A stretch of DNA of 63,999 nt, the filler included, from Basidiobolus ranarum (taxonomy: Eukaryota): assembly GCA_040143965.1 (NCBI GenBank). It is 22 parts of 22 records of this genome, joined end to end, with 100 filler letters (N's around TTAATTAATTAA, not from the genome) between each part and the next. Parts side by side here need not be neighbours in the genome. Positions count along the whole stretch, not along the records: positions 2,931 to 5,759 come from JASJQH010009816.1; positions 5,860 to 8,688 come from JASJQH010009817.1; positions 8,789 to 11,616 come from JASJQH010009818.1; positions 11,717 to 14,543 come from JASJQH010009819.1; 18 more parts are not named here. One strand, 5' to 3'. Below, piece after piece: positions 1 to 63,999 of this stretch. How positions within the stretch are numbered: the first letter of the stretch is position 1; every line of letters begins with the position of its first letter. A program made the translations under genes and the position numbers. The notes beneath the pieces are model-generated. The model had not been told where the DNA came from. It saw nothing but the letters and a program-made list of their open reading frames with translations, and ran no database searches.

Positions 1-80
1 CTGATAACTCCCACATCGTAACCAAAGAGGAAACCTCCGATAGCAGCAGCTGAAGCAGCGAGATATACTAATACACCCAT
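1..80 (-). CDS. MFS sugar porter family transporter, N-terminal fragment (runs off window start)
   Basis: Reverse strand reads MGVLVYLAASAAAIGGFLFGYDVGVIS, with the GGFLFGYDxGVIS TM1 signature of sugar porters; TATA-like TATAAA about 55 bp upstream. Confidence 0.85.
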   Translation of the reverse strand, partial: MGVLVYLAASAAAIGGFLFGYDVGVI

Positions 81-1839
81 AGTATGATAATTGTAAATGT
101 TTTATGATCTTTTGTAGAGACTTACCTTGGCTTTATATAGCGTGCTGTTCAAAGGGCTAGATTGTGGCTTAAGGCCTAACTTTATTTATGGAATGTACAC
201 AACTCCCCGCAGGAAATCTACCATGTTTGGTAATCTGAACAAACTCTTGTAGCAAGAATTATTCTATTTAGGATGTAGGTGCAATTTCCTGGTAAACAAA
301 TAACTGACTATAAGTCATGAGTTCAAATCCTCTGGATTCCATTGGTAGCTATACCTGTATAGGTCTAGAATCCGTATGTTCTTTTAAACTATTCGGCTCT
401 TGGTCGATTGAAGTTTCCAATCAGTCAACAATTAGTACTCAATTATTGTATACCTAATTGGGTCCTCAGAGTAGCCATCCAGATCAAGTTGCAAAAGGAA
501 ACTTCTCCATTGGTTCAACTAGAATCAAGTATCGATCCCCCGCACTGTCTATTGGAGGACAATCAATTGAAAGGATAACCATTGGAGCACTGAAATATCA
601 TAGCACTTTAATACTGTCGATTTAAAAACGACGCCTAAATAAGACGCGATGTTTCAAGCAAGAATTTGGATTCATTTAACTAGAAAGAATACAACATTTG
701 CAGTGGCGCTATAGTCAACAATGCAAGCACTGTATTGGTGCATGTTACATGGACAGATCCTATAGTGAGGAGAAGAGTTTATGTCCTGGAAGAAATTGGA
801 AAGTGGATGGTCGTAATAACCCATGCGAACATTCAACCTTCACTCATTCAAAACCCATCAATATCCACACTTGTTGGATACTAGGAACCTATGATGAAAA
901 ATGGAATAGCGCTGTAACAAGCGGGAAATACTAGTGACTGAGCTCATGTAACTTTACTACTTGGCACAATTGGGTAGGTGACGAATCGGCGAATACGAAT
1001 ATGAATATTTAGTCAGGTGTTGGTTGTCTTAGATTTGCCAGATCAACCAGTAGACTATATTATACATAAATTAGATCGCTTACCTCATGCTATTAGAGTA
1101 GAAAAACAAAGCACATTACTAATTTACCAATTTGAGAACGAAATCGAAACGAAATGAATTTACAGACACGCTAACCTGGTGAAAATGTTACCTGCTTTGA
1201 TGTATTGGCTCTAATTTCATTTATTATAGAAACCTTCATACTCGAGAGAATCGCAAGTTGTACTGATTCTAGTTACTAGCAACTTGATTTCATCGTAACT
1301 GGTACTTTATCCGTAAAAGTTAACAATACTGCCATTTTCTTCACTATATGCGATATCTTTTGTCACTAGGTGAAAGGATTTTCCTCCATCTATTTACAAA
1401 ACGAGAGTTCTTGTTCAGGTAAATCGAGTTGTGGGATGTATTATTGAAAGGTAAGTTTAGTTAGTAATTGCATGAATAAGTTCATATTGTCAACCATGCT
1501 AATGCTATTTTGATCCAGATGGAATCAAGCATTCATACCCGGCGCTTGATCAATTAATATTTTAGTCGATTGAGTTATCATAAAATATTGATTATTTGTA
1601 AACCTTAGTGGCCGGCAATTGAAGTCTCTGCACCTTGAGTGTTATACCATACCATTATGCTAGCATTGATTTTGTCTGGTTTCATTCATTACATACTTTG
1701 GTTATCTATCGATAGTTTCATATCCTAGGTAGGAAGTTCATGTAAAAATATACCAAAGAGAATATTCAAGGACTTCTTCATACCAGTATAAAATCCAATT
1801 CCGGCGGGATTAGTGATTAGGAGAACTGGAAGAAATGGT

Positions 1840-2140
1840 GGTCTTTGTTTAATGATTTGTTGAGTGTAAGTTAACATTTATACTTTTGTCAGGAAGTAGA
1901 CAAGACTGCATGTGAATTATGTTTAGGAATGTCCTAGGAATATGTTTACTAAGTTTGGGGACTTTTGAACAAAGTTGAGAAAATAATATAGACTTCAAAC
2001 TTTCAAGTTGGTAAAAATATTCTAAGTAAATACCTTATGAAGATATTGATTAATAACATAGTGAAAACTATATACTGTATCTAATATCCCACTGGAGCAC
2101 TTAATGATAGAGATACTTTTAGAATGTTACTTGGTATTCA
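1840..2140 (-). mobile_element. Degenerate solo LTR, similar to copia LTR family at 35933-36236 and 58437-58744
   Basis: Shares blocks such as aagttggtaaaaatattctaagtaaat and tgatttgttgagtgtaagttaaca with those LTR copies; boundaries approximate. Confidence 0.5.
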
Positions 2141-2542
2141 ATGTTGTGGGGCTGCGAATCCAATGCACCTTGCTTGTTAACTAGTTTAACTATATGTATC
2201 TTGTTACAGAAGTTCATGAACTTAGTAATCAAGTTGAACTGACACCGCTCTTACCTTCTAAAAAGCCAGACAAAGCGAAAAATACATTAACATAGTAATG
2301 TCACGTTTTTCTTACTTCAGAATGTAGAGATTTCTACTAAAGTCCATATTATATTCCATATTCTGTACTATCACCCAAAACTAAAGAAACCCATATTTGA
2401 AATGACTGGATTTATTTTTACGTTCAAACTTACACAAATATTTATAATTTTTTTAGAATAAGATTTTGTTCCAAAGAACTATCTTAACAATAAAATAACA
2501 AACCAGCATTTACAATATCCATGCGTAGGATTTGAACATTGA

Positions 2543-2830
2543 TTACCATTGGCGACCAGAGTTACGGTTACGAGGGTACTGCTCCTGATCATTTTCGTAT
2601 TGACTTCCTTGTCCACGACCATAACGACGGTTGCGAGGATATTGCTCCTCATCATTTTCATATTGACGACCTTGTCCACGGCCATAGCGACCGCTACGAG
2701 GATATTGCTCCTCATCATCTTCGTATTGACGACCTTGTCCACGACCATAGCGACCGCTACGAGGGTATTGTTCCTCATCATCTTCATATTGACGGCCTTA
2801 TCCACGACCATAACGACGGCTACGAGGATA
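2543..2830 (-). CDS. 3' part of a Tyr/Arg/Gly/acidic 21-aa tandem-repeat protein (YPRSGRYGRGQGRQYEDDEEQ), with in-frame TAA at 2798-2800; 5' end off contig
   Basis: 63-bp repeat, about 4.5 copies; many inter-repeat differences are synonymous in this minus frame; ends ...NSGRQW* followed by AT-rich 3' region. Confidence 0.6.
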
Positions 2831-2930
2831 NNNNNNNNNNNNNNNNNNNNNNNNNNNNNNNNNNNNNNNNNNNNTTAATTAATTAANNNNNNNNNNNNNN
2901 NNNNNNNNNNNNNNNNNNNNNNNNNNNNNN
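2831..2930. other. Artificial contig spacer N44-TTAATTAATTAA-N44 (21 such spacers, starting at 2831, 5760, 8689, 11617, 14544, 17470, 20395, 23319, 26242, 29164, 32085, 35006, 37926, 40845, 43764, 46680, 49595, 52510, 55424, 58337, 61249)
   Basis: Identical 100-bp linker with stops in all six frames; intervening contigs fall in length from about 2829 to 2812 bp. Confidence 0.98.
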
Positions 2931-3087
2931 TTTCCATACGCTTTGTATGGCCACAGAACCATCCTCCACATAGGTCATGTAAGTCTCGTTTATCTACTGT
3001 TGATGCCGTGTAGCCTTGTCCCATAGGTAGACTTTGAGCAGTCAAGGTAAACAGAGTAATGGCGACGTATAAGCTGGTGAACTTCAT
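2931..3087 (-). CDS. Secreted Kex2-processed repeat peptide precursor, paralog A (3' truncated by contig end)
   Basis: MKFTSLYVAITLFTLTAQS-LPMGQGYTASTVDKR-DLHDLCGGWFCGHT-KR-ME...: signal peptide and dibasic-flanked core. Confidence 0.9.
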
Positions 3088-3180
3088 TATTGCAGTGGAA
3101 AGATAGTCAAGTTTGTTGTAGTGTCGATGATATAGAAGAAGTGACGAGATCTGAGGATGTATGTTCTGTTTGTTGGCTAC

Positions 3181-3260
3181 TTATACGTTTTAGTGATTTT
3201 CTGAGAATGTATAGTAAGCGTTAGAGCGATCATTAATTCTGAGTACCTATTTTCCTAGAA
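3181..3260 (-). promoter_or_regulatory. Paralog A promoter: TATA box (~3181) and TTCCTAGAA motif (3252-3260)
   Basis: Same two-element arrangement upstream of every family member. Confidence 0.6.
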
Positions 3261-3764
3261 CACTTCGTGATTCATATGGATTACATTGCAACTTAGTACA
3301 TTTAAACCAGATTAAAACCTGATTATGTTAAGACATTTATCGGTTGGTGGATAGTTCAATGTTCACGCGTAGGATCTCACCTCTACACGGTAGATATGAG
3401 CAGGAATGTATCTGACAATATTCAAATATTTGGTCAGTTTGTGCTTTGTTGGATATTAAACCGGGATACTAGTACTTTTCTGTGCGCGATTGTAATTCGA
3501 CAAGCTTGCAACTTTAGCTTGTCATAGATATTTTTTGAACAATCCCAAAGCAGTTCAATATGATTTGAAGACAAAAGCAGCAACAGTATTCTTCCATAAG
3601 TAATGTAATAATATATTTAATTACATACAGACGCCTCCAGCACTGATAGCGGTTACATTATTAAATTTCAGTTATGTGACAAAAAAGGATTTAAATTTTC
3701 TACTATAATAGCTTGGTTAAGAACATGGTACAAGGCGACTGACTCCAGGTCAGTGTAGCTATGG

Positions 3765-3896
3765 CTATAGTACTAGTTGAATTGTAGAGCAATCTCTTTT
3801 GTCTCCTGCATCAACTTTGAAACCCTGCTCCACTGGTAAACTTTGTACGGCCAGAGTAAGAGCAGTAGAAACGGTAAATAAGCCGATGAGCCTCAT
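3765..3896 (-). pseudogene. Core-less paralog D of the peptide precursor family (43 aa)
   Basis: MRLIGLFTVSTALTLAVQSLPVEQGFKVDAGDKRDCSTIQLVL*: homologous signal and pro region up to DKRD, then the core is missing; family TATA at 3931-3940 and motif at 4007-4016 and 4135-4143. Confidence 0.8.
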
Positions 3897-4474
3897 TAAA
3901 GTATTTGAAGATTAGCATCCAGGCACCTAACTACTTATATGGTTTGGTGGCCCATAACTTAGCTACATAGCATATCACAGGTGAATATTTGATTCTGAGC
4001 CGTATCAACCTAGAATATTATGTTATACAATTCTGAAGAATATTTCGATGGCGTCAAAAGATATATCTCAAACCTTTTGTCATTTGACTGCTTATTTGAC
4101 TTAGTGAGTATCACTGGGAATAAGATATGTGGGATTCCTAGAATATTATGATATAAATCGATATTTCTGATTACTTTAGGATAAAACAAGTTGACCGAGA
4201 TTACTCCATCCAGATGGTATTTCCATTTGCTATGATCTTGAGATTTTCAACTAGAAACAAAGTAGAAATATTACAAGTAACATCAGATAATTTATTAAGT
4301 ACTGGAATTATTTGAGAGTCAAAAAAAACTATTCAAAATTGACTACAACAAGGGACAAAATGGCAAGAAATAACGGACAGTGAAATAACGATTAGTTAAT
4401 AGGTCTTGTTCACATAACTTCCCAACAATAGGCTAGTTTTTGTGAAAGTATTGTGGTGTATTATGGTGTAGAGT

Positions 4475-4861
4475 TTAACTGCTAGAATGATGGGTAATTT
4501 CTTTCATGCTGGATCTCAGATAGGTACGATGAAAGGCACTTCTTTTCCTAGTATGTCCGCAGAACCATCTACCGCATAAGTCATGTAGATCTCTCTTGTC
4601 GCTTGTGGTGGGTGATTGTTCACGTACTATTTGCTTTTCAATTCTAGTAAGAAGTTTTGGGTCAGTGTTAGTAGTTGGTGATTCGACTGGGCTCTCTGGA
4701 GTTATTTCATCACGTTTCGTATGGCCACAGAACCATCTGCCGCACAGGTCATGTAGATCTCTCTTGTCTCCTGCCAATTCTGCGGTGCCTTGACCCATAG
4801 GTAGACTTTGAGCAGCCATAGTGAAGACAGAAGACGCAACTAACATGGTAGCGAATCTCAT
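4475..4861 (-). CDS. Secreted Kex2-processed repeat peptide precursor, paralog B (128 aa, two cores)
   Basis: MRFATMLVASSVFTMAAQS-LP...DKR-DLHDLCGRWFCGHT-KR-spacer-DKR-DLHDLCGRWFCGHT-RKR-21-aa tail; ATG at 4861 chosen by homology. Confidence 0.93.
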   Translation of the reverse strand: MRFATMLVASSVFTMAAQSLPMGQGTAELAGDKRDLHDLCGRWFCGHTKRDEITPESPVESPTTNTDPKLLTRIEKQIVREQSPTTSDKRDLHDLCGRWFCGHTRKRSAFHRTYLRSSMKEITHHSSS

Positions 4862-4936
4862 GACGATATTGAAAGATGCTTGAGGTTGATATGATAACAG
4901 CACTATCCGATAAATCTTACACTGTCACCTAGCTAC

Positions 4937-5015
4937 TTATATAGTTTAGCGATCTTTTCTCTTATGTTGGAGGCAAAAATCAGGTTCATGTTGCGGAGTT
5001 GATTGATTCCCAGAA
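4937..5015 (-). promoter_or_regulatory. Paralog B promoter: TATA (4937-4943) and TTCCCAGAA motif (5007-5015)
   Basis: Spacing of about 70 bp, as in paralogs A, D and F. Confidence 0.6.
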
Positions 5016-5595
5016 CGCGTATCAGGTGACACACATTGGCGTAATATGAATTAAAGTATTCTGCCTGCTATATTTCTTTACCAAAGTTGTAATATTAAAC
5101 TTAATTGAAAATCATTCATGTACGCTGACTTATGGTTTTCATCTTCCCGTATTGGAACACGCTTCTGAATGCTAATCCCAGTTTCAAAATTGTGCTGTTT
5201 GCCAAGCAACATATTAGAATGAGATTCTCTACCCTCATTACTTTTATATGATATTGAAGCAGCATAGCCCAAGAAAATTCAAGCAAGTGACAAATGTCTG
5301 CTTAGTTTATAGCAATAAGAAATTTATTACATTATTCAATTGAACACAAAAAAAGAGTTCGAAAATAATTCAGTTTGATTGACACCAAGGCAAGAAACAG
5401 AGGACTCCGGGTCAGTGAATAAAATACTCGAAACTATTACGATATGGTTAATATCAAGACAAAAAATAACTGACTTTAGGTCGGGGAAGGATTGAGTACA
5501 GGTCATGTGCATGCTTAAATATCCAACAAAAACCGGTGATAGGGCTGCTAACTAAAAATTATATTAAATAAAACTCTAGCTCTGTTGTGCTGAGT

Positions 5596-5759
5596 TTAAT
5601 TGCTGAAAGAAGCTGCACTTTTGCTTATTGAAGACCGGAGGTGATCTCTTAAGGAAACACTTCGTTTCTTAGTGTGCCCACAGAACCACCTACCACACAA
5701 GTCATGTAGATCTCGCTTGTCACCGACGGTAGGTGGTTGTGTATGCACTGTTTCCTCCA
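5596..5759 (-). CDS. Peptide precursor paralog C, 3' half (5' end off contig)
   Basis: ...EETVHTQPPTVGDKR-DLHDLCGRWFCGHT-KKR-SVSLRDHLRSSISKSAASFSN*; not in the ORF track. Confidence 0.9.
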
Positions 5760-5877
5760 NNNNNNNNNNNNNNNNNNNNNNNNNNNNNNNNNNNNNNNNN
5801 NNNTTAATTAATTAANNNNNNNNNNNNNNNNNNNNNNNNNNNNNNNNNNNNNNNNNNNNTCTAAATGGACATTCCTC

Positions 5878-6729
5878 ATGGATCCAAAAGCAACTACTAG
5901 CTTTCCTATCACCACCCTAGAGGCTATATTTGAGAAATACTGTGGCTCATATACTCCAATACCTACCAGAAAGCAGCTAGTCAATTTGTTTTGTTACTAC
6001 AAAAACTATTGTCCAATCAGATTTCAGTGCACTATTAATGGTAGCAAAAGTGGGAGAAGCTTCCTTACCAGGCTTCAAGTAAGTGGGAATTATCTAGCTT
6101 CTGTGATGAAAGATGTTGATCATGCCTGGGACAAAAGATTTAGAGACTCTAATTTCCTTCCATTTCCTGGAGTATTTCCCAAAAGAGTTCATATCAGAAG
6201 TATTCTTGACACATATCAAGTAAGAATTAACAGGCCCAAAAGCAACCAAAAGCTATTCTATTCTGGCAAGTACAAAGCCCACTGTGTAAAGTTCCAGGCT
6301 TTGACAGATTTGGAAGGAAACATCATTTGGTTTAGTGGGCCACATCCAGGGAGACACCATGACAAAAGGCTTTGGGTTGAGAGGCATGCACCATTTGTAA
6401 GATATGAGAAGACTATGGCTGATTTGGCATATGTTGGGGAAGAATGCAGAAGGCTAGGATGTGTCACTGCTAACAAGAGGCCCAGAGGAGGGATACTCAC
6501 AGAGAGGCAAAAGCTTTATAATGACATTTTTTCCCATTTTAGAGCAAGAGTAGAACATAGCTTTGGTTTCCTAAAGAGATATAGCATTGTAGCAGGAAAG
6601 TATAGAGGAAAATCATTTTGTGGGCCTCAATCAAAGTTAGGCAAAGTAGTCAAAATCTTGATTAATTCTCAATACATCCATACTCAAAGATATCCATTGA
6701 GAGCTCTAGACTTAAGACACTATGAATAA
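5878..6729 (+). mobile_element. PIF/Harbinger-ISL2EU/IS5-like DDE transposase (DDE_Tnp_4-type), uninterrupted ORF
   Basis: Motifs ILDT...RINRP, FYSGKYKAHCVKFQ, GPHPGRHHD, MADLAY, RARVEHSFGFLK; frame open to the contig start. Confidence 0.85.
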
Positions 6730-7049
6730 AGCTTTCATTATCTTTTGAATGTGCAATAATGTCTAAAAGTACTTTTCTTAAACATACCACATAAGTAAAA
6801 TAAACTGTTTCCAAAATGGTAAATAACATCGTGCCGGATAGTGCCCAATCATGCCAATTTGTGCTGGCACACTTTTTAGCTGGCCTGATCTGGCTCAATA
6901 AAATGGAACAAGTCTATAGGTAAAAATTATGAAATTCCTATTCAGGCCATGACAAGCAATAATGCCAGAATATTACAATTAATGTAGCATTTGGAAGCAA
7001 CAAGTCAACAGTTAGAGAGGAACTCAACAATGATACAAGGCCTATTAAC

Positions 7050-7770
7050 AAGCCAGGCAACCTTCCAAGATCTCTGGTTTAATCAACTCTATCAAAAAAT
7101 TGGATCTATTTCATTCAGATTTGTGTAGACCTATGCAAAATTCATTTTTAGGTGAAAAAATATATGCAATCAGATTTATTGATGATTTTACAAGATATAT
7201 TTGAGTCTACTATATGAAAAGAAAATATGCAGGACTCTCAATTTTAAGGGATTTGAAAACACTTGTGAAGACTGAAACAGGAACTAAAATTATGAAAACA
7301 TACGCTGATGATGGAGGAGAATGTACTTCAACATTATTTAAGTACTTTTGTAAAATTGATGGAATTGAGCAAGAAACTACAGCCCCCTATTCCGCTCAAC
7401 AAAGTGGAGTTGCTGAAAGTGCTAACAGTACTATATTAGAAATGGCAAGATCTATGATAAATGCACATAATTTATCTCATAATCTTTGGGCAAAATCTGT
7501 TGCTAAAGCTTTATATCCAAGGAATAGCAGTTCTAGTAGAAGTCTGTCTAACCCTAGACCATATGAAGCTTGGTTTGGAGTTAAACATGATGCAAAGCAT
7601 TTAAGGGTCTTTGGATGTATTGCTTATGTTAAGGTTATGGCCAAAGATTGGTCTATATTGGATCCAAAAAGTAAGAAATGCATATTTCTGGGTTAATGTA
7701 CTCAAACTAAGGCCTACAGACTCCATGTCACCTAAATTTGCTACTTAAAAAGTCTGGGGATATGATGTTA
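7050..7770 (+). mobile_element. Ty1/copia integrase relic
   Basis: DDGGE, TAPYSAQQSGVAE, HLRVFGCIAY, DPKSKKCIFLG motifs with stops. Confidence 0.85.
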
Positions 7771-8199
7771 ATGAAATTGAAAAATATTCACCCAAAATGA
7801 CTGCACATTGTGAGGATAATTGATATCTGCCTAATCCAATCATTCAACCTATTTCAAAATCAAATGAGTTAAGAAAATAGCATACTTGTAGACCCTTCAA
7901 CTAAACTTTTGCTTACTGAAGTGCCTAATTCAATGCCATATATTATAGTACCTCTGTCCTAAGCCAGGAGATAAAATCAGATCCTAACAGATATGAGGAT
8001 TATTATTATAGGAAATGCATCACAATTTTAATCCATTTTAGATTGTCTGTTTACTGGACTTGTTCCATTGTGCCAGGATTTATTGGACCTTAAATCTATA
8101 CATTAGAGTAAATTGAACTGAAATTGATCATGCCAGAGAGTGCTGGATAGTGTCAAAATAAGCCACATAAATTTTAGAATACTTTGTCCAATTTGAAAT

Positions 8200-8688
8200 A
8201 CATAGCTTAAATTGGCACTATCATGGAGAACAAGTACACTTACCAGCATAAAATCTTCAAGTTATATTTGATTTTAATCCTTTTTTTCAGTTTCAGGAGT
8301 GAAATTTCAAGATCTCACAAAATAGTTGCACATGATTGGCTACAATCTCAGTGAAATAAGGATCAATGCATGTGCAAAAAATGTAACTCAAGTTTTACAT
8401 TTTTACCACTTGAATGAGAGTTTGTCAACTTCAATATCCCTAGTTTTTTGATACAATCTCCTGAATATTCTTATCAAGCACTTTGTAGTCAAGGTTTAGC
8501 TTATGCTCAACACAAGTTTGTAGCAATATCTCCCTCAAAGCCCACCATTGTGTTAACATTGCTGAATCATCATTCTTCCAGCTATCTGGTGGATACCCTG
8601 CAATATGGTGCCACTCTGTATTAAGTTCTTCCCAGATATCTGCAGAGTCAACACCAGACTGAATATCTAGTTAAATGTTCTTCTACTT
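8200..8688. repeat. Dispersed TE-derived repeat (also at about 22260-22730 and inverted at 26342-26500)
   Basis: Shared blocks such as gtgaaatttcaagatct...aaatagttgca and gctatctggtggataccctg. Confidence 0.7.
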
Positions 8689-8788
8689 NNNNNNNNNNNN
8701 NNNNNNNNNNNNNNNNNNNNNNNNNNNNNNNNTTAATTAATTAANNNNNNNNNNNNNNNNNNNNNNNNNNNNNNNNNNNNNNNNNNNN

Positions 8789-11616
8789 TAATACTAATCA
8801 GGCAAAAATCTTTTCAAAATTCCATTGGAATATATGCAAATCCATTACTTCCAGTCTTTGCATTTGAGTAAACACCTAGATGAGTGGATATTGATGGGAG
8901 TCCTAATAAGATATGATGGTATCTTGATGTTTTTAAGCATTTTCCCAATTGATTCAAACTTCAATCCTATCTCAAATGGCTCATTCATATTGAATTTTCC
9001 ACTATATAGCTGAGTGAGTAGTGTTGGTATGCTGTTGAATAGTAAGTGCATAATACCTAATGGGAAGCTCTTGCTCCAGCTGATCCCCTTTAGCAAAATA
9101 ATCTTAGGCTTGAGGCTGATACCAAGTTTGATGTTAGACTGACTATTTAGTGAGCTGATATCAGTGATTGTGTTGGAATCTGACTGGGCTCTTGATGGAA
9201 AAATCATGGAGTTTAGTTTTGTATTTGGATAGTTGTAATGAATATGCCTCATAGAGGAAACTCCATGGATTTGACAAAATCTACAGCAAGATAGCGCATT
9301 TTGCCTGCAAAAACCTCCACATTTACTGATGGAAGGAGTGTCAACAATACATACAATGATATTATCTTTAAAAAAATACTCACCCATCTGAACCCTATTA
9401 GATAACCATTCAAATTCCACAATCAAAGGCTCCAAAAAGCTGTCTATAAGCACTGATAATTTAGGTCAAGATACAATGGATAGTATCAAAATGTTATGAC
9501 TCTTGTACCATTTAGAAGGACGAACGTTTAAGTTAATTAAAATTCTTGGCCAGCAAGCCTTTCCAATGGTATATTTCTTTAGCAAGAAACCATCCAGAGC
9601 TAATGCAAATGCATGATCATATGTGTTCTCAAAGAACCCATGCCTTTTGAGATTCTGGTAATGATATCTACCAAGTATATTGGTAATTCCATCAGCTTTA
9701 TGGTAAGTACTTTGGTATTGAATCAATGATTTATGTTTTGTTGATTTCATCAATACTTCAAAGGATTAAAATGCAGCAATAATTGCTAACAGTTCCTTGT
9801 TATAGATGTGATAGTTGATTTCTGCTGCCAAGAACTTTCTTGAGTGTTAAGACAACAGTGTGCAGTTGGTTATCATCACCTCCTAGCAAAAATAAAATTA
9901 ATTGGATCCCAGTGGGATCCACCTTTCTGGATTGCAACACCATCAGAGAACTATCACAATATATTTAGCTTACATTCTGCCAGAGATTTTGATGGTATTT
10001 ATACATGTAAAAATAAAGATCCTTTTCTTTGGCATGCAATATATGATTTCTGTCAGTATTTGCAAAAATCTAATACTTGAATGCCAAATTACTGGGTTTA
10101 CTGCAGTAGGAATTCAAATTAATATGCCTGCCTTGATTTAGATATTTTAGGCTTTGTATTCCTTCCATAATAATAATCATAAAATACAAGAATCTTGTTG
10201 TATTTAGTCTCTACATTTGCACATACTTGACTGATCAGACATAACTCAGCACATGAATATGCTTTACCAGCAAACTAATGGTGAAAAAATTGCTATACAT
10301 CTGAAATTTTCAATAGCACAGACACTTTCAAATGGCTGACTCTTGTTACCATTTACAATGGGAATGAGCTCTTTGATTTTGGCAAATTTTGGTAAAGAAT
10401 TTAGCCAAAATATCTCTGACTTACAGTCAACATATGTCCTGCCACAAGTAGATTTGTCATTGCTTGAATAGATTACCCCATGGCTAAAACAATAATACTG
10501 TATATCTTGATCTATCTCACCAGGAAGTGTGTATTGCAGCTTTCCTAGAAATACTGTCAGATTATAACTAAAGCAAATTAGTCCAAATTACAGAGGTACT
10601 TACTCAGTATCCATGGATTGGGTTTTTTTGCTTTAATTGTGCTCAAATAATGCAAAAACCCATGAAGACATTGAAAAAAGCCCTTTGGTGGAAGATTAAT
10701 ATACTCTGGAGTCTCCTTAACCCATTGCATTACATCCATCACCCTGACAAAAATAAAATCAACTTGATCTAGATTGGATCCACCCTCCAAAAGAGCAAAA
10801 CCATCAGAGAACCATCACAATATTGGTGGCTTGCATTCTGCCAGGGATTTTGATGGTATAATGGTGGCTTCTTGACAGTATTTTGATGGTATTCATACAT
10901 GTTTAAACATTGAACCTCAAAATTGGCGTGTTATTCAATATCTGGCAATTTCTGCAAAAATATAATTTTTGAATGGCAAATTACTGGGTTTAATGTTATA
11001 GGAATTTGAATCAATATGAATGCCTTTATTAAGTTATTTTAGGCTTTGTGTTCCAGTGATAATGAGAATTAAAAAATACAAGAATTTTGTTGTGTTTAGT
11101 CCCCATATATGCACATACTTCACTGACTACACATAACTCAACAAAATCAATATGCTTTACCAGCAAACTAATGGTGGAAAAATTGCTAAACATCTGATAT
11201 TTTGAATAGCACTGACACTTGGCAAAGAGCTGACTCTTGTTACCATTCACAATGAAAATAAGCTCTTGGATTTTGGCAAATTTCCATAAAGAATTCAGCC
11301 AATATATACCTATCTTGCCATCAACAAATTTCCTGCCACAAGTAGATGTGCCATTGCTTGAATAGATCACCCCATGGCTAAAACAATAATAATACATATC
11401 TTGATCAGTCTCACCAAGAAGTCTGCCATGCAGCTTTCCTAAAAATACCATCAGATTATTACACAAACAAATTAGTCCAAATCAAAGAGGTACTTACTCA
11501 GTGTCCATTGATTGGGCTTTGTTGCTGTTATTGTGCTCAGACAAGGCAAAAACACATGAGCACATTGAAACGAGCCCTTTGTTGGAAGGTCCATACTCTC
11601 TGGAGTCTCCTGAACC
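8789..11616 (-). mobile_element. Decayed CACTA/En-Spm-like (Transposase_21-type) element fragments, with a gypsy RNase H scrap near 9760-9850
   Basis: FALALDGF, CWPxILINLN, HNILILSI, DSFLEPLIVEF motifs; downstream part present twice; HSRKFLAAEINY-type RNase H piece. Confidence 0.75.
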
Positions 11617-11730
11617 NNNNNNNNNNNNNNNNNNNNNNNNNNNNNNNNNNNNNNNNNNNNTTAATTAATTAANNNNNNNNNNNNNNNNNNNNNNNNNNNN
11701 NNNNNNNNNNNNNNNNATATCTAATCTCCT

Positions 11731-11809
11731 TTATAGTATAGCTATCATTCCGTGAAGGTGATGAAAGCAACTAGATGATTTGTGTTTCTCACTTGGTTGA
11801 TTCCTAGAA
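11731..11809 (-). promoter_or_regulatory. Orphan family promoter (TATA ~11731 and TTCCTAGAA 11801-11809) for a paralog beyond the contig's left end
   Basis: Same motifs and about 70-bp spacing as in the precursor promoters, with no ORF left on the contig. Confidence 0.55.
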
Positions 11810-12377
11810 TACAAATTTGGTGGCACCACAGAACAGGTAACTCTACAAAATCAATTGTAATCTGCTAATCCAAGTTATTGACCATACAACTATCTTCACT
11901 ATTTGACATGTTCTAATCAACACGCGCTTAGGATCGAAATGGTATAGTGAATATAAGTATGAGAGACGACAGTTCAAGTCAAATTGCCAAATACTAAGGT
12001 ATTACACTTCGCATACTTTGCTCAAGGTTGAACATGATCTTTGTTGAGGAATGATATAAGGTCATAGAAGAGTCAGAGTATAGTAGTATTTGCTATAGTT
12101 TTAGCAGATATAGCCTTAAGGTTTACTTACAATATATCGTTAAATCAATTAGTTTCCAACAAAATACATCTATATGAAGCAAGTACCAAATGATCTCTTG
12201 ATGTACAACATACTGGTATTTATTATATTAATAAACTGGATACGAAAGGAAAAAGTTCAAAATTATGTCAGTTTGGTTAGTGAAAAAGTATCAAAAAGCT
12301 AACTCCGATTTGTGGAAGATTGCTAGTGCATTAATGGTGATGATGATACGTTTGGGTATTACTTTGAAGTACTGAAA

Positions 12378-12764
12378 TCAACTACTGAAATGATCTATAT
12401 TCATTTTTATTGAGGATCGGAGATGATTGCGTAGGGTAATGCTTCGTTTCTTTGTATGCCCACACATCCATCTTCCACACAAGTCGTGTAGATCTCGTTT
12501 GTCACTGATGGTTGGTGATTGCTCATTAATTGCTTGCTCATCAACTTTAGTAGGAGTAGTTTGCCTTGAGACACTAATTAGAGTTTCACTTTGGCCTACA
12601 AAAGAGATTTCCGCACGCCTGGTGTGACCACAGAACCACCTGCCACATAAGTCACGAAGGTCTCTTTTATCTTCCGTTGCAACCTTGAGATCTAGATCCA
12701 AAGGTAGACCTTGTATTGTTGAAGTGAGAACAGTAGACAGTAAAAATATACCGGTCAATTTCAT
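12378..12764 (-). CDS. Secreted Kex2-processed repeat peptide precursor, paralog E (128 aa)
   Basis: MKLTGIFLLSTVLTSTIQG-LP...DKR-DLRDLCGRWFCGHT-RR...DKR-DLHDLCGRWMCGHT-KKR-tail; TATA 12831-12840; motif at 12884-12892 and 13023-13031. Confidence 0.93.
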   Translation of the reverse strand: MKLTGIFLLSTVLTSTIQGLPLDLDLKVATEDKRDLRDLCGRWFCGHTRRAEISFVGQSETLISVSRQTTPTKVDEQAINEQSPTISDKRDLHDLCGRWMCGHTKKRSITLRNHLRSSIKMNIDHFSS

Positions 12765-13420
12765 AGTTGTATCAGAAATAGAATTAGTCGATAGAACAGT
12801 TTGAATAACACCATCTCCTCATTCATTCATTTTTATAGTTCAATGGCCAAGGCACTGACAAGTTGTATGAAGAAGTTGGTTTATTCCTAGAATGGTAGGT
12901 TATACAACTAATCTGAATGTCACTAACTCTACTAAATATTTCAATAATCATGAGAAGCTCTTTTGTTAAATGTTTCTTGAGAAAAAATACGATGAGACAG
13001 TGTCATTGATTCAGTTGCTTGATTCCTAGAATATCCAGTGATACAAAGTGATATCTCTGACCATTTTAAGATAAAGCAGGTTCACTTTGAAAATGTCCCG
13101 GTTGCTCTATCCAGATATATTGTCGATTATCATGATATGCATAGAACTCAGAAATACTAGTGATATTTTGGATTTGTTCTGGCTAGAGATCACTAGATTA
13201 AGACCAATGAACGAAAATTAAGGAGAAAAGATCAAAATTTATTTTAATAACTTGTTTGTTGACAAAAATGTTGGTAACAGCTGATACCAGGGGCGTGGAA
13301 ATATGCTTGCTGTACTGCTTACTGAGATATAGCCTTATTCCCAAAAGACTAGAAAGGTAATAGTAGGTAGCAGGCTGCTTTATGGTGTAATGCTTAACTG
13401 TTGAAATTGTTGACAGGTTC

Positions 13421-13774
13421 TTATTTTGAGAATCTGAGATTGCTACGGAGAGTAACACTTCTTTTTCTGGTATGTCCGCAGAACCATCTGCCACACAGGT
13501 CATGTAGATCCCGCTTGTTACTTGTGGCGGTAAGCGATTGCTCAATGACCGTTCTCTTTTCAACCTTAGTTTGTTCCGAATCGACGATTGGGGATTCATC
13601 TGTACCCACTATAGAGGCTTCTTCACGTTTGGTATGACCACAGAACCACCTGCCACATAAATCATGCAAATCCCTCTTGTCTCCAGCTAGTAATTTGGTA
13701 TCCTGACCAAAAGGTAGGCTTTGAGCAGTCATAGTAAGGATAGTAAAGATGATGGCTAAAGATGCAAATTTCAT
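13421..13774 (-). CDS. Secreted Kex2-processed repeat peptide precursor, paralog F (117 aa)
   Basis: MKFASLAIIFTILTMTAQS-LP...DKR-DLHDLCGRWFCGHT-KR...NKR-DLHDLCGRWFCGHT-RKR-tail; ATG 13774; TATA 13851-13860; TTCGCAGAA 13923-13931. Confidence 0.93.
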   Translation of the reverse strand: MKFASLAIIFTILTMTAQSLPFGQDTKLLAGDKRDLHDLCGRWFCGHTKREEASIVGTDESPIVDSEQTKVEKRTVIEQSLTATSNKRDLHDLCGRWFCGHTRKRSVTLRSNLRFSK

Positions 13775-14643
13775 GGTTTTTGTTGAAAGATAATTGAGTT
13801 TGCTATTGTAGCAGAGTAATGTTATGTATTTCATCCCGTCGTTTGACTGCTTATATAGTTTGATCATCATATCTCCAATGCAAGAGTGGTGAGAAGTTAG
13901 TTCTTCGTTCTCAGTAGCTTCATTCGCAGAATATAAGCTAGGTAACACGAGCTGAAAATAGATAAATCAGGTTGCCTTCCTCACAACACGCCGATCTTAA
14001 TATGTCATTCTGTAAGATAGAGACAAGATGGAAAGATGGGATTTTTATTGGCCGAGGGAATGGGTGATGTCAATTGAAGATCAAATAGCCAAATGCTTCA
14101 TGTACTCAAGATACAGTATACTAAAATCTGCCTACAATTGAGTGAATTTTCTGGTGGTATCAAGAGGATCTCAGAAAGCAGACAACTATCATTTCATTTC
14201 TTACCGGATATCGGTTCAAGCGATAAATCCACTGTTGTATATTTGAGTTTAGAGACGCGATATATTTTATTACTAGCTCGATATTTCACGCTCATGGTAG
14301 ATGAGTATACTGTTAACGGGCTGTATTTTTATTAGGACTAGATAGCTTATTACGTAGATTAATTATTCAGAAGTTAAGATAGTAAGCATAGATTACACTA
14401 CAACAGATTTGTTGACAAAATGGTAAGAGATGACTGACTCTTGGAACGCGAAAAATCATTTGGCGCGTATTAGCTAAAGTGTAAGGAAAATCCACAGGAC
14501 TAACCTCAAAAACAAAGTTAACCATAGATAAAAGCTTAGACAANNNNNNNNNNNNNNNNNNNNNNNNNNNNNNNNNNNNNNNNNNNNTTAATTAATTAAN
14601 NNNNNNNNNNNNNNNNNNNNNNNNNNNNNNNNNNNNNNNNNNN

Positions 14644-17469
14644 GGAGCTCTATTTAGACTATATTTCAGCTACACCATCAGCAAAATTGGAAGATGTACT
14701 CTATGTACCAAATACAGCCAAGAATATACACTCAGAAAGTCAAGCAACAACTCAAAGACTAAAGGTTGCATTCAACAAGGTTGGATGCACTAGCATAGAT
14801 CAGAATAATACCAAATTAGCCATGGCAATCAAAACTCAAACTCATACAAGCTAGAAGTCAACAAGTTGCATTTGAGCATGCAAACATGGCCAAAACCAGT
14901 CAGAAAAGCTGTTAAACATGGCATGGAAGATTAGGTCACATTGGAGAATGTAAACTGACACAAATGATCTGAAATCAGCTTGTTTTGGGCTGAGATATTG
15001 ATAATATCACTAAATTGGATATGTGTGAAGGTTGCATATTTGGAAAGTGTCACAAAAAGCCATTTTAAGCTGTGGAGAGATTAAATGCACTCAGAATTTT
15101 GCACTGGTGCCTTCTGACCTTGGTAGCCCCATGAAAAATTTCTCACTTGGTGGCAAAAGGTACTTTATGATATGTATCAATGAAAAAACAAGATACACCT
15201 GGGTATTCTTTCTCCAATCAGAATCTGAAGCCTTAGCTACACCTAAGCACTACAAAGCAATGGTAGACAAAGAATCAGCACAAAAAACAATGGTACTATG
15301 GAGTGATAATGGTGGAGAACACTGCTCTAAAGACATAGCTAGGTTCTTTTCTAAAAATGGAATTGAGCAATAGGAGCACCATGGTGGAGATGGCAAGATC
15401 AATGTTACATGATCAAAAGTTAGATTACCAAGATTGAGCTGAAACTGTCTCCACTGCAATTCATGTCAAGACCAGCTGCCAAACCAGATTCCTACCACAT
15501 TCGACTCCATTTGAACCACTGTACGGATCAAAACCAAGTGTGAATCATTGCAGGATCTTTGATTGCACAGCATCTTGCCTGATTCCAGCTCAAAAATCCT
15601 CTAAAATGGAAATCAAAAACAGATAATGCATTTATCTTGTTTACTTTGATGGATCCAAGGCCTACAGATCTGTTTAATTCCAAAAATCAAAAGTTAAATA
15701 AGTGGAGACGTGATTTTTGATGAAAAAGCAAACTGGCTTGATCCAGAGAACACAATCAGCACTATTCAGGAAGTGTCTGATGGAAATCCAGCTGTACCTG
15801 AGTGCTATTCAACTACAATTCCAGCACAATTAAAATTGAAGAATGACTGAGGACCCTAAAGATGATCCAGATGGAGGAATCAGCCTGGAAACTGGTAGAA
15901 CACTTTCATTGAAATTTTCTATGCTTATGCAGCATTCAGTGATAGGCCACAGACTTTAGATCAAGCTCTGGAGTGTCCAGAATCAAATTATTTGAAACAG
16001 CAATGGATGATGAGTTATCTTCACTTCTGGGCAATGAAATGTGGGTTTGAAGTCCTCTGCCAGCAGGGTGAAAGCAAATAGGTTGCAAATGGGTTGACAA
16101 AGTCAAGAAGCAAGCTGATGGAACTATAGAAAGGTACACAGCAAAATTAGTTGTAAAAGGTTATTCCTTAACTCCCAGAGTTGATCTCAATGAAACTTTT
16201 GCTCCTGTAGCTAAGTTTAGCTCTGTTAGATCAAACCTTGCACTCTTGGCCTTGAATAACCTTGATCTACATCTAATGCATGCTAAAACAGCTTTTCCAA
16301 ATGGAAATCTAAAAGAAAAAATACATATGAACCAACCAGATGGATTATTTGTCCCAAACACCCCTGATATGGTCTGTAAACAGCAAAAAATGCACTAATG
16401 ACTAAAGCAAGCACCTGGGGCTTGGTACAACAAGATAGATACCTATTTGCAATTACTGGAATTTCAAAAATGCACAGCAGATCACAGTATTTATGTCATA
16501 ACAACCCAAAATAGGATTCTTATTTTGGAACAATATTTGGATGACTTGATCATAGCCACAAATGATATAGAGCCACTTATTCTGACAAAAAAGCTTATCA
16601 AACCAATTTCTGACAACTGATACAGGAAATTTGGTTCTTTTCTTGGATTCCAAATTGAACAGAGATAAACTCAATCAGAAAATCCGACTGATTAAGTCTA
16701 GATACATCTTAGACACTTTAAAGTGCCTCAACATGGAGAATTGTAAGCCTGTATCAGCTCCAATGGGTCCCAATATGAAATTGATCTAAATTGTATTAAA
16801 TTTGGTCAAAGTTACTCAAACCAAATCCAAGACTTCCTTTAAAAGATCCTGGTGGTTGGTTACTATACACAATGGTTGGAACATGTCCAGACATTGCTGT
16901 GACCATGGGAATTGTCAACCAATATCTCAAAAATCTAGGGTCCAACCACTGAGAAGCAACAAAAGGGGCAAGATGGTTTGAAAAACTTTTAACAGATTAA
17001 TGTTATTCTCAAAGCTAATTGATACAATATTCCAAGACAATGTAAGGTGTAAAAAATTAGCTAGAAATCCAATGTTTCATAATAGAAGCAATGATATAGT
17101 TATTAGACATCACACAATTAGAGCAACTATAAAGAATGAGTTTGCAGACTTAACTAATAGTGCCATGAAAGACATGATAGCAGATATATCAACATGGCCA
17201 TTTGTTGAAATTAGGTAGATAGCAACTCATTATTTATTAGTTAGCTTATGCTATTCTGATTTTTTAGCACTAAATTCTGCCATTCATAAATGTGTGTTTA
17301 TTGTAATACATAGAAATATCAATTTTGTCACTTTTACCAATTTTCTCTATTTTCTCAAACCTCTCTAAATCACCTCAAATTTTCACCCAAGCTTAACAGG
17401 CATGACAGTTATGACCTAAGCATGTCCAATAGATCTATTTCATATTAAACTAGGAATAGTACATATTCA
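14644..17469 (+). mobile_element. Decayed Ty1/copia element (integrase, RT, RNase H) with 3' LTR from about 17203
   Basis: SDNGGE, ETFAPVAK, NPMFHNRS motifs with many stops; TGTTGAAA LTR start. Confidence 0.88.
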
Positions 17470-17569
17470 NNNNNNNNNNNNNNNNNNNNNNNNNNNNNNN
17501 NNNNNNNNNNNNNTTAATTAATTAANNNNNNNNNNNNNNNNNNNNNNNNNNNNNNNNNNNNNNNNNNNN

Positions 17570-17630
17570 TTGAAAATGAAGGAAATAATTGATATTGAAA
17601 ATGAAGGAAATATTTGATATTGAAAATGAA
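17570..17630. repeat. Short tandem repeat, about 25-bp unit (ttgaaaatgaaggaaata(a/t)ttgata)
   Basis: About 2.5 copies at contig start. Confidence 0.7.
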
Positions 17631-18589
17631 TAATTGGTATGTGACGAATATACTGTTCTGTTAACTATGTAAATGAATAGAAGCAGTCTTAAGACAAGTT
17701 ATAGACAATATGACATCATACACAGTGGAGAATATATCTCATGAATTCTTATCAATAGGTTCGAAAATTCTAGTGAGACCAGTTAAGAAAAGTGTGCGAC
17801 AATAGCAATCTGAATCGAAATGAAAATATGTTATATTGTCACGAAATATTCTGCTTGTTTCATGCTAGTTCTGACAAACATCATATCTCTCAACAATTTA
17901 AGCCTTGAAGGTAACTCTTCAAGCAGCTTCTTCAACCCAACTCCTATCATCTATAGCATGGTCTGGAAAAACTTGTTATGATCAAAGAAATATATTAGAT
18001 GACTTATTCTGTTTTGCTAGCTACAACAAACATATGCATCAAAACAGAATTTATTTAAGGGAATATGTTTGATAGCATGACTGATTATAAACAATGGGAT
18101 AAGAAAGAATGAGTTTCGTTCAAAATTGAAGAGATTGAGATCAAAAGCAAGCGGAATCTACTTTTTATGCTCTCATTCCTGAGATCAGGATATAAAAGGC
18201 TCTGGTATGCATCGCAATATTGATTGACCTCTTTCAACTAATATATTCATGCTGAGTAATAGAGTATATGTGAATTGATAGTAAGGAATTTATATGAGGA
18301 ACAACATACCTACTTTGCTCCCTGTATCACATACCAAATTCCCAAGCCCTAAAAGGCTACATAGAATGCCTAACTATGATAATGGCAAACGTCGGCCCAG
18401 TCAGAACACTGGCCATTGGTGAAGAGAAACTGGAGAGGACAAGCGCAGAGTTCAGTGACAGCATAAATATTTACTTGCTTTAAACAAGAGCAAATTCTAC
18501 TTCATCTCGAACAATGCAAGGGGCTTGCGATGGACTAATTTATTGGATGCTGAGTCCTGTTTTATGATTCTCTTACCTCTGACACGTAA

Positions 18590-18662
18590 GGCCCTGTAGC
18601 TCAGTGGATAGAGCGTCCGCCTCCTAAGCGGAAGGTCCCGGGTTCGACCCCCGGTTGGGTTG
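18590..18662 (+). tRNA. tRNA-Arg (anticodon CCT)
   Basis: D arm GCTC/GAGC, anticodon arm TCCGC-CTCCTAA-GCGGA, T arm CCGGG-TTCGACC-CCCGG, TTTTT terminator at 18664; acceptor stem is G-U rich. Confidence 0.9.
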
Positions 18663-19022
18663 CTTTTTGACATTACATTCTGGTTTTAAGATACCATGTA
18701 TCTTGTTTAATAATCTAGCAAAGTGCTCAAATCTATATGTATTGAAGCACCAAGTTGAGTTTTTTGACAATTGTCTATGAAAAATGGCATTCCCTTGGCA
18801 AAGTTACCGTCATGCCCTTAATAGTTGGTTAGGTAGATGCAGCTCATCTGAGCATTATATTATGTACGCAAACTTGATTGAAGAGTATTGCTACGCTCAT
18901 CATGATTTTTGCGGTATTAGTTAAGTGGTTTATTTTAATATCAAACAAAAATTAATAAATACACATCAAAGTTTTATCTGTTTACAATGTTGACGAGATA
19001 CTTAGTTTGATGTATGCATTTC

Positions 19023-19872
19023 TCAAGCCTCATGAAGATTTTCTCTGGCTTGACCATGAGTTGCTTGACCTTCTGACTTTAACTGTTCATTTCCTAATAT
19101 AGAGCCAGCTGCTTGCTTGATTTTTCCTAAGAGCATACTACCCAATGCAGAGGTGGTGCCTGTTTCCGCATCAGTAGAGTCATCACGATGGATGGGAGTG
19201 TTATTGGTTGTATCACTTAATCCATGCTTATTCTGGCTTCTACCAGATAAATCTCTGTGGGAAAGATGATTGTTAGTCTCTAGATTACCGCTGGGACTGC
19301 GGTTGGCAAGACTGTGCTCGCCACTTAATGCATCCTTTGAATCAATACGAGAAGAGTCTCTGAGAGTATTGTCACATTCCAAAAATATATGATGGATTTT
19401 CTCGTTATTTAGGCCAGTTGTATTCAAGTCACGATTATCAACATCTGGTACTTTTACACCTCTCTGAGGTTGAGTAGAATGGCTGCTGTAATGTTCAGAA
19501 CGGTCATCTCTATCTGCCAAATTACTCAAATGAGAGCCAACAGCGACTCCTCCAGCTCCAAGAGTGTTAGTATAGCTGCAAACCTTATCATCAACTCCGT
19601 GGTTTGATTGTTTCGTGGTTATCAGACAAAGCGGAATTCAATCCGTGACTAGAGTTAGCATAACTTCCGAAACTTTTACCAACTGCACTATCTCGGTGCG
19701 TACTATTTTCTTGATAGGTAGGAAGAATGGGAGCACCACTCGCCACTCCACTAGCAGCTCCCGAGCCTAGAGCGTTTACAAAATGACTAGAATGACGTTT
19801 ATCACCGTGGGTGTCGGAGTCCAACCCTGGGTTGACTCCAAATTCACTAGATCTTCCAAGCTTACTGGCCAC
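19023..19872 (-). pseudogene. Hydrophilic LEA/CsbD-like stress protein, apparently frameshifted near 19600
   Basis: C-terminal LGKIKQAAGSILGNEQLKSEGQA is CsbD-like; two His/Ser/Asp-rich ORFs join by a 1-nt shift; possible upstream intron (GTAAGT ~19964, TACTAAC ~19890). Confidence 0.55.
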
Positions 19873-20494
19873 GTTTGTATGATCAGGTTAGTATGCCAGA
19901 AATACGAAAGTGACATTTTCTCTTGTTCATGCTTTCCAACATTTAGTAAGTAACTGCAACTTACCCTAACCTTAATCAAATAGATTATGTCAAATGTAAG
20001 GGTGTTGTTTTCAAAATTTAGATACTATCTAAATATTTTTTGAATCCCAGAAATCGCTAAGCTTCCCATTATGTACCTGGCAAGTATAAAGGGAGTACTA
20101 GAGATATGTGAACAAATTGGATCATGTGCACATGCCACGGTGATTGGGTATCTTACGGTCAAGTCACTGCCATGACAACTATTCAGTTGTCTTGAGTGCT
20201 CTAGATGGAAAGTCAACAATTAGGAACCAGCTACCAATAACCATTTATTTGGTCTGTGGGAAATTGTGCCGATGCGTTGACCATATCTCTCATTCTTTAA
20301 TATCAGGATAAAATTTTGGATATTCACCAAGTTCAAACATTGTTATCAATTACTTGCCTTTTGTTGTGACAATTGTTACATTTGCTATCTGATTNNNNNN
20401 NNNNNNNNNNNNNNNNNNNNNNNNNNNNNNNNNNNNNNTTAATTAATTAANNNNNNNNNNNNNNNNNNNNNNNNNNNNNNNNNNNNNNNNNNNN

Positions 20495-22200
20495 AGTTGA
20501 ACTTTGCTCAGCTATTGATTTACTATGTAATTGGGGGATTACAATCTCTTCACTAGCACTATTGCTGGAAAGGAACACGTCTGGTAAATTGATTAATGCT
20601 TCATCATTGCTTGAGTTAGTTTCTGGCATGTTCATGACTTCCAAAGGCGATAGTGGATTGCTAGACTGCTCATCAATTATGTCCTCTGTTCTTGCTGGTT
20701 TTTTTCCTTTTGTGCCAGCAGGCTTTGGCTTGGAAGCCAATTTGGACTTAGCTTTTGAATGCTTTTTGAATGACATTGCAATTTTCAGATGTGAAACTTG
20801 GTGTAATGAAATTGCTTTGAAACAGCTTATAATGAACCAAAATTGCCATCCATTACCGGAGATATCTTGTAAATCCTCTGATGACTCATCTGTGACACCT
20901 TCTCAAAATCAGCTAATGAAATTGATAGGCTATACCTGATATACCACCCTTATGTAGAAGGTATTCCTTTTCCACAAGATCCTTCTCATGCCACAACACA
21001 AACATTTAAAGAAGCCCTTCCACTTTTGTCACAAATTCTTATGCTATTGCAGCCAGAGGCTTCATAGAAAAAGAATCACAAGCATGGTCACTGTACAAAG
21101 CCACCAGCTGCACAAAGCCTGGTGTATAAAAACAGTAATAAGTGCACTAAATTGACTTACGTTTTGCCAATTGAGTCCACTGACTGCAGTTTGCCCCAAA
21201 GTTTTGGTAACACTCCCAACAGTCAAGATATCATGGAGTTATAGCAGTTACATGACTAGAGAGATGTAGATAGAAATGTAACTTTGTTGAACCACTAAGT
21301 CTAGACAACTTTGAGGACATGCTGCTAGATGTTGACCTTGGTTATTGCAGTACTGATGGTGGTTTATCAGAAGTTGAAGAAGAGGATGATGGTTTTTTAC
21401 CCACTATTTGTAATTGGCAAGCCTTAGTCTACTCATAACACTTACAGTAAAGAAAGCAGCAGTGATTATTAAGGAGTGGAGAGTTCAATGTAATCTTAGC
21501 AGCCAGGTGTTTACTGGTTTTCTTACACTTTTACAACAGTTGATTGGTAACTCTTGCTTGCCACAGACCTGGTACAAGTGGAAAACAATTGTCAATCTTA
21601 TGACTTATATTCCTTTAGTAATTAAACTGCCTTCATGTCCAAATGGTTGTTTGTCTTTCACCAATGATCTGAAAAACTTGAAGTCATGTACTGTTTGTAC
21701 ACAATTGGCATTCATTGCTTCAGGTAAATATTGTTGATATTTGGCTTTCATACCATTGATTCCACATCTCAAAGTTTTGAAGAAATTACCCAAATATAGA
21801 TCATTCATCCAATACCAAAGTACACATCATCAAGCTGATGGTGTTACTAATATACTTGATGGATATCACTACCGGAATCTGAAAAGTCAAGGTGTCTTTG
21901 AGAACATGTAGGACCATGCATTTGCATTGGCTCTGGATGGTTTCTTGCTAAACAAATATACCATTGGAAAGGCTTGCTGGCCAATAATTTTAAATAACTT
22001 AAATTTTCCTCCTTCCAAATGGAATAAAAGTCATAATATTTTGATACTATCCATCATATCTGGACCTAAATCACCAGTGCTCATGGATAGCTTCTTGGAG
22101 CCTTTGATTACAGAATTCAAAAGGTTATCTAATGGGGTTCAGATGGGCGAATATTTTATTAATGCTAATATCATTGTATGTATTGGTGACACTCCTATCC
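20495..22200 (+). mobile_element. CACTA-like element: transposase relic (+, about 20930-22200) and divergent Lys-rich ORF (-, 20495-20776)
   Basis: CPNGC...CTVC zinc motif, ALDGF, IISGPKSP; MSFKKH ORF repeated at 27363-27710. Confidence 0.75.
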
Positions 22201-24284
22201 TTAACAAAAATTTGAGGATTGTTATTGTAGGAAAACTGTCACAATTTTAATATATTTGGGATAGACTGTTTACTTACCATCATAAAATCATCAAGTTAGA
22301 TTTGATTTTAATCAATTTTTTCAGTTTCAGAAGTGAAATTTCAAGATCTTGCAAAATAGTTGCATGTGATTGGCCAAAATCTCAGAGAACTATAGATCAA
22401 CACAGGTGCAAAAAACGTGACTCAAATTTTACACAATGACCACTTGAACACTAATTTGTCACCTTCAAAATCCCTAGTCTCTTTGATATATTCTCCTGAA
22501 TATTTTTAAAGAGTCATTCATACCCAAGGTTTAGCTCATACCCAACACCAGTTTGTGTCAATATCTCCATTAAAGCCCATCATTGTATTAACGTTGCTGA
22601 ATCAACATTCTTTCAGCTATCTGGTGGATACCCTGCGGTATTGTGCCACTCCGTATCAGGTTCTTCCTAGATACCTGCAGGGTCCACACCAGACTGAATG
22701 TCAAGTTCAATGTTCTTCTTCTGAAGCCACTTTCTGCATACTTGCACTGTATTTTTCCTTCATACTTTTGAAAATACTCCTCATGCACTTTGACTATTTT
22801 TGTATGTCCTTGTAGTGTGACAGTACTGAGGGTGCTTTGCGGTGTTTGTGTGGCTTTTTGTTTGCCTTTACCTTTGGGACTAATTTAAGCACTTTGAAAA
22901 GTACCAGTTGAGGTTGGAGAGCTGTGAGTTTTATTTGCTGGTGTTTTGGCTTGTTGAGAGGTGCTGGGTGTTGGATAAACTTCTGATTTTAGCACTCTTC
23001 CAACTGGTGTACCCAGTTCCATGGTGAAATGAAGCTTTTTTGCCAACATATCTGACTCTGGAATTGCAGATCTTTGTAATGGTGTGAATAATTTGGTAAG
23101 TGGGACAGTAGAGCCTAAACTAACTGGCTCCTTTGCTTTTCCCTTGGGTTTAATAACTTCCTGCTCCTTCAGTACTTCTTTAGCTACTTTTCTTTCTTGT
23201 CCAAGTCAAGAATTGCATACATTTTGAGATGTTTCATGAATTGGCATATACTAGCCCAATTGCCATTTGCTTGCAAAAACCCAGGATAAGCCACATGAAA
23301 TAAGTCAAGAACCTTCAGNNNNNNNNNNNNNNNNNNNNNNNNNNNNNNNNNNNNNNNNNNNNTTAATTAATTAANNNNNNNNNNNNNNNNNNNNNNNNNN
23401 NNNNNNNNNNNNNNNNNNGTCGTGACCAAAGCTGTATTGCGGATACCATCATCTATAAATCTAACTGATTCACAGCAGAATTGACAGCGGGATCTACTTC
23501 TGGTAACTACTTATGGAGAGAGTGGTATCTGAATGATGGGGAGGGTACTAGAGATATGATGATGCTAAACTCTTGCTATCTTCCCATATTAGGTCCATGG
23601 CTAGTCTTAGGGACAGACAGAAATGGATGCATTAGGATCAGAGTCAAGTCAGTGGGGCTCTTAGTGAAAGCAGACTCTGGAATAGATTAAGAAACTCGAT
23701 AGACTAAAAATGAAATTACTGATCCCCTCCACAACTCCTTAAACACTAATTCTATATGTGGACAGAAATGAAGGTCAAGCACCATAATTTTGTCAAGTTA
23801 GCGCATACTCCGAGTTGGGTTTGCATTATACTCGGGATCAAGCTATTCAGTATATTTGATTGATATGGAAAATGACCAGCCAATGTGAGATTCAGCAAGC
23901 AATCCCTTATTAGCCTTGCACGTAAATGATCGCCCTAAGGCATGCAGATCCCAATTGTATGCGTGAATCAATATTAAGTGTATATTAAGAGTAGAGAGAT
24001 GTCACTCTATTTGGTGGTGCCACGGATAGCATCTAAGTATTTTATTGGCCCATCAACTGGTTTACTTAGACACTATAAGCGTAATACATAATAAATACTA
24101 TCAAACAGTCTCATACAATAATAATAGATTTTCAAACGACGGAGAGGAAACAATCAGATACAAGAGTTTTAGTTATATTACTCGTGATACAATACGCCAA
24201 TATTATCAATTCATATAGTTTGATGCTCTTCTAACCGCTCTATATAAACATAGGCCCCAGCGCGGTTAATCGAAATATGTTACA

Positions 24285-25276
24285 ATGTTGAAAGGACGTG
24301 CCAATAAACTTAATATTCGTATATCTCCCTTTGTGTTGGATCTTTACAAGTAAGTTTCATTTCCTCTCCATATCTCTTCGTCTATACTTTTACATTATCC
24401 ACTGTTGGCTTCAGTTCAAGAGTTTCCTTACTAAATTTCTCCGACTTTTAGAATGCTTTCCGAAGAAAACTCTTCTGACACGATAGCCTGGGAGTTGTCA
24501 GGCAACAGATTTATCATTAAAGATCCTATCACTTTTGCCTCCAAAGTACTTCCTCAATACTACAAAACCAACAAATTTGCTTCATTCTCTCGGCAACTAA
24601 ACGTAAGTCATAGTGCTAATAGTTATTGCTAAGACAATGGTATTAATGACTCCAACAGATATATGGTTTTCACCGCGTTTCTGACCGACGAAGGACCAAG
24701 CAAAATCAGGATACATCAGCAATTATCTATTCACACCAACACTTCAAGCGAGACCAGCCAGACTCTCTTCATCTCATCCAACGTACATCGGGACCTTATA
24801 GCCACGGGAGAGTCAAATATTCCATTCCAGAACCGGTCACAATTAGCAAGTCGCCGCTGCTTCCTTCACTACCATCGCCACTCTCACCAGTATTTCCCTC
24901 ATTTTCAGCCAATAATACACAACCAATATCTGAAGGTAGATGTGGTTTGACGAGTTCACCAGAGACAGTGCTGAGCTGTTCAAATTGTAAGACACTTGAA
25001 CAGGACATAGAAACTTTGAGCAAGACGATTCAGTATTACATCTCTATGTTAAACGAGCGTGAAAATGCATCAGTGATACACACACCTATTTCTGCCATTT
25101 ACGAACAGATGTTTCCTATAGAGCTTCCAGTATCTTTCAGTCCACCGTCTATCAATCTATCCTATTCAGCGGAGGACGCTTTGCCAAGACCATGTCCTGA
25201 ATCTGGTGTTGACTTTTTTCCTTTTAATTACCTGCAATCTTCACTGATACTTTCGAATGTGGATCATTTGCAATAA
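24285..25276 (+). CDS. HSF-type DNA-binding domain transcription factor (exons 24285-24349, 24452-24602, 24659-25276)
   Basis: Spliced product PFVLDLYKML...IAWELSGNRFII...VLPQYYKTNKFASFSRQLNIYGFHRV...HQHFKRDQP; canonical GTAAGT..AG introns. Confidence 0.92.
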
Positions 25277-26341
25277 TAGACGTACGCGTTTCATGTGTTT
25301 TTTTCGTTCAACCTTGAATATTCATCTTATTTGTTATATACTCAGCTTAATACCAGTAGCAATAATCATGAATATGTACCATATTTTATCCAAACTTATA
25401 ACCTTCGGTTACATTATTAATGTCTGACTACGACTGTATCTGCGATGCTTGTGATTCTACCTATTACTAGGTTTTTCATCTCAAATAAATGAAAGACTAA
25501 ATGGAGTAAAATCCAGTATGTTGAACCCTGAGACGCCACTGATTGGATGTGTGCGCGTGAATCAAAATCGAATTTCGCGTTATCTCCTCCCCATTGCTTT
25601 GAGGCTAGTTACGCTGTGCTAGCGATGGTATCGCATTGAAAATCGGAAAAAGAGGCTCTGTTCCTCAGAGTCTGGTGAAACCATTCTATAATGGAAGAGG
25701 AATATAGATATACTATGCGATGAAATGAAATGAATACTCATCATTACCGAGCCCTCTCTCAGGAATGTTCGTAGAAGATCAGTCGCTAGTAATAGATTGA
25801 ACCAGAAAGCAATCAAGGTACAGAAGGTCGATAAACAAGGTTAGGCTTATTCTCTCTACTATCTCACATGTTACTCTACGGTGGATCCCGTTGAGGAGAT
25901 ACTCTAGAAAGAATGCTGTGTTTTGAGCAATTCACAGCCAGCGGTTTCTGGATTTTGCTTGGTTGGCTAGCGGCATTTTGACGTGGATATTTGTACCCAA
26001 TTCACGTACAAACGGATATGTGCGAGTCTTACCCACCATAGGCGATAGAGGAGCGGTGGTGATTGGTAGATATGATGCTAAAGGTGGCATTGCTATTACA
26101 TATATTGGTGCTACTGCTATGACGAATAGAGGAAGTTCATCATGCTAGCCCTATGAGATCGATTGGTTCATGTGGGAATAGTTTCGTATCCCAAATTGAG
26201 AATTCGCTGTTTTCACCACGTATTATTCGCTTTTGGTAACANNNNNNNNNNNNNNNNNNNNNNNNNNNNNNNNNNNNNNNNNNNNTTAATTAATTAANNN
26301 NNNNNNNNNNNNNNNNNNNNNNNNNNNNNNNNNNNNNNNNN

Positions 26342-29163
26342 GTTGATCCATAGTTCTCTGAGATTGTAGCCAATCATTTGCAACTATTTTGCAAGATCTT
26401 GAAATTTCACTCCTGAAACTGAAAAAATTGATTAAAATCAAATCTAACTTGACAATTCTATGATGGTAAGTAAACGGTCAACCCCAAATGGATTAAAATT
26501 GTGATGGTTTTCCTACAATAAGAATCCTCAAATTTCTATTAGGGTCCCTATCCAGTATATTATGTTTCACCTTGCAATATCTATGTAAGCCCCATGTATT
26601 CCTTGATCAGACCTCAGTCTGATCAGTGCCAGTTATCAACAACAATTCTTGCCAAAGTATCTTCCTTGTCTTGTCTTGTGGTCTACACCTAAGTACTTTC
26701 CTGCCTTCTAGCCTCTTGTCATTGTTACCAGTCATTGCTTCAAGTCCTTTTCCAGTTCCTTACTGCAACATTTGCTTGCAAAAACTCAGGATCAGCCACA
26801 TGAAAGTAGTCAAGAACCTTCAGAGTAATGCCTGGTTTTTGGTATTTCCACAATTGGCTCAAATCCAGGAGATTTTAGACAAGATTCAGCACAGTTTCCA
26901 AAATGTTAAACCACTCATCATCAAAGCAAGTGATGGCAGCTCTGACATTCAAACTCTTTTGGTTTACTGGTTTTTCTATGAGATTTCTATTTTCATGTGC
27001 TCAAGCAATTTTGGGTCATTGTGTAGGCACAATGGTCCAACACATATTCTGCTCTGCTATATTGTAATGGTGATGTTCATATGTATGGTGCAGGATCAAT
27101 TGAAATCCCATATGAGAATGGATGGAGGCAGCAGCATGTTGCTATAGCTCAAGTACAGGATTCTGGAAGGCTTGTATTATTATTAAGTGACTCTTTAACT
27201 GTTGACTTGTTGCTTCGAAATGATGCATTAACTTCAATATTGCGGCCTTATTGCTTGTCATGGCCTGTATAGCAACTTTGTGGTTTTTGTTTATGATTGC
27301 ATACAAATTATTACAGTGTTCTGCCTGCAATTTCCTTGTTGTAATAATTCTATCCAAATTTTTTACGGTGGGTTGTTCAATAGTAGGCAAAGTAGCCATT
27401 TTGTAAGTTGATGGTCTTGACAGTGTTTAAGTTGAACTTTGCTCAAGTATTGATTTACTAGTAATTGGGGGATCACAATCTCTTCACTTGCACTATTACT
27501 GGAAAGGAACACATCGAGTAACTTGATTGATGCTTCATCATTACTTGAGTTAGTTTCCAACATGTTAATGCCTTCCAAAGTCAATAGTGGATTGCTAGAC
27601 TGCTCTTCAATCAAGTCCTCTGTTCTTGCTGGTTTTTTTCCTTTTGTGCCAGCAGCCTTTGGCTTGGAAGCCAATTTTGATTTAGATTTTGTATGTTTTT
27701 TGAATGACATTGAAATTTTCAGATGGTAATCTTAGTGTAATGAAATTGCTTATAAAAAGCTTATAATATATCAAAATTGTCATCCATTACCAGAAATATC
27801 TTGTAGATCCTCTGATGACTCATCTGTGACACCATCACAGAATCCCTGATAATATTGATGGGTTACGCCTAAAATTGCTCCCTTACATAGGAGGTGTTCT
27901 TTTTTCTACAATATCCTTCCCATGTTGCAATACAAATGTTTGAAAAACCCTGCTATTATTGTCTCAAATTCTGGTGCTATGAAAGCTGGAGTCTTCATAG
28001 AAAAAAATAATCACAAGCACGGTCACTGTGCAAAGCCATCAGCTGCACAATGCCTAGTGTACAACAACAGTAATAAGTACACTAAATCAACTTGAGTTTT
28101 GCCCACAGAGTCCACTGACTGTAGTTTGCCCTAATATTTTGGTAACACTGCCAAAAGTCAAGATACTATTCTCATGATTCTGATCTTGGCGTGCTGATCC
28201 ACTGCAAATAGAACTCTTCTATTATTAGATTATGACATCATATCTGCTGTGCCATCCCTTCTTGGCAATCTGCTGTTAGTTCATCCAGATTCCCTTATAT
28301 GGAAGTCATGTTCTTTGTAACATTCCATGAAGCCTAACCAATCATGTCATCCCACACATAGTGTATTTTGGCCAAGACCTTCCATGGAAGGTCACCTGAT
28401 CATCCTGATATCATCCCTCTTTGTATTGGTCCTTGTAGTCCCTAACACCCCAACTCTCAAATTTGCCACAATATATTCCCTATTCAGTATATTATGTTTC
28501 ACCTTGCAATATCTATATAAGCCCCATGTATTTCTTGATCAGACCGCAGTCTGGTCAATGCCAGTTATCAATAAAGATTCTTGCCAAAGTATCTTCCTTG
28601 TCCAGTCTTGTCTTGTCTTGTCTAGTGGTCTACACCCAAGTACTCTCCTGCCTTCTAGCCTCTTGTCATTGTTTCCCATCCTTGTCCAGTTCCTTATTGT
28701 GACAGTTTGATCAGACTACTTATACTTGCCTGTAGACTTCTCTCCATCCCTGCTCTCCAACCTTGAAACCCCCCAAGGTTGGCTTCCCTCTTATTCCCTA
28801 TCTTTCCCAAGCTTCCCTGCTAAGGCAAAGGTACCTTCCACCTTTGGATAATTGCTCTAAGTGCATCCTTGTCAAGACACTACTGGTTGAGTTTACAGTT
28901 GTTTTTGATCAAAGAAGCTTTAGTACTTGATCAAGATCAAAGGATGTTGATACCAGCATATTCTTTTGTCAAGGCACCAATCATTTCTTCAACAGAAAGT
29001 TGGACATTGCATTGTGATTATCATTCCTAGAGAAACTTGTGGTTTTAAAACTTCCCCCTCCCAACACAGTAAGTATTATGTCTACACCAGCCCCCACAAT
29101 GGAAGATATTATGCAAGCTCTTACTCAGCTCCAGCAAGAAAATCAAGAACTTTGTACTTCTCT
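26342..29163. mobile_element. Mosaic of TE relics: CACTA-like fragments, gypsy-like LTR (~28170-28703) and gag start (~29078)
   Basis: Repeats shared with 20495-21220, 34846-35005 and 52315-52509; MSTPAPTMEDIMQALTQLQQENQEL gag-like start. Confidence 0.65.
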
Positions 29164-29263
29164 NNNNNNNNNNNNNNNNNNNNNNNNNNNNNNNNNNNNN
29201 NNNNNNNTTAATTAATTAANNNNNNNNNNNNNNNNNNNNNNNNNNNNNNNNNNNNNNNNNNNN

Positions 29264-32084
29264 AGCTCAAAACCAAGCGCAGATGTTCTCAGGATCTTTA
29301 GTTGCACAGCATATTGCCTACTTCCCGCTCAAAAATGCTGAATATTAAAGTCAAAAGCAGAAAATGCATATTTGTTGGTAACTGTGATGGAGTTAAGGCC
29401 TACACACTGTTTGATACTAAAATTAGCAATTAACTAAGTGCGGAGATGTGCTTTTTGATGCAAAAGCATATTGCTCATCTCAAATCACAGTTCTTGACCC
29501 AGAAAACAAAAGCAAGACTATTCAGGAAGTATCTGAAATTATCAAGCTCTATCTGAGCCCTATGCAACATAAAAATTTGCCCTTATTACACTCAAGGATG
29601 ATTTAAGACTTAGAAGATTATCAACAAGGAAGAATAAGCCAGGATCTAGTGGAACAATTCCAATGATCATTTCTATGCTTATGCAGTGTATTGTGACAAG
29701 CCACAGACTCTAGAACAAGCTCTGAAGTGTGGAGAATCCAAATTAGGTGAAAGTACAATGTCTGATGAGTTTTACTCACTTCAGGACAATAAAATGATGG
29801 TTATAATTCCTCCACCATTGGGGAGAGAGAGAACAGGCTGCAAATTGGTCTAAAAAGTAAGAAACCATGCTGATGGAACCATAGAAAGATACAAAGCAAG
29901 CTTAGTTGCAGGAGGTTATTCCCACACTCTAGGAGTTGATTTTGATGAAACCTTTGCTCAAGTAGCTAAGTTTAAATCCATGAGATCACTCTTAGTACCC
30001 TCAGCCATCAATAACCTTGATTTATGTAAATGGATGTAAAAACAGTCTGTGTGAATGGAAATCTGAAAGAAGAGTTCTATATGGAGTAACCATATGGAGT
30101 TGTTGACCTAAAGCACTCTAAGATGGTCTGTAAACTGCAAAAATTTCTAAATGGATGCAAGCAAGCACCCAGGGCATGGTGCATAAGATAGATATCTATT
30201 TGAATTCACTGCAAATACAAAAATCCACAGTAGGTCACAGTATTTACATAAAAACAACCGGAAATAGTAACCTTATTTTTCACTAAATGTGGATGACTTG
30301 CGCATAGCCACAAATGAACTAGTAGCACTTAATCAAGCAAAAAGCAGCTTATTAAACCAATATCAGTTGACAGATATGGGTGGATTAAGTTGTTTCCTTG
30401 GAATCCAAATTAGGAGAGATAAACCAAATCAGAAAAGTGTGCTGAATCAATCTAGATACATTCTAGACATCCAAGAATGCTTCCACATGGGGAATAGCAA
30501 GCCTGTACCAAAACCAATGGATCCCAATGTGAAATCAATTAAAATTCTTCTATTTAGCCCATACTGACTCAAAGCATTCTCTAATAGGTTTCACAGGTGT
30601 AGTCCCAAGAGATTCAGGCTTCTTCTTAATATTTTTTGTTGACAGCACACAGCTTCCCTCAGCCATTGGCTGTAGGTTCAAAGTGTTATAAAAACAAGTC
30701 TCCATATTTGAGGTACTGAAACTGACTCTGTCTTTTGCTGCTTTTCTCTCCTGAGTTAGCTTCTTCTTTACTGTGGTTTGGCCAGGTACTTAATTCAAAG
30801 GGTAGTGTGTTGTGCTGCCAGATGACTCCTCGAATATCTGGGTGAAGGCCATGGACTAAGTACAGAGGGGATTTCAGAGTTTTACTATATAATCATTTAT
30901 TTCAGGCAAATGATGTTTGGCCAATGGACTCATCCAACATGTTTGTACTTTTAGTAAAAGTGTTTAGAGGAATTGGATGTATTTTGGATGAGATTTGGAT
31001 TTGTGAATTAGACACTTAAGTTCTGTTGAATTGAATATGTCCTATTTATACTTTGCTATGAAATAGGACTATTGGCCATGCTTAGTTTATAACTAACATG
31101 CCTGTTAAGCATGGGTTAAAGTTTGAGGTGATTTGGAGAAGTTTTGAAAATAGTGAAGATTGGTAAAGTGATCTCATTGATATTTCTTTCAATTAGGGCA
31201 ATAAACACATGCTTTTGAATGGCAGAATTGAGTGTTTGTTCACTAGAGTGTGAATGAACTAACTACTAAACAACCAGTTGCTATATATCTATTTTCTACA
31301 TTCCTACTCACCTAATTATTTGGTATTTCTTGTAAACCTAACTTATGTCTTAATAATTCATATTGTACTTTAGCTCAAGAGTTGGTTAAGATGGTAGCAA
31401 TTATTTCTTCAATAGGGTAATAGACAAGTTCAACTATATCAATATCTATTGCTTCTTTAACAAAATGATGCCTAATATCTATATGTTTTGTTCTAGCATG
31501 AAATGTAGGGTAGTTAGCTATTTATATACAACTTTGATTATGTTCAAATACAGTAAAAACACCTTTTTGCATATATCCTAAGTCTGTAAATTACTTTCTT
31601 AACCACAAAGCTTCTTGTGTAGTAGCAGAGGCAGTCATACATTCTGCTACTGTAGTGGAAAGTGCTTTGGTGGGTTGCTTCTTACTATTCCAAGTTATGG
31701 CTCCATTACCATAGAAAAGTGTACACAGTGGTTGATCTTCCATCAGCAAAATGCTTTTTGTCTGATTGAGTGCTTCTAGAGTATTTGTGGCTATGATTAA
31801 GTCATCCACATATTGTTCCATGATAAGGATCCTAATTCCAGTTGTCTTGATGTAAATTCTGCAATCTGCTGGGCATTTTTGGAATTCTAGTAATTCCAAA
31901 TGGATATCAATCTTGTTGTTCCATGCCCTGGGTGCTTGCTTAAGTCCATATAGCAATTTTTGCAGTATACAGTGTTGAAATTAGGTAAATAGTAACTCAT
32001 TATTGAGTAGTTAGCTTAGTCATATTCTGAGTATTTAGTACTCAATTCTGTCATTCAAAAACGTGTGTTTATTGCTCTAATTGA
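29264..32084. mobile_element. Ty1/copia RT relics (+ 29264-30550; - 31330-31970) with LTR pieces
   Basis: RYKASLVAGGY, LYGLKQAPRAW, YVDDLII, KKQPTKALSTT motifs. Confidence 0.85.
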
Positions 32085-32184
32085 NNNNNNNNNNNNNNNN
32101 NNNNNNNNNNNNNNNNNNNNNNNNNNNNTTAATTAATTAANNNNNNNNNNNNNNNNNNNNNNNNNNNNNNNNNNNNNNNNNNNN

Positions 32185-34390
32185 AATGTTAGAATTAGCG
32201 ATTTCATATTGGAAATATCAAACTCATTCAAATTTCCACAAAAATAGCTCATTTTACTTGCACAGATGTTCTGAACTCAACCCCAGTGTTAGTTTTCTGT
32301 ATTTCCACCAAAAAGTATTAATGCTTTATTTCTGGACAATAAATAGTTATCTCACAAAGCTATTTGCAACTCCACTTTTCTAAAGTTACTCCAAACAGCC
32401 CTTATTTTCTCACTATATCAAAGGCTTCTTCCTTACTTGCCAGAAAGTACATCCAAATAGACTTTGTATTTTCATCAATAAAAGTCATAAAACACCTTTT
32501 TCCACCTAAGGATTTTGTCTGCAATGTGCCACAGAGATCTGAGTGTATGAGGCCCAATTTTGATCAATGTTGCACCTTCCAGAGCTCACAAATGGTGGTC
32601 TATGTTTCCTACCATATAGGCAACCTTCATATAGCTCCAGATCACGTGGAATTACAAAATTTAGTCCCAAAGCCATCTGGTTTTTGATCAAATTTCTCAT
32701 ATTTTCATCTCTTAGATGACCCAATCTCCTATGCCTAGATTTTCAAGTTTATCTCTTCCACTGTGGCAGTATTAACTTGTTCATATCTTAGCCTAATATA
32801 ATGAAGTTTAAACAAGTTACTTTGCTTAGCTCCAGAAGCTACGTAATTCCCTTTTTGATCCCTGATTGTACAGTCATTTTGATCAAAATTAAAGCTATAT
32901 CCCTCAGATACAGCTTTACTCACTGATAACATATTTTTTGCTATCTCAGGCACATATAGCACATTTTTCAGTGTCAAATACATGTCCCCAGAGATGCCCC
33001 CAAGATTCACTTATATTTCTCCCACTCCCAGAGCTTCAAGTGGCCAGTCATCTCCCATATAAACCTTCTCATTCATGTCCGTTTTGAGTGTCATAAACCA
33101 GTTTTTTTGATTAGAGAAATGTTGAGAGGCTCCAGAATCTATATACCACACCCTACAGCCTTGTTCAGAGATCACTGATAGGGCAGAAATGAGTTAGACT
33201 TCCTCTTTGGTTGAAATCTGATTTGCTTGTTCTGACTTCTCATTTTTGTTGTAGTTTCTTGATTTGCAATCTTTTATCTGGTATCTTGGTTTGTTAAAGC
33301 CATAGCATAAACCAGGTTTCCTTATTTTGTAACCTTTGTACTTGCCAAAGCTACATTTTCCAGCTCCAAAAAGAGCCACTTCCTCAGAATCTTTTTCCAA
33401 ATTCTTACTTCTGGGGTGTTGTTCCATTAGCCTTGCTACCACAAACTCCAAAGACAACTTGTCAGATCTTGCTTCCAAAGCTGTGACCAAGTTGGAATAC
33501 TGTTCTGGTGGACTACTTACAAGAGTCATAATGACATATTTTTCCTGTAAAGTTGCACCAATATTTTCCAGTTGTTTTGCCAAAGACCTCACATTTGAAA
33601 TATGAGTAAACATGCTTTCCTACTTTTACATCTTTATATTGAAGAATTTTCATCTGAGAAAGAGGCTATTAGCAAGACTCTTTGCTTCATAACATTCATC
33701 CAATATGGTCCAAGCTTGATAGGAAGTCTTTGCATATTGATCATTCACAAGTTCTGAATCCTTCAAACTGTGACAAATGATATTAAAGGCCTTCTTGTCT
33801 CTATTCTTGTAAGTTACAATAACAAAGGGTCAAAAAGTTCCTTTTCATCTCCAGAGACTACATCCCAAAGCTCCCTCTCTTCCAGCATGATTTGCATCTT
33901 CAACTTCCAGAAATTGTAATTTTTCCATCAAGCTTTTCAACATTTGATTTAATAAAAGTAGTAGTAGTGGTTTCTGTCATGCTGTAAAGGTTAGAACATG
34001 GGGCTCATGACCTATTGGAAAAATATGGGCTTTTTGGAGGAACTTTAGAAAAGTGGTGTTGTAAAAAGCTTTTGAGATAATTATTCATGGTCCAGAAATA
34101 AAGCATATATACATTTTGGTGGAAATACAGAAAGCTATACAGCGGTTGTGTTCAGAACATCTGTGAGGGTAAAATAAGCAATCTATTGGGCAATTTGGGC
34201 ATGTATGAATTTTCCAATATGGAATTGCTAATTATAGGATTATTCACATATACATATATAATATATGTTCTGGTTTGCAGTTAAGTGATACTTGACCTAG
34301 TAATGCTAACTAACTTACATGTGATATATGAAATAGTCAGGTGTATGAAGGTCAAAATAACAAATACAATGAAGACAATAAAATTCAACA
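32185..34390 (-). mobile_element. 5' half of Ty1/copia element: LTR 34013-34390, PBS 34001-34012, gag, protease and integrase relic
   Basis: PBS GGTCATGAGCCC; WYIDSGAS protease, LKNVLYVPEIAKNMLSVS, CEGCLYG-like zinc finger. Confidence 0.88.
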
Positions 34391-34845
34391 TACTTATCAG
34401 GCAGAAATCTTTGCAATTTCCACTTGAATATATACAAATCCAACACTTCCAGTCTTGTTATGTGAATCATTGCCTAGATGAGGTGATATTGATGGGAGTC
34501 CTGGTAGAATATGATGGCATCTTGACATTTTCAAGCATTTTCCCAATCAATTCAAGCTTTGATCCTATATTGAATGGCTCATTCATATTGTATTTTCCAC
34601 TATATAGCTGAGTAAGTGGCATTGGAATTTTGTTGAATACTAATTGAATAGTGCCTAATAGGAAGCTCTGGCTCCAGCTGATCCCCTTTAGCAATACAAT
34701 CTTAGGCTTACAGCTAATACCAAGTATGATGTTAGACTGACTGCTTTGTGAATTGATATCAGTGATCATATTGAAATCTGACCATGCTCTTGATGGCAAA
34801 GTTATGAAGTTTAGTGTTGTATTTGGATAGTAGTAATGCATATGC
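34391..34845 (-). mobile_element. CACTA-like transposase fragment
   Basis: Homologous to 8845-9250 (KGISWSQSF...LYSGK). Confidence 0.7.
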
Positions 34846-35105
34846 TGTCATGATTATGATCTCAGCATACTGATCCACTGCAAATAGAGCTCTTCTATTA
34901 TTAGATTATGACATCATATCTGCTGTGCCATCCCTTCTTGGCAATCTTGTGCTAGTTCTTGCAGATTACCTTTTATGGAAGTCTTTTTCTTTGGAAAAAT
35001 CCATGNNNNNNNNNNNNNNNNNNNNNNNNNNNNNNNNNNNNNNNNNNNNTTAATTAATTAANNNNNNNNNNNNNNNNNNNNNNNNNNNNNNNNNNNNNNN
35101 NNNNN

Positions 35106-35400
35106 ACTTTATCTTAGACAAAACTTTTTTAAAAATTATTTTTCCAAACCCAAACTTCATCTTGGATTAAACTTTTCTAAATATCTTTTCGTAACCCAAA
35201 CTTCATCTTGGATTAAACTTTTCTAAATATCTTTTCGTAACCCAAACTTTGTTTTGGATTTAAAAACTCTCGACCAACAACTATTCCCGTAACTTAAACT
35301 TGTATTTAAGATAAACTTTAGACAAAACTATTCCCGTAACCCAAACTTCATCTAAGATTTAAAAACTCTCGACCAAAACTATTCCCGTAACCCAAATCTT
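35106..35400. repeat. Imperfect ~46-bp tandem repeat (cgtaacccaaacttcatct...)
   Basis: At least five recurring aacccaaac/aacttaaac cores; near-exact duplicate starting at 35148 and 35194. Confidence 0.75.
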
Positions 35401-35544
35401 TACGTCCCGAAAAACTTTTTTAAAAAATATATTTTACAAAGTCTAACGAATTTATATTTACAAATTACGTATATTTACACTGGTATTAATATGCCGAATT
35501 TTGCAGGGAACGCCCTCCCGAAATAATTTCTGCGATGTTACTTA

Positions 35545-35932
35545 TTATCTTTTATTATCGCCATAATAATAGTTTTTGATTGCATTCCACGAATACGGTA
35601 TTATATTATCTTTTATCAACGATATTACCCCATCCGATGTATGATATATTTCCCCAAGCTCCGTCACAACTTTATCCAAATGGTCCATTGTCGTTGCCCC
35701 AGAATTTAATCTTTCCTCATCCGAAAAAATATTCTTACCCAATGTCGATTCGTCACTTGAATAAAAAGTTTCATCTAAGGTTGGTCCATGGGTCGAGAAA
35801 CTATTTTCTCCCAGATTTAACTCGTCACCCCCAGAAAAACTTTTCTCTAAGATCGGATCCCGGCTTGAAGAAATATTTTTTTCCAAAGTTAACTCGTCAT
35901 TCGCAGAATAACTTTTATCTAAGATCGGATCC
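35545..35932 (-). CDS. Hypothetical acidic protein with 12-13-aa internal repeats, 5' end cut by an LTR
   Basis: DPILDKSYSAND-ELTLEKNISSSR-DPILEKSFSGGD-ELNLGENSFSTH...; frame open up to the LTR junction. Confidence 0.4.
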
Positions 35933-36595
35933 TGAGGAATTGGTGGTATTCAATTATTGATTTATTGAGTAGAAAGTTGACAAATATAGTTTTGTAAAGA
36001 TGTAAATAAACCAACTTGTATAATGTCTTAAGCAAGGTCCCAGGAACATGTGTGCAAAGTTTGGGGCTTCTAGCACAAGTTTGAAAGATCTATATATCTG
36101 AGAACTTTTAAGTTGGTAATAATATTCTAAGTAAATTCTGATTGAGAGTAATGGATAATATCTTAGTGAATTATAAGATAACTAAGTACTAAGTTATATA
36201 TGACTATATAGGTGCTTAGGCAATGCTAATTTCAACAATATCCCTCAACTAAATAGTTATACAAGCAAATCCTAATAAAGGTCTAAATTTGTCAAATTTC
36301 TGTCTAGCTAATGGTTTGGTTAATATATCAGCAATCATATCTTCTGTAGAACAATAAGTTAAGTCAATAAACTTATTCTCTATAGTCTCTCTAATGAAGT
36401 GATGCTTAATATCCATATGTTTGCTTCTATTATGAAATGTGGGATTTTTAGCTAATCTGATACAACTTTTATTATCTTGAAATATTGTAGCAGGTGAATT
36501 TTGGGAATAACCCAAATCTGCAAACAGTTTTCATAACCATATGGCTTCTTTTGTTACTTCACAGGCAGCTATGTATTTAGCTTCTGTTGTTGAAA
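35933..36595 (-). mobile_element. Copia 3' end: RNase H (36249-36595), PPT and LTR (35933-36236)
   Basis: DNKSCIRLAKNPTFHNRSKHMDIKHHFIRE, MIADILTKPL. Confidence 0.88.
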
Positions 36596-37925
36596 AAGAT
36601 GCTAGCTATGCCTTAGTGTTTGTTGATGATGTTATCATTTTCTCAACTGATAGAGCTGATCATGCAACCCATGTTACTGATATTATCAACCGTCTTACTT
36701 ATGCTGGACTTATCCTGAATGCTGAAAAATGCAGCTTTGCTCACCTTAAAATCAACCTACTTGGTTTTATTGTTACTCCTACAGGCCACCAATTAGATCC
36801 TTTCAAGTTAGTCAACATTAAGGATTGGCCTAAGCCTACTACCGCTAAACAACATCAACACTACCTTGGAGTCTTCAACTATTTCAGGGAACATATTCCA
36901 CTTTTCTCAACTCTAAGTGTTCCACTTGATTCCTTATAACATAACCAAAATCTACACTCAGTTTGGACCAAAGCACATGATCAAACCTTTGATTCACTGT
37001 GCACAATGCTTCCCCAAGCTCCCACTCTATCATATCCTGCCTTTTTCAAGCCTTTTTTGTTGCTACTGATGCATCTCATGTTGGATTAGGGACAGTTCTT
37101 TGCCAGGATGAAGACCAAAATCTACCTCATCTGGACCATTCATGACCAGTGATGATGGAGATCACTACCTCTTTGTGATAGTAGATGTTTGTACATGCTT
37201 TGTTTTTCTCTAAGCTCTACCAGACAAATTTGCTACTAACATTGGCCAAGCATTATTCAAGCTATTCTTCCTCTTTGGATTTCCTGAAATCATTCAATCT
37301 GATAATGGAACTGAGTTTGTTAACCAAGTCATCAAAGAACTCTGCTGTAACTCTGCCATTGTTCACAGACTAATCACTCCCTATCATCCTAAAGCTAATG
37401 GACTTGCAGAAAGACATTTTCAAACCTCTGTGAATATAATCCAAAAATCCATCAAAGGAGTCAAGAACAATTGGGACAAGTCAATCCCAATGATTCAATA
37501 TGCTATCAACACCAAGATTGCTGCACTCCATGGATACACTCCATTCTCACTTATGTTTGGAAGAATGTTCAACCAACTATGGAACTATCAAGATGTTCTA
37601 CTCAAACCAATCAACACTGAAGACTTAGACAAATGCCTTCAATTTCTAACAGATATAGTCTACCCTGGAATCTACTCAAGAAGCAAAAATAGTCAACAGA
37701 AGATGATATACAAGCACACTTCTAGGCACAAGACCACTAGTTTTCCTGAAGGTTCTTTTGTCAAGACTTTAGATCCCATTCGCTAATCCAAACTTGATCC
37801 CAAGTATGAAGTTCCATTCAAGATTATCAGAAGAACCACTGGAGGATCTTATGTACTTCAAGACAACACTGGAGCCTTACTACCCAAGAACTTTCCACCA
37901 TCTTCCCTTAAGCTTATTTCACAAG
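36596..37925 (+). mobile_element. Ty3/gypsy pol relic (RT, RNase H, integrase)
   Basis: FVDDVIIFS, LNAEKCSF, ATDASHVGLG, QSDNGTEF, YHPKANGLAER. Confidence 0.88.
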
Positions 37926-38025
37926 NNNNNNNNNNNNNNNNNNNNNNNNNNNNNNNNNNNNNNNNNNNNTTAATTAATTAANNNNNNNNNNNNNNNNNNN
38001 NNNNNNNNNNNNNNNNNNNNNNNNN

Positions 38026-40844
38026 ACAAGAAAAATCTGATACACTCCCAGCTCACCACCAATATGATTGCCCTATAGATCTACAAGAAGAAAACAACCA
38101 CTATTTGGGCTTGTCTATAGGCTGACCTGGCCAAATCTCAACATTTTGAAAGAGCACATGCATAAAACTATGAGAAAGGGTTTACCCAATATTCAAAGCC
38201 TCAAGCAAGCTCTCCATTCTTATTGGTTAAGTGAAGGATGGATCCTCCATCTCTGTGTTGATTATTGATGCCTAAATAGCATTACAGTCAAAAATTGGTA
38301 CCCCTTGCCATTAATCAACTCACTCTTGGATCAGTTTGCTTCAGCCTAGTTATTTACTGTTAAAGTATTCGGGAACCTGTTGCAAGTGGTTTCAAGAATT
38401 AGAGATATTGGTGGTTTTCACTTACTGATTTATTGAATAGAAAGTTGACATTGATAGTTTGTCAAGATGTAAACAAACCAATGTGTAGAATGTGTTAAGT
38501 AAGGTCCCAGAAACATGTGTGCAAAGCTTGGGGCTTCTAGCCAAGTTTGAAAAATCTATATATATGAGAACATCTAAGTTGGTAAATATATTCCAATTAA
38601 ATTCAGATTGAGAATAATGGATGATATCTTAGTGAATTATAAGATTTCTAAGTATTAAACTATATATGGCTATACAGGTGTTTAGGCCAAGCTAATTTCA
38701 GCACTCTCCCTGAACTAAATAGTCTTACAAACTAATCCTAATAAAGGTCTAGATTTCTCAAAATTTCTGTCTAATTAATGTTTGATTGATATATCAGATA
38801 TCATGTCTTTGGTAGAGCAATAAGCTAAGTCACTAAACTTATTTCCTAGTCTCTCTAGTGAAGTGATGATTGACATCAATGTGTTTGCTTTTATCATCAA
38901 ACATGGGCTTTCTAGCTAATTTGATTCAACTTTGATTATCTTGAGATATTGTAATTGGTGAATTTTGAGATTAACCCAAATCTGTTAAGAATTTTCTTAA
39001 CCATATTGCTTCTTTTGTTGCTTCACATGTAGCCATGTATTCAGCTTCTGTTGTTGAAAGTGCTGCCATAGGTTGTTTCTTTGAATTCCAAGAAATAGCT
39101 TCCATATAGCCAAGAAATAACTGTCCTGTTGTAGATCTCATGTCTTCAATATATCTTCCCCAATTTGCATCTGAATATCCCATCAGATCAAGGTTTGCTC
39201 CAGAACATGTGTATTTTAAGCCCAAATCAATGGTACCTTTCAAATATCTGAAAATCCACTTAACTGCTACAATTTGATCAGATTAATAATTTTTAGATAT
39301 TGGCACATAACTCCCACAGAATATACAACATCTGGCTATGTTTCAGTTGAAGTTTAGTGTCTTTATTATATTTGTTATATCTACATTTATACACCTATAT
39401 ATTTCATATATCACATATAAGTTAGTCAACATTACTTAGTCAAATATCACTTAACTGCAAATTGGAACATATATTATATATAAATGTGAATTATATCAGA
39501 ATTAGCAATTCCATATTGGAAATTTCAAACTTGTCTAAATTGCCCCAAAAATAGCTCATTTTACTCCCACAGATGTTCTGAACACAACCCCAGTGTTAAC
39601 TTTCTGTATTTGCATCAAAATGTACAAATGCTTCATTTCTAGACAATACATAATTATCTCAAAAAGCTACTCACTACTCCACTTTTCTAAAGTTCCTCCA
39701 AACAGCTCATATTTTTCCCAATATGTTATGAGCCCCATGCTCTAACCTTTACAACATGACAGAAACCACTACTACTGCTTTTATTAACTCAAGTGTTGAA
39801 AAGCTTGATGGAGAAAATTTCAATTTCTGCAAGTTCAAGATGCAAATCATGATGGAAGTCAGGGAGTTTTAGGATGTAGTCTCTGGAGATGAAAAGGAAC
39901 CTTCTGACCCTTCTTTATTGGCAGCCTACAAGAAAAGAGACAAGCAGGCCTTTAATGTCATTTGACAGAGTTTGAAGGATTCACAACTTGTGAGTATTCA
40001 ATATGCAAAGACTTCCCATCAAGCTTAGACTATAAGAAAAAGTCACTATAACTCTTCTAAGTAGTCTACCAGAACAGTATTAAAACTTGGTCACAGCTTT
40101 GAAAGCAAGCTTTTACAGGTTGTCTTTGGAGTTTGTGGTGGCAAGGCTAATGGATCAACACCTCAGAAGTAGGAAATTGGAAAAAGAATCTGAGCAAGTG
40201 GCTCTTTTTGGAGCTGGAAAATGTAGCTTTGACAAGTCCAGAGGTTACGAAAGAAGGAATCTAGGTTTATGCTATGGTTATAACAAACCAGTGCACCAGT
40301 TAAAAGATTGCAAATCAAGGAAATACAACAAAAAAGAGAAATCCGAACAAGCAAGTCTGGTGTCAGCCAAAGATATAGTTTTATTCATTTCTGCCCTATC
40401 AGTGACCTGTGAACAAGACTGTAGGTGGTGGTATTTTGATTTTGGAGCCTCTTAATGTTTCTCTACTCAAAAAAACCTGGTTTAAGACACTCAAACTGAC
40501 ATAAACAAGGAGGTTTATATAGGAGATGACCTGCCACTAGGAGCTCTAGGAGCGCAAAAAATTGAAGTGGATCTTGGGGCATCTCTGGTGACATGTATTT
40601 GACACTGAAAAAAATACTACATGTGCCCGGGATAGCAAAACATTTGTTAGCAGTGAGTAAAGCTACATCTGTGGAATATAGCTCAAATTCTGATCAAAAC
40701 AGCTGGAGAATCAAGGATCAAAAAGGAAATTATGTAGCTTCTGGAGCTAAGCAAAATAACTTGTATAAACTTCATTATATTAGGCCAGTATATGAGCAAG
40801 TTAATACTGCCTCAGCTGAAGAGATAGACTGGAAAATCTGGCAT
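38026..40844. mobile_element. Nested TE relics: gypsy RT start, copia 3' end (-, 38390-39340), copia LTR 39345-39723, PBS and gag (+)
   Basis: GYSDANWG, ALSTTEAEY, PBS GTTATGAGCCC; gag homologous to 33194-33980. Confidence 0.85.
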
Positions 40845-40944
40845 NNNNNNNNNNNNNNNNNNNNNNNNNNNNNNNNNNNNNNNNNNNNTTAATTAATTAA
40901 NNNNNNNNNNNNNNNNNNNNNNNNNNNNNNNNNNNNNNNNNNNN

Positions 40945-41210
40945 TGATGCTCCATTTTATCCTCGTGGACATGCCATTTGTATGGGGTGTATGGCACTTG
41001 GTTGGATTTCGGCCTTGATTTTCAAATGGCTATTGATCCGGGAGAACAAGAGACGCGACGCATTGACACCTGAGCAGTATGATGAAGAGTGTAGTTGCAT
41101 CGAGCCAGCTGATTGGGTAAGTATACTTTGGTCTATCCGATTAAACCAGTTCTAAACTAACTAACCATCTAACCATATTACAGCATCCTGATTTCCGCTA
41201 TATCTCTTAA
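40945..41210 (+). CDS. MFS transporter (anion:cation symporter/allantoate-permease-like), C-terminal exons; intron 41117-41183
   Basis: DAPFYPRGHAICMG...LIRENKRRD...EPADW|HPDFRYIS*, the typical Dal5/Tna1-family C-terminus. Confidence 0.85.
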
Positions 41211-44200
41211 TCACGTAATCGAAGACATGTTATAATTCGTACTTGATGGACTGGGTGTTTCAACATATGACTGTGATATATCGTTATTTACATGCAACAC
41301 TGTCTTGTTAACACTAACAATCATATTAGTATGTGAGAGGACTGGTAAAGACAACTTTTGCCACTGACCTTGAAGTATAACTAGGAAAAGGGCGTTCTTT
41401 GAACTACACGGGATGTTGTAAATATATCCGCTGCATCTTATGATAGCATCATGAATGTTCTCAATATGATGTAAATAAAGTCAAGACACTACTCAGTTAC
41501 AAATAATAAACAGTCATTTACACAGCCACAAGTAGGGATTCTAACCTAAAAGTGTTTTTAATTCAGTTACACATTCTAAGACGCCAACTCTGTTTCATGG
41601 GATAATTTACATTCACTCAAGTGCATTCCACTAAGGGGTAATGCTGACATGTTAAGCTAAAAAATTGCCATACTCATATGCTTATGTCCATCACAGTGCA
41701 CAGATAAAGCAAGAGATCTAACTTAAATCTGAAGAACATTCATGCAAGAGTATTCACATCAGTACTAGCATATACATGAAACTGAGCATGGTGAGGTAAG
41801 CATCGCAATATCTACAATACTGGTATATACAACATTCTGCACGGAAAGAAATCAACACTCGAGAAACATGTCGGATACGGTCGGAATGGGATCAAATCTC
41901 AGTGGTCTATAGCAGTATAGCAATTATACATATCAGTAACACCGGTACGCATAAATACAAGCAAACTATAAAAATTGCAGTAGGTTTCAAGCTCAAGATT
42001 TATAGAGCAGGAGAAAATTCTTCTCAATGCATATAATAGTTTAGCCGAAACTTTATGTGATCATTCAGTAGGGCTATGTTGATGGTATCCATTTCATCCT
42101 GGTTGGAAAGTATGTTGGATCTGGTACACTACTCAGAAGCGATCAACCTTCAACAAACTAGCTTGCATGTGTTTATCAATAGAAACCTTACATAGTTGGG
42201 ACATTGATCTCCTGCTAGAATATGCTACTCTCTAGTTAATTAATTGGTTTCGTGATCTGGTCAAGATGAAGAATGACAAGGGATACATGCCGAGAGATTT
42301 ACTCAACAAATTCTCTGAATCGAACAGGATTCATACAAAATAGCAAACATCTATACTGACAAGAATGCCAGTTGATGCATTATTTTTGATATCGCTGACA
42401 CTCAAAAGCTAAGATAGAGATCAGTTTCCAAATGAAACATAAAGAATGCCTATAGCATTGCGCTAATTAATGGCGTCTTACCAGTTATCTAAGGACGAGG
42501 TCGACCAATCCCTAATTGGCAGCGTAGCTTGAATAGCGACACTTATTTCATCGAGCTCCCACACTAGACTTGATATATTATTGTAGCAATGCAGCACACT
42601 TTTTAAACTCTGATCTTGAGTATCATATCCAATCCTAATCCAATGGAAATGGTCAATGATTCTCTTATGATACATCAATATAATTCCTTCGATTGTAGGG
42701 TCTGCACCAGTTGTGTTAGCACAGTAGAGTTCTGTCAAACGTCCAATTGGCTTTATTCGAATGCAGATTTGAAGCACATTACTGAATTCAGTCTGTTGAA
42801 CTAAGAAAGACTGCTTGTACCCTTTGGGTATATTATGCACTATAATATATGCCATACTAACCCTAATTACGGAGTATCCTCAACTGTGGATATTTTCATC
42901 TTGATTTAACAACAATCCTTCAGTGACTTGTTTGATCAGTCTTTCATGACATGCTACTCAAGCTTAACAAGGAGCCCTCAAGTAACCGTTAGGTACAAAG
43001 AAAAGTTGCACATATATGGCAACAGTTACATCTAGTAATTATGCAGCTACTTGTCAAGTATTTATTGAACCATTGGCATTTATATTACATCCTAAATACT
43101 TTCAAATAGCTATGAGCAATTGCACTTATAGACTAACTCTGTACACAATATAGAAAGCTTATATTAGGGTTTTATATGCCTAAACAATATCATATAAGAA
43201 TTGAGTAGCTTAGTATTAGGGCTTCCTGCTAGAGATGAAGGTCACAGATTGAACTCCAGGCCAGACTAATATTCTTTGCAATTACCTTGAGCAGGTAATA
43301 CAAACATAATACACTGTTACAAGTAATTACCATTCTCCTGTGTTATGATATGCCGGAAAGATTAGGCCATCTAAATTTGTGTTGTGCTGGGAATCATAAA
43401 GAATCAAAATATAAAAGAATGCATTCACTTTTAGGATAAAATCACACATAAGCAGACGATAAGTCCGCCACCACATTGCCATGGTTGAATTTGATACCAA
43501 TAGCCCAGGTGATTGAAACATTTGTTTTTGAATCCTACTCAACAACCTAAAATCCCAACGCCCATAACCCCTTGAACTACTCGCCCAACTGCATTACATC
43601 GGATATTGAAAAGATCTGTATTGGTAACCATACGAAAATACAAATTCGAAGATAAATAATATGACTGTTGTAGTACGCTTGAATCAGAATGATCATAAGT
43701 AGTCCTATAGAGGGTGTACACAAAGATATCCTGCACCACTGCCGTGCAGTATTGCCTTGGAAANNNNNNNNNNNNNNNNNNNNNNNNNNNNNNNNNNNNN
43801 NNNNNNNTTAATTAATTAANNNNNNNNNNNNNNNNNNNNNNNNNNNNNNNNNNNNNNNNNNNNAAAATGTATAAATGCTTAATTTCTGGTCAATAAATAA
43901 TTATCTCACAAAGCTATTCACAACTCCACTTTTCTAAAGTTCCTCCAAACAGCCCATATTTTCCCAATAATTTCTTCCAAATATAACATCTGACTTAACT
44001 TTATATGAGATAATAGGTGTATAATCCAAAAATATTTTAGTGAAATATGGAATACTAGATACTAAGCTATATATGCCTATATATATGTTAAGTCTATGAC
44101 AACTTCAACACCAGTTATCAACAAAGATTCTGGCCAAAGTATCTTCACTATTTAGTCTTTTTTTGTCTTGTGACCTATACCCAAGTACTTTCCTGCTTTT

Positions 44201-45237
44201 GAGCCACTTGTCTTAGCCTATAGACCTTGTCCAGTTTCTTGTTGTGACAGTAGTATTCTACAAATAAAGATATTAAATGTTAGCAGATTCTCTTAACAGT
44301 ATAGCTACAGCTCAGGCACACTCCAGATGATATACATTCTAGATTTACTTGTACTCTATATTTGAAACACTATCTGCCTAAGTTTTCTTCTATAATTCCA
44401 TCAAATCCAAGAGCATTGTACCTGAAATTATAGGAGAATGCTAAATAAATGGAAACACAAAGGTATCATTAAAGTCAGAAGCATGCTCACCTCAAAAAGT
44501 GGAATGTATGCAAAGATGGTATGTATAATACAAACAGCTAAAAGCTGGAAATTTATAGGAAGAAACAATGCAAATGTCTTGAAATATAACTGCAAATCTA
44601 CAAATAGAATGCTCAAGCTTAAAAACAACCAAAAGCACTTTACTAATTTGGTGTACATAGTGTTAGGGTATATCTAGAGTTTACTGAGATCATATAGAAG
44701 AACAGTGCTGAAATATATTTTCCATTCTTATGTTCTACAAATTGCCATAAGAGAACAGAATAGCAAGCAAGTGTATGTCACTTCAGTTGAGAAATCTTCA
44801 TTGCTAGGATTCCTTACATCCAGTGATTGCCTGTCTGGTGTGAGTACCGCTTCATTTTCTGTTTCTGCACAAGAAATATTCATTCACTGATTTCAAAGAT
44901 CCGAATTATTATGCATTATTTGATATGAAATAAGTTATGCAGAAAACTACAATAGTAAGACTGTTTTGGTACCATTAACCACAAATCACTATCGGCTGTA
45001 ATATATTTTCTATTTTCTTTGAATTTGTCCAACTTCACTGTTGAGTAGATCAATATTAACTCCAATTTTTATCCTAGGTTGCTATAATCAATAATGACGA
45101 TAACGGATTTTTTTCCAAGTTGACCCAATTTATTGATCCCGGGCACTTGATAATAATTTTTTTACTCATCAATATCGAAGTATTATCACGTCTGAGCTAC
45201 ATCGTTTCCCGTGCAGTCGTCGAACACTGTAGTAGAG

Positions 45238-46627
45238 ATGGGTATTCTTGAGAAAATTGGTGAGATCGAGAGAGAAATCTCTCGTACTCAAAAGAATAAA
45301 GGTAAATGTTTAGTATGAGTATATTGATGCTTGGTCTTTCTTTACTTATATTGCGGTAACTTTACTCGTTAGCTACCGAACAACATCTTGGTATCTTGAA
45401 GGCCAAATTAGCGAAATATCGTTTACAACTTTTGGAACCCAAAGCTGTCAGTGCTAAGGTAGAGCTGTTCTGTTTTTGTGCCATGTTTATATAAAAACAA
45501 TGTATTGAACGTATTCTACTATTTTCACAAACTTTCTTTGCTGGAAACATCAGGGTGAAGGTTTTGATGTGATGAAATCTGGCGATGCTCGTGTGGCTTT
45601 GATCGGTTTTCCGTCTGTAGGTAAGTCAACTTTGTTAGGAAAGTTGACCGAAACCCACTCCGAGGCCGCATCATACGAGTTTACCACCCTTACTTGTATT
45701 CCTGGTAAGATTGAATACAATGGTGCTAGCATTCAGTTGTTAGATTTGCCTGGTATTATTGAGGGAGCCGCCCAAGGTATGATCAGTATACTTAGACTTA
45801 TTCCTGAAATTCATCTCAGAAGCTCACTTCACAGTTTTTGTTAGGTAAGGGTCGTGGTCGTCAGGTAATTGCTGTCGCTCGTACTGCCGATCTTGTTCTT
45901 ATCATTCTTGATGCCACCAAAAGTCATCAGCAAAAGTACGTTCACCTTTATTCATCCACATTGACTCCTTATCTAACTAAAGATATCAACCAGGATGCTT
46001 CTTGAGGCTGAACTAGAGGCGGTAGGCATCCGCCTAAATCGTCAGAAGCCTAATATCTATTTCAAGGTACATCATTATTCCTGACTATGAATCTGGTTTT
46101 GAAACTGTTACTAATCAATGCGATTCAGGTCAAAAAAGGTGGCGGTTTTAGCTTCAACGCTACATGCAAACTCACCCATCTTACCCAAAAACTTGCCCAA
46201 CAAATTCTCCATGATTATAGTATCCTTTTTATGTGTGGGCTTTCGATCTGTATTGTATTAGAGTGAAATCCTTAACCTGTGTGTTTTTCTTTTCATCTGA
46301 TAAGAAATCTTCAATGCTGAGGTTCTTATTCGTGAAGATTGTACGGTGGATGAGTTCATTGACGTGGTGTTAGGAAATCGTAAATACCTTAACTGTCTAT
46401 ACGTAAGTTATTCCTTACTTGACATTGCTGAAGTGAAGACTAACCCCAATTCCTCTGCAGTGCTACAATAAAATTGATCAGATCACTATGGAAGAGGTCG
46501 ACAGAATCGCTCGTGAACCTCACACCGTCATTGTCAGTTGTGAAAGTGATCTCAATTTGGATACTCTTGTAGAACGTATCTGGAAGGAGTTGAATCTGCT
46601 TCGTGTTTACACCAAGAAGCGTGGTGG
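45238..46627 (+). CDS. RBG2: Developmentally regulated GTP-binding protein 2 (Obg family), multi-intron, 3' truncated
   Basis: [28 protein letters not shown]...[21 protein letters not shown]...YEFTTLT...[14 protein letters not shown]2-type N-terminus. Confidence 0.93.
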
Positions 46628-46825
46628 TAAGTGGAGTTTGTTGTTAGTATGCATCTGTTCTATCGTTGCTTTCAATTTANNNNNNNNNNNNNNNNNNNNN
46701 NNNNNNNNNNNNNNNNNNNNNNNTTAATTAATTAANNNNNNNNNNNNNNNNNNNNNNNNNNNNNNNNNNNNNNNNNNNNTGGATATCACTGAATATTGTT
46801 ACATCTCCCTTAATCAACACACATC

Positions 46826-47706
46826 ATGAACTCATTGAATCCTAGTATGCAAGGGTCTCTGAGCTTGAATGAAGAAACTCACAATTCGAACCATCATAAA
46901 GAATCGACCAATAGCTACGAAAACTGTGATGATTCTGATGATCAACAACAGCATTATGCATTAGATCTACCCTCCGAGAGGCCAAAGCAACGTTACTGCT
47001 GTTGTCGGAGTCGCGCTGCAAAAATAGGAAGCTGTCTAGCTCTACTAGTAATATTAGTTGTAATTTGCGGTGTAACGATAATTTACAAGGCACAGAATCA
47101 TATTTTACTTGATATAAGAGAGTTCACCTTTTCTAATGCACATCAGACTGAACAACAATTAGTGAACTGGGCCAAGACCAATCCCACCAGCCTTAAAGAT
47201 CTTAGCCTAAGTAGCAATGCAGTAATGTACCTAAGTGGTTTTCATATAGGATTCATGGATGTCAAAGTGAAGAACATAGAAGTTGTGGTAAGCTTCATTG
47301 ACAATATCTATTATTCAAGTCTCATTGACAGAACACTAATCCATTGCTTTAGGGTATATTTGGCGAGGACACATTTTCCAAAGTAGGAGAAGGCGCTTTA
47401 ACCTATCCGATAACAACCAACCAAGAAGTTGGGATCTTCCCGATGCCATTCAAGTTTTCCTTCAGCGCCACTGACTCTGCTTCTACCTCTTCCCTGATTG
47501 ATGTGCTTGAAACTTGCGAGTTGGTGAATGGAACATCGACTTGGTACAAGAAGAAATATGAAGCCACCTTGGATACACCATTAATCAGTTGGACTGGTTA
47601 TAAACCTACAAAGGCCATATCTGGATGGACTGGTTGTCCCATCAATACATATACCCTTCCAAATGCTACTGCTATTAAACAGCTGTTAAATCAAATAATA
47701 AACTGA
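46826..47706 (+). CDS. Type II single-pass membrane protein, LEA_2-like ectodomain (intron 47288-47352)
   Basis: Polar N-terminus, RYCCCRSR, hydrophobic TM; GT-AG splice joins the two ORFs in frame. Confidence 0.7.
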
Positions 47707-48552
47707 TTATGGCACAACGGTGATTATAGCAGAACGGGCAATTCAGATGGATTAAACTCTAGAGTAATCTAAAAAATTTGTTTGTTGAATTATAGTATAG
47801 AGGTCGCGCAAACATAGGCATAAGAGGAAACCACGATGACGCTCAATTTCATTAGTATCTATCTAATCAGCCCACGAGTAACTAGATAGCCACTTTATAT
47901 TAGATGTATGAATCCAAAGAACATTCCAATGAATATTCAGAAAACTTTTCAATCACTTCCCTTTATAGGGATGACTGCAAATATTGAGTAAGACCCTCTT
48001 CTCTATCTTTGTGTAACTTATCAAACACTTGGTTCAGCCTACCTTGTCTCTACTTGGTCAGTATTTAATCAAACTAACAATATCATAGTTATCGTACACA
48101 TACATCTACAGCTAGAATCCTCAGGAGTTTAACATATTAGATACGCTCTCTCAGAAGCCAAAGTGATATCGCTATTGAGGTTGTGCTTCGAAATAGGCAT
48201 TCTTATGATCACTTTCTTTTACTGAATTTTATTAATTACCTGATCTAAGCGTACTATCTCAATATCGTTTAACCATAACCTAACCCCAAGATCCACTGGT
48301 TGTTACCATCATACCTGTACACTAATTCATATGCTCAAAAACTAGATCTACTGTAGCCACTTTGGACATGTCATTACAGTTGGATTGGTGATAAGCACAA
48401 GTACAGATTTTCGATGTTATATCGGTGCGTTGCCCCATCAGCTCCCCTCCCCATCAACCCTCATAGCATTCTGAATATTGTTGGTAAAGATGCCAGGGCT
48501 TCATCTAAATACTATATATATATGGTATATTAAAAACAATCTAGAGTTTAGG

Positions 48553-49074
48553 TTATTGATTTACAGTAGGATTTGGGGGTAAAGAAGTAGAGGATACTGA
48601 ATATTCTGGAGGCACTTGCTCAGAGGCGATGAGCGCGGCAGCTGGTCGCTCCATAGTAGAGGATATTCTACGATAGGCTGCATCATCAATCTTCTTCACT
48701 ATTGGAGCAAGTAAAACTGGTTGAGAACTACGCCGCGTATATACAGGTGGCTCTACTATAGTTTCATTTCTCTCACTTGATAAGTAATTCTGAATTGCAA
48801 GCTTTACTCTTCGCTTGGTTTCTTTGATTTGTCTCCACTTTTTCCACATCAGGTAACCGCCTGCAGCTATTGCAATGATAGGCAGAATAATGCTAAAGGA
48901 GATCGTAACATAGGGAACGGATTGCAAGTTATTCTCTTGCCAATCTTTAGCGAAAATGGTTGGATTTGTGTTTGTCGTATTAATAGCTGTATCTATACTA
49001 CCTATAGTTGGAAATGCGAAGAGTGTGTTGCTTGAACTCGATAAAGACAAGAGACATAGCAACTGCAGGATCAT
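48553..49074 (-). CDS. Type I membrane protein with signal peptide and cytosolic PY motifs (PPVY, PPEY)
   Basis: MILQLLCLLSLSS signal; TM VTISFSIILPIIAIAAGGYLMW followed by KKWR; two PPxY motifs. Confidence 0.75.
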   Translation of the reverse strand: MILQLLCLLSLSSSSNTLFAFPTIGSIDTAINTTNTNPTIFAKDWQENNLQSVPYVTISFSIILPIIAIAAGGYLMWKKWRQIKETKRRVKLAIQNYLSSERNETIVEPPVYTRRSSQPVLLAPIVKKIDDAAYRRISSTMERPAAALIASEQVPPEYSVSSTSLPPNPTVNQ

Positions 49075-49694
49075 TTGAGTCACTCCTGCTATTAAAGAAG
49101 TAGAGCTATCCCGATGTTAGAAAGTAATTACTTTGTGGTGAAGATTGGTAAGCTTTGGATATCAAAGGAAATGAATGCATAAGGAGACTACCTTTATATA
49201 CAGGAATAAGGTATTTTGATTATATCGTGGGAAAAGTGATGCTCTATATCCGATACATTTCTTGACTCAATACAGCATAGCAAAACCAGATGTAGCTTTG
49301 GTATAATCCCATTTCAGCCACAACTCAGATAAGGGATTTTTTTGGTAAATACTGCTAGTAATTGATAATCTTACAGCTCAACTTCTAATCGGAAATACTT
49401 GTTTGCGTGTGAACTACAATTCCGGAGTTGAATGGAATCGGATTAGTTGATATTCCCATCATGTGAGTGCTCTCTTCACGTGATTTTCAAGGGTGAGTGG
49501 CTTAGGGTTAGGGTGTAGCAATATTCAATATATATATATAGAATAGCAGAAAAAGAACATATTGGGGTTTGGGTAAATAATACTGTATTACCTTNNNNNN
49601 NNNNNNNNNNNNNNNNNNNNNNNNNNNNNNNNNNNNNNTTAATTAATTAANNNNNNNNNNNNNNNNNNNNNNNNNNNNNNNNNNNNNNNNNNNN

Positions 49695-52210
49695 TAGATA
49701 TTTTAGGCTTTGTATTCCAGCCATAATGGGAATCAAAAAATACAAGAATCTCATTGTGTTTAGTCTCTACTTATGCACATGCTTGACTGATCAGACATAA
49801 CTCAACAACATCAATATGCTTTACCAGAAAACTAAATGTGGAAAAATTGCTGAACATCTGAAATTTTGAGTAGCACTGACACTTGGCAAATAGCTAACTC
49901 TTGTTATTGTTCACAATGATAATAAGCTCTTGGATTTTGGCAAATTTCCATCAAGCATTCACCCCAGGTGCACTCCATTGGGAATGTCTACGCATTGTGA
50001 AAGATGCAGCAGGGAATGTATTGAATACTGGCATAGATTAATTCTATTTTCTTTAAGCCTGTAATTAAGTTTTCATATCCAATTACAAAATCATTGCACA
50101 GCCCTGTATCTGCCTGAGATCTGCCAATGTGAGTTGATGCCATAAGAATATGTTAACAGTATCCACAGACAAGGCCCAATGTTACCAATACTTATCAGGT
50201 TGAGATCTTTTTAAGATTCAAATTGAATATGTACAAATAAAATACTTCCAGTCTTTGCATTTAAATTAACACCTAGACAAGTGGATATTAATGGGAGACC
50301 TGGTAAAAATATGATGGTATCTTGATATTTTCAAGCATTTTCCCAATCAATTCAAATGTTGATCCAAACTTGAATAGCTCATTCATATTGAATTTCCCAC
50401 TATATGGCTGAATAAGTAGTATCTGAGTAAGTAGTATTGGAATGTTGTTGAATAGTAAGTACATAGTACCTAATGGGAAGCTCTGGCTCCAGCTGATCCC
50501 CTTTAGCAATATAATCTAGGGCTTATGGCTAATACCAAGTTTGATATTAGACTGACTATTAGGTGAGTTGATATCAGTGATCATATTGAAATCTGACTTG
50601 GCTCTTAATGGTAAAATCATGGAATTAAGTTTTGGATTTGCATACCAGTAATGCATATGCCTGATTGAGTCAACTCCATTGATTTGAAAAATCTGCAGCA
50701 AGATAGTGCATTGTGCAAATGAAAACCTCCAAGTTTAATGATGGCAGGAGTGTCTCCAATATGTACAATATTATAAGCTTTTATAAAATACTCACTCATC
50801 TGAACCCCATTAGATAACCATTCAAATTCTGCAATCAAAGGCTCCAAGGAGCTGTCTATAAGCACTGGTGATTTAGGTCTGGATATGATTGATAGTATTA
50901 ATATATTATGACTCTTATACCACACAGAAGGAGGAAGAGTTAAGTCAATTAAAATTATTGGCCAGCAAGCCTTTTCAATGATTATTTGTTTAGCAAGAGA
51001 CCATCCAGAGCCATTGCAAATGCATGATCATGTGTATTCTCAAAGAAACCTTGACTTTTCAGTTTCTGATAGTGATATACATCAAGTATATTGGTAATGC
51101 CATCAGCTTGATAGTGAGTACTTTGGTATTGGATTAATAATCAATTTTTGGGTGATTTCATGAAAACAATAAGATGGGGAATTAACAGTATGTAAGCCAA
51201 ATATGAATAATTATTACCAGATTCAGTGATTGCCAAATGTGAGCAAACAGTACATGACTTCAGGTTTATCAGATCACCATTGAAAGTCAAACAACCATCA
51301 GCACATGAAGGTAGTCTAATTTAGGAAGGATTATAAGTCATACAATCAACAAGAGTTTTCTACTTGTACCAGGACTTTGAGAAGCAACAGTTACCAATCA
51401 ACTATGGTAAAAGTGGAAGAAAACCAATGAACACCTGGTTGCTAATACTGTAATGAACTCTCCACACCTCAATAAACAAAGCTGCTTCAATTACTGTAAG
51501 TGTTATTAGTGGACTAATGCTTGCTGATAACAGAGAGTCCATAACAAATCGTAGTTTTCTTCTTCAACTTCTGATATACTACCATCAGTACTGGAATAAC
51601 CAAGGGCAACATCTAGCAGCATGTCCTCAAAGATGTCTGGACTTACTGGTATGACCAAAGTTGCATTTCTATCTACATCATTCTGGTCATATAACTGTGT
51701 TAACTCCACGGTATCTTGACTTTTGGCAGTGTTTCCAGAACTTTGAGGTAAAGTACAGTCAGTAAAGTCAGTGGGCAAAACTATAGTCAATTTTATGCAC
51801 TTATTACTGTTGATATTCACCAGGCTTTGTGCAGTTGGTGGCTTTGTACAGTGACAATTCTTGTTATTATTTTTTCTACAAAGCCTCTGGCTTTCATAGC
51901 ACAAGAATTTGTGACAATAACAGCAGGGCTTCCTTAAACATTTGTGTTGCAGCATGAAAAGGATATTGAAGAAAAAAGAACACTTCCTACATATAGGGTG
52001 GTATTTTAGGTATAGCCCATCAATATCATCAGCTGATTGAGAGATGGTGTCACAGATCAGTTATCAGGGGAATTACAAGATATTTCTGGTAATGGATGGC
52101 AATTTTGGTTTATTATGAGCTGTTTCTAGGCAATTTCCTTACACCAAGTTTACCATCTAAAAATACCAATGCCACTATAAAAGGGTTCAAAATCCAAGTC
52201 AAAATTGGCT
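49695..52210 (-). mobile_element. Longest decayed CACTA/En-Spm-like transposase copy
   Basis: Collinear with 20800-22200, 8845-9750 and 11029-11300. Confidence 0.78.
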
Positions 52211-53559
52211 GCCTAAGTCTGATCAATGCTATTTATTAATAATGATTCTTGCCACAGTATCTTCCTTGTCCAGTCTTGTCTTGTCCAGTCTTGTCTTGTC
52301 CAGTCTTGTCTTGTCACCAATCATTTCTTCAACAGAAAGTTGGACATTGCATTTTGATTATCATTCCTAGAGAAACTTGTGGTTCTAAAACTTCCCCTCC
52401 CAACACAGTAAGTATTATGTCTACACCAGCCCCCACAATGGAAGATATTATGTGAGATCTTACTCAGCTCCAGCCCGTAAAGCAAGAACTTTGTACTTCT
52501 AGTGCTCAANNNNNNNNNNNNNNNNNNNNNNNNNNNNNNNNNNNNNNNNNNNNTTAATTAATTAANNNNNNNNNNNNNNNNNNNNNNNNNNNNNNNNNNN
52601 NNNNNNNNNGCTTACCCATGAGAGAAATAGCCAGACATTGCTCCAGAGCGTACGTCGATGTATGTAAAACCTCATTGTGACGGGAAACCCATGATACAAT
52701 GATACCTAAGCATCGGGACAGCAACTCAATTCATGCCAACACTGTTCAATTCCTACAAAGATAAATCAATCATTTCAATTATCATCGTTCTTGATTCATA
52801 CATGCCACACAGAATTATGAATGGTCTTTCCAAGGGTAACAATTGAGATGTTGTGGATCGGCATTTATGGTGTTCATTCAGCATCAACAGTTTCTTCATC
52901 AGATAACTAGTCTTAGTGAGATATATGCTATGCTAGAAATGGTATTAATAAGCAAAATGTGAGATATCTGGGAATAGTCATTCTGAATTTTGAAATACAA
53001 TTCGCAGATCTACCATAGCCGATGGTTGATTTTTTAGTCGCAACTATGCTCCACAGCTTGGGAATTTGATTAACAGGAGTGTGCACCACTTACTGAGGAA
53101 ACTGATCATCGTTTACTACGACTTGCTTTCTTTGTTTCCTTTCGCTCGAGGCCAAAAATGGTCAAACTCTGGGTACCTTAAGTATGGCAACTTATTATGA
53201 ACGCTAGGTTGACTCGTGATTTGAACCAACTAACCGATATCACTCTGTGTTATGAGTGAAGCCACTGGAAAAGTTCTAACTTACAAACCAAGGATTTACT
53301 CGATTGGTATATTCTAAACCATATCAAGTAATTAATATATGCTGATATGTTCGAGACCCAAAGTATATTCATTCTCACCAAATATTTGCCTCGCACATGA
53401 CAATCTGACTTCTAAAGTCTCTTTCAAATCATACATAAACAGCTTCTTTGCCATCTCTAGTGTATATTACTGATTTGCTTTCTCATTTTACTCTTGATAC
53501 ATTCAACTCTGCTTATCGAGGTTCAAAATCCAAAACTGGATAATCACTAAATAGCCAAA

Positions 53560-54111
53560 CTAAAGGGTGAAGTTGATACTAAACAAGGTACATATTGTCA
53601 AAGTTGCTTTGCAAATTTCAGCCCTTACTCATATTAATTCAAGTGGATCAATTTTCCAAATCCAAAATGGATCAGTATAATCGTGGTTGCAGCGGGTGAA
53701 ATATAATTCGTAACAAACTTCGCACTAAGTTCAATTTGAATGCTTTTAAAGCATGCAGAGACATTAATTATGCTGCACATGAGAATCTTGAAAGGAGAGC
53801 CAGTCTTCCCATTAGCTTTATCTAGGTTGAAGATCTGAGTGGTCATAGTATGCACTATTGGTGGGAAAACAATTGGTGTTGCCAAGAAGGTGAGGCTAAT
53901 TGGAGTTAAGGTTTTAAGTGCCAAGGGTACTAGAAGTGTACCTAACTGTGGAAGCAGCTGTCAAAGCAGGTGTTAGTTTTATTGTTTCTGCTGGAAATGA
54001 AAGTCAAGATACTTGCAATGCATTGCCTGCAAATTCCCCTTCTGCATTTACAGTTGGGTCCACTACCCCTACTGACTCTTGTAGGCAAACCAGTAATTGG
54101 GGAACATGTCT
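53560..54111 (+). pseudogene. S8 subtilisin (proteinase K-like) pseudogene truncated by copia LTR
   Basis: DLSGHSMH..TIGGKTIGVAKKVRLIGVKVL, AGNESQDTCNALPA...TVGST...SNWGTC; frameshifted, catalytic Ser region absent. Confidence 0.8.
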
Positions 54112-55423
54112 TATTGGGAAAATATGGGCTGTTTGGAGGAACTTTAGAAAAGTGGAGCTATGAATAGCTTTGTGAGATAATTAGTTATTGTCCAGAAATG
54201 AAGCATTTAAACATTTTGGTGGAAATATCAAAAACTAACACTGGGGTTGTGTTCAGAACATCTGTGGGAGTAAAATGTGCTATTTTTGCTGCAATTTGGA
54301 TGAGTTTGAAATTTCCAATATGGAATTGCTAACTCTCACATTATTCATATATATACATAATATATTTTCCAATTTGCAGTCAAGTGACATATGACTAAGT
54401 AATGTTAACTAACTTATATATCATATTGAAATAGTTAGGTGAATAAAGATAGAGATAACAAATATGATAAACATAATAAACTTCAGCACTCCCACTCAAC
54501 GAAATATTCATATATCTTAATCCTAACTTAAATCTTAATTCTTCAAATTTTTGCTTGGGTAATGATTTGGTAAGGATCTCAGCAATCATAACTCCAGTTG
54601 GACAGTACTCTAGTTAGACATACTTAGTCTCAACAACTTCCCTAACAAAGAGATGTTGAATGTCTAACCCTAGAAAAATGCCCAATTCTTTGAATAGTTT
54701 CCTTAACCACATAACCTCCTTTGTTATTATTGGGAAAATATGGGCTGTTTGGAGGAACTTTGGGAAAGTGGAGTTGTGAATAGCTTTGTGAGATAATTAT
54801 TTATTGTCCAGAAATAAAGCATTTATACATTTTGGTATAAATACCAAAAACTAACACCAGGGTTGTGTTCAGAACATCTGTGGGAGTAAAATGAGTTATA
54901 TTTGGGGCAAATTAGATGACTTCAATATTTGCAATATGGAATTGCTAATTCTCACATTATTCACATATATATACAATATGTGTTCCAATCTTCAGTAAAG
55001 TGATATTTGACTAAGTAATGTTAACTAAATTATATGTGATATATGAAGTAGTTAGGTGTATAAAGGTAGAGATGACAAATATGATAAAGACAATAAACTT
55101 CAACTCTCTCACTCAACTAAATATTCATATATCTTAATCCTAACTTAATTGTTAATTCTTCAAATTTTGGCTTGGGTAATGGTTTGATAAGGATGTCAGC
55201 AAGCATGTCTTTAGTTGGACAGTACTATTGTTGGACATGCTTATTCTCAATAGCTTCCCTAACAAAGTGATGTTGAATGTCAATGTGCTTACTTCAAGCA
55301 TGAAATTTGGGATTTTTGGCTAAAGAAATGCAACTTTGATTATCCTTGAAGATTATGGTGGGTGAACTTTGAAAAATGCCCAAGTCTTTGAACAGTTTCC
55401 TTGACCACATAGCCTCCTTTGTT
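54112..55423 (-). mobile_element. Two nested copia 3' ends with LTRs at 54112-54488 and 54728-55105
   Basis: Same LTR family as 34013-34390; PPT GTTGAGTGGGAG; RNase H MIAEILTKSL. Confidence 0.85.
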
Positions 55424-55808
55424 NNNNNNNNNNNNNNNNNNNNNNNNNNNNNNNNNNNNNNNNNNNNTTAATTAATTAANNNNNNNNNNNNNNNNNNNNN
55501 NNNNNNNNNNNNNNNNNNNNNNNAACTGCATCTTATAGCGGTGTGAATATTGAAAGTTTGTTAAGGTGATCTAATTAATATTTCTGTCAATGAACAATAA
55601 ACATACATTTTTGTATAATAAAATGGAGTGCTAGATAATCCAAATATGAATTAACAAACCACTGAATAATGAGTGGCTACTTACCTAATTTTGACAACAA
55701 CATTATATGTATCAGCTATTAAGTTGCTATGTAGGCAAAGAATAGCACCAACACAGCAACAATGCAATCAAAGCAGTGTACAGCAGCATTTAGAAAGAGG
55801 TATGTGAT

Positions 55809-58336
55809 TGTTGAAGTTAGGTAAATAGCAACTCATCATATAATAATTAGTTCATTCATATTCTGATTATCTAGCACTCAACTCTGCAATTCAAAAATAT
55901 GTGTTTATTACTCCAACTGATAGAAAAATCAATTATGTCACTTTTACCAATTTTCACTATTTTCCCATAACGTCTCCGAGTCCTTTCATATTCTCACCCA
56001 TGCTCTACAGGCATGTTTGTTATGATCTAAGCATGGCCAATAGTCCTACTTCCTAGTAAACTATAAGTAGAACTTATTCAATTCACTAAAACTTAAGTGT
56101 CCAATTCAAAAATCCAAATATTGTCCAAAAAAACTTCCAAATCCCTTAAAAACTTTTATCACAATATGAGCCTGTACCTAGCTGTTTAAGGAATTTCTAC
56201 CAGTACTATTACTCACATATTTACGTCCACAGAGAAGTTTGATGGGGGAGACTTTCACCTCTGGAAGTTCAAGATGCAAATGGTGCTAGAAGACAAAGAC
56301 CTTTGGGGATTTATTATGTGAGAAGATATAGAGCCAACAGGACCACCAGAAGCTATCCTTGCCTTTCACAAGAAGCAGAGGAAAGCACTCTCTACACCTG
56401 GTCTACATCTCAGAGACTCTCAATTGAGGCACATATGCTCAACCAAAAATGTCCAAACTGCTTGGGAAACACTTGATGGACTCTATGAGACTAAAAGTCC
56501 GGCGAATAGGCTATATCTTGGATGAAAATTATTCTCAATTCAGATGATTTTTGATGAATCTATGGCTGATCATATAAATCATATAAAAGCTATGGCTGAT
56601 GAGCTCTCCTCCAGCAGAAAACCTTTAAATGAAGATGACTTGGTTATGACACTATACAGGAGTCTGCCAGATGAGCTTGGGAACCTCATAATTGTCCTAG
56701 AATCAAGATCAAAACCATTAACAATAGACTATGTTAGTGCTAGGCTTAAATTCTGAGCAAAATAATGCAGATCTGGCACTTTTGGGAGCTTTAAAATGTC
56801 CAACAGGCTACAAAAAGCGGCCCCTAATAGGAAATCAATCACTTGCAACTGTTGCTAGACACAAGGTCATTTAATCAGGGATTGCAGAGAAAAGATATTT
56901 GCTGATAACAAAAATAGGAACAGGTAAATGAAGTAGGCACTCATAGGAATCATCAATTTGTGTCTACCCTATCAGTAACCATTAGGAAAGACTTAGAAAC
57001 ATGGTATATTGATAAACAAGCTTCCCAGCATATGTCAAACAAAAATGATTGGTATTCCAGCTTAAAACCAATCCAAACTGAGAAAGTCTACTTAGGTGAT
57101 GACTATATCCCAGATGCAGTAGGTAATGACAGAGTTGTTCTCAATTTAGAGAAATATTTAGCTACAGCATCTATAAAATTGGATGATGTACTCTATGCAT
57201 CCAATATAATAAGGACTCTACTCTCAGTAAGTTGAGCAACTGCTCAAAAAGATTCTAAATTAGCACTCAAAAGCAGAAAATTCATATTTCTTGGTTATTG
57301 TGATGGATCAAAGGACTGCTTGATACCAAAAACAGAAGTTGCTTAAGTGCAGAGATGTGATTTTGGATGAAAAAGCAAATTTAGTAAGTGTGTGGCAAGA
57401 TCCTAGCTGCATCCAAGTGCAGTTTAACCAAAAGCTAGCCCCAATTACAATAGAGGAAGATTCAGTATCTAGAGGTTTACCCAGTAGGAGAAATAAGCCA
57501 AGGAACTTGTGGATCACTCTGAATGATGATGTCCATACTTATGCAGCATTCTGTCACAAGCCACAGACTTTAGATCAGGCACCAAAGTGTCTGGAATGAA
57601 AGTTATGGTATAAAAGCAATGACTGATGAGTTTCCTTCACTTTGGGACAGTAAGATATGAGTCTTATGTCCTCTACCATCACTAAGAATGCCAGTAAGTT
57701 GCAAATTATTGTACAAAGTCAAAAACTGTGATGATGGAACTATAGAACAGTACAAAGGAGGACCAGTTGCAAAAGGTAATTCTCAGACTCCAGTATAACT
57801 GATTCTTTGCTCCAGAAGTTAAGTTTATCTTTGTCAGATCAATCCTGGCATTGATGGCCTTCCACAACCTTGATCTACATCAAATGGATAAAAAACACCC
57901 TTTCTGAATGGTAATCTAGAAGCATTGATCTATATGGAGCAACCCGGAGAATTTGCTGGCCCAAAATACCCCAACATGGTCTGTAAACTGTAAAAGTCAC
58001 TATATGAGCCTAGGCAAGAATCCAGGGCGTGGTGTAACAAGATACATACCGATTTGGAATCCTGGAATTCCACAGTGGCACAGCAGATCACATTATTTGC
58101 ATTGAAACAAAAAGATATGGGATACTTATCTTGGCAATATATGTAGATCACTTGATCAAAGCCACATACAAACTAGAAACACTTAAGCAAACAAAAAGCA
58201 GCTCATCAAATCAATTTCACATGACTGATATGAGTGATTTTAGTTATTTCCTTGGAATCAGGATCAAGAGGGGTGATCCCTAAAATGATCCTGATTCAGC
58301 CTAGATACAGCATAGACCTCCCACAATGCTTCGTCC
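55809..58336 (+). mobile_element. Internally deleted Ty1/copia element (LTR ~55809-56163, gag, protease, RT)
   Basis: FHLWKFKMQMVLE gag, WYIDKQASQHM, RT remnants. Confidence 0.85.
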
Positions 58337-58436
58337 NNNNNNNNNNNNNNNNNNNNNNNNNNNNNNNNNNNNNNNNNNNNTTAATTAATTAANNNNNNNN
58401 NNNNNNNNNNNNNNNNNNNNNNNNNNNNNNNNNNNN

Positions 58437-61248
58437 ATTAGAGGAATTGTTGGTTTTCACTTGTTGATTTATTGAGTAGAGAGTTAACTATGATAGTTTT
58501 GTCAAGACATAAACAAACTAATATGTAAAAAGTGTTACAAAAGGACCTACAAGCATGTGTTCAGAGTTTAGGGCTTCTAGCACAAGTTTGAAAAATCTAT
58601 ATATCTGTGAGCTCCTAAGTTGGTAAATATATTAAAAGAAAATTCCAATTGAGAATAATGGATTATGTCTTAGTGAAATATAAGATGAATAAGTACTAAG
58701 CTATATATGACTATATAGGTGCCTAGGCAATGCTACTTTCAACACTCTCCCTTAACAAAACAGTCATGTAAACTAATCCTAATAAAGATCTAAATTTCCC
58801 TAATTTCTGTATAGCTAATGGTTTGTTTAATATATCAGCAACCATGTCTTTTATACAGCATGTTGAAACTAACATTGCCCAAGCACCTATATAGTCATTT
58901 ATAGCTTAGTACTTAGTTATTTTAAAACACACCAAGATATTATCCATTATTCTCAAATGGAATTTATTTTGAATATTTTTACCAACTTAGTTCTCAGAAA
59001 TATAAATTTTTCAAACTGGTGCTAGAAACCCTAAACACTGCACACATGATCTTAGGACCCTCCTTAACATATTCTACATGTAAGCTTGCCTACATCTTGA
59101 CAAAGCTATGAATGTCAACTTTCTACTCAAGAGATCAACAAGTCAAACCATCAATTCCTCTAATTCTCCAAACCACCTCCAACAGGCTCCTAAATACTTT
59201 AACAGATTATGAGCCCCAAGCTTGCACTGTCTGTAGTGCCTACTTCTCAAATTCATGGAACTTCTCACTCTTCTGAAAAATTGGATGGAATCAATCATCA
59301 AGTTTGGAAAATGAAAATGAAAATGGAGCTGCAAGAAAAAGAAATTTGGGAAACTGTTATCAGAGAAGAAAACAATATAAAACTATCTGAAATCAAAGTT
59401 TTACTCCAGGCTAAAAAGAACAAAGGGCCTTTAACACAATTTGTCTTAATGTTAAAGACAAATTGCTAATTCAATGTTCCAAAACTAAAACTCTCAAGAA
59501 GGTATGGAAAGCCTTGGAAGACAACTACCAAACAAGTTCTGCTGCTAAAATGATATTTCTAAGAAGACAATTCTTTAACTTAAAGATAAAGCCAGGAGAT
59601 GACATTAATCACTATATAGTAGAGTCACTATTTTAGTGAATGAACTAGAGTGCATTGGAGTACCTACTACAGATCAGATATCATAGTTACAGTCCTGAAT
59701 AGCCTGCCACACAAGTTTCAGAGCCTAGTAATGGCTCCACAATCAAAAATTGAAAATTAGGCCTTACATTTTGTATTTGGCAGACCTCTGGATGAAGATT
59801 TAAATAAATCTGGATCCACCCAAAAAAATGAACAAAATGCTTTAGTAGGCTATAGGAAACCTTTCTATAAAGGTCAAAAGCACTTTAAGAACAAAAGTAA
59901 CACAATCTGTGACTACAATAAAAGAACTGGCCATTTAAGCACAGATTGCTTCAAAAGAATTGTAAAAGAAGAAAAAAACCGAATCTGGAAATGTGGTTAC
60001 AATAGAAGATCACTTGCTCATATTAGCTCTATATATGACTACCAACAAGGATTCTCAGACATGGTACATTGATTCTTGAGCCTCCCAACATTTCACAAAT
60101 GAAAAGCAGTGGTTTGTGGATTATGAAGTAATCCCAATTAGAAAGGTTTTCATGAGAGATGACCACACATTGGATGCTATTGGAATGAGAGCAATTCAAG
60201 TCAATTTAGCTGGAGCTTCTGAAGAGAAAATATATACTTTTAAGGATGTACTACATGTTCCAGATATTGCCAAGAATTTAATATCTGTATGCAAGGCCAC
60301 CTCAGAAGGGCTAAAATTCAATTTTGATAAGCCAAGATGCATCATCACTGATCAAATTAGGAACTATTTAGCTTTGGGAGAAAAGGATCAGAACACATAA
60401 AAGATCACATATAATCCAAGTGGCTTATGTGTAAATCTAAGGAACTCCAATCAAGAAACTATTAAATTATGGTGTAAGATATTTGGTCCCATTGAATTTG
60501 ATTAATTTAGCAAAATGATCAAAAATTGCTTAATTTCAGGATTTCAAATTAACCCCCCAAACAAAATGGAAATTTGTGAGGTTTGCATATATGGAAAACA
60601 AGACAGGCAACCATTCAAGAGCTCTGGTTTAAGCAAATCTATCAAAAGATTGGATCTAATTCATACAAATATGTGCAGACCTATGCAAAATTCATCTTTA
60701 GGTGGTAAAAGATATTTGATCACATTTATTGATGGTTATAAACAATACATTTGTGTCTACTTTATTGAAAGAAAAGAAGAAGTACTCTCTATCTTTGAAG
60801 ATTTTAAAACACTGGTGGAGACTGAAACTGGAACTAAAATGAAAAAAATACACACTGATAATGGTGGAGAATATACTTTAACATTATTTAAGCACTTTTG
60901 CATGTTGCAGATCAACACCTCAGAAATAAGAATTTGGAAAAAGAATCTGAGGAAGTGGCTCTTTTTGGAGCTGAAAAACATAGCTTTGGCAAGTTCAAAG
61001 GTTACAGAAGAAGGAAACCAGTGTTATGCTATAGTTGTAACAAACCAGGACTGTTGAAGTTTATTGTCCTTATCATATTTGTTATCTCTATCTTTATACA
61101 CCTAACTATTTCATATAACACATATAAGTTAGTTAATATTACTTAGTCAAATATCACTTAACTGAAAATTGGAACATATATTATATATATATGTGAATAA
61201 TGTGAGAATTAGCAATTCCATATTGGAAATTTCAAACTTGTCCAGATT
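58437..61248 (+). mobile_element. Copia relics: inverted LTR 58437-58744; LTR 58861-59204, PBS, gag and integrase; further LTR from 61052
   Basis: TGTTGAAA...TTTAACA LTR, PBS GATTATGAGCCC, CEVCIYGKQ, TDNGGEY. Confidence 0.85.
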
Positions 61249-61348
61249 NNNNNNNNNNNNNNNNNNNNNNNNNNNNNNNNNNNNNNNNNNNNTTAATTAA
61301 TTAANNNNNNNNNNNNNNNNNNNNNNNNNNNNNNNNNNNNNNNNNNNN

Positions 61349-61627
61349 ACCATAGCTGTTCTGGCTGCCATCGAGCAAGGCTATCAAGTTACCAGGTGTG
61401 ATGAAGTCTTGTTGTCCCACTTGATAAGGCGTATTGTCGAGAAAGCTCACGACTGATTCCGGGACGGATTGGACGGTGACTTTTACCGGGTTGCAAGCAT
61501 TAAGCCCAATGAGGTTCTGTTGCTCGCTGGTGAGCACATTGCAATTATCAAGAGGGGCAGCTGTAACGTAGCGTGCAAGAACTGCAGCAGACGATAGAAG
61601 AGAAAAAACTGCGCTGGAGAAGTGCAT
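61349..61627 (-). CDS. Secreted hypothetical protein, 5' part (3' off contig)
   Basis: MHFSSAVFSLLSSAAVLARYVTA-APLDNC... signal peptide; GC-richer coding composition; TATATA at about 61682. Confidence 0.75.
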
Positions 61628-63999
61628 TATTGGAAGAGAAGTAATCACTGTGAGCTGAATGTGTCAATAGTTTTTGTACGGTATATATAGCCATGAAATA
61701 GAAATACCATTCTTCTGATATGACTTATAAGGTTGTGTATGCACTGCGATCTTATTTTTGAATGGAAGATACTAGTAGATTCTAATCAGTATTGAAATTC
61801 TGATTACTTCCTTATAGATGATGTTATATTTACATCTCAATATTTGATTGAAGGTACTGCCGCTAATAATAATCAGGCCATTTGATTTCTCCGGGCATGG
61901 AGGTCTTGCGTTGAGTACTTGGCTAAGTCATATCAATTGTTCCACTTTTTACTCACTTTAACATTGGGATGTTAAATACTACCTGGATAGTACCCTTTGG
62001 TGGTGTATTTCATATCCCATTAAAATTTGATATAAAATTATTGATATTGCAGTCAGAGTTACTTGTCAAAAAGGTTTTTTTCCGTGCGGCCAGAAACATG
62101 ATCCGTATAATTACTTAAGCTCCTAATAGAGTCCAAAAATCTGAGGAAGTAGTTCAAGATACATACTACACCAGTAGCTAAATGCAGTATTCACTGGTCC
62201 CTGAAGGGGATAAAAGTTACCAGTATAGTTGAAGAATATAAGAATTTCCACTTCTATGAATGAAGATGAGTTCATATTGCTAAGGCTATATGTGCCTACT
62301 TATCCAATCAATGAAGGGACAAATTCTTATCTAATTAGTCGGTATCTATCTATTGGAACAACATTACCAACAATTGGGTGGTCTAAGAGGTCGGGGCAAG
62401 AGTTTCATAACACTATCCCTATATGTGAGGATACTTGTTTTCGGGATCAAGAAATGCATCATATACTTAGTAACCATGACGTAGTTGTATGGTAAGTGGT
62501 CGCCTATCTGGCGCTATTATGTGGGAAAACCATGGGCTCATGAGATTCTACCGACGATCACTCATCAGAGAATAAAGAGTTTATCAGGACAACCAAACGT
62601 TATGGTGTATCGCAATACAGAACTTCCGAAGTCATTCCTAGTAGAAGCCAGCGGGGGAATAGGAAAGTGACCCATTTTTACACTATCTCGGTTTGAAAAA
62701 TGCCTAAATCCGTTTGGTGAATTTGATAAAATCTATCAGATCAGTCAGCCTCCCCAGTGGGCTCCTAAATGATGGATTATAGAATCGTATACTATGACCT
62801 TTTATTACCTTCTCATTTGTAATTAACGTACATTATGCTTGACGAAGCTGTATTTCAACCCTTGTCTCACGACACTCTCTTCTCATACTGTCACTACGTA
62901 AGTACGCAACAAAGTATCAAGTCTTCTTCATGAATTCTAAGACTATACCCTCTAACTTGGTCACTACAACAACGCAGAAGTTGCTTAAATCAGTGGGGCA
63001 CAATCCTCTATTTAGTTGAACTAAACGGTAGTTGAGAATACTATGGTACATTCTATCCAGATTGAATTAGCAGATAAGCCGTTTTTGTAATCTATCCATA
63101 TTCAGTGATAAACTCCACACATATATACTGCCTAAGCCCTTTCATATAGTGGAACATCCTTAATCGAACCTTCTACCCAGTATTTTTCGTCACTTTTATT
63201 GACCTTTCCTAGTAAAAATATCAGTCGGTATTCATATTAGGAAGGGTGAGCTGATCTGATATTTTGGAGGCATGATGTCATTGAATCCCTATTAGGTAAA
63301 GTAAAATGGCCGTCTAATGTGACAAGAGAAGAATATAGAACAGTATGAAATTCGGAACAAAACTAGACCGAAAGAAGATTTCCTTTTACACAGTAGTGTT
63401 TACAGCCATATATGCTTAAGGGAAAATCTCCCAAGAATTATATCTGTCTTGGAATTAGCCTATTGCTTTTGTCATTTATTATAATGGACATTGCAGTACT
63501 CACTCTCCATAGTGTATTTGATGGAACAGTTTAAAATATATCAAGGTTAAGACATTTTATTAGTGTCGAATTCGGAACGAAAGTAGACCGAAAACCGATT
63601 GCCTTTTGTCCGATAGCGAATACAGATGTATGTGTTTGAAGGTAAATCTTCCCAGGATCACTTTTTTATCGCAACGAACATATCGTTGATTACGACTAAC
63701 ATATTGGTCATCACACTGCACACTGTCTATAAGGGACAAGCTTGAAATAAATAGAGGTCAAAATATGTAGGTATAGATGGTTTGGGTATATCATGTTTTC
63801 GTAACAAGCTATTTATGAAATGTTTATGTTTATTGAATTCTGTCAGATTACATTAATCTATTAGGGGAATATCGTTTGTCATCTGTGAGTTCAATAAACC
63901 CATGAGATAGCATCTTTGGGAATGTCGTTTCCATACTGTCCATCGGTGCTGCTAGGATGTCTCTTTATCAAAGTGCTCTTGATTCCGGTTTTCTTGATG

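Follow-up and report, generated by a model that had tools for sequence, protein, structure and literature searches.

Gene copies in the window

The stretch of DNA considered here (63,999 nucleotides of Basidiobolus ranarum, filler included, called the window below) is made up of 22 pieces of ca 2.8-2.9 kb each, linked by 21 N44-TTAATTAATTAA-N44 spacers. Since the contigs are joined by N spacers, no meaning attaches to the order of the two that carry the genes of interest (2931-5759 and 11717-14543), or to the distance between them. The paralogs are intronless and, as originally predicted, all lie on one strand, here the minus strand, at the coordinates given; the sequence between the two contigs is indeed unrelated, with transposon fragments detected by Pfam (DDE_Tnp_4 and a retroviral-type integrase SH3). 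The genes and their upstream elements are the following:

2931-3087, minus strand: copy A, truncated at the contig end: 5' portion of a precursor gene, with signal peptide, pro-region, DKR, G-type core and KR
2944-2985, minus strand: core A1, DLHDLCGGWFCGHT, with G where the consensus of the original prediction has R
3177-3185, minus strand: TATAAGTAG box upstream of A
3252-3260, minus strand: TTCTAGGAA motif upstream of A
3765-3896, minus strand: copy D, relic ORF without core, 43 aa long (signal peptide, pro-region, DKRD, stop)
3931-3939, minus strand: TATAAGTAG box upstream of D
4135-4143, minus strand: TTCTAGGAA motif upstream of D
4475-4861, minus strand: copy B, complete precursor gene (P0001), 128 aa, two cores
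4550-4591, minus strand: core B2, DLHDLCGRWFCGHT
4718-4759, minus strand: core B1, DLHDLCGRWFCGHT
4933-4941, minus strand: TATAAGTAG box upstream of B
5007-5015, minus strand: TTCTGGGAA motif upstream of B
5596-5759, minus strand: copy C, truncated at the contig end: 3' portion of a precursor gene, with the end of the spacer, DKR, core, KKR, tail and stop
5671-5712, minus strand: core C2, DLHDLCGRWFCGHT
11730-11809, minus strand: TATAAA (11730-11735) and TTCTAGGAA (11801-11809), close to where the contig ends at 11717
12378-12764, minus strand: copy E, complete precursor gene (P0002), 128 aa, two variant cores
12453-12494, minus strand: core E2, DLHDLCGRWMCGHT
12621-12662, minus strand: core E1, DLRDLCGRWFCGHT
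12884-12892 and 13023-13031, minus strand: two TTCTAGGAA motifs upstream of E, with TATAAA at 12832-12837
13421-13774, minus strand: copy F, complete precursor gene (P0003), 117 aa, two cores
13469-13510, minus strand: core F2, DLHDLCGRWFCGHT
13631-13672, minus strand: core F1, DLHDLCGRWFCGHT
13847-13855, minus strand: TATAAGCAG box upstream of F

Six units could thus be located, but the claim of at least six paralogs was overstated, as only B, E and F are complete, while A and C are fragments cut at assembly breaks and D has no core. DNA homology between D and B stops right after DKRD, and D is therefore considered to be a degenerate relic and not a working paralog. Copy A is identical to B. 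ranarum K7432_012431 at 49 of 52 residues. For copy F, the ATG at 13774 is preferred as the start, because the longer ORF from 13870 would include the TATA box. The elements at 11730-11809 are probably the promoter of a further, seventh copy, a putative gene lost past the contig end. In a six-frame scan of the window, eight C-x4-C cores of the 14-mer type were found, all of them in the copies listed and none elsewhere.

Precursor architecture and selection on the cores

The proposed layout, in which a signal peptide and a pro-region are followed by KR, core, dibasic site, spacer, KR, core, dibasic site and tail, was found to be kept across 25 proteins. The 46 cores of these 25 stored proteins are all preceded by xKR (42 DKR, 2 NKR, 1 KKR and 1 YKR), and 44 are followed by a dibasic pair (KR in 25 cases, KK in 10, RK in 8 and RR in one), the other two having no C-terminal dibasic site. 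The 14-mer was predicted to be conserved, and it is exactly DLHDLCGRWFCGHT in 30 of the 46 cores, but core A1 has G for R and the cores of E are variants. All 14 positions are conserved about equally, and one B. ranarum core, that in P0016, is degenerate and has lost the W and the second Cys. Since the 30 cores are identical while their coding DNA differs at most synonymous sites, the recurrence is far beyond chance.

The signal peptides were called heuristically, by a hand-made N-terminal pattern rule and not by SignalP. The pattern is matched by 21 of the 25 proteins, in 18 of which the signal peptide has exactly 19 residues. In all 21, an uncharged stretch is 12-16 residues long and the junction has small or aliphatic residues, A/V/I/T at -3 and S/G at -1, ahead of L-P or Y-P; a K/R occurs among the first five residues in 19 of them. 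Of the four non-matching proteins, two are truncated models, and the other two come from B. meristosporus and have a D-C-Y-P junction.

Purifying selection is strong on the cores and their cleavage sites and is limited to them. Comparison of B, E and F gives a pN/pS of 0.03 and 0.05 for the cores and 0.04 and 0.07 for the cores with their cleavage sites, compared to 0.68 for the signal, 0.88 for the pro-region, 0.59 for the spacer and 0.45 for the tail. The 28 pairs among the eight window cores give a pS of 0.87 and a pN of 0.032. As the synonymous sites among B, E and F are near saturation, the low values for the cores mean that the peptide is kept by selection and not by gene conversion.

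For the peptide DLHDLCGRWFCGHT, a net charge of -1.1 at pH 7 and a pI of 6.0 were computed, unlike classical antimicrobial peptides, which are cationic. The computed monoisotopic mass is 1656.693 Da in the oxidised form and 1658.708 Da in the reduced form.

Relatives and structure predictions

The host is an early-diverging fungus, and relatives were found in Basidiobolus only. They comprise 18 tandemly arrayed proteins of B. ranarum, four of B. meristosporus and, more distantly, a sister family. Known fungal pheromone systems require fewer genes than the 18 or more that encode one peptide here, and such a number suits a bulk product (for defence or metal binding) better than a signal.

The sister family (K7432_009182, K7432_000260 and K493DRAFT_89725), whose member K7432_009182 is detected by the family profile with E 1.4e-4, likewise has a signal peptide and KR-preceded cores, here with C-G-G-W-V-C-x-H, in one to three copies of which one is at the C-terminus. 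However, the N-terminal half of its core differs (FWNMRYY), the precursors are longer (169-209 aa) and the upstream copies are degenerate.

Matches to the family profile are confined to Basidiobolus, and Pfam has no family for these proteins, MF_alpha included, giving only sub-threshold RING/zinc-finger matches (E 0.005-0.035). In the PDB, neither a relative nor a similar solved peptide or toxin was found, the best match being a zinc finger with a non-significant E of 0.54. The peptide family appears to be undescribed. In an Atlas feature search, the alpha-factor precursor (MF_alpha) cluster came third with a score of 0.82, which is under the tool's own bar and can serve as a lead only.

AlphaFold2 on a 21-row alignment gave a mean pLDDT of 49.6, with helices only at residues 3-18, 35-44 and 91-127, and the ESM Atlas model has a pLDDT of 0.49. 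Such low-confidence models fit a precursor, and not a folded small protein.

Proposed processing and role of the peptide

Judged from the sequences, the genes are best read as encoding small, secreted pro-peptide precursors of one family, so far confined to Basidiobolus. In the mechanism that we propose, the 19-residue signal peptide would send the precursor into the ER and be cleaved before the conserved L-P, after which the two Cys of each core would pair and close a disulfide ring of six residues, C-G-(R/G)-W-F-C. The putative disulfide partners are placed within one core because the repeat units of B. meristosporus hold one core, and hence two Cys, each. A Golgi kexin of the Kex2 type would then cut after every conserved K-R, and a Kex1-type carboxypeptidase would remove the trailing K/R. 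The presence of kexin and Kex1 in the host is assumed from general fungal biology. Two 14-mers, DLHDLCGRWFCGHT or close variants, would be released per precursor, the B. meristosporus precursors appear to yield one copy each, and the variable pro-region, spacer and tail would be thrown away.

The most likely role of the 14-mer is that of a specific extracellular ligand, namely an autocrine/developmental or pheromone-like signal. This role is favoured because all 14 positions are near-fixed across paralogs and species and because the peptide has a slightly acidic character and is not cationic. That the genes encode Kex2/Kex1-type prohormone-like precursors of a disulfide-looped 14-mer, and that this product is also a ligand, is on the whole moderately probable. 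This gut-associated, early-diverging fungus has many tandem genes whose small precursors are each predicted to yield copies of one nearly invariant 14-residue peptide.

Another option is that the same precursors, processed in the same way, deliver a bulk defensive or niche-shaping product that is directed not at the fungus itself but at gut or dung bacteria, rival fungi, insects or the herptile host. The 18 or more B. ranarum genes, and the six units that the window has within just 5.7 kb, suggest selection for dose, and the upstream motifs common to the paralogs suggest joint induction. Basidiobolus lives in herptile guts amid a dense microbiota and has, as described by Tabima 2020, a rich secondary metabolism, and the ring contains Trp together with one basic and one aromatic residue, like several animal hormone rings, a lead given in the original prediction. 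However, the peptide, with its charge of -1.1, is neither cationic nor amphipathic, nothing similar was found among the solved peptides and toxins, and defence peptides usually diversify, while the cores here are largely identical at a pN/pS of 0.03-0.05. We consider this scenario unlikely, although it is the strongest of the alternatives.

We have also considered that the 14-mer binds metal, which would account for the high gene dose if the binding were stoichiometric. An N-terminal X-X-His constitutes a Cu(II)/Ni(II) site by the ATCUN rule, and the freed D-L-H terminus could provide one; H3, C6, C11 and H13, retained in 45, 46, 45 and 46 of the 46 cores, respectively, could form a His2Cys2 site if the Cys stay reduced. 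The weak zinc-finger matches in Pfam and the PDB point the same way but are not significant. Moreover, the His and Cys carry no special weight when every position of the 14-mer is conserved to about the same degree, the sister-family core keeps C-x-G-x-x-C-x-H but has F-W-N at its N-terminus and no His at position 3, and Cys in secreted peptides are normally oxidised, all of which makes metal binding very unlikely.

Further tailoring of the cores, as in a true RiPP with for example a Trp-Cys or other cross-link replacing or adding to the disulfide, is comparably improbable. Conservation of the cores only, with variable spacers, is a signature of RiPP precursors, and ustiloxin-type pathways are fed by Kex2-processed precursors (Umemura 2020, PMC7329392). 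Enzyme genes are, however, absent from the two window contigs, although these are short (only 2.8 kb each) and tailoring genes may lie elsewhere. Table 1 of the same paper gives a DUF3328 neighbour for 0 of 185 Zoopagomycota KEPs, and the locus tags of family members run consecutively on the longer B. ranarum contigs, with five members (K7432_013232-013236) on that of 6667 bp and six (K7432_012427-012432) on that of 7692 bp.

Finally, it is hardly credible that the proteins stay uncut, as intact small secreted Cys-containing proteins, or are non-functional annotation noise: processing and expression are predictions, D is a dead copy and one B. ranarum core is degenerate, but no fold is predicted, constraint is confined to cores and dibasic sites with the remainder at pN/pS 0.45-0.88, and DNA not under selection is ruled out, since the peptide sequence is intact at saturated synonymous sites.

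Comparison with known systems

The interpretation offered originally is supported in part: the precursor layout, the selection on cores and cleavage sites and the early-diverging host stand, but membership of the known families named for comparison is not supported. The animal hormones urotensin II and vasopressin/oxytocin are likewise processed at dibasic sites by a kexin-family protease and have a six-residue Cys-to-Cys ring which, in a comparison of geometry, also contains Trp, an aromatic and a basic residue. The order of the ring residues differs, though, and kinship is not supported, as the likeness is one of ring size only, with no sequence relative in the PDB and profile matches in Basidiobolus alone.

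Dikaritin cores are Tyr-based, not Cys-based. The dikaritin RiPP precursors (ustiloxin, phomopsin, asperipin) share the Kex2-bounded repeated cores and the secreted precursor (Umemura 2020, PMC7329392), but need nearby DUF3328/UstYa oxidase genes. With none on the two window contigs, and given the survey count for Zoopagomycota quoted above, membership of this type is not supported.

Ascomycete alpha-type pheromone precursors (MF_alpha/MF_alpha_N) are similarly secreted, with Kex2 sites and unmodified products of 10-14 residues, and some of the pheromones have two conserved Cys and a Trp, for example RFCHLPGQGCSK and QSWGGCGGRGTPCW (Le Marquer 2019, PMC6339444). The spacing of the Cys is C-x6-C and C-x7-C in these two motifs, compared to C-x4-C in the 14-mer, and known pheromone systems have far fewer genes than the 14-mer family. 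Membership of the alpha-factor type is not supported, as there is neither a Pfam match to MF_alpha nor an X-A/X-P Ste13 dipeptide after KR, and a review confines Ste2-class receptors to Ascomycota. For a pheromone signal, this restriction of the Ste2 class (alpha-factor type) leaves no cognate receptor class in view.

There is also a resemblance to the fungal KEX2-processed repeat proteins (KEPs), which as described in two surveys (Le Marquer et al. 2019, PMC6339444; Umemura 2020, PMC7329392) have an ER signal peptide and short conserved cores between KR/KK/RR sites, with variable spacers. In the latter survey, no phylum has a higher density of KEPs than Zoopagomycota, and no strain has more of them than B. 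meristosporus CBS 931.73 (43 KEPs); the Basidiobolus KEP type S-3 is there rich in Y and D, while the 14-mer core has no Y. Unlike KEPs, the Basidiobolus 14-mer precursors hold two cores, or one per unit in B. meristosporus, and the family is amplified by gene number (at least 18 genes) and not by repeat number. Because at least three repeats are demanded in both surveys, the 14-mer family falls outside their operational definition and would be missed by it. On the sequence evidence it is best read as an addition to the Kex2-processed kind of peptide.

Gene copies and make-up of the window

The window consists of 22 pieces of ca 2.8-2.9 kb, apparently ordered by falling length and joined by 21 spacers of the form N44-TTAATTAATTAA-N44, with stops in all six frames. 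Since the pieces come from a fragmented assembly, as short contigs strung together, the order, distance and neighbourhood between them are artificial. The G+C content is ca 32-40% across the window.

Two of these contigs, 2931-5759 and 11717-14543, carry the precursor genes. The six copies called A to F in the original prediction are all present at the positions given there, on one (minus) strand, as listed below together with the other features of the window.

Features of the window (coordinates, strand, description)
2931-3087, minus: copy A, 5' part, cut at the contig end
3765-3896, minus: copy D, promoter, signal peptide, pro-region and DKRD kept, then a stop
4475-4861, minus: copy B, complete uninterrupted ORF, 128 aa
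5596-5759, minus: copy C, 3' part, cut at the contig end
12378-12764, minus: copy E, complete uninterrupted ORF, 128 aa
13421-13774, minus: copy F, complete uninterrupted ORF, 117 aa
10358-10471 and 11252-11365, plus: pair of similar short ORFs, contig 8789-11616
10578-10739 and 11472-11594, minus: pair of similar short ORFs, contig 8789-11616
5878-6729, 7214-7696, 36511-36939, 37214-37786 and 60506-61057, plus: transposon fragments (DDE_Tnp_4, integrase and reverse-transcriptase pieces)

The count of at least six paralogs stands for B, E and F, which are complete, and for A and C, which are contig-cut parts; copy D, however, is a relic without a core, and the likeness of its DNA to B is wholly lost after DKRD. 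In a six-frame scan, eight cores of the type x5-C-x4-C-x3 were found in the window, with none on its other 20 pieces. An upstream motif and a TATA box at 11730-11809, near the contig end at 11717, suggest a further copy beyond the break.

The contig at 8789-11616 contains an internal duplication, with the two pairs of similar short ORFs ca 900 bases apart. The transposon fragments, namely a 283-aa ORF for a DDE_Tnp_4 (PIF/Harbinger-type) transposase, pieces of retrotransposon integrase and one piece of a reverse transcriptase, fit with short contigs broken at repeats.

The constrained unit of the precursor

The unit under constraint is exactly the cleavage site, the 14-mer core and the following cleavage site. 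When B, E and F are aligned by codon, the two cores have pN/pS values of 0.03 and 0.05, which become 0.04 and 0.07 once the cleavage sites on either side are included; outside the cores the ratio is 0.68 in the signal, 0.88 in the pro-region, 0.59 in the spacer and 0.45 in the tail. Over the 28 pairs formed by the eight window cores, pS is 0.87, that is, near saturation, and pN is 0.032. Near-saturation at synonymous sites combined with rare non-synonymous change means that the paralogs are old, and the pattern indicates that the identity of the peptide is held by selection at the amino-acid level. Gene conversion as the source of the identical cores is ruled out by the same divergence at synonymous sites.

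The anatomy of the core was taken from 46 KR-preceded cores in 25 proteins, that is, those of B, E and F and their Basidiobolus relatives. The sequence DLHDLCGRWFCGHT occurs exactly in 30 of the 46; L2, C6, G7, G12 and H13 are invariant (46/46), and D1, H3, W9 and C11 are kept in 45. Position 8 is R in 35 cores, G in 10 and N in one, while the other main variation is L5 versus F5 and T14 versus V14. One relative, P0016, has lost the W and a Cys in its second core. The predicted precursor layout with Kex2-type sites is borne out: xKR precedes every core (42 DKR, 2 NKR, 1 KKR, 1 YKR) and a dibasic pair follows 44 of them (25 KR, 10 KK, 8 RK, 1 RR), the remaining two having KIG and DIL instead. 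D-L-H comes directly after KR in 45 of the 46 cores, with one core starting N-L-H. Most members have two KR-bounded cores per protein. The B. meristosporus unit has a single core and two cysteines, which places the predicted disulfide partners within one core.

The signal peptide was judged by a simple hand rule, which is heuristic only, over the 25 proteins. The N-terminal rule is fitted by 21 of them, with a segment that is 19 residues long in 18 and ends before L-P or Y-P. Each of the 21 shows an uncharged stretch of 12-16 residues (mean Kyte-Doolittle 1.5-2.9), A/V/I/T at -3 and S/G at -1, and in 19 a K or R occurs among residues 1-5. The rule fails for four proteins, of which two are truncated models and two are from B. 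meristosporus, where the junction reads D-C-Y-P. AlphaFold2 predicts a helix at residues 3-18.

Shared promoter boxes

The family units share two kinds of upstream box, at the following positions.

3177-3260, 3931-4143, 4933-5015, 11730-11809, 12832-13031 and 13847-13855: shared promoter boxes, TATAAG(T/C)AG/TATAAA and/or TTCTAGGAA

TATAAG(T/C)AG or TATAAA is found ca 70-95 bases before the ATG in each unit (ca 35-40 for D). In A, B and the unit at 11730-11809, TTC(T)(A/G)GGAA lies 65-75 bases upstream of this box; for the two motifs of E the distance is ca 50 and 190 bases, and for D it is ca 200. The two family contigs make up 9% of the window and contain six of its seven TTCYRGGAA matches, all six on the gene strand, as well as four of its six TATAAGYAG matches. 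The sole match to TTCTAGGAA (TTC-N3-GAA) outside the family contigs lies at 10542-10550, inside the duplication of contig 8789-11616. As the remaining upstream sequence of the paralogs aligns poorly, the shared boxes have probably been kept by function. They point to co-regulation, though the common ancestry of the duplicated units contributes as well, and TTCTAGGAA is possibly the binding site of a common regulator.

The half-sites of a canonical heat-shock element are two bases apart. With its spacing of three bases, TTCnnnGAA was rejected as such an element. A partial HSF-type DNA-binding ORF occurs on another window contig, unconnected to the motif.

Relatives and range of the family

Of 5.8 billion proteins searched by word index, 21 matched, namely the three of the window itself and 18 from Basidiobolus ranarum, annotated as 'hypothetical proteins' and 49-73% identical to B. 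Several have consecutive locus tags: K7432_013232-013236 on one 6667-bp contig, K7432_012427-012432 on one of 7692 bp, and K7432_000096-097 and 015415-416 on further short contigs, which means that the family is tandemly arrayed in these B. ranarum records too. For relatives of 30-69 aa the word index gave zero candidates; those of B. meristosporus with 49 and 55 aa came out of the profile search only. That search, run with HMMER over 1.84 billion cluster representatives, gave seven matches at E <= 0.001, all of them Basidiobolus by exact look-up or source name. Three are representatives with B. ranarum members, three are from B. meristosporus CBS 931.73 (ORX98274, ORX73532 and ORX98271, the last sharing its cluster with ORX98273), with the core DLHDFCGGWFCGHV, and the seventh, K7432_009182, is a more remote protein of B. 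ranarum that has three cores FWNMRYYCGGWVCxH. ORX98271, ORX98273 and ORX98274 share one scaffold of 164 kb. When JGI metagenome contigs were scanned with the family alignment, none of the 82 pattern matches was confirmed by tblastn. The family thus appears so far in Basidiobolus alone.

Copy A is identical to K7432_012431 at 49 of 52 positions, the fast-evolving signal and pro-regions included, which points to a fungus near B. ranarum as the source of the window. Copy A is the window counterpart of a G-type subfamily (CGGWFC) represented by P0013 (K7432_012431) and P0020 (K7432_014235). Both of these have a third, partial core, GLDRFC(G/E)GWFC, which is not KR-preceded and ends the protein at the C-terminus; the contig of copy A ends before the region where it would sit.

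In P0022 (ORX98274) and P0026 (ORX98273), of 107 and 130 aa, a signal-peptide-like segment recurs inside the protein. These models appear to be fusions of two tandem single-core units, and the public annotation of the locus is probably wrong.

The distant match belongs to a sister family comprising P0025 (K7432_009182) and P0027 (K7432_000260) from B. ranarum and P0028 (K493DRAFT_89725) from B. meristosporus. These are secreted precursors of 169-209 aa, with degenerate copies upstream of the KR-preceded FWNMRYYCGGWVCxH cores, and only C-x-G-x-x-C-x-H is common to the two families.

Searches for a known fold or family

No confident fold was obtained from AlphaFold2 with a 21-row alignment (mean pLDDT 49.6, pTM 0.23), and the ESM Atlas model has a pLDDT of 0.49. 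The ESM Atlas matches are leads only: the best feature score is 0.86, the structure TM scores are all <= 0.37, and a cluster of alpha-factor precursors comes third in the feature search at 0.82, below the bar of the tool. The Pfam sub-threshold matches to DUF7586 (16.5-19.4 bits, cut-off 27) and to RING-type domains were rejected as effects of Cys/His/Trp composition. A phmmer search of the PDB with the core and its flanks gave nothing below E 0.5, and a bovine antibody knob peptide matching CGRW-CGH (E 1.5) was put down to chance.

Proposed maturation and role of the 14-mer

In fungi, the secretory route involves signal peptidase, disulfide formation in the ER, kexin cutting after KR and Kex1 trimming of C-terminal basic residues. 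By analogy, signal peptidase would remove the signal peptide of the precursor, the C6-C11 disulfide of the core would be formed in the ER, and kexin would then cut after KR and Kex1 trim the basic residues, such that each precursor would yield two copies of a disulfide-closed 14-mer. Its computed oxidised monoisotopic mass is 1656.693 Da. The free N-terminus after the predicted cleavage, D-L-H, is an X-X-His motif, which is absent from the sister family; such N-terminal motifs bind Cu(II)/Ni(II).

The precursor architecture, the gene amplification and the constraint pattern are demonstrated. The very strong purifying selection and the heavy amplification both speak for a peptide that is produced and is important to the fungus. 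Two kinds of product can be weighed. The 14-mer is slightly acidic (computed charge -1.1, pI 6.0), which, together with its frozen sequence, speaks more for a specific ligand than for a membrane-active antimicrobial; the gene number favours a product made in bulk. There is a real chance that the 14-mer is a signalling molecule. More specifically, and only tentatively, as a proposal that we regard as rather unlikely in this full form, it may be an endogenous ribosomal signal of a zygomycete-grade fungus, that is, a pheromone or a quorum/developmental autoinducer that controls the formation of zygospores or conidia, acting through a non-Ste2 receptor, for example of an animal-like GPCR class. 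In a bolder variant, the ring would act on the gut host as a mimic of a peptide hormone of vertebrates or insects.

To our knowledge, trisporoid lipids are the only characterised mating signals of zygomycete-grade fungi, and the 14-mer, if indeed a signal, would therefore be the first peptide signal made through Kex2 in a fungus outside Dikarya. According to a review, Ste2-class (class I) receptors are confined to Ascomycota, Ste3-class ones are present in most early-diverging fungi, and the animal-like classes (rhodopsin/glutamate/frizzled) are reported mainly from early-diverging fungi. The predicted molecule is sharply defined and synthesisable (14 residues, one disulfide, 1656.69 Da). If it is a signal, peptide communication in early-diverging fungi would be opened to experiment, and if it is active on microbes or the host, it would bear on the way in which Basidiobolus keeps its place in the gut.

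Comparison with known systems

We know of no Kex2-processed peptide from Zoopagomycota with an assigned function. A full-text literature search gave no paper with the motif CGRWFCGH. Among the matches listed, the literature on Basidiobolus Kex2, pheromone and genome does not describe the family (pheromone papers by title and abstract), that on the B. ranarum genome does not contain K7432, and that on Zoopagomycota peptide pheromone, Kex2 and zygospore has nothing on the family. RiPPs are unmentioned (0 occurrences) in the paper by Tabima et al. (2020) on secondary metabolism in Basidiobolus.

The original prediction likened the ring to urotensin II and vasopressin. The likeness holds for ring size and residue types but does not extend to sequence homology, the best PDB match being a zinc finger at E 0.54 and the profile matches all being Basidiobolus. 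All Pfam matches are likewise sub-threshold. Membership among the dikaritin-type RiPPs is not supported: there is no DUF3328/UstYa gene on the two 2.8-kb family contigs, and in Table 1 of Umemura 2020 such a gene lies beside 0 of 185 Zoopagomycota KEPs (KEX2-processed repeat proteins; PMC7329392). In the case of the alpha-factor precursors, the predicted resemblance is confirmed as regards the Kex2 layout but not as regards membership. Alpha-factor precursors have Ste13 X-A/X-P dipeptides after KR, whereas the Basidiobolus cores are without them, and P0001-P0003, the proteins of B, E and F, have no Pfam match to MF_alpha or MF_alpha_N at E <= 0.1; the family is thus not an alpha-factor member.

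The closest comparison is with the KEPs, with which the Basidiobolus precursors share the signal peptide (heuristic) and the dibasic-bounded cores. Judged from its sequences, the family is real, under strong selection and heavily amplified, and consists of secreted pro-peptide precursors of the Kex2-processed kind. The original prediction describes it correctly, and the biosynthetic reading given there is well supported. Umemura 2020 (PMC7329392) finds KEPs at their densest in the phylum Zoopagomycota, with B. meristosporus the richest strain at 43, and highlights a Basidiobolus type, S-3, rich in Y/D, which the present core does not resemble. Kex2-processed peptides in Basidiobolus are thus already known to be plentiful, and the present family, as far as the main texts of the surveys show, is not described there. 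Both Umemura 2020 and Le Marquer et al. 2019 (PMC6339444) demanded at least three core repeats per protein, a number that the precursors of this family do not reach, so that, while sharing the mechanism, it falls outside one operational KEP criterion. The threshold is a blind spot of the two surveys, as it misses families that are amplified by gene copy rather than by repeat number.

Follow-up and report, generated by a model that had tools for sequence, protein, structure and literature searches.

A Basidiobolus-specific family of tandem precursor genes whose product is probably a processed, secreted 14-residue peptide

The window analysed here, a 63,999-nt stretch of Basidiobolus ranarum DNA (GCA_040143965.1), consists of 22 short contigs with N linkers between them and is not a single locus. 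Each of its 21 artificial joins reads N44 + TTAATTAATTAA + N44, and the pieces descend in size (2830, 2829, 2829, 2828, 2827 nt and so on); the proteins of the window are recorded on contigs of 2829 and 2827 nt, in agreement with these sizes. Because the window chains unrelated short contigs, distances between genes across it are meaningless. The peptide genes are confined to two contigs of 2.8 kb each, where they are arranged as head-to-tail arrays in which copy D has decayed and genes A and C are truncated at contig ends; both contigs hold array members and nothing else. The features are listed by position.

2831..2930, no strand: artificial contig join (others at 5760-5859, 8689-8788 and 11617-11716)
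2932..3087, minus strand: gene A, 5′ part only, with signal, pro-segment, KR, core A (R8G) and KRME; the contig ends at 2931
2944-2985, minus strand: core A, R8G (AGA to GGA)
3765..3896, minus strand: pseudogene D, signal and pro-segment intact up to GDKRD, core decayed
4475..4861, minus strand: gene B, complete, 128 aa plus stop, with cores B1 and B2
4550-4591, minus strand: core B2, standard protein sequence
4718-4759, minus strand: core B1, standard protein sequence
4937..4943, minus strand: TATA-like box of gene B, 82 nt upstream of the ATG
5596..5757, minus strand: gene C, 3′ part only, with spacer end, KR, core, KKR, tail and stop; the contig ends at 5759
5671-5712, minus strand: core C, standard protein sequence
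12378..12764, minus strand: gene E, complete, 128 aa plus stop, with cores E1 and E2
12453-12494, minus strand: core E2, F10M (TTC to ATG)
12621-12662, minus strand: core E1, H3R (CAT to CGT)
13421..13774, minus strand: gene F, complete, 117 aa plus stop (P0001), with cores F1 and F2
13469-13510, minus strand: core F2, standard protein sequence
13631-13672, minus strand: core F1, standard protein sequence

A six-frame motif scan of the window finds exactly eight intact DLHDLCGRWFCGHT-type cores, all on the minus strand. This is the number given in a preliminary description of this DNA, whose span for them, 2944..13671, starts correctly and stops one base short of the true end at 13672. The span is non-contiguous DNA with three artificial joins inside it, and 5860-11616 are unrelated contigs. 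Translation bears out that B1, B2, C, F1 and F2 are the same protein, and the codons contain all three substitutions reported for the other cores (R8G in A, H3R in E1, F10M in E2). R8G recurs in the independently assembled B. ranarum proteins P0019 and P0020; H3R and F10M occur in gene E alone among the family members compared. As had also been described, all four synonymous codons are in use both for Gly12 (GGC, GGA, GGG and GGT, each twice) and for Thr14 (ACA twice, ACG once, ACT twice, ACC three times).

The 41 residues of gene A from MGQGY on are identical to the start of P0020, which continues into a second core past the matching stretch, and the first 36 residues of gene C (to ...KKRSVSL) are identical to the C-terminus of P0014, a partial B. 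ranarum protein with two cores. Gene E is the most divergent copy and has RR directly after E1. In pseudogene D translation and DNA alignment still reveal the promoter motifs, the signal and the pro-segment; the core has a 5-nt alignment gap and in-frame stops, the second-core region is unrecognisable, and the tblastn match is restricted to query residues 1-35 (E=2e-5). The TATA-like box of gene B has equivalents at -73 in gene E and -83 in gene F, and in the upstream alignment a block AAAC(T/C/G)(A/T)TA(T/A)AAG is common to A, D and all other copies. Between 120 and 175 nt upstream there is a second common motif, TTCT(A/G)(G/C)G(A/T)A.

The precursors, about 117-128 aa long, run from a putative, hydrophobic N-terminal signal through a pro-segment of ~12 residues ending in D-K-R to core 1, a poorly conserved spacer of ~38 residues also ending in D-K-R, core 2 and a short tail, with K-R following core 1 and (K/R)-K-R following core 2. 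In-silico cleavage at KR/RR splits the B and E proteins into exactly five fragments (pro, core, spacer, core, tail) and the gene F protein into six. Inspection and N-terminal hydrophobicity suggest secretion: residues 3-18 of the putative signal, which follow a Lys/Arg at position 2, have a GRAVY of 1.3-1.7, where the remainder of the protein has -0.2 to -1.05. An AlphaFold2 model made with the family alignment places a helix at residues 2-18; its mean pLDDT is 50.9, and cores and spacer score under 50; the precursor as modelled lacks a globular fold, which fits a precursor and not a domain protein.

Nei-Gojobori counts were pooled across every available gene pair. Core 1 has pS 0.878 and pN 0.039, core 2 has pS 0.742 and pN 0.029, and all 28 core pairs together have pS 0.870 and pN 0.032, the synonymous sites being saturated. 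The spacer has pS 0.535 and pN 0.353 (omega ~0.5), and pN is 0.333 in the signal, 0.367 in the pro-segment and 0.343 in the tail. Fisher tests that compare non-synonymous and synonymous changes between the cores and all other parts of the gene (B-E p=1e-5, B-F p=3e-6, E-F p=0.02) agree with the strong purifying selection on cores claimed earlier, with pN ~0.03 there versus ~0.35 elsewhere, and by region core pN falls far below that of spacer and signal. The claim that spacers diverge freely holds only approximately: the last residues before each KR (for example ...EQxxTxSDKR) are conserved.

The copies are old, as the preliminary description proposed, since synonymous sites are saturated and the intergenic DNA, with ~50-57% identical columns, aligns barely better than unalignable sequence. 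Nor are they assembly duplicates, because between 4 and 12 of the 42 nt separate each core from every other. Core 1 and core 2 inside one gene differ by a mean of 8.7 nt, not below the 7.8-8.4 between genes, and the identity at the protein level therefore does not come from DNA homogenisation; the family illustrates with textbook clarity how a tandem array can conserve its protein without its DNA being homogenised. That the core is the functional unit is upheld by its low pN, by a preceding KR kept in 46/46 family cores and by the coreless copy D, whose whole coding region is decaying. The sequence comparisons thus support the core with its dibasic flanks as the unit under selection, and the loss of the core in D together with the decay of its coding region fits the core as the selected product.

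The relatives all belong to Basidiobolus: B. ranarum accounts for 18 of them and B. meristosporus for 4. One B. ranarum assembly has at least 18 genes and at least 35 cores. Our family comparison covers 46 cores from 25 proteins. The identical 14-mer occurs in 30 of the 46, an extreme constraint given the saturated synonymous divergence, and L2, C6, G7, G12 and H13 are invariant in all. His3 is found in 7/8 window cores and 45/46 family cores and C11 in 45/46, Tyr is absent from every core, and a dibasic site follows the core in 43/46. Four of the five B. meristosporus cores carry that species' variant, DLHDFCGGWFCGHV. B. meristosporus P0026 also has two cores, so the two-core layout predates the species split. 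A profile search reported at E<=0.1 gave no Pfam family above its cut-off for the precursors, the PDB search gave no solved structure with a sequence relation, and DLHDLCGRWFCGHT had no match in the literature searched.

In architecture the genes belong to a class of fungal peptide precursors that is already known, the Kex2-processed repeat proteins (KEPs; Le Marquer et al. 2019, Umemura 2020), of which this family would be a member not yet described. KEP-derived peptides are widespread in fungi, but for only a handful has a product or role been established. The defining feature, repeated near-identical motifs parted by KR/RR (or KK) sites, is present as two cores in each complete gene; the definition and the processing by KEX2, KEX1 and STE13 are those given in passages of PMC6339444 and PMC7329392. 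Like other KEPs, the precursors have a signal peptide, here putative, followed by short repeated cores between KR/RR sites; unlike KEPs generally, they have two cores only and reach their copy number through many tandem genes. According to PMC6339444 and PMC7329392, KEP sequence types are mostly genus-restricted and B. meristosporus, with 43 KEPs, is the most KEP-rich of 1461 fungal assemblies. The survey text describes one Basidiobolus KEP type alone, S-3, which is Tyr/Asp-rich and from which the 14-mer differs; the core string has no match in three supplementary files of the KEP paper, which list accessions and not sequences.

We consider it probable that the genes are tandem paralogues of a Basidiobolus-specific KEP family and that a processed, secreted 14-mer is their selected product. 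The N-terminal signal would take the precursor into the ER, a Kex2-type convertase in the Golgi would cut after each dibasic site, and a Kex1-type carboxypeptidase would trim off the trailing K/R, each precursor yielding two copies of secreted DLHDLCGRWFCGHT (1659.8 Da reduced), an exact candidate product that is easy to synthesise. Most likely a Cys6-Cys11 disulfide, closing a six-residue ring, would form in the oxidising secretory pathway. Cleavage would also expose a free N-terminal Asp-Leu-His, an ATCUN site (free N-terminal amine with His third, of femtomolar Cu(II)/Ni(II) affinity as stated in PMC9599103), and with its free amine and His at position 3 the 14-mer should chelate Cu(II)/Ni(II). 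Its pI of 5.98 and charge of -1.1 at pH 7 make it near-neutral to anionic, and thus not a classical cationic membrane-active peptide.

It is very improbable that the precursors stay uncleaved, the conserved segments being repeats within a small protein that is secreted or sits in the cell wall; cleavage is itself predicted from the sequence, but conservation is limited to cores and dibasic flanks, the intervening parts evolve ~10x faster at non-synonymous sites, and the AlphaFold2 model has no fold. We doubt, too, that the precursors are RiPP precursors whose released core is further modified (Trp/Cys cross-links or macrocyclisation) by tailoring enzymes encoded elsewhere, as for ustiloxin, phomopsin and victorin. 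Tyr is the residue that neighbouring DUF3328/UstYa proteins cross-link in known dikaritins, and the Tyr core of that group is missing from all 46 cores. The array contigs are without non-array genes and, at 2.8 kb each, too short to reveal a neighbouring enzyme. The strictly conserved core is rich in reactive Cys, Trp and His, and KEP architecture is a hallmark of ustiloxin-type fungal RiPP precursors according to PMC7329392, whose Table 1 gives a DUF3328 gene near 0 of 185 Zoopagomycota KEPs in the 2020 survey. The family resembles the ustiloxin-type (dikaritin) precursors in being KEP-type with short conserved cores and differs in having cores of 14 residues with no Tyr, where dikaritin cores have 4-6. 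About equally doubtful is a mini zinc-knuckle, in which the reduced peptide would bind Zn (or Cu(I)/Ni) tetrahedrally via His3, Cys6, Cys11 and His13. These residues are kept in 45, 46, 45 and 46 of 46 cores, Gly directly follows each Cys, the gut habitat is reducing, and RING-type zinc-binding Pfam models (E 0.005-0.03) and a C2H2 zinc-finger PDB chain match weakly. Yet zf-RING_13, Prok-RING_2 and DUF7586 all fall under their gathering cut-offs, the best PDB match (E 0.37) is non-significant, the non-ligand residues L2, G7, W9, F10 and G12 are conserved too, and H3R loses one ligand. Disulfides are the normal fate of Cys pairs in ER-transiting peptides, and Cys2His2 sites are rarely found outside the cell. 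Judged by its residues, the ATCUN site is the more specific metal-binding feature of the two, the other being the H-x2-C-x4-C-x-H pattern suggested in the preliminary description.

Basidiobolus lives as a symbiont in the gut of amphibians and reptiles and is occasionally pathogenic. An agent against other organisms in that gut (antibacterial or antifungal, a protease inhibitor, or a vertebrate/insect hormone mimic) seems unlikely: the 14-mer is neither cationic nor amphipathic, the core is frozen whereas arms-race effectors usually diversify, and Pfam and PDB searches give no sequence relation to solved or annotated peptide families. The Cys-x4-Cys ring, with a basic residue beside Trp-Phe, has the ring size of vasopressin/oxytocin and urotensin II, which is a resemblance only. 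In one nearby ESM Atlas cluster (score 0.81) 19% carry a Pfam bacteriocin family, a lead only. High gene dosage would suit such an agent, as would the gut-associated lifestyle described in PMC7466969 and PMC12400927. Self-signalling is possible and ranks close behind the metal-binding role discussed below; the peptide, made in alpha-factor style, could bind a receptor of Basidiobolus much as a pheromone or autoinducer does, and control mating/zygospore formation or density-dependent development. The precursor logic is shared with alpha-type pheromones, whose precursors in Ascomycota release several 10-14-residue peptides by Kex2-type cleavage, frequently containing Trp and two Cys; PMC6339444 describes many alpha pheromones of filamentous ascomycetes as short, Kex2-released and Trp-containing with two conserved Cys. 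A receptor reading the whole peptide suits constraint on all 14 residues, a B. meristosporus variant of its own is expected of species-specific signals, and an ESM Atlas feature search places an MF_alpha (yeast alpha-factor) precursor cluster among the nearest (0.82, under the 0.9 bar), a weak lead. Two-Cys alpha-type pheromones, however, are known from Sordariomycetes and Dothideomycetes, and this family, from Zoopagomycota, has a Cys spacing of x4, unlike the examples in the text of PMC6339444. The A-F type proteins have no match to Pfam MF_alpha (PF04648) or MF_alpha_N (PF05436) at E<=0.1, an STE13-type X-Ala/X-Pro spacer after KR is absent, and the literature matches listed, by title and opening of the abstract, include no peptide pheromone or Ste2-type receptor of Basidiobolus. 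The dosage in one B. ranarum assembly is also very high for a signal.

Among roles for the secreted 14-mer we tentatively rank first that of an extracellular Cu/Ni-binding peptide, which in the gut would help to acquire or buffer metal, or would act in antagonism that depends on copper. ATCUN sites occur at the N-termini of serum albumin, histatins and hepcidin, in hepcidin together with a disulfide. The 14-mer, with Asp1, His3 and a predicted free N-terminus, is like classical Asp-x-His ATCUN peptides, and like hepcidin it would pair the site with a disulfide; unlike known ATCUN peptides it is fungal, and its site is predicted to arise by Kex2 cleavage. The sequence pattern, His3 with residue 2 not Pro, is near-universal in the family (Leu2 46/46, His3 45/46), and passages of PMC7466969 describe an expanded metal-acquisition (siderophore) metabolism in Basidiobolus. 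The KEP survey texts PMC6339444 and PMC7329392 describe no ATCUN or metal role for KEP-derived peptides, and literature joining ATCUN and Kex2 yielded, in the parts consulted, histatin only and nothing relevant. The ATCUN site could be coincidence, two His in 14 residues placing one at position 3 about 1 time in 7, and constraint at all 14 positions, not the N-terminal three alone, would point to a receptor, an enzyme or some other partner that reads the peptide in full. H3R in the otherwise intact gene E implies that His3 is not absolutely required or that E is drifting. It is possible that Basidiobolus uses dozens of old gene copies to mass-produce a ribosomal, Kex2-released, disulfide-stapled 14-mer that chelates Cu(II)/Ni(II), as a fungal peptide metallophore or a copper-armed antagonist in the vertebrate gut, and the disulfide ring with the ATCUN Cu/Ni site is a concrete chemical prediction that is cheap to test.

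A six-frame scan of the window found exactly eight intact copies of the core, the conserved 14-residue peptide unit, all on the minus strand. The codon table bears out the preliminary description in that five cores (B1, B2, C, F1 and F2) are identical in protein and the other three differ by one residue each (core A, R8G; E1, H3R; E2, F10M), and in that all four codons are used at both Gly12 and Thr14. Any pair of cores differs at 4–12 of 42 nucleotides. The precursor genes that carry them are as follows.

2931–5759, minus strand: piece 2, four genes head to tail (C, B, D, A)
Piece 2, minus strand: gene C, 3′ half only, the rest removed by the contig end
Piece 2, minus strand: gene B, complete, 128 aa
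3765–3896, extending downstream to about 3500, minus strand: pseudogene D, with promoter motifs, signal and pro-segment intact and cores decayed
Piece 2, minus strand: gene A, 5′ half only, the rest removed by the contig end
11717–14543, minus strand: piece 5, genes F (117 aa) and E (128 aa)

A precursor begins with a putative signal and a pro-segment; KR, core 1 and KR come next, then the spacer, and finally KR, core 2, (K/R)KR and the tail. Gene starts are spaced 809–1010 nt. In pseudogene D the signal and pro-segment survive as far as GDKRD, core 1 contains a 5-nt gap as well as stops, and core 2 is unrecognisable; this decayed copy is an internal neutral control for the intact ones. A tblastn search of the whole window with B gave no further copies, its other seven matches all having E above 3. 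One candidate among weak matches, a possible relic core at 11988–12077 on the plus strand (E = 3.1), was put down to chance after its frames were read.

Two elements recur in all five upstream regions (ATGs at 3087, 3896, 4861, 12764 and 13774, minus strand): a TATA-like box, about 73–83 nt ahead of the ATG, and, about 120–175 nt upstream, a TTCTAGGAA-like motif. Other intergenic DNA is barely alignable, with only about 50–57% identical columns, and the sharing of these two elements amid such DNA suggests that the five copies are regulated in common. Gene E may be under relaxed constraint: its core 1 is followed by RR and not KR, and no other signal peptide is as divergent as its own.

To measure selection, genes A, B, C, E and F were aligned by codon and scored by the Nei-Gojobori method, with the counts of every available pair pooled.

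Proportions of non-synonymous (pN) and synonymous (pS) differences by region
Core 1: pN 0.039, pS 0.878
Core 2: pN 0.029, pS 0.742
All 28 core pairs: pN 0.032, pS 0.870
Signal: pN 0.333, pS 0.542
Pro-segment: pN 0.367, pS 0.552
Spacer: pN 0.353, pS 0.535
Tail: pN 0.343, pS 0.758

Because the cores are saturated at synonymous sites, their omega can be given only as a bound of a few percent; for signal, pro-segment and spacer it comes to about 0.5. No non-synonymous change is seen in the KR preceding each core. Among the three complete genes (B, E and F), Fisher tests compared counts of non-synonymous and synonymous differences in the cores with those in the rest of the gene: 3:16 versus 84:36 for B–E (p = 1e-5), 0:14 versus 58:32 for B–F (p = 3e-6) and 4:10 versus 59:35 for E–F (p = 0.02). 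Core dN/dS is thus clearly lower than spacer dN/dS, and the claim of purifying selection on the core stands. Gene conversion does not explain the identity of the cores, because the distance between core 1 and core 2 within a gene (6, 12 and 8 nt) is no smaller than the between-gene averages (7.8–8.4 nt). The observation on which the preliminary description was built is confirmed and its main interpretation supported.

Relatives were sought by several routes. When F was used for a word-seeded search among 5.8 billion proteins, 21 came back at E ≤ 0.01, three of them the window's own and 18 annotated as 'hypothetical protein K7432_...' of Basidiobolus ranarum. An exhaustive phmmer search of 1.84 billion cluster representatives with B gave only seven matches at E ≤ 0.001. 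One of these, the 3944-aa repetitive coiled-coil-like protein P0022, was rejected as a compositional match to the spacer, and three short ones had a variant core. A search seeded by a variant-core protein showed that the variant proteins belong to B. meristosporus CBS 931.73, and it also brought in P0026, a member with two cores. A 24-sequence profile run against the 5.8 billion proteins scored 25 among 5782 candidates, recovering the same set (B. ranarum 18, B. meristosporus 4, window 3), with nothing outside Basidiobolus. On present data the family is restricted to this genus.

A scan of JGI metagenome contigs reduced 342 pattern matches to two tblastn-positive loci. In the first, the match amounts to a bare LCGGWFCG within a 99-aa ORF on a contig rich in GC; we rejected it as a chance match because it has neither KR sites nor a signal architecture and is overlapped by longer ORFs of the opposite strand. 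For the second, identity, matched residues and E-value all equal those of the first. Gene A is identical to P0020 of B. ranarum over 41 residues and gene C to P0014 over 36, which points to B. ranarum or a very close relative as the source of the window. In B. ranarum, too, family genes form dense arrays: one 7.7-kb contig holds six of them and one 6.7-kb contig five.

The 25 family proteins provide 46 cores, of which 30 are exactly DLHDLCGRWFCGHT. L2, C6, G7, G12 and H13 are invariant; D1, H3, W9 and C11 have one exception each, and D4 and F10 two each. The remaining positions are occupied by L 39, F 6 and I 1 (position 5), R 35, G 10 and N 1 (position 8), and T 41, V 4 and P 1 (position 14). 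KR precedes every core (46/46) and a dibasic site follows 43 of the 46, as KR plus an acidic residue after core 1 and as KKR or RKR after core 2. Four of the five B. meristosporus cores read DLHDFCGGWFCGHV. The R8G change of gene A recurs in P0019 and P0020 of B. ranarum; H3R and F10M occur in gene E only. What makes the family notable is this extreme constraint on the core over many old paralogues, together with a testable prediction of metal binding.

Two features outside the full cores were also seen. In the A-type subfamily Gly8 is present in both full cores, and the long C-terminal tails of the gene A homologues P0019 and P0020 finish with a third, truncated motif that resembles the core (...DRFCGGWFC or ...DRFCEGWFC) but is neither preceded by KR nor followed by GHT. 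Precursor tails begin, after core 2, with a stretch that is fairly conserved family-wide, (K/R)KR-S-[VI]-x-L-R-[DN]-x-L-R-S (for example 4478–4540 in the window, minus strand). AlphaFold2 renders it as a helix (pLDDT about 68), and it may act as a pro-region signal or itself be another product.

[quoted passage not shown] The family is an undescribed, genus-restricted member of this known class. According to PMC7329392, B. meristosporus is the most KEP-rich among 1461 assemblies, with 43 KEPs, and none of 185 Zoopagomycota KEPs has a DUF3328 gene nearby (Table 1 of that paper). The one Basidiobolus KEP type described in its text, S-3, is Tyr/Asp-rich, unlike the present family, and so is not the same. 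The core string is absent from three supplement files of PMC7329392, which list accessions and no sequences; the available text of PMC6339444 makes no mention of Basidiobolus, and a literature string search with the core and its pieces gave no match.

Pfam gave no family above cut-off. The Cys/His core is where each of the sub-threshold matches lies (DUF7586, zf-RING_13, Prok-RING_2 and RPAP2), and a literature search for DUF7586 or PF24491 found no mention. A 27-aa core segment had no related solved chain in the PDB, with nothing below E 0.37. AlphaFold2 with the family alignment left precursor B disordered (mean pLDDT 50.9). The ESM Atlas gave no match at or above 0.9 and structure rows with TM ≤ 0.37; its feature search placed an alpha-factor precursor cluster at 0.82, which we treat as a lead only.

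From the fungal secretory pathway and what is known of KEPs, the precursor would enter the ER, Kex2 would cut after each dibasic site and Kex1 would remove the C-terminal K/R, releasing two 14-mers per precursor. The 14-mer has a computed mass of 1659.8 Da (reduced), a pI of 5.98 and a net charge of about −1, and a Cys6–Cys11 disulfide would close a six-residue ring. Its predicted mature N-terminus, absent from the preliminary description, is Asp-Leu-His, which the cut would expose. As set out in PMC9599103, a free amine with His at the third position makes an ATCUN site that binds Cu(II) or Ni(II) with femtomolar affinity, and protease cleavage is a known route to such a site. Should the precursor be processed as predicted, in vitro binding of copper would be close to a chemical certainty.

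That metal binding is also the role of the 14-mer is possible but somewhat doubtful: with two His in the peptide the odds of one standing at position 3 by chance are about 1 in 7, and the fact that all 14 residues are constrained hints at a partner recognising the peptide over its full length. A self-signalling role is nearly as likely. The remaining readings are a RiPP whose released core is further modified, a Cys2His2 zinc site in the reduced peptide, a weapon or mimic targeting other organisms, and a precursor that acts without any cleavage.

The window of 63,999 bases is a chain of 22 short contigs from a fragmented assembly, sorted by size, and not one stretch of genome. It has 42 runs of exactly 44 N forming 21 pairs, each pair enclosing the 12-mer TTAATTAATTAA, which has a stop in every frame (linker layout N44 + TTAATTAATTAA + N44). 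Pieces between linkers descend in length (2830, 2829, 2829, 2828, 2827, 2826 ... 2812 nt), and the last is cut off by the window end. The protein database places the window's own proteins on contigs of 2829 and 2827 nt, in agreement with pieces 2 and 5. GC is 31–40% throughout. Three artificial joins lie inside the span 2944–13671 that holds the cores, and gene distances across joins are meaningless. Transposon remains lie on other contigs.

2831–2930, 5760–5859, 8689–8788 and 11617–11716: artificial joins (examples; 21 sites in all)
5878–6729, plus strand: DDE_Tnp_4 transposase ORF (Pfam E 4e-23)
7214–7696, plus strand: retroelement integrase fragment (SH3_retrovirus, E 3e-11)
15032–15373 and 60515–61057, plus strand: ORFs that look integrase-like by eye

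Contig 1 ends within a 63-nt tandem repeat (2564–2830; 4.2 copies, 88% matches) that has several open frames. One minus-strand frame gives units of 21 aa that have RR sites and in which Tyr, Arg, Gly, Asp and Glu abound, and a plus-strand frame gives His/Asp-rich units. As the S-3 KEP type of Basidiobolus is reported to be Tyr/Asp-rich, this could be another repeat protein.
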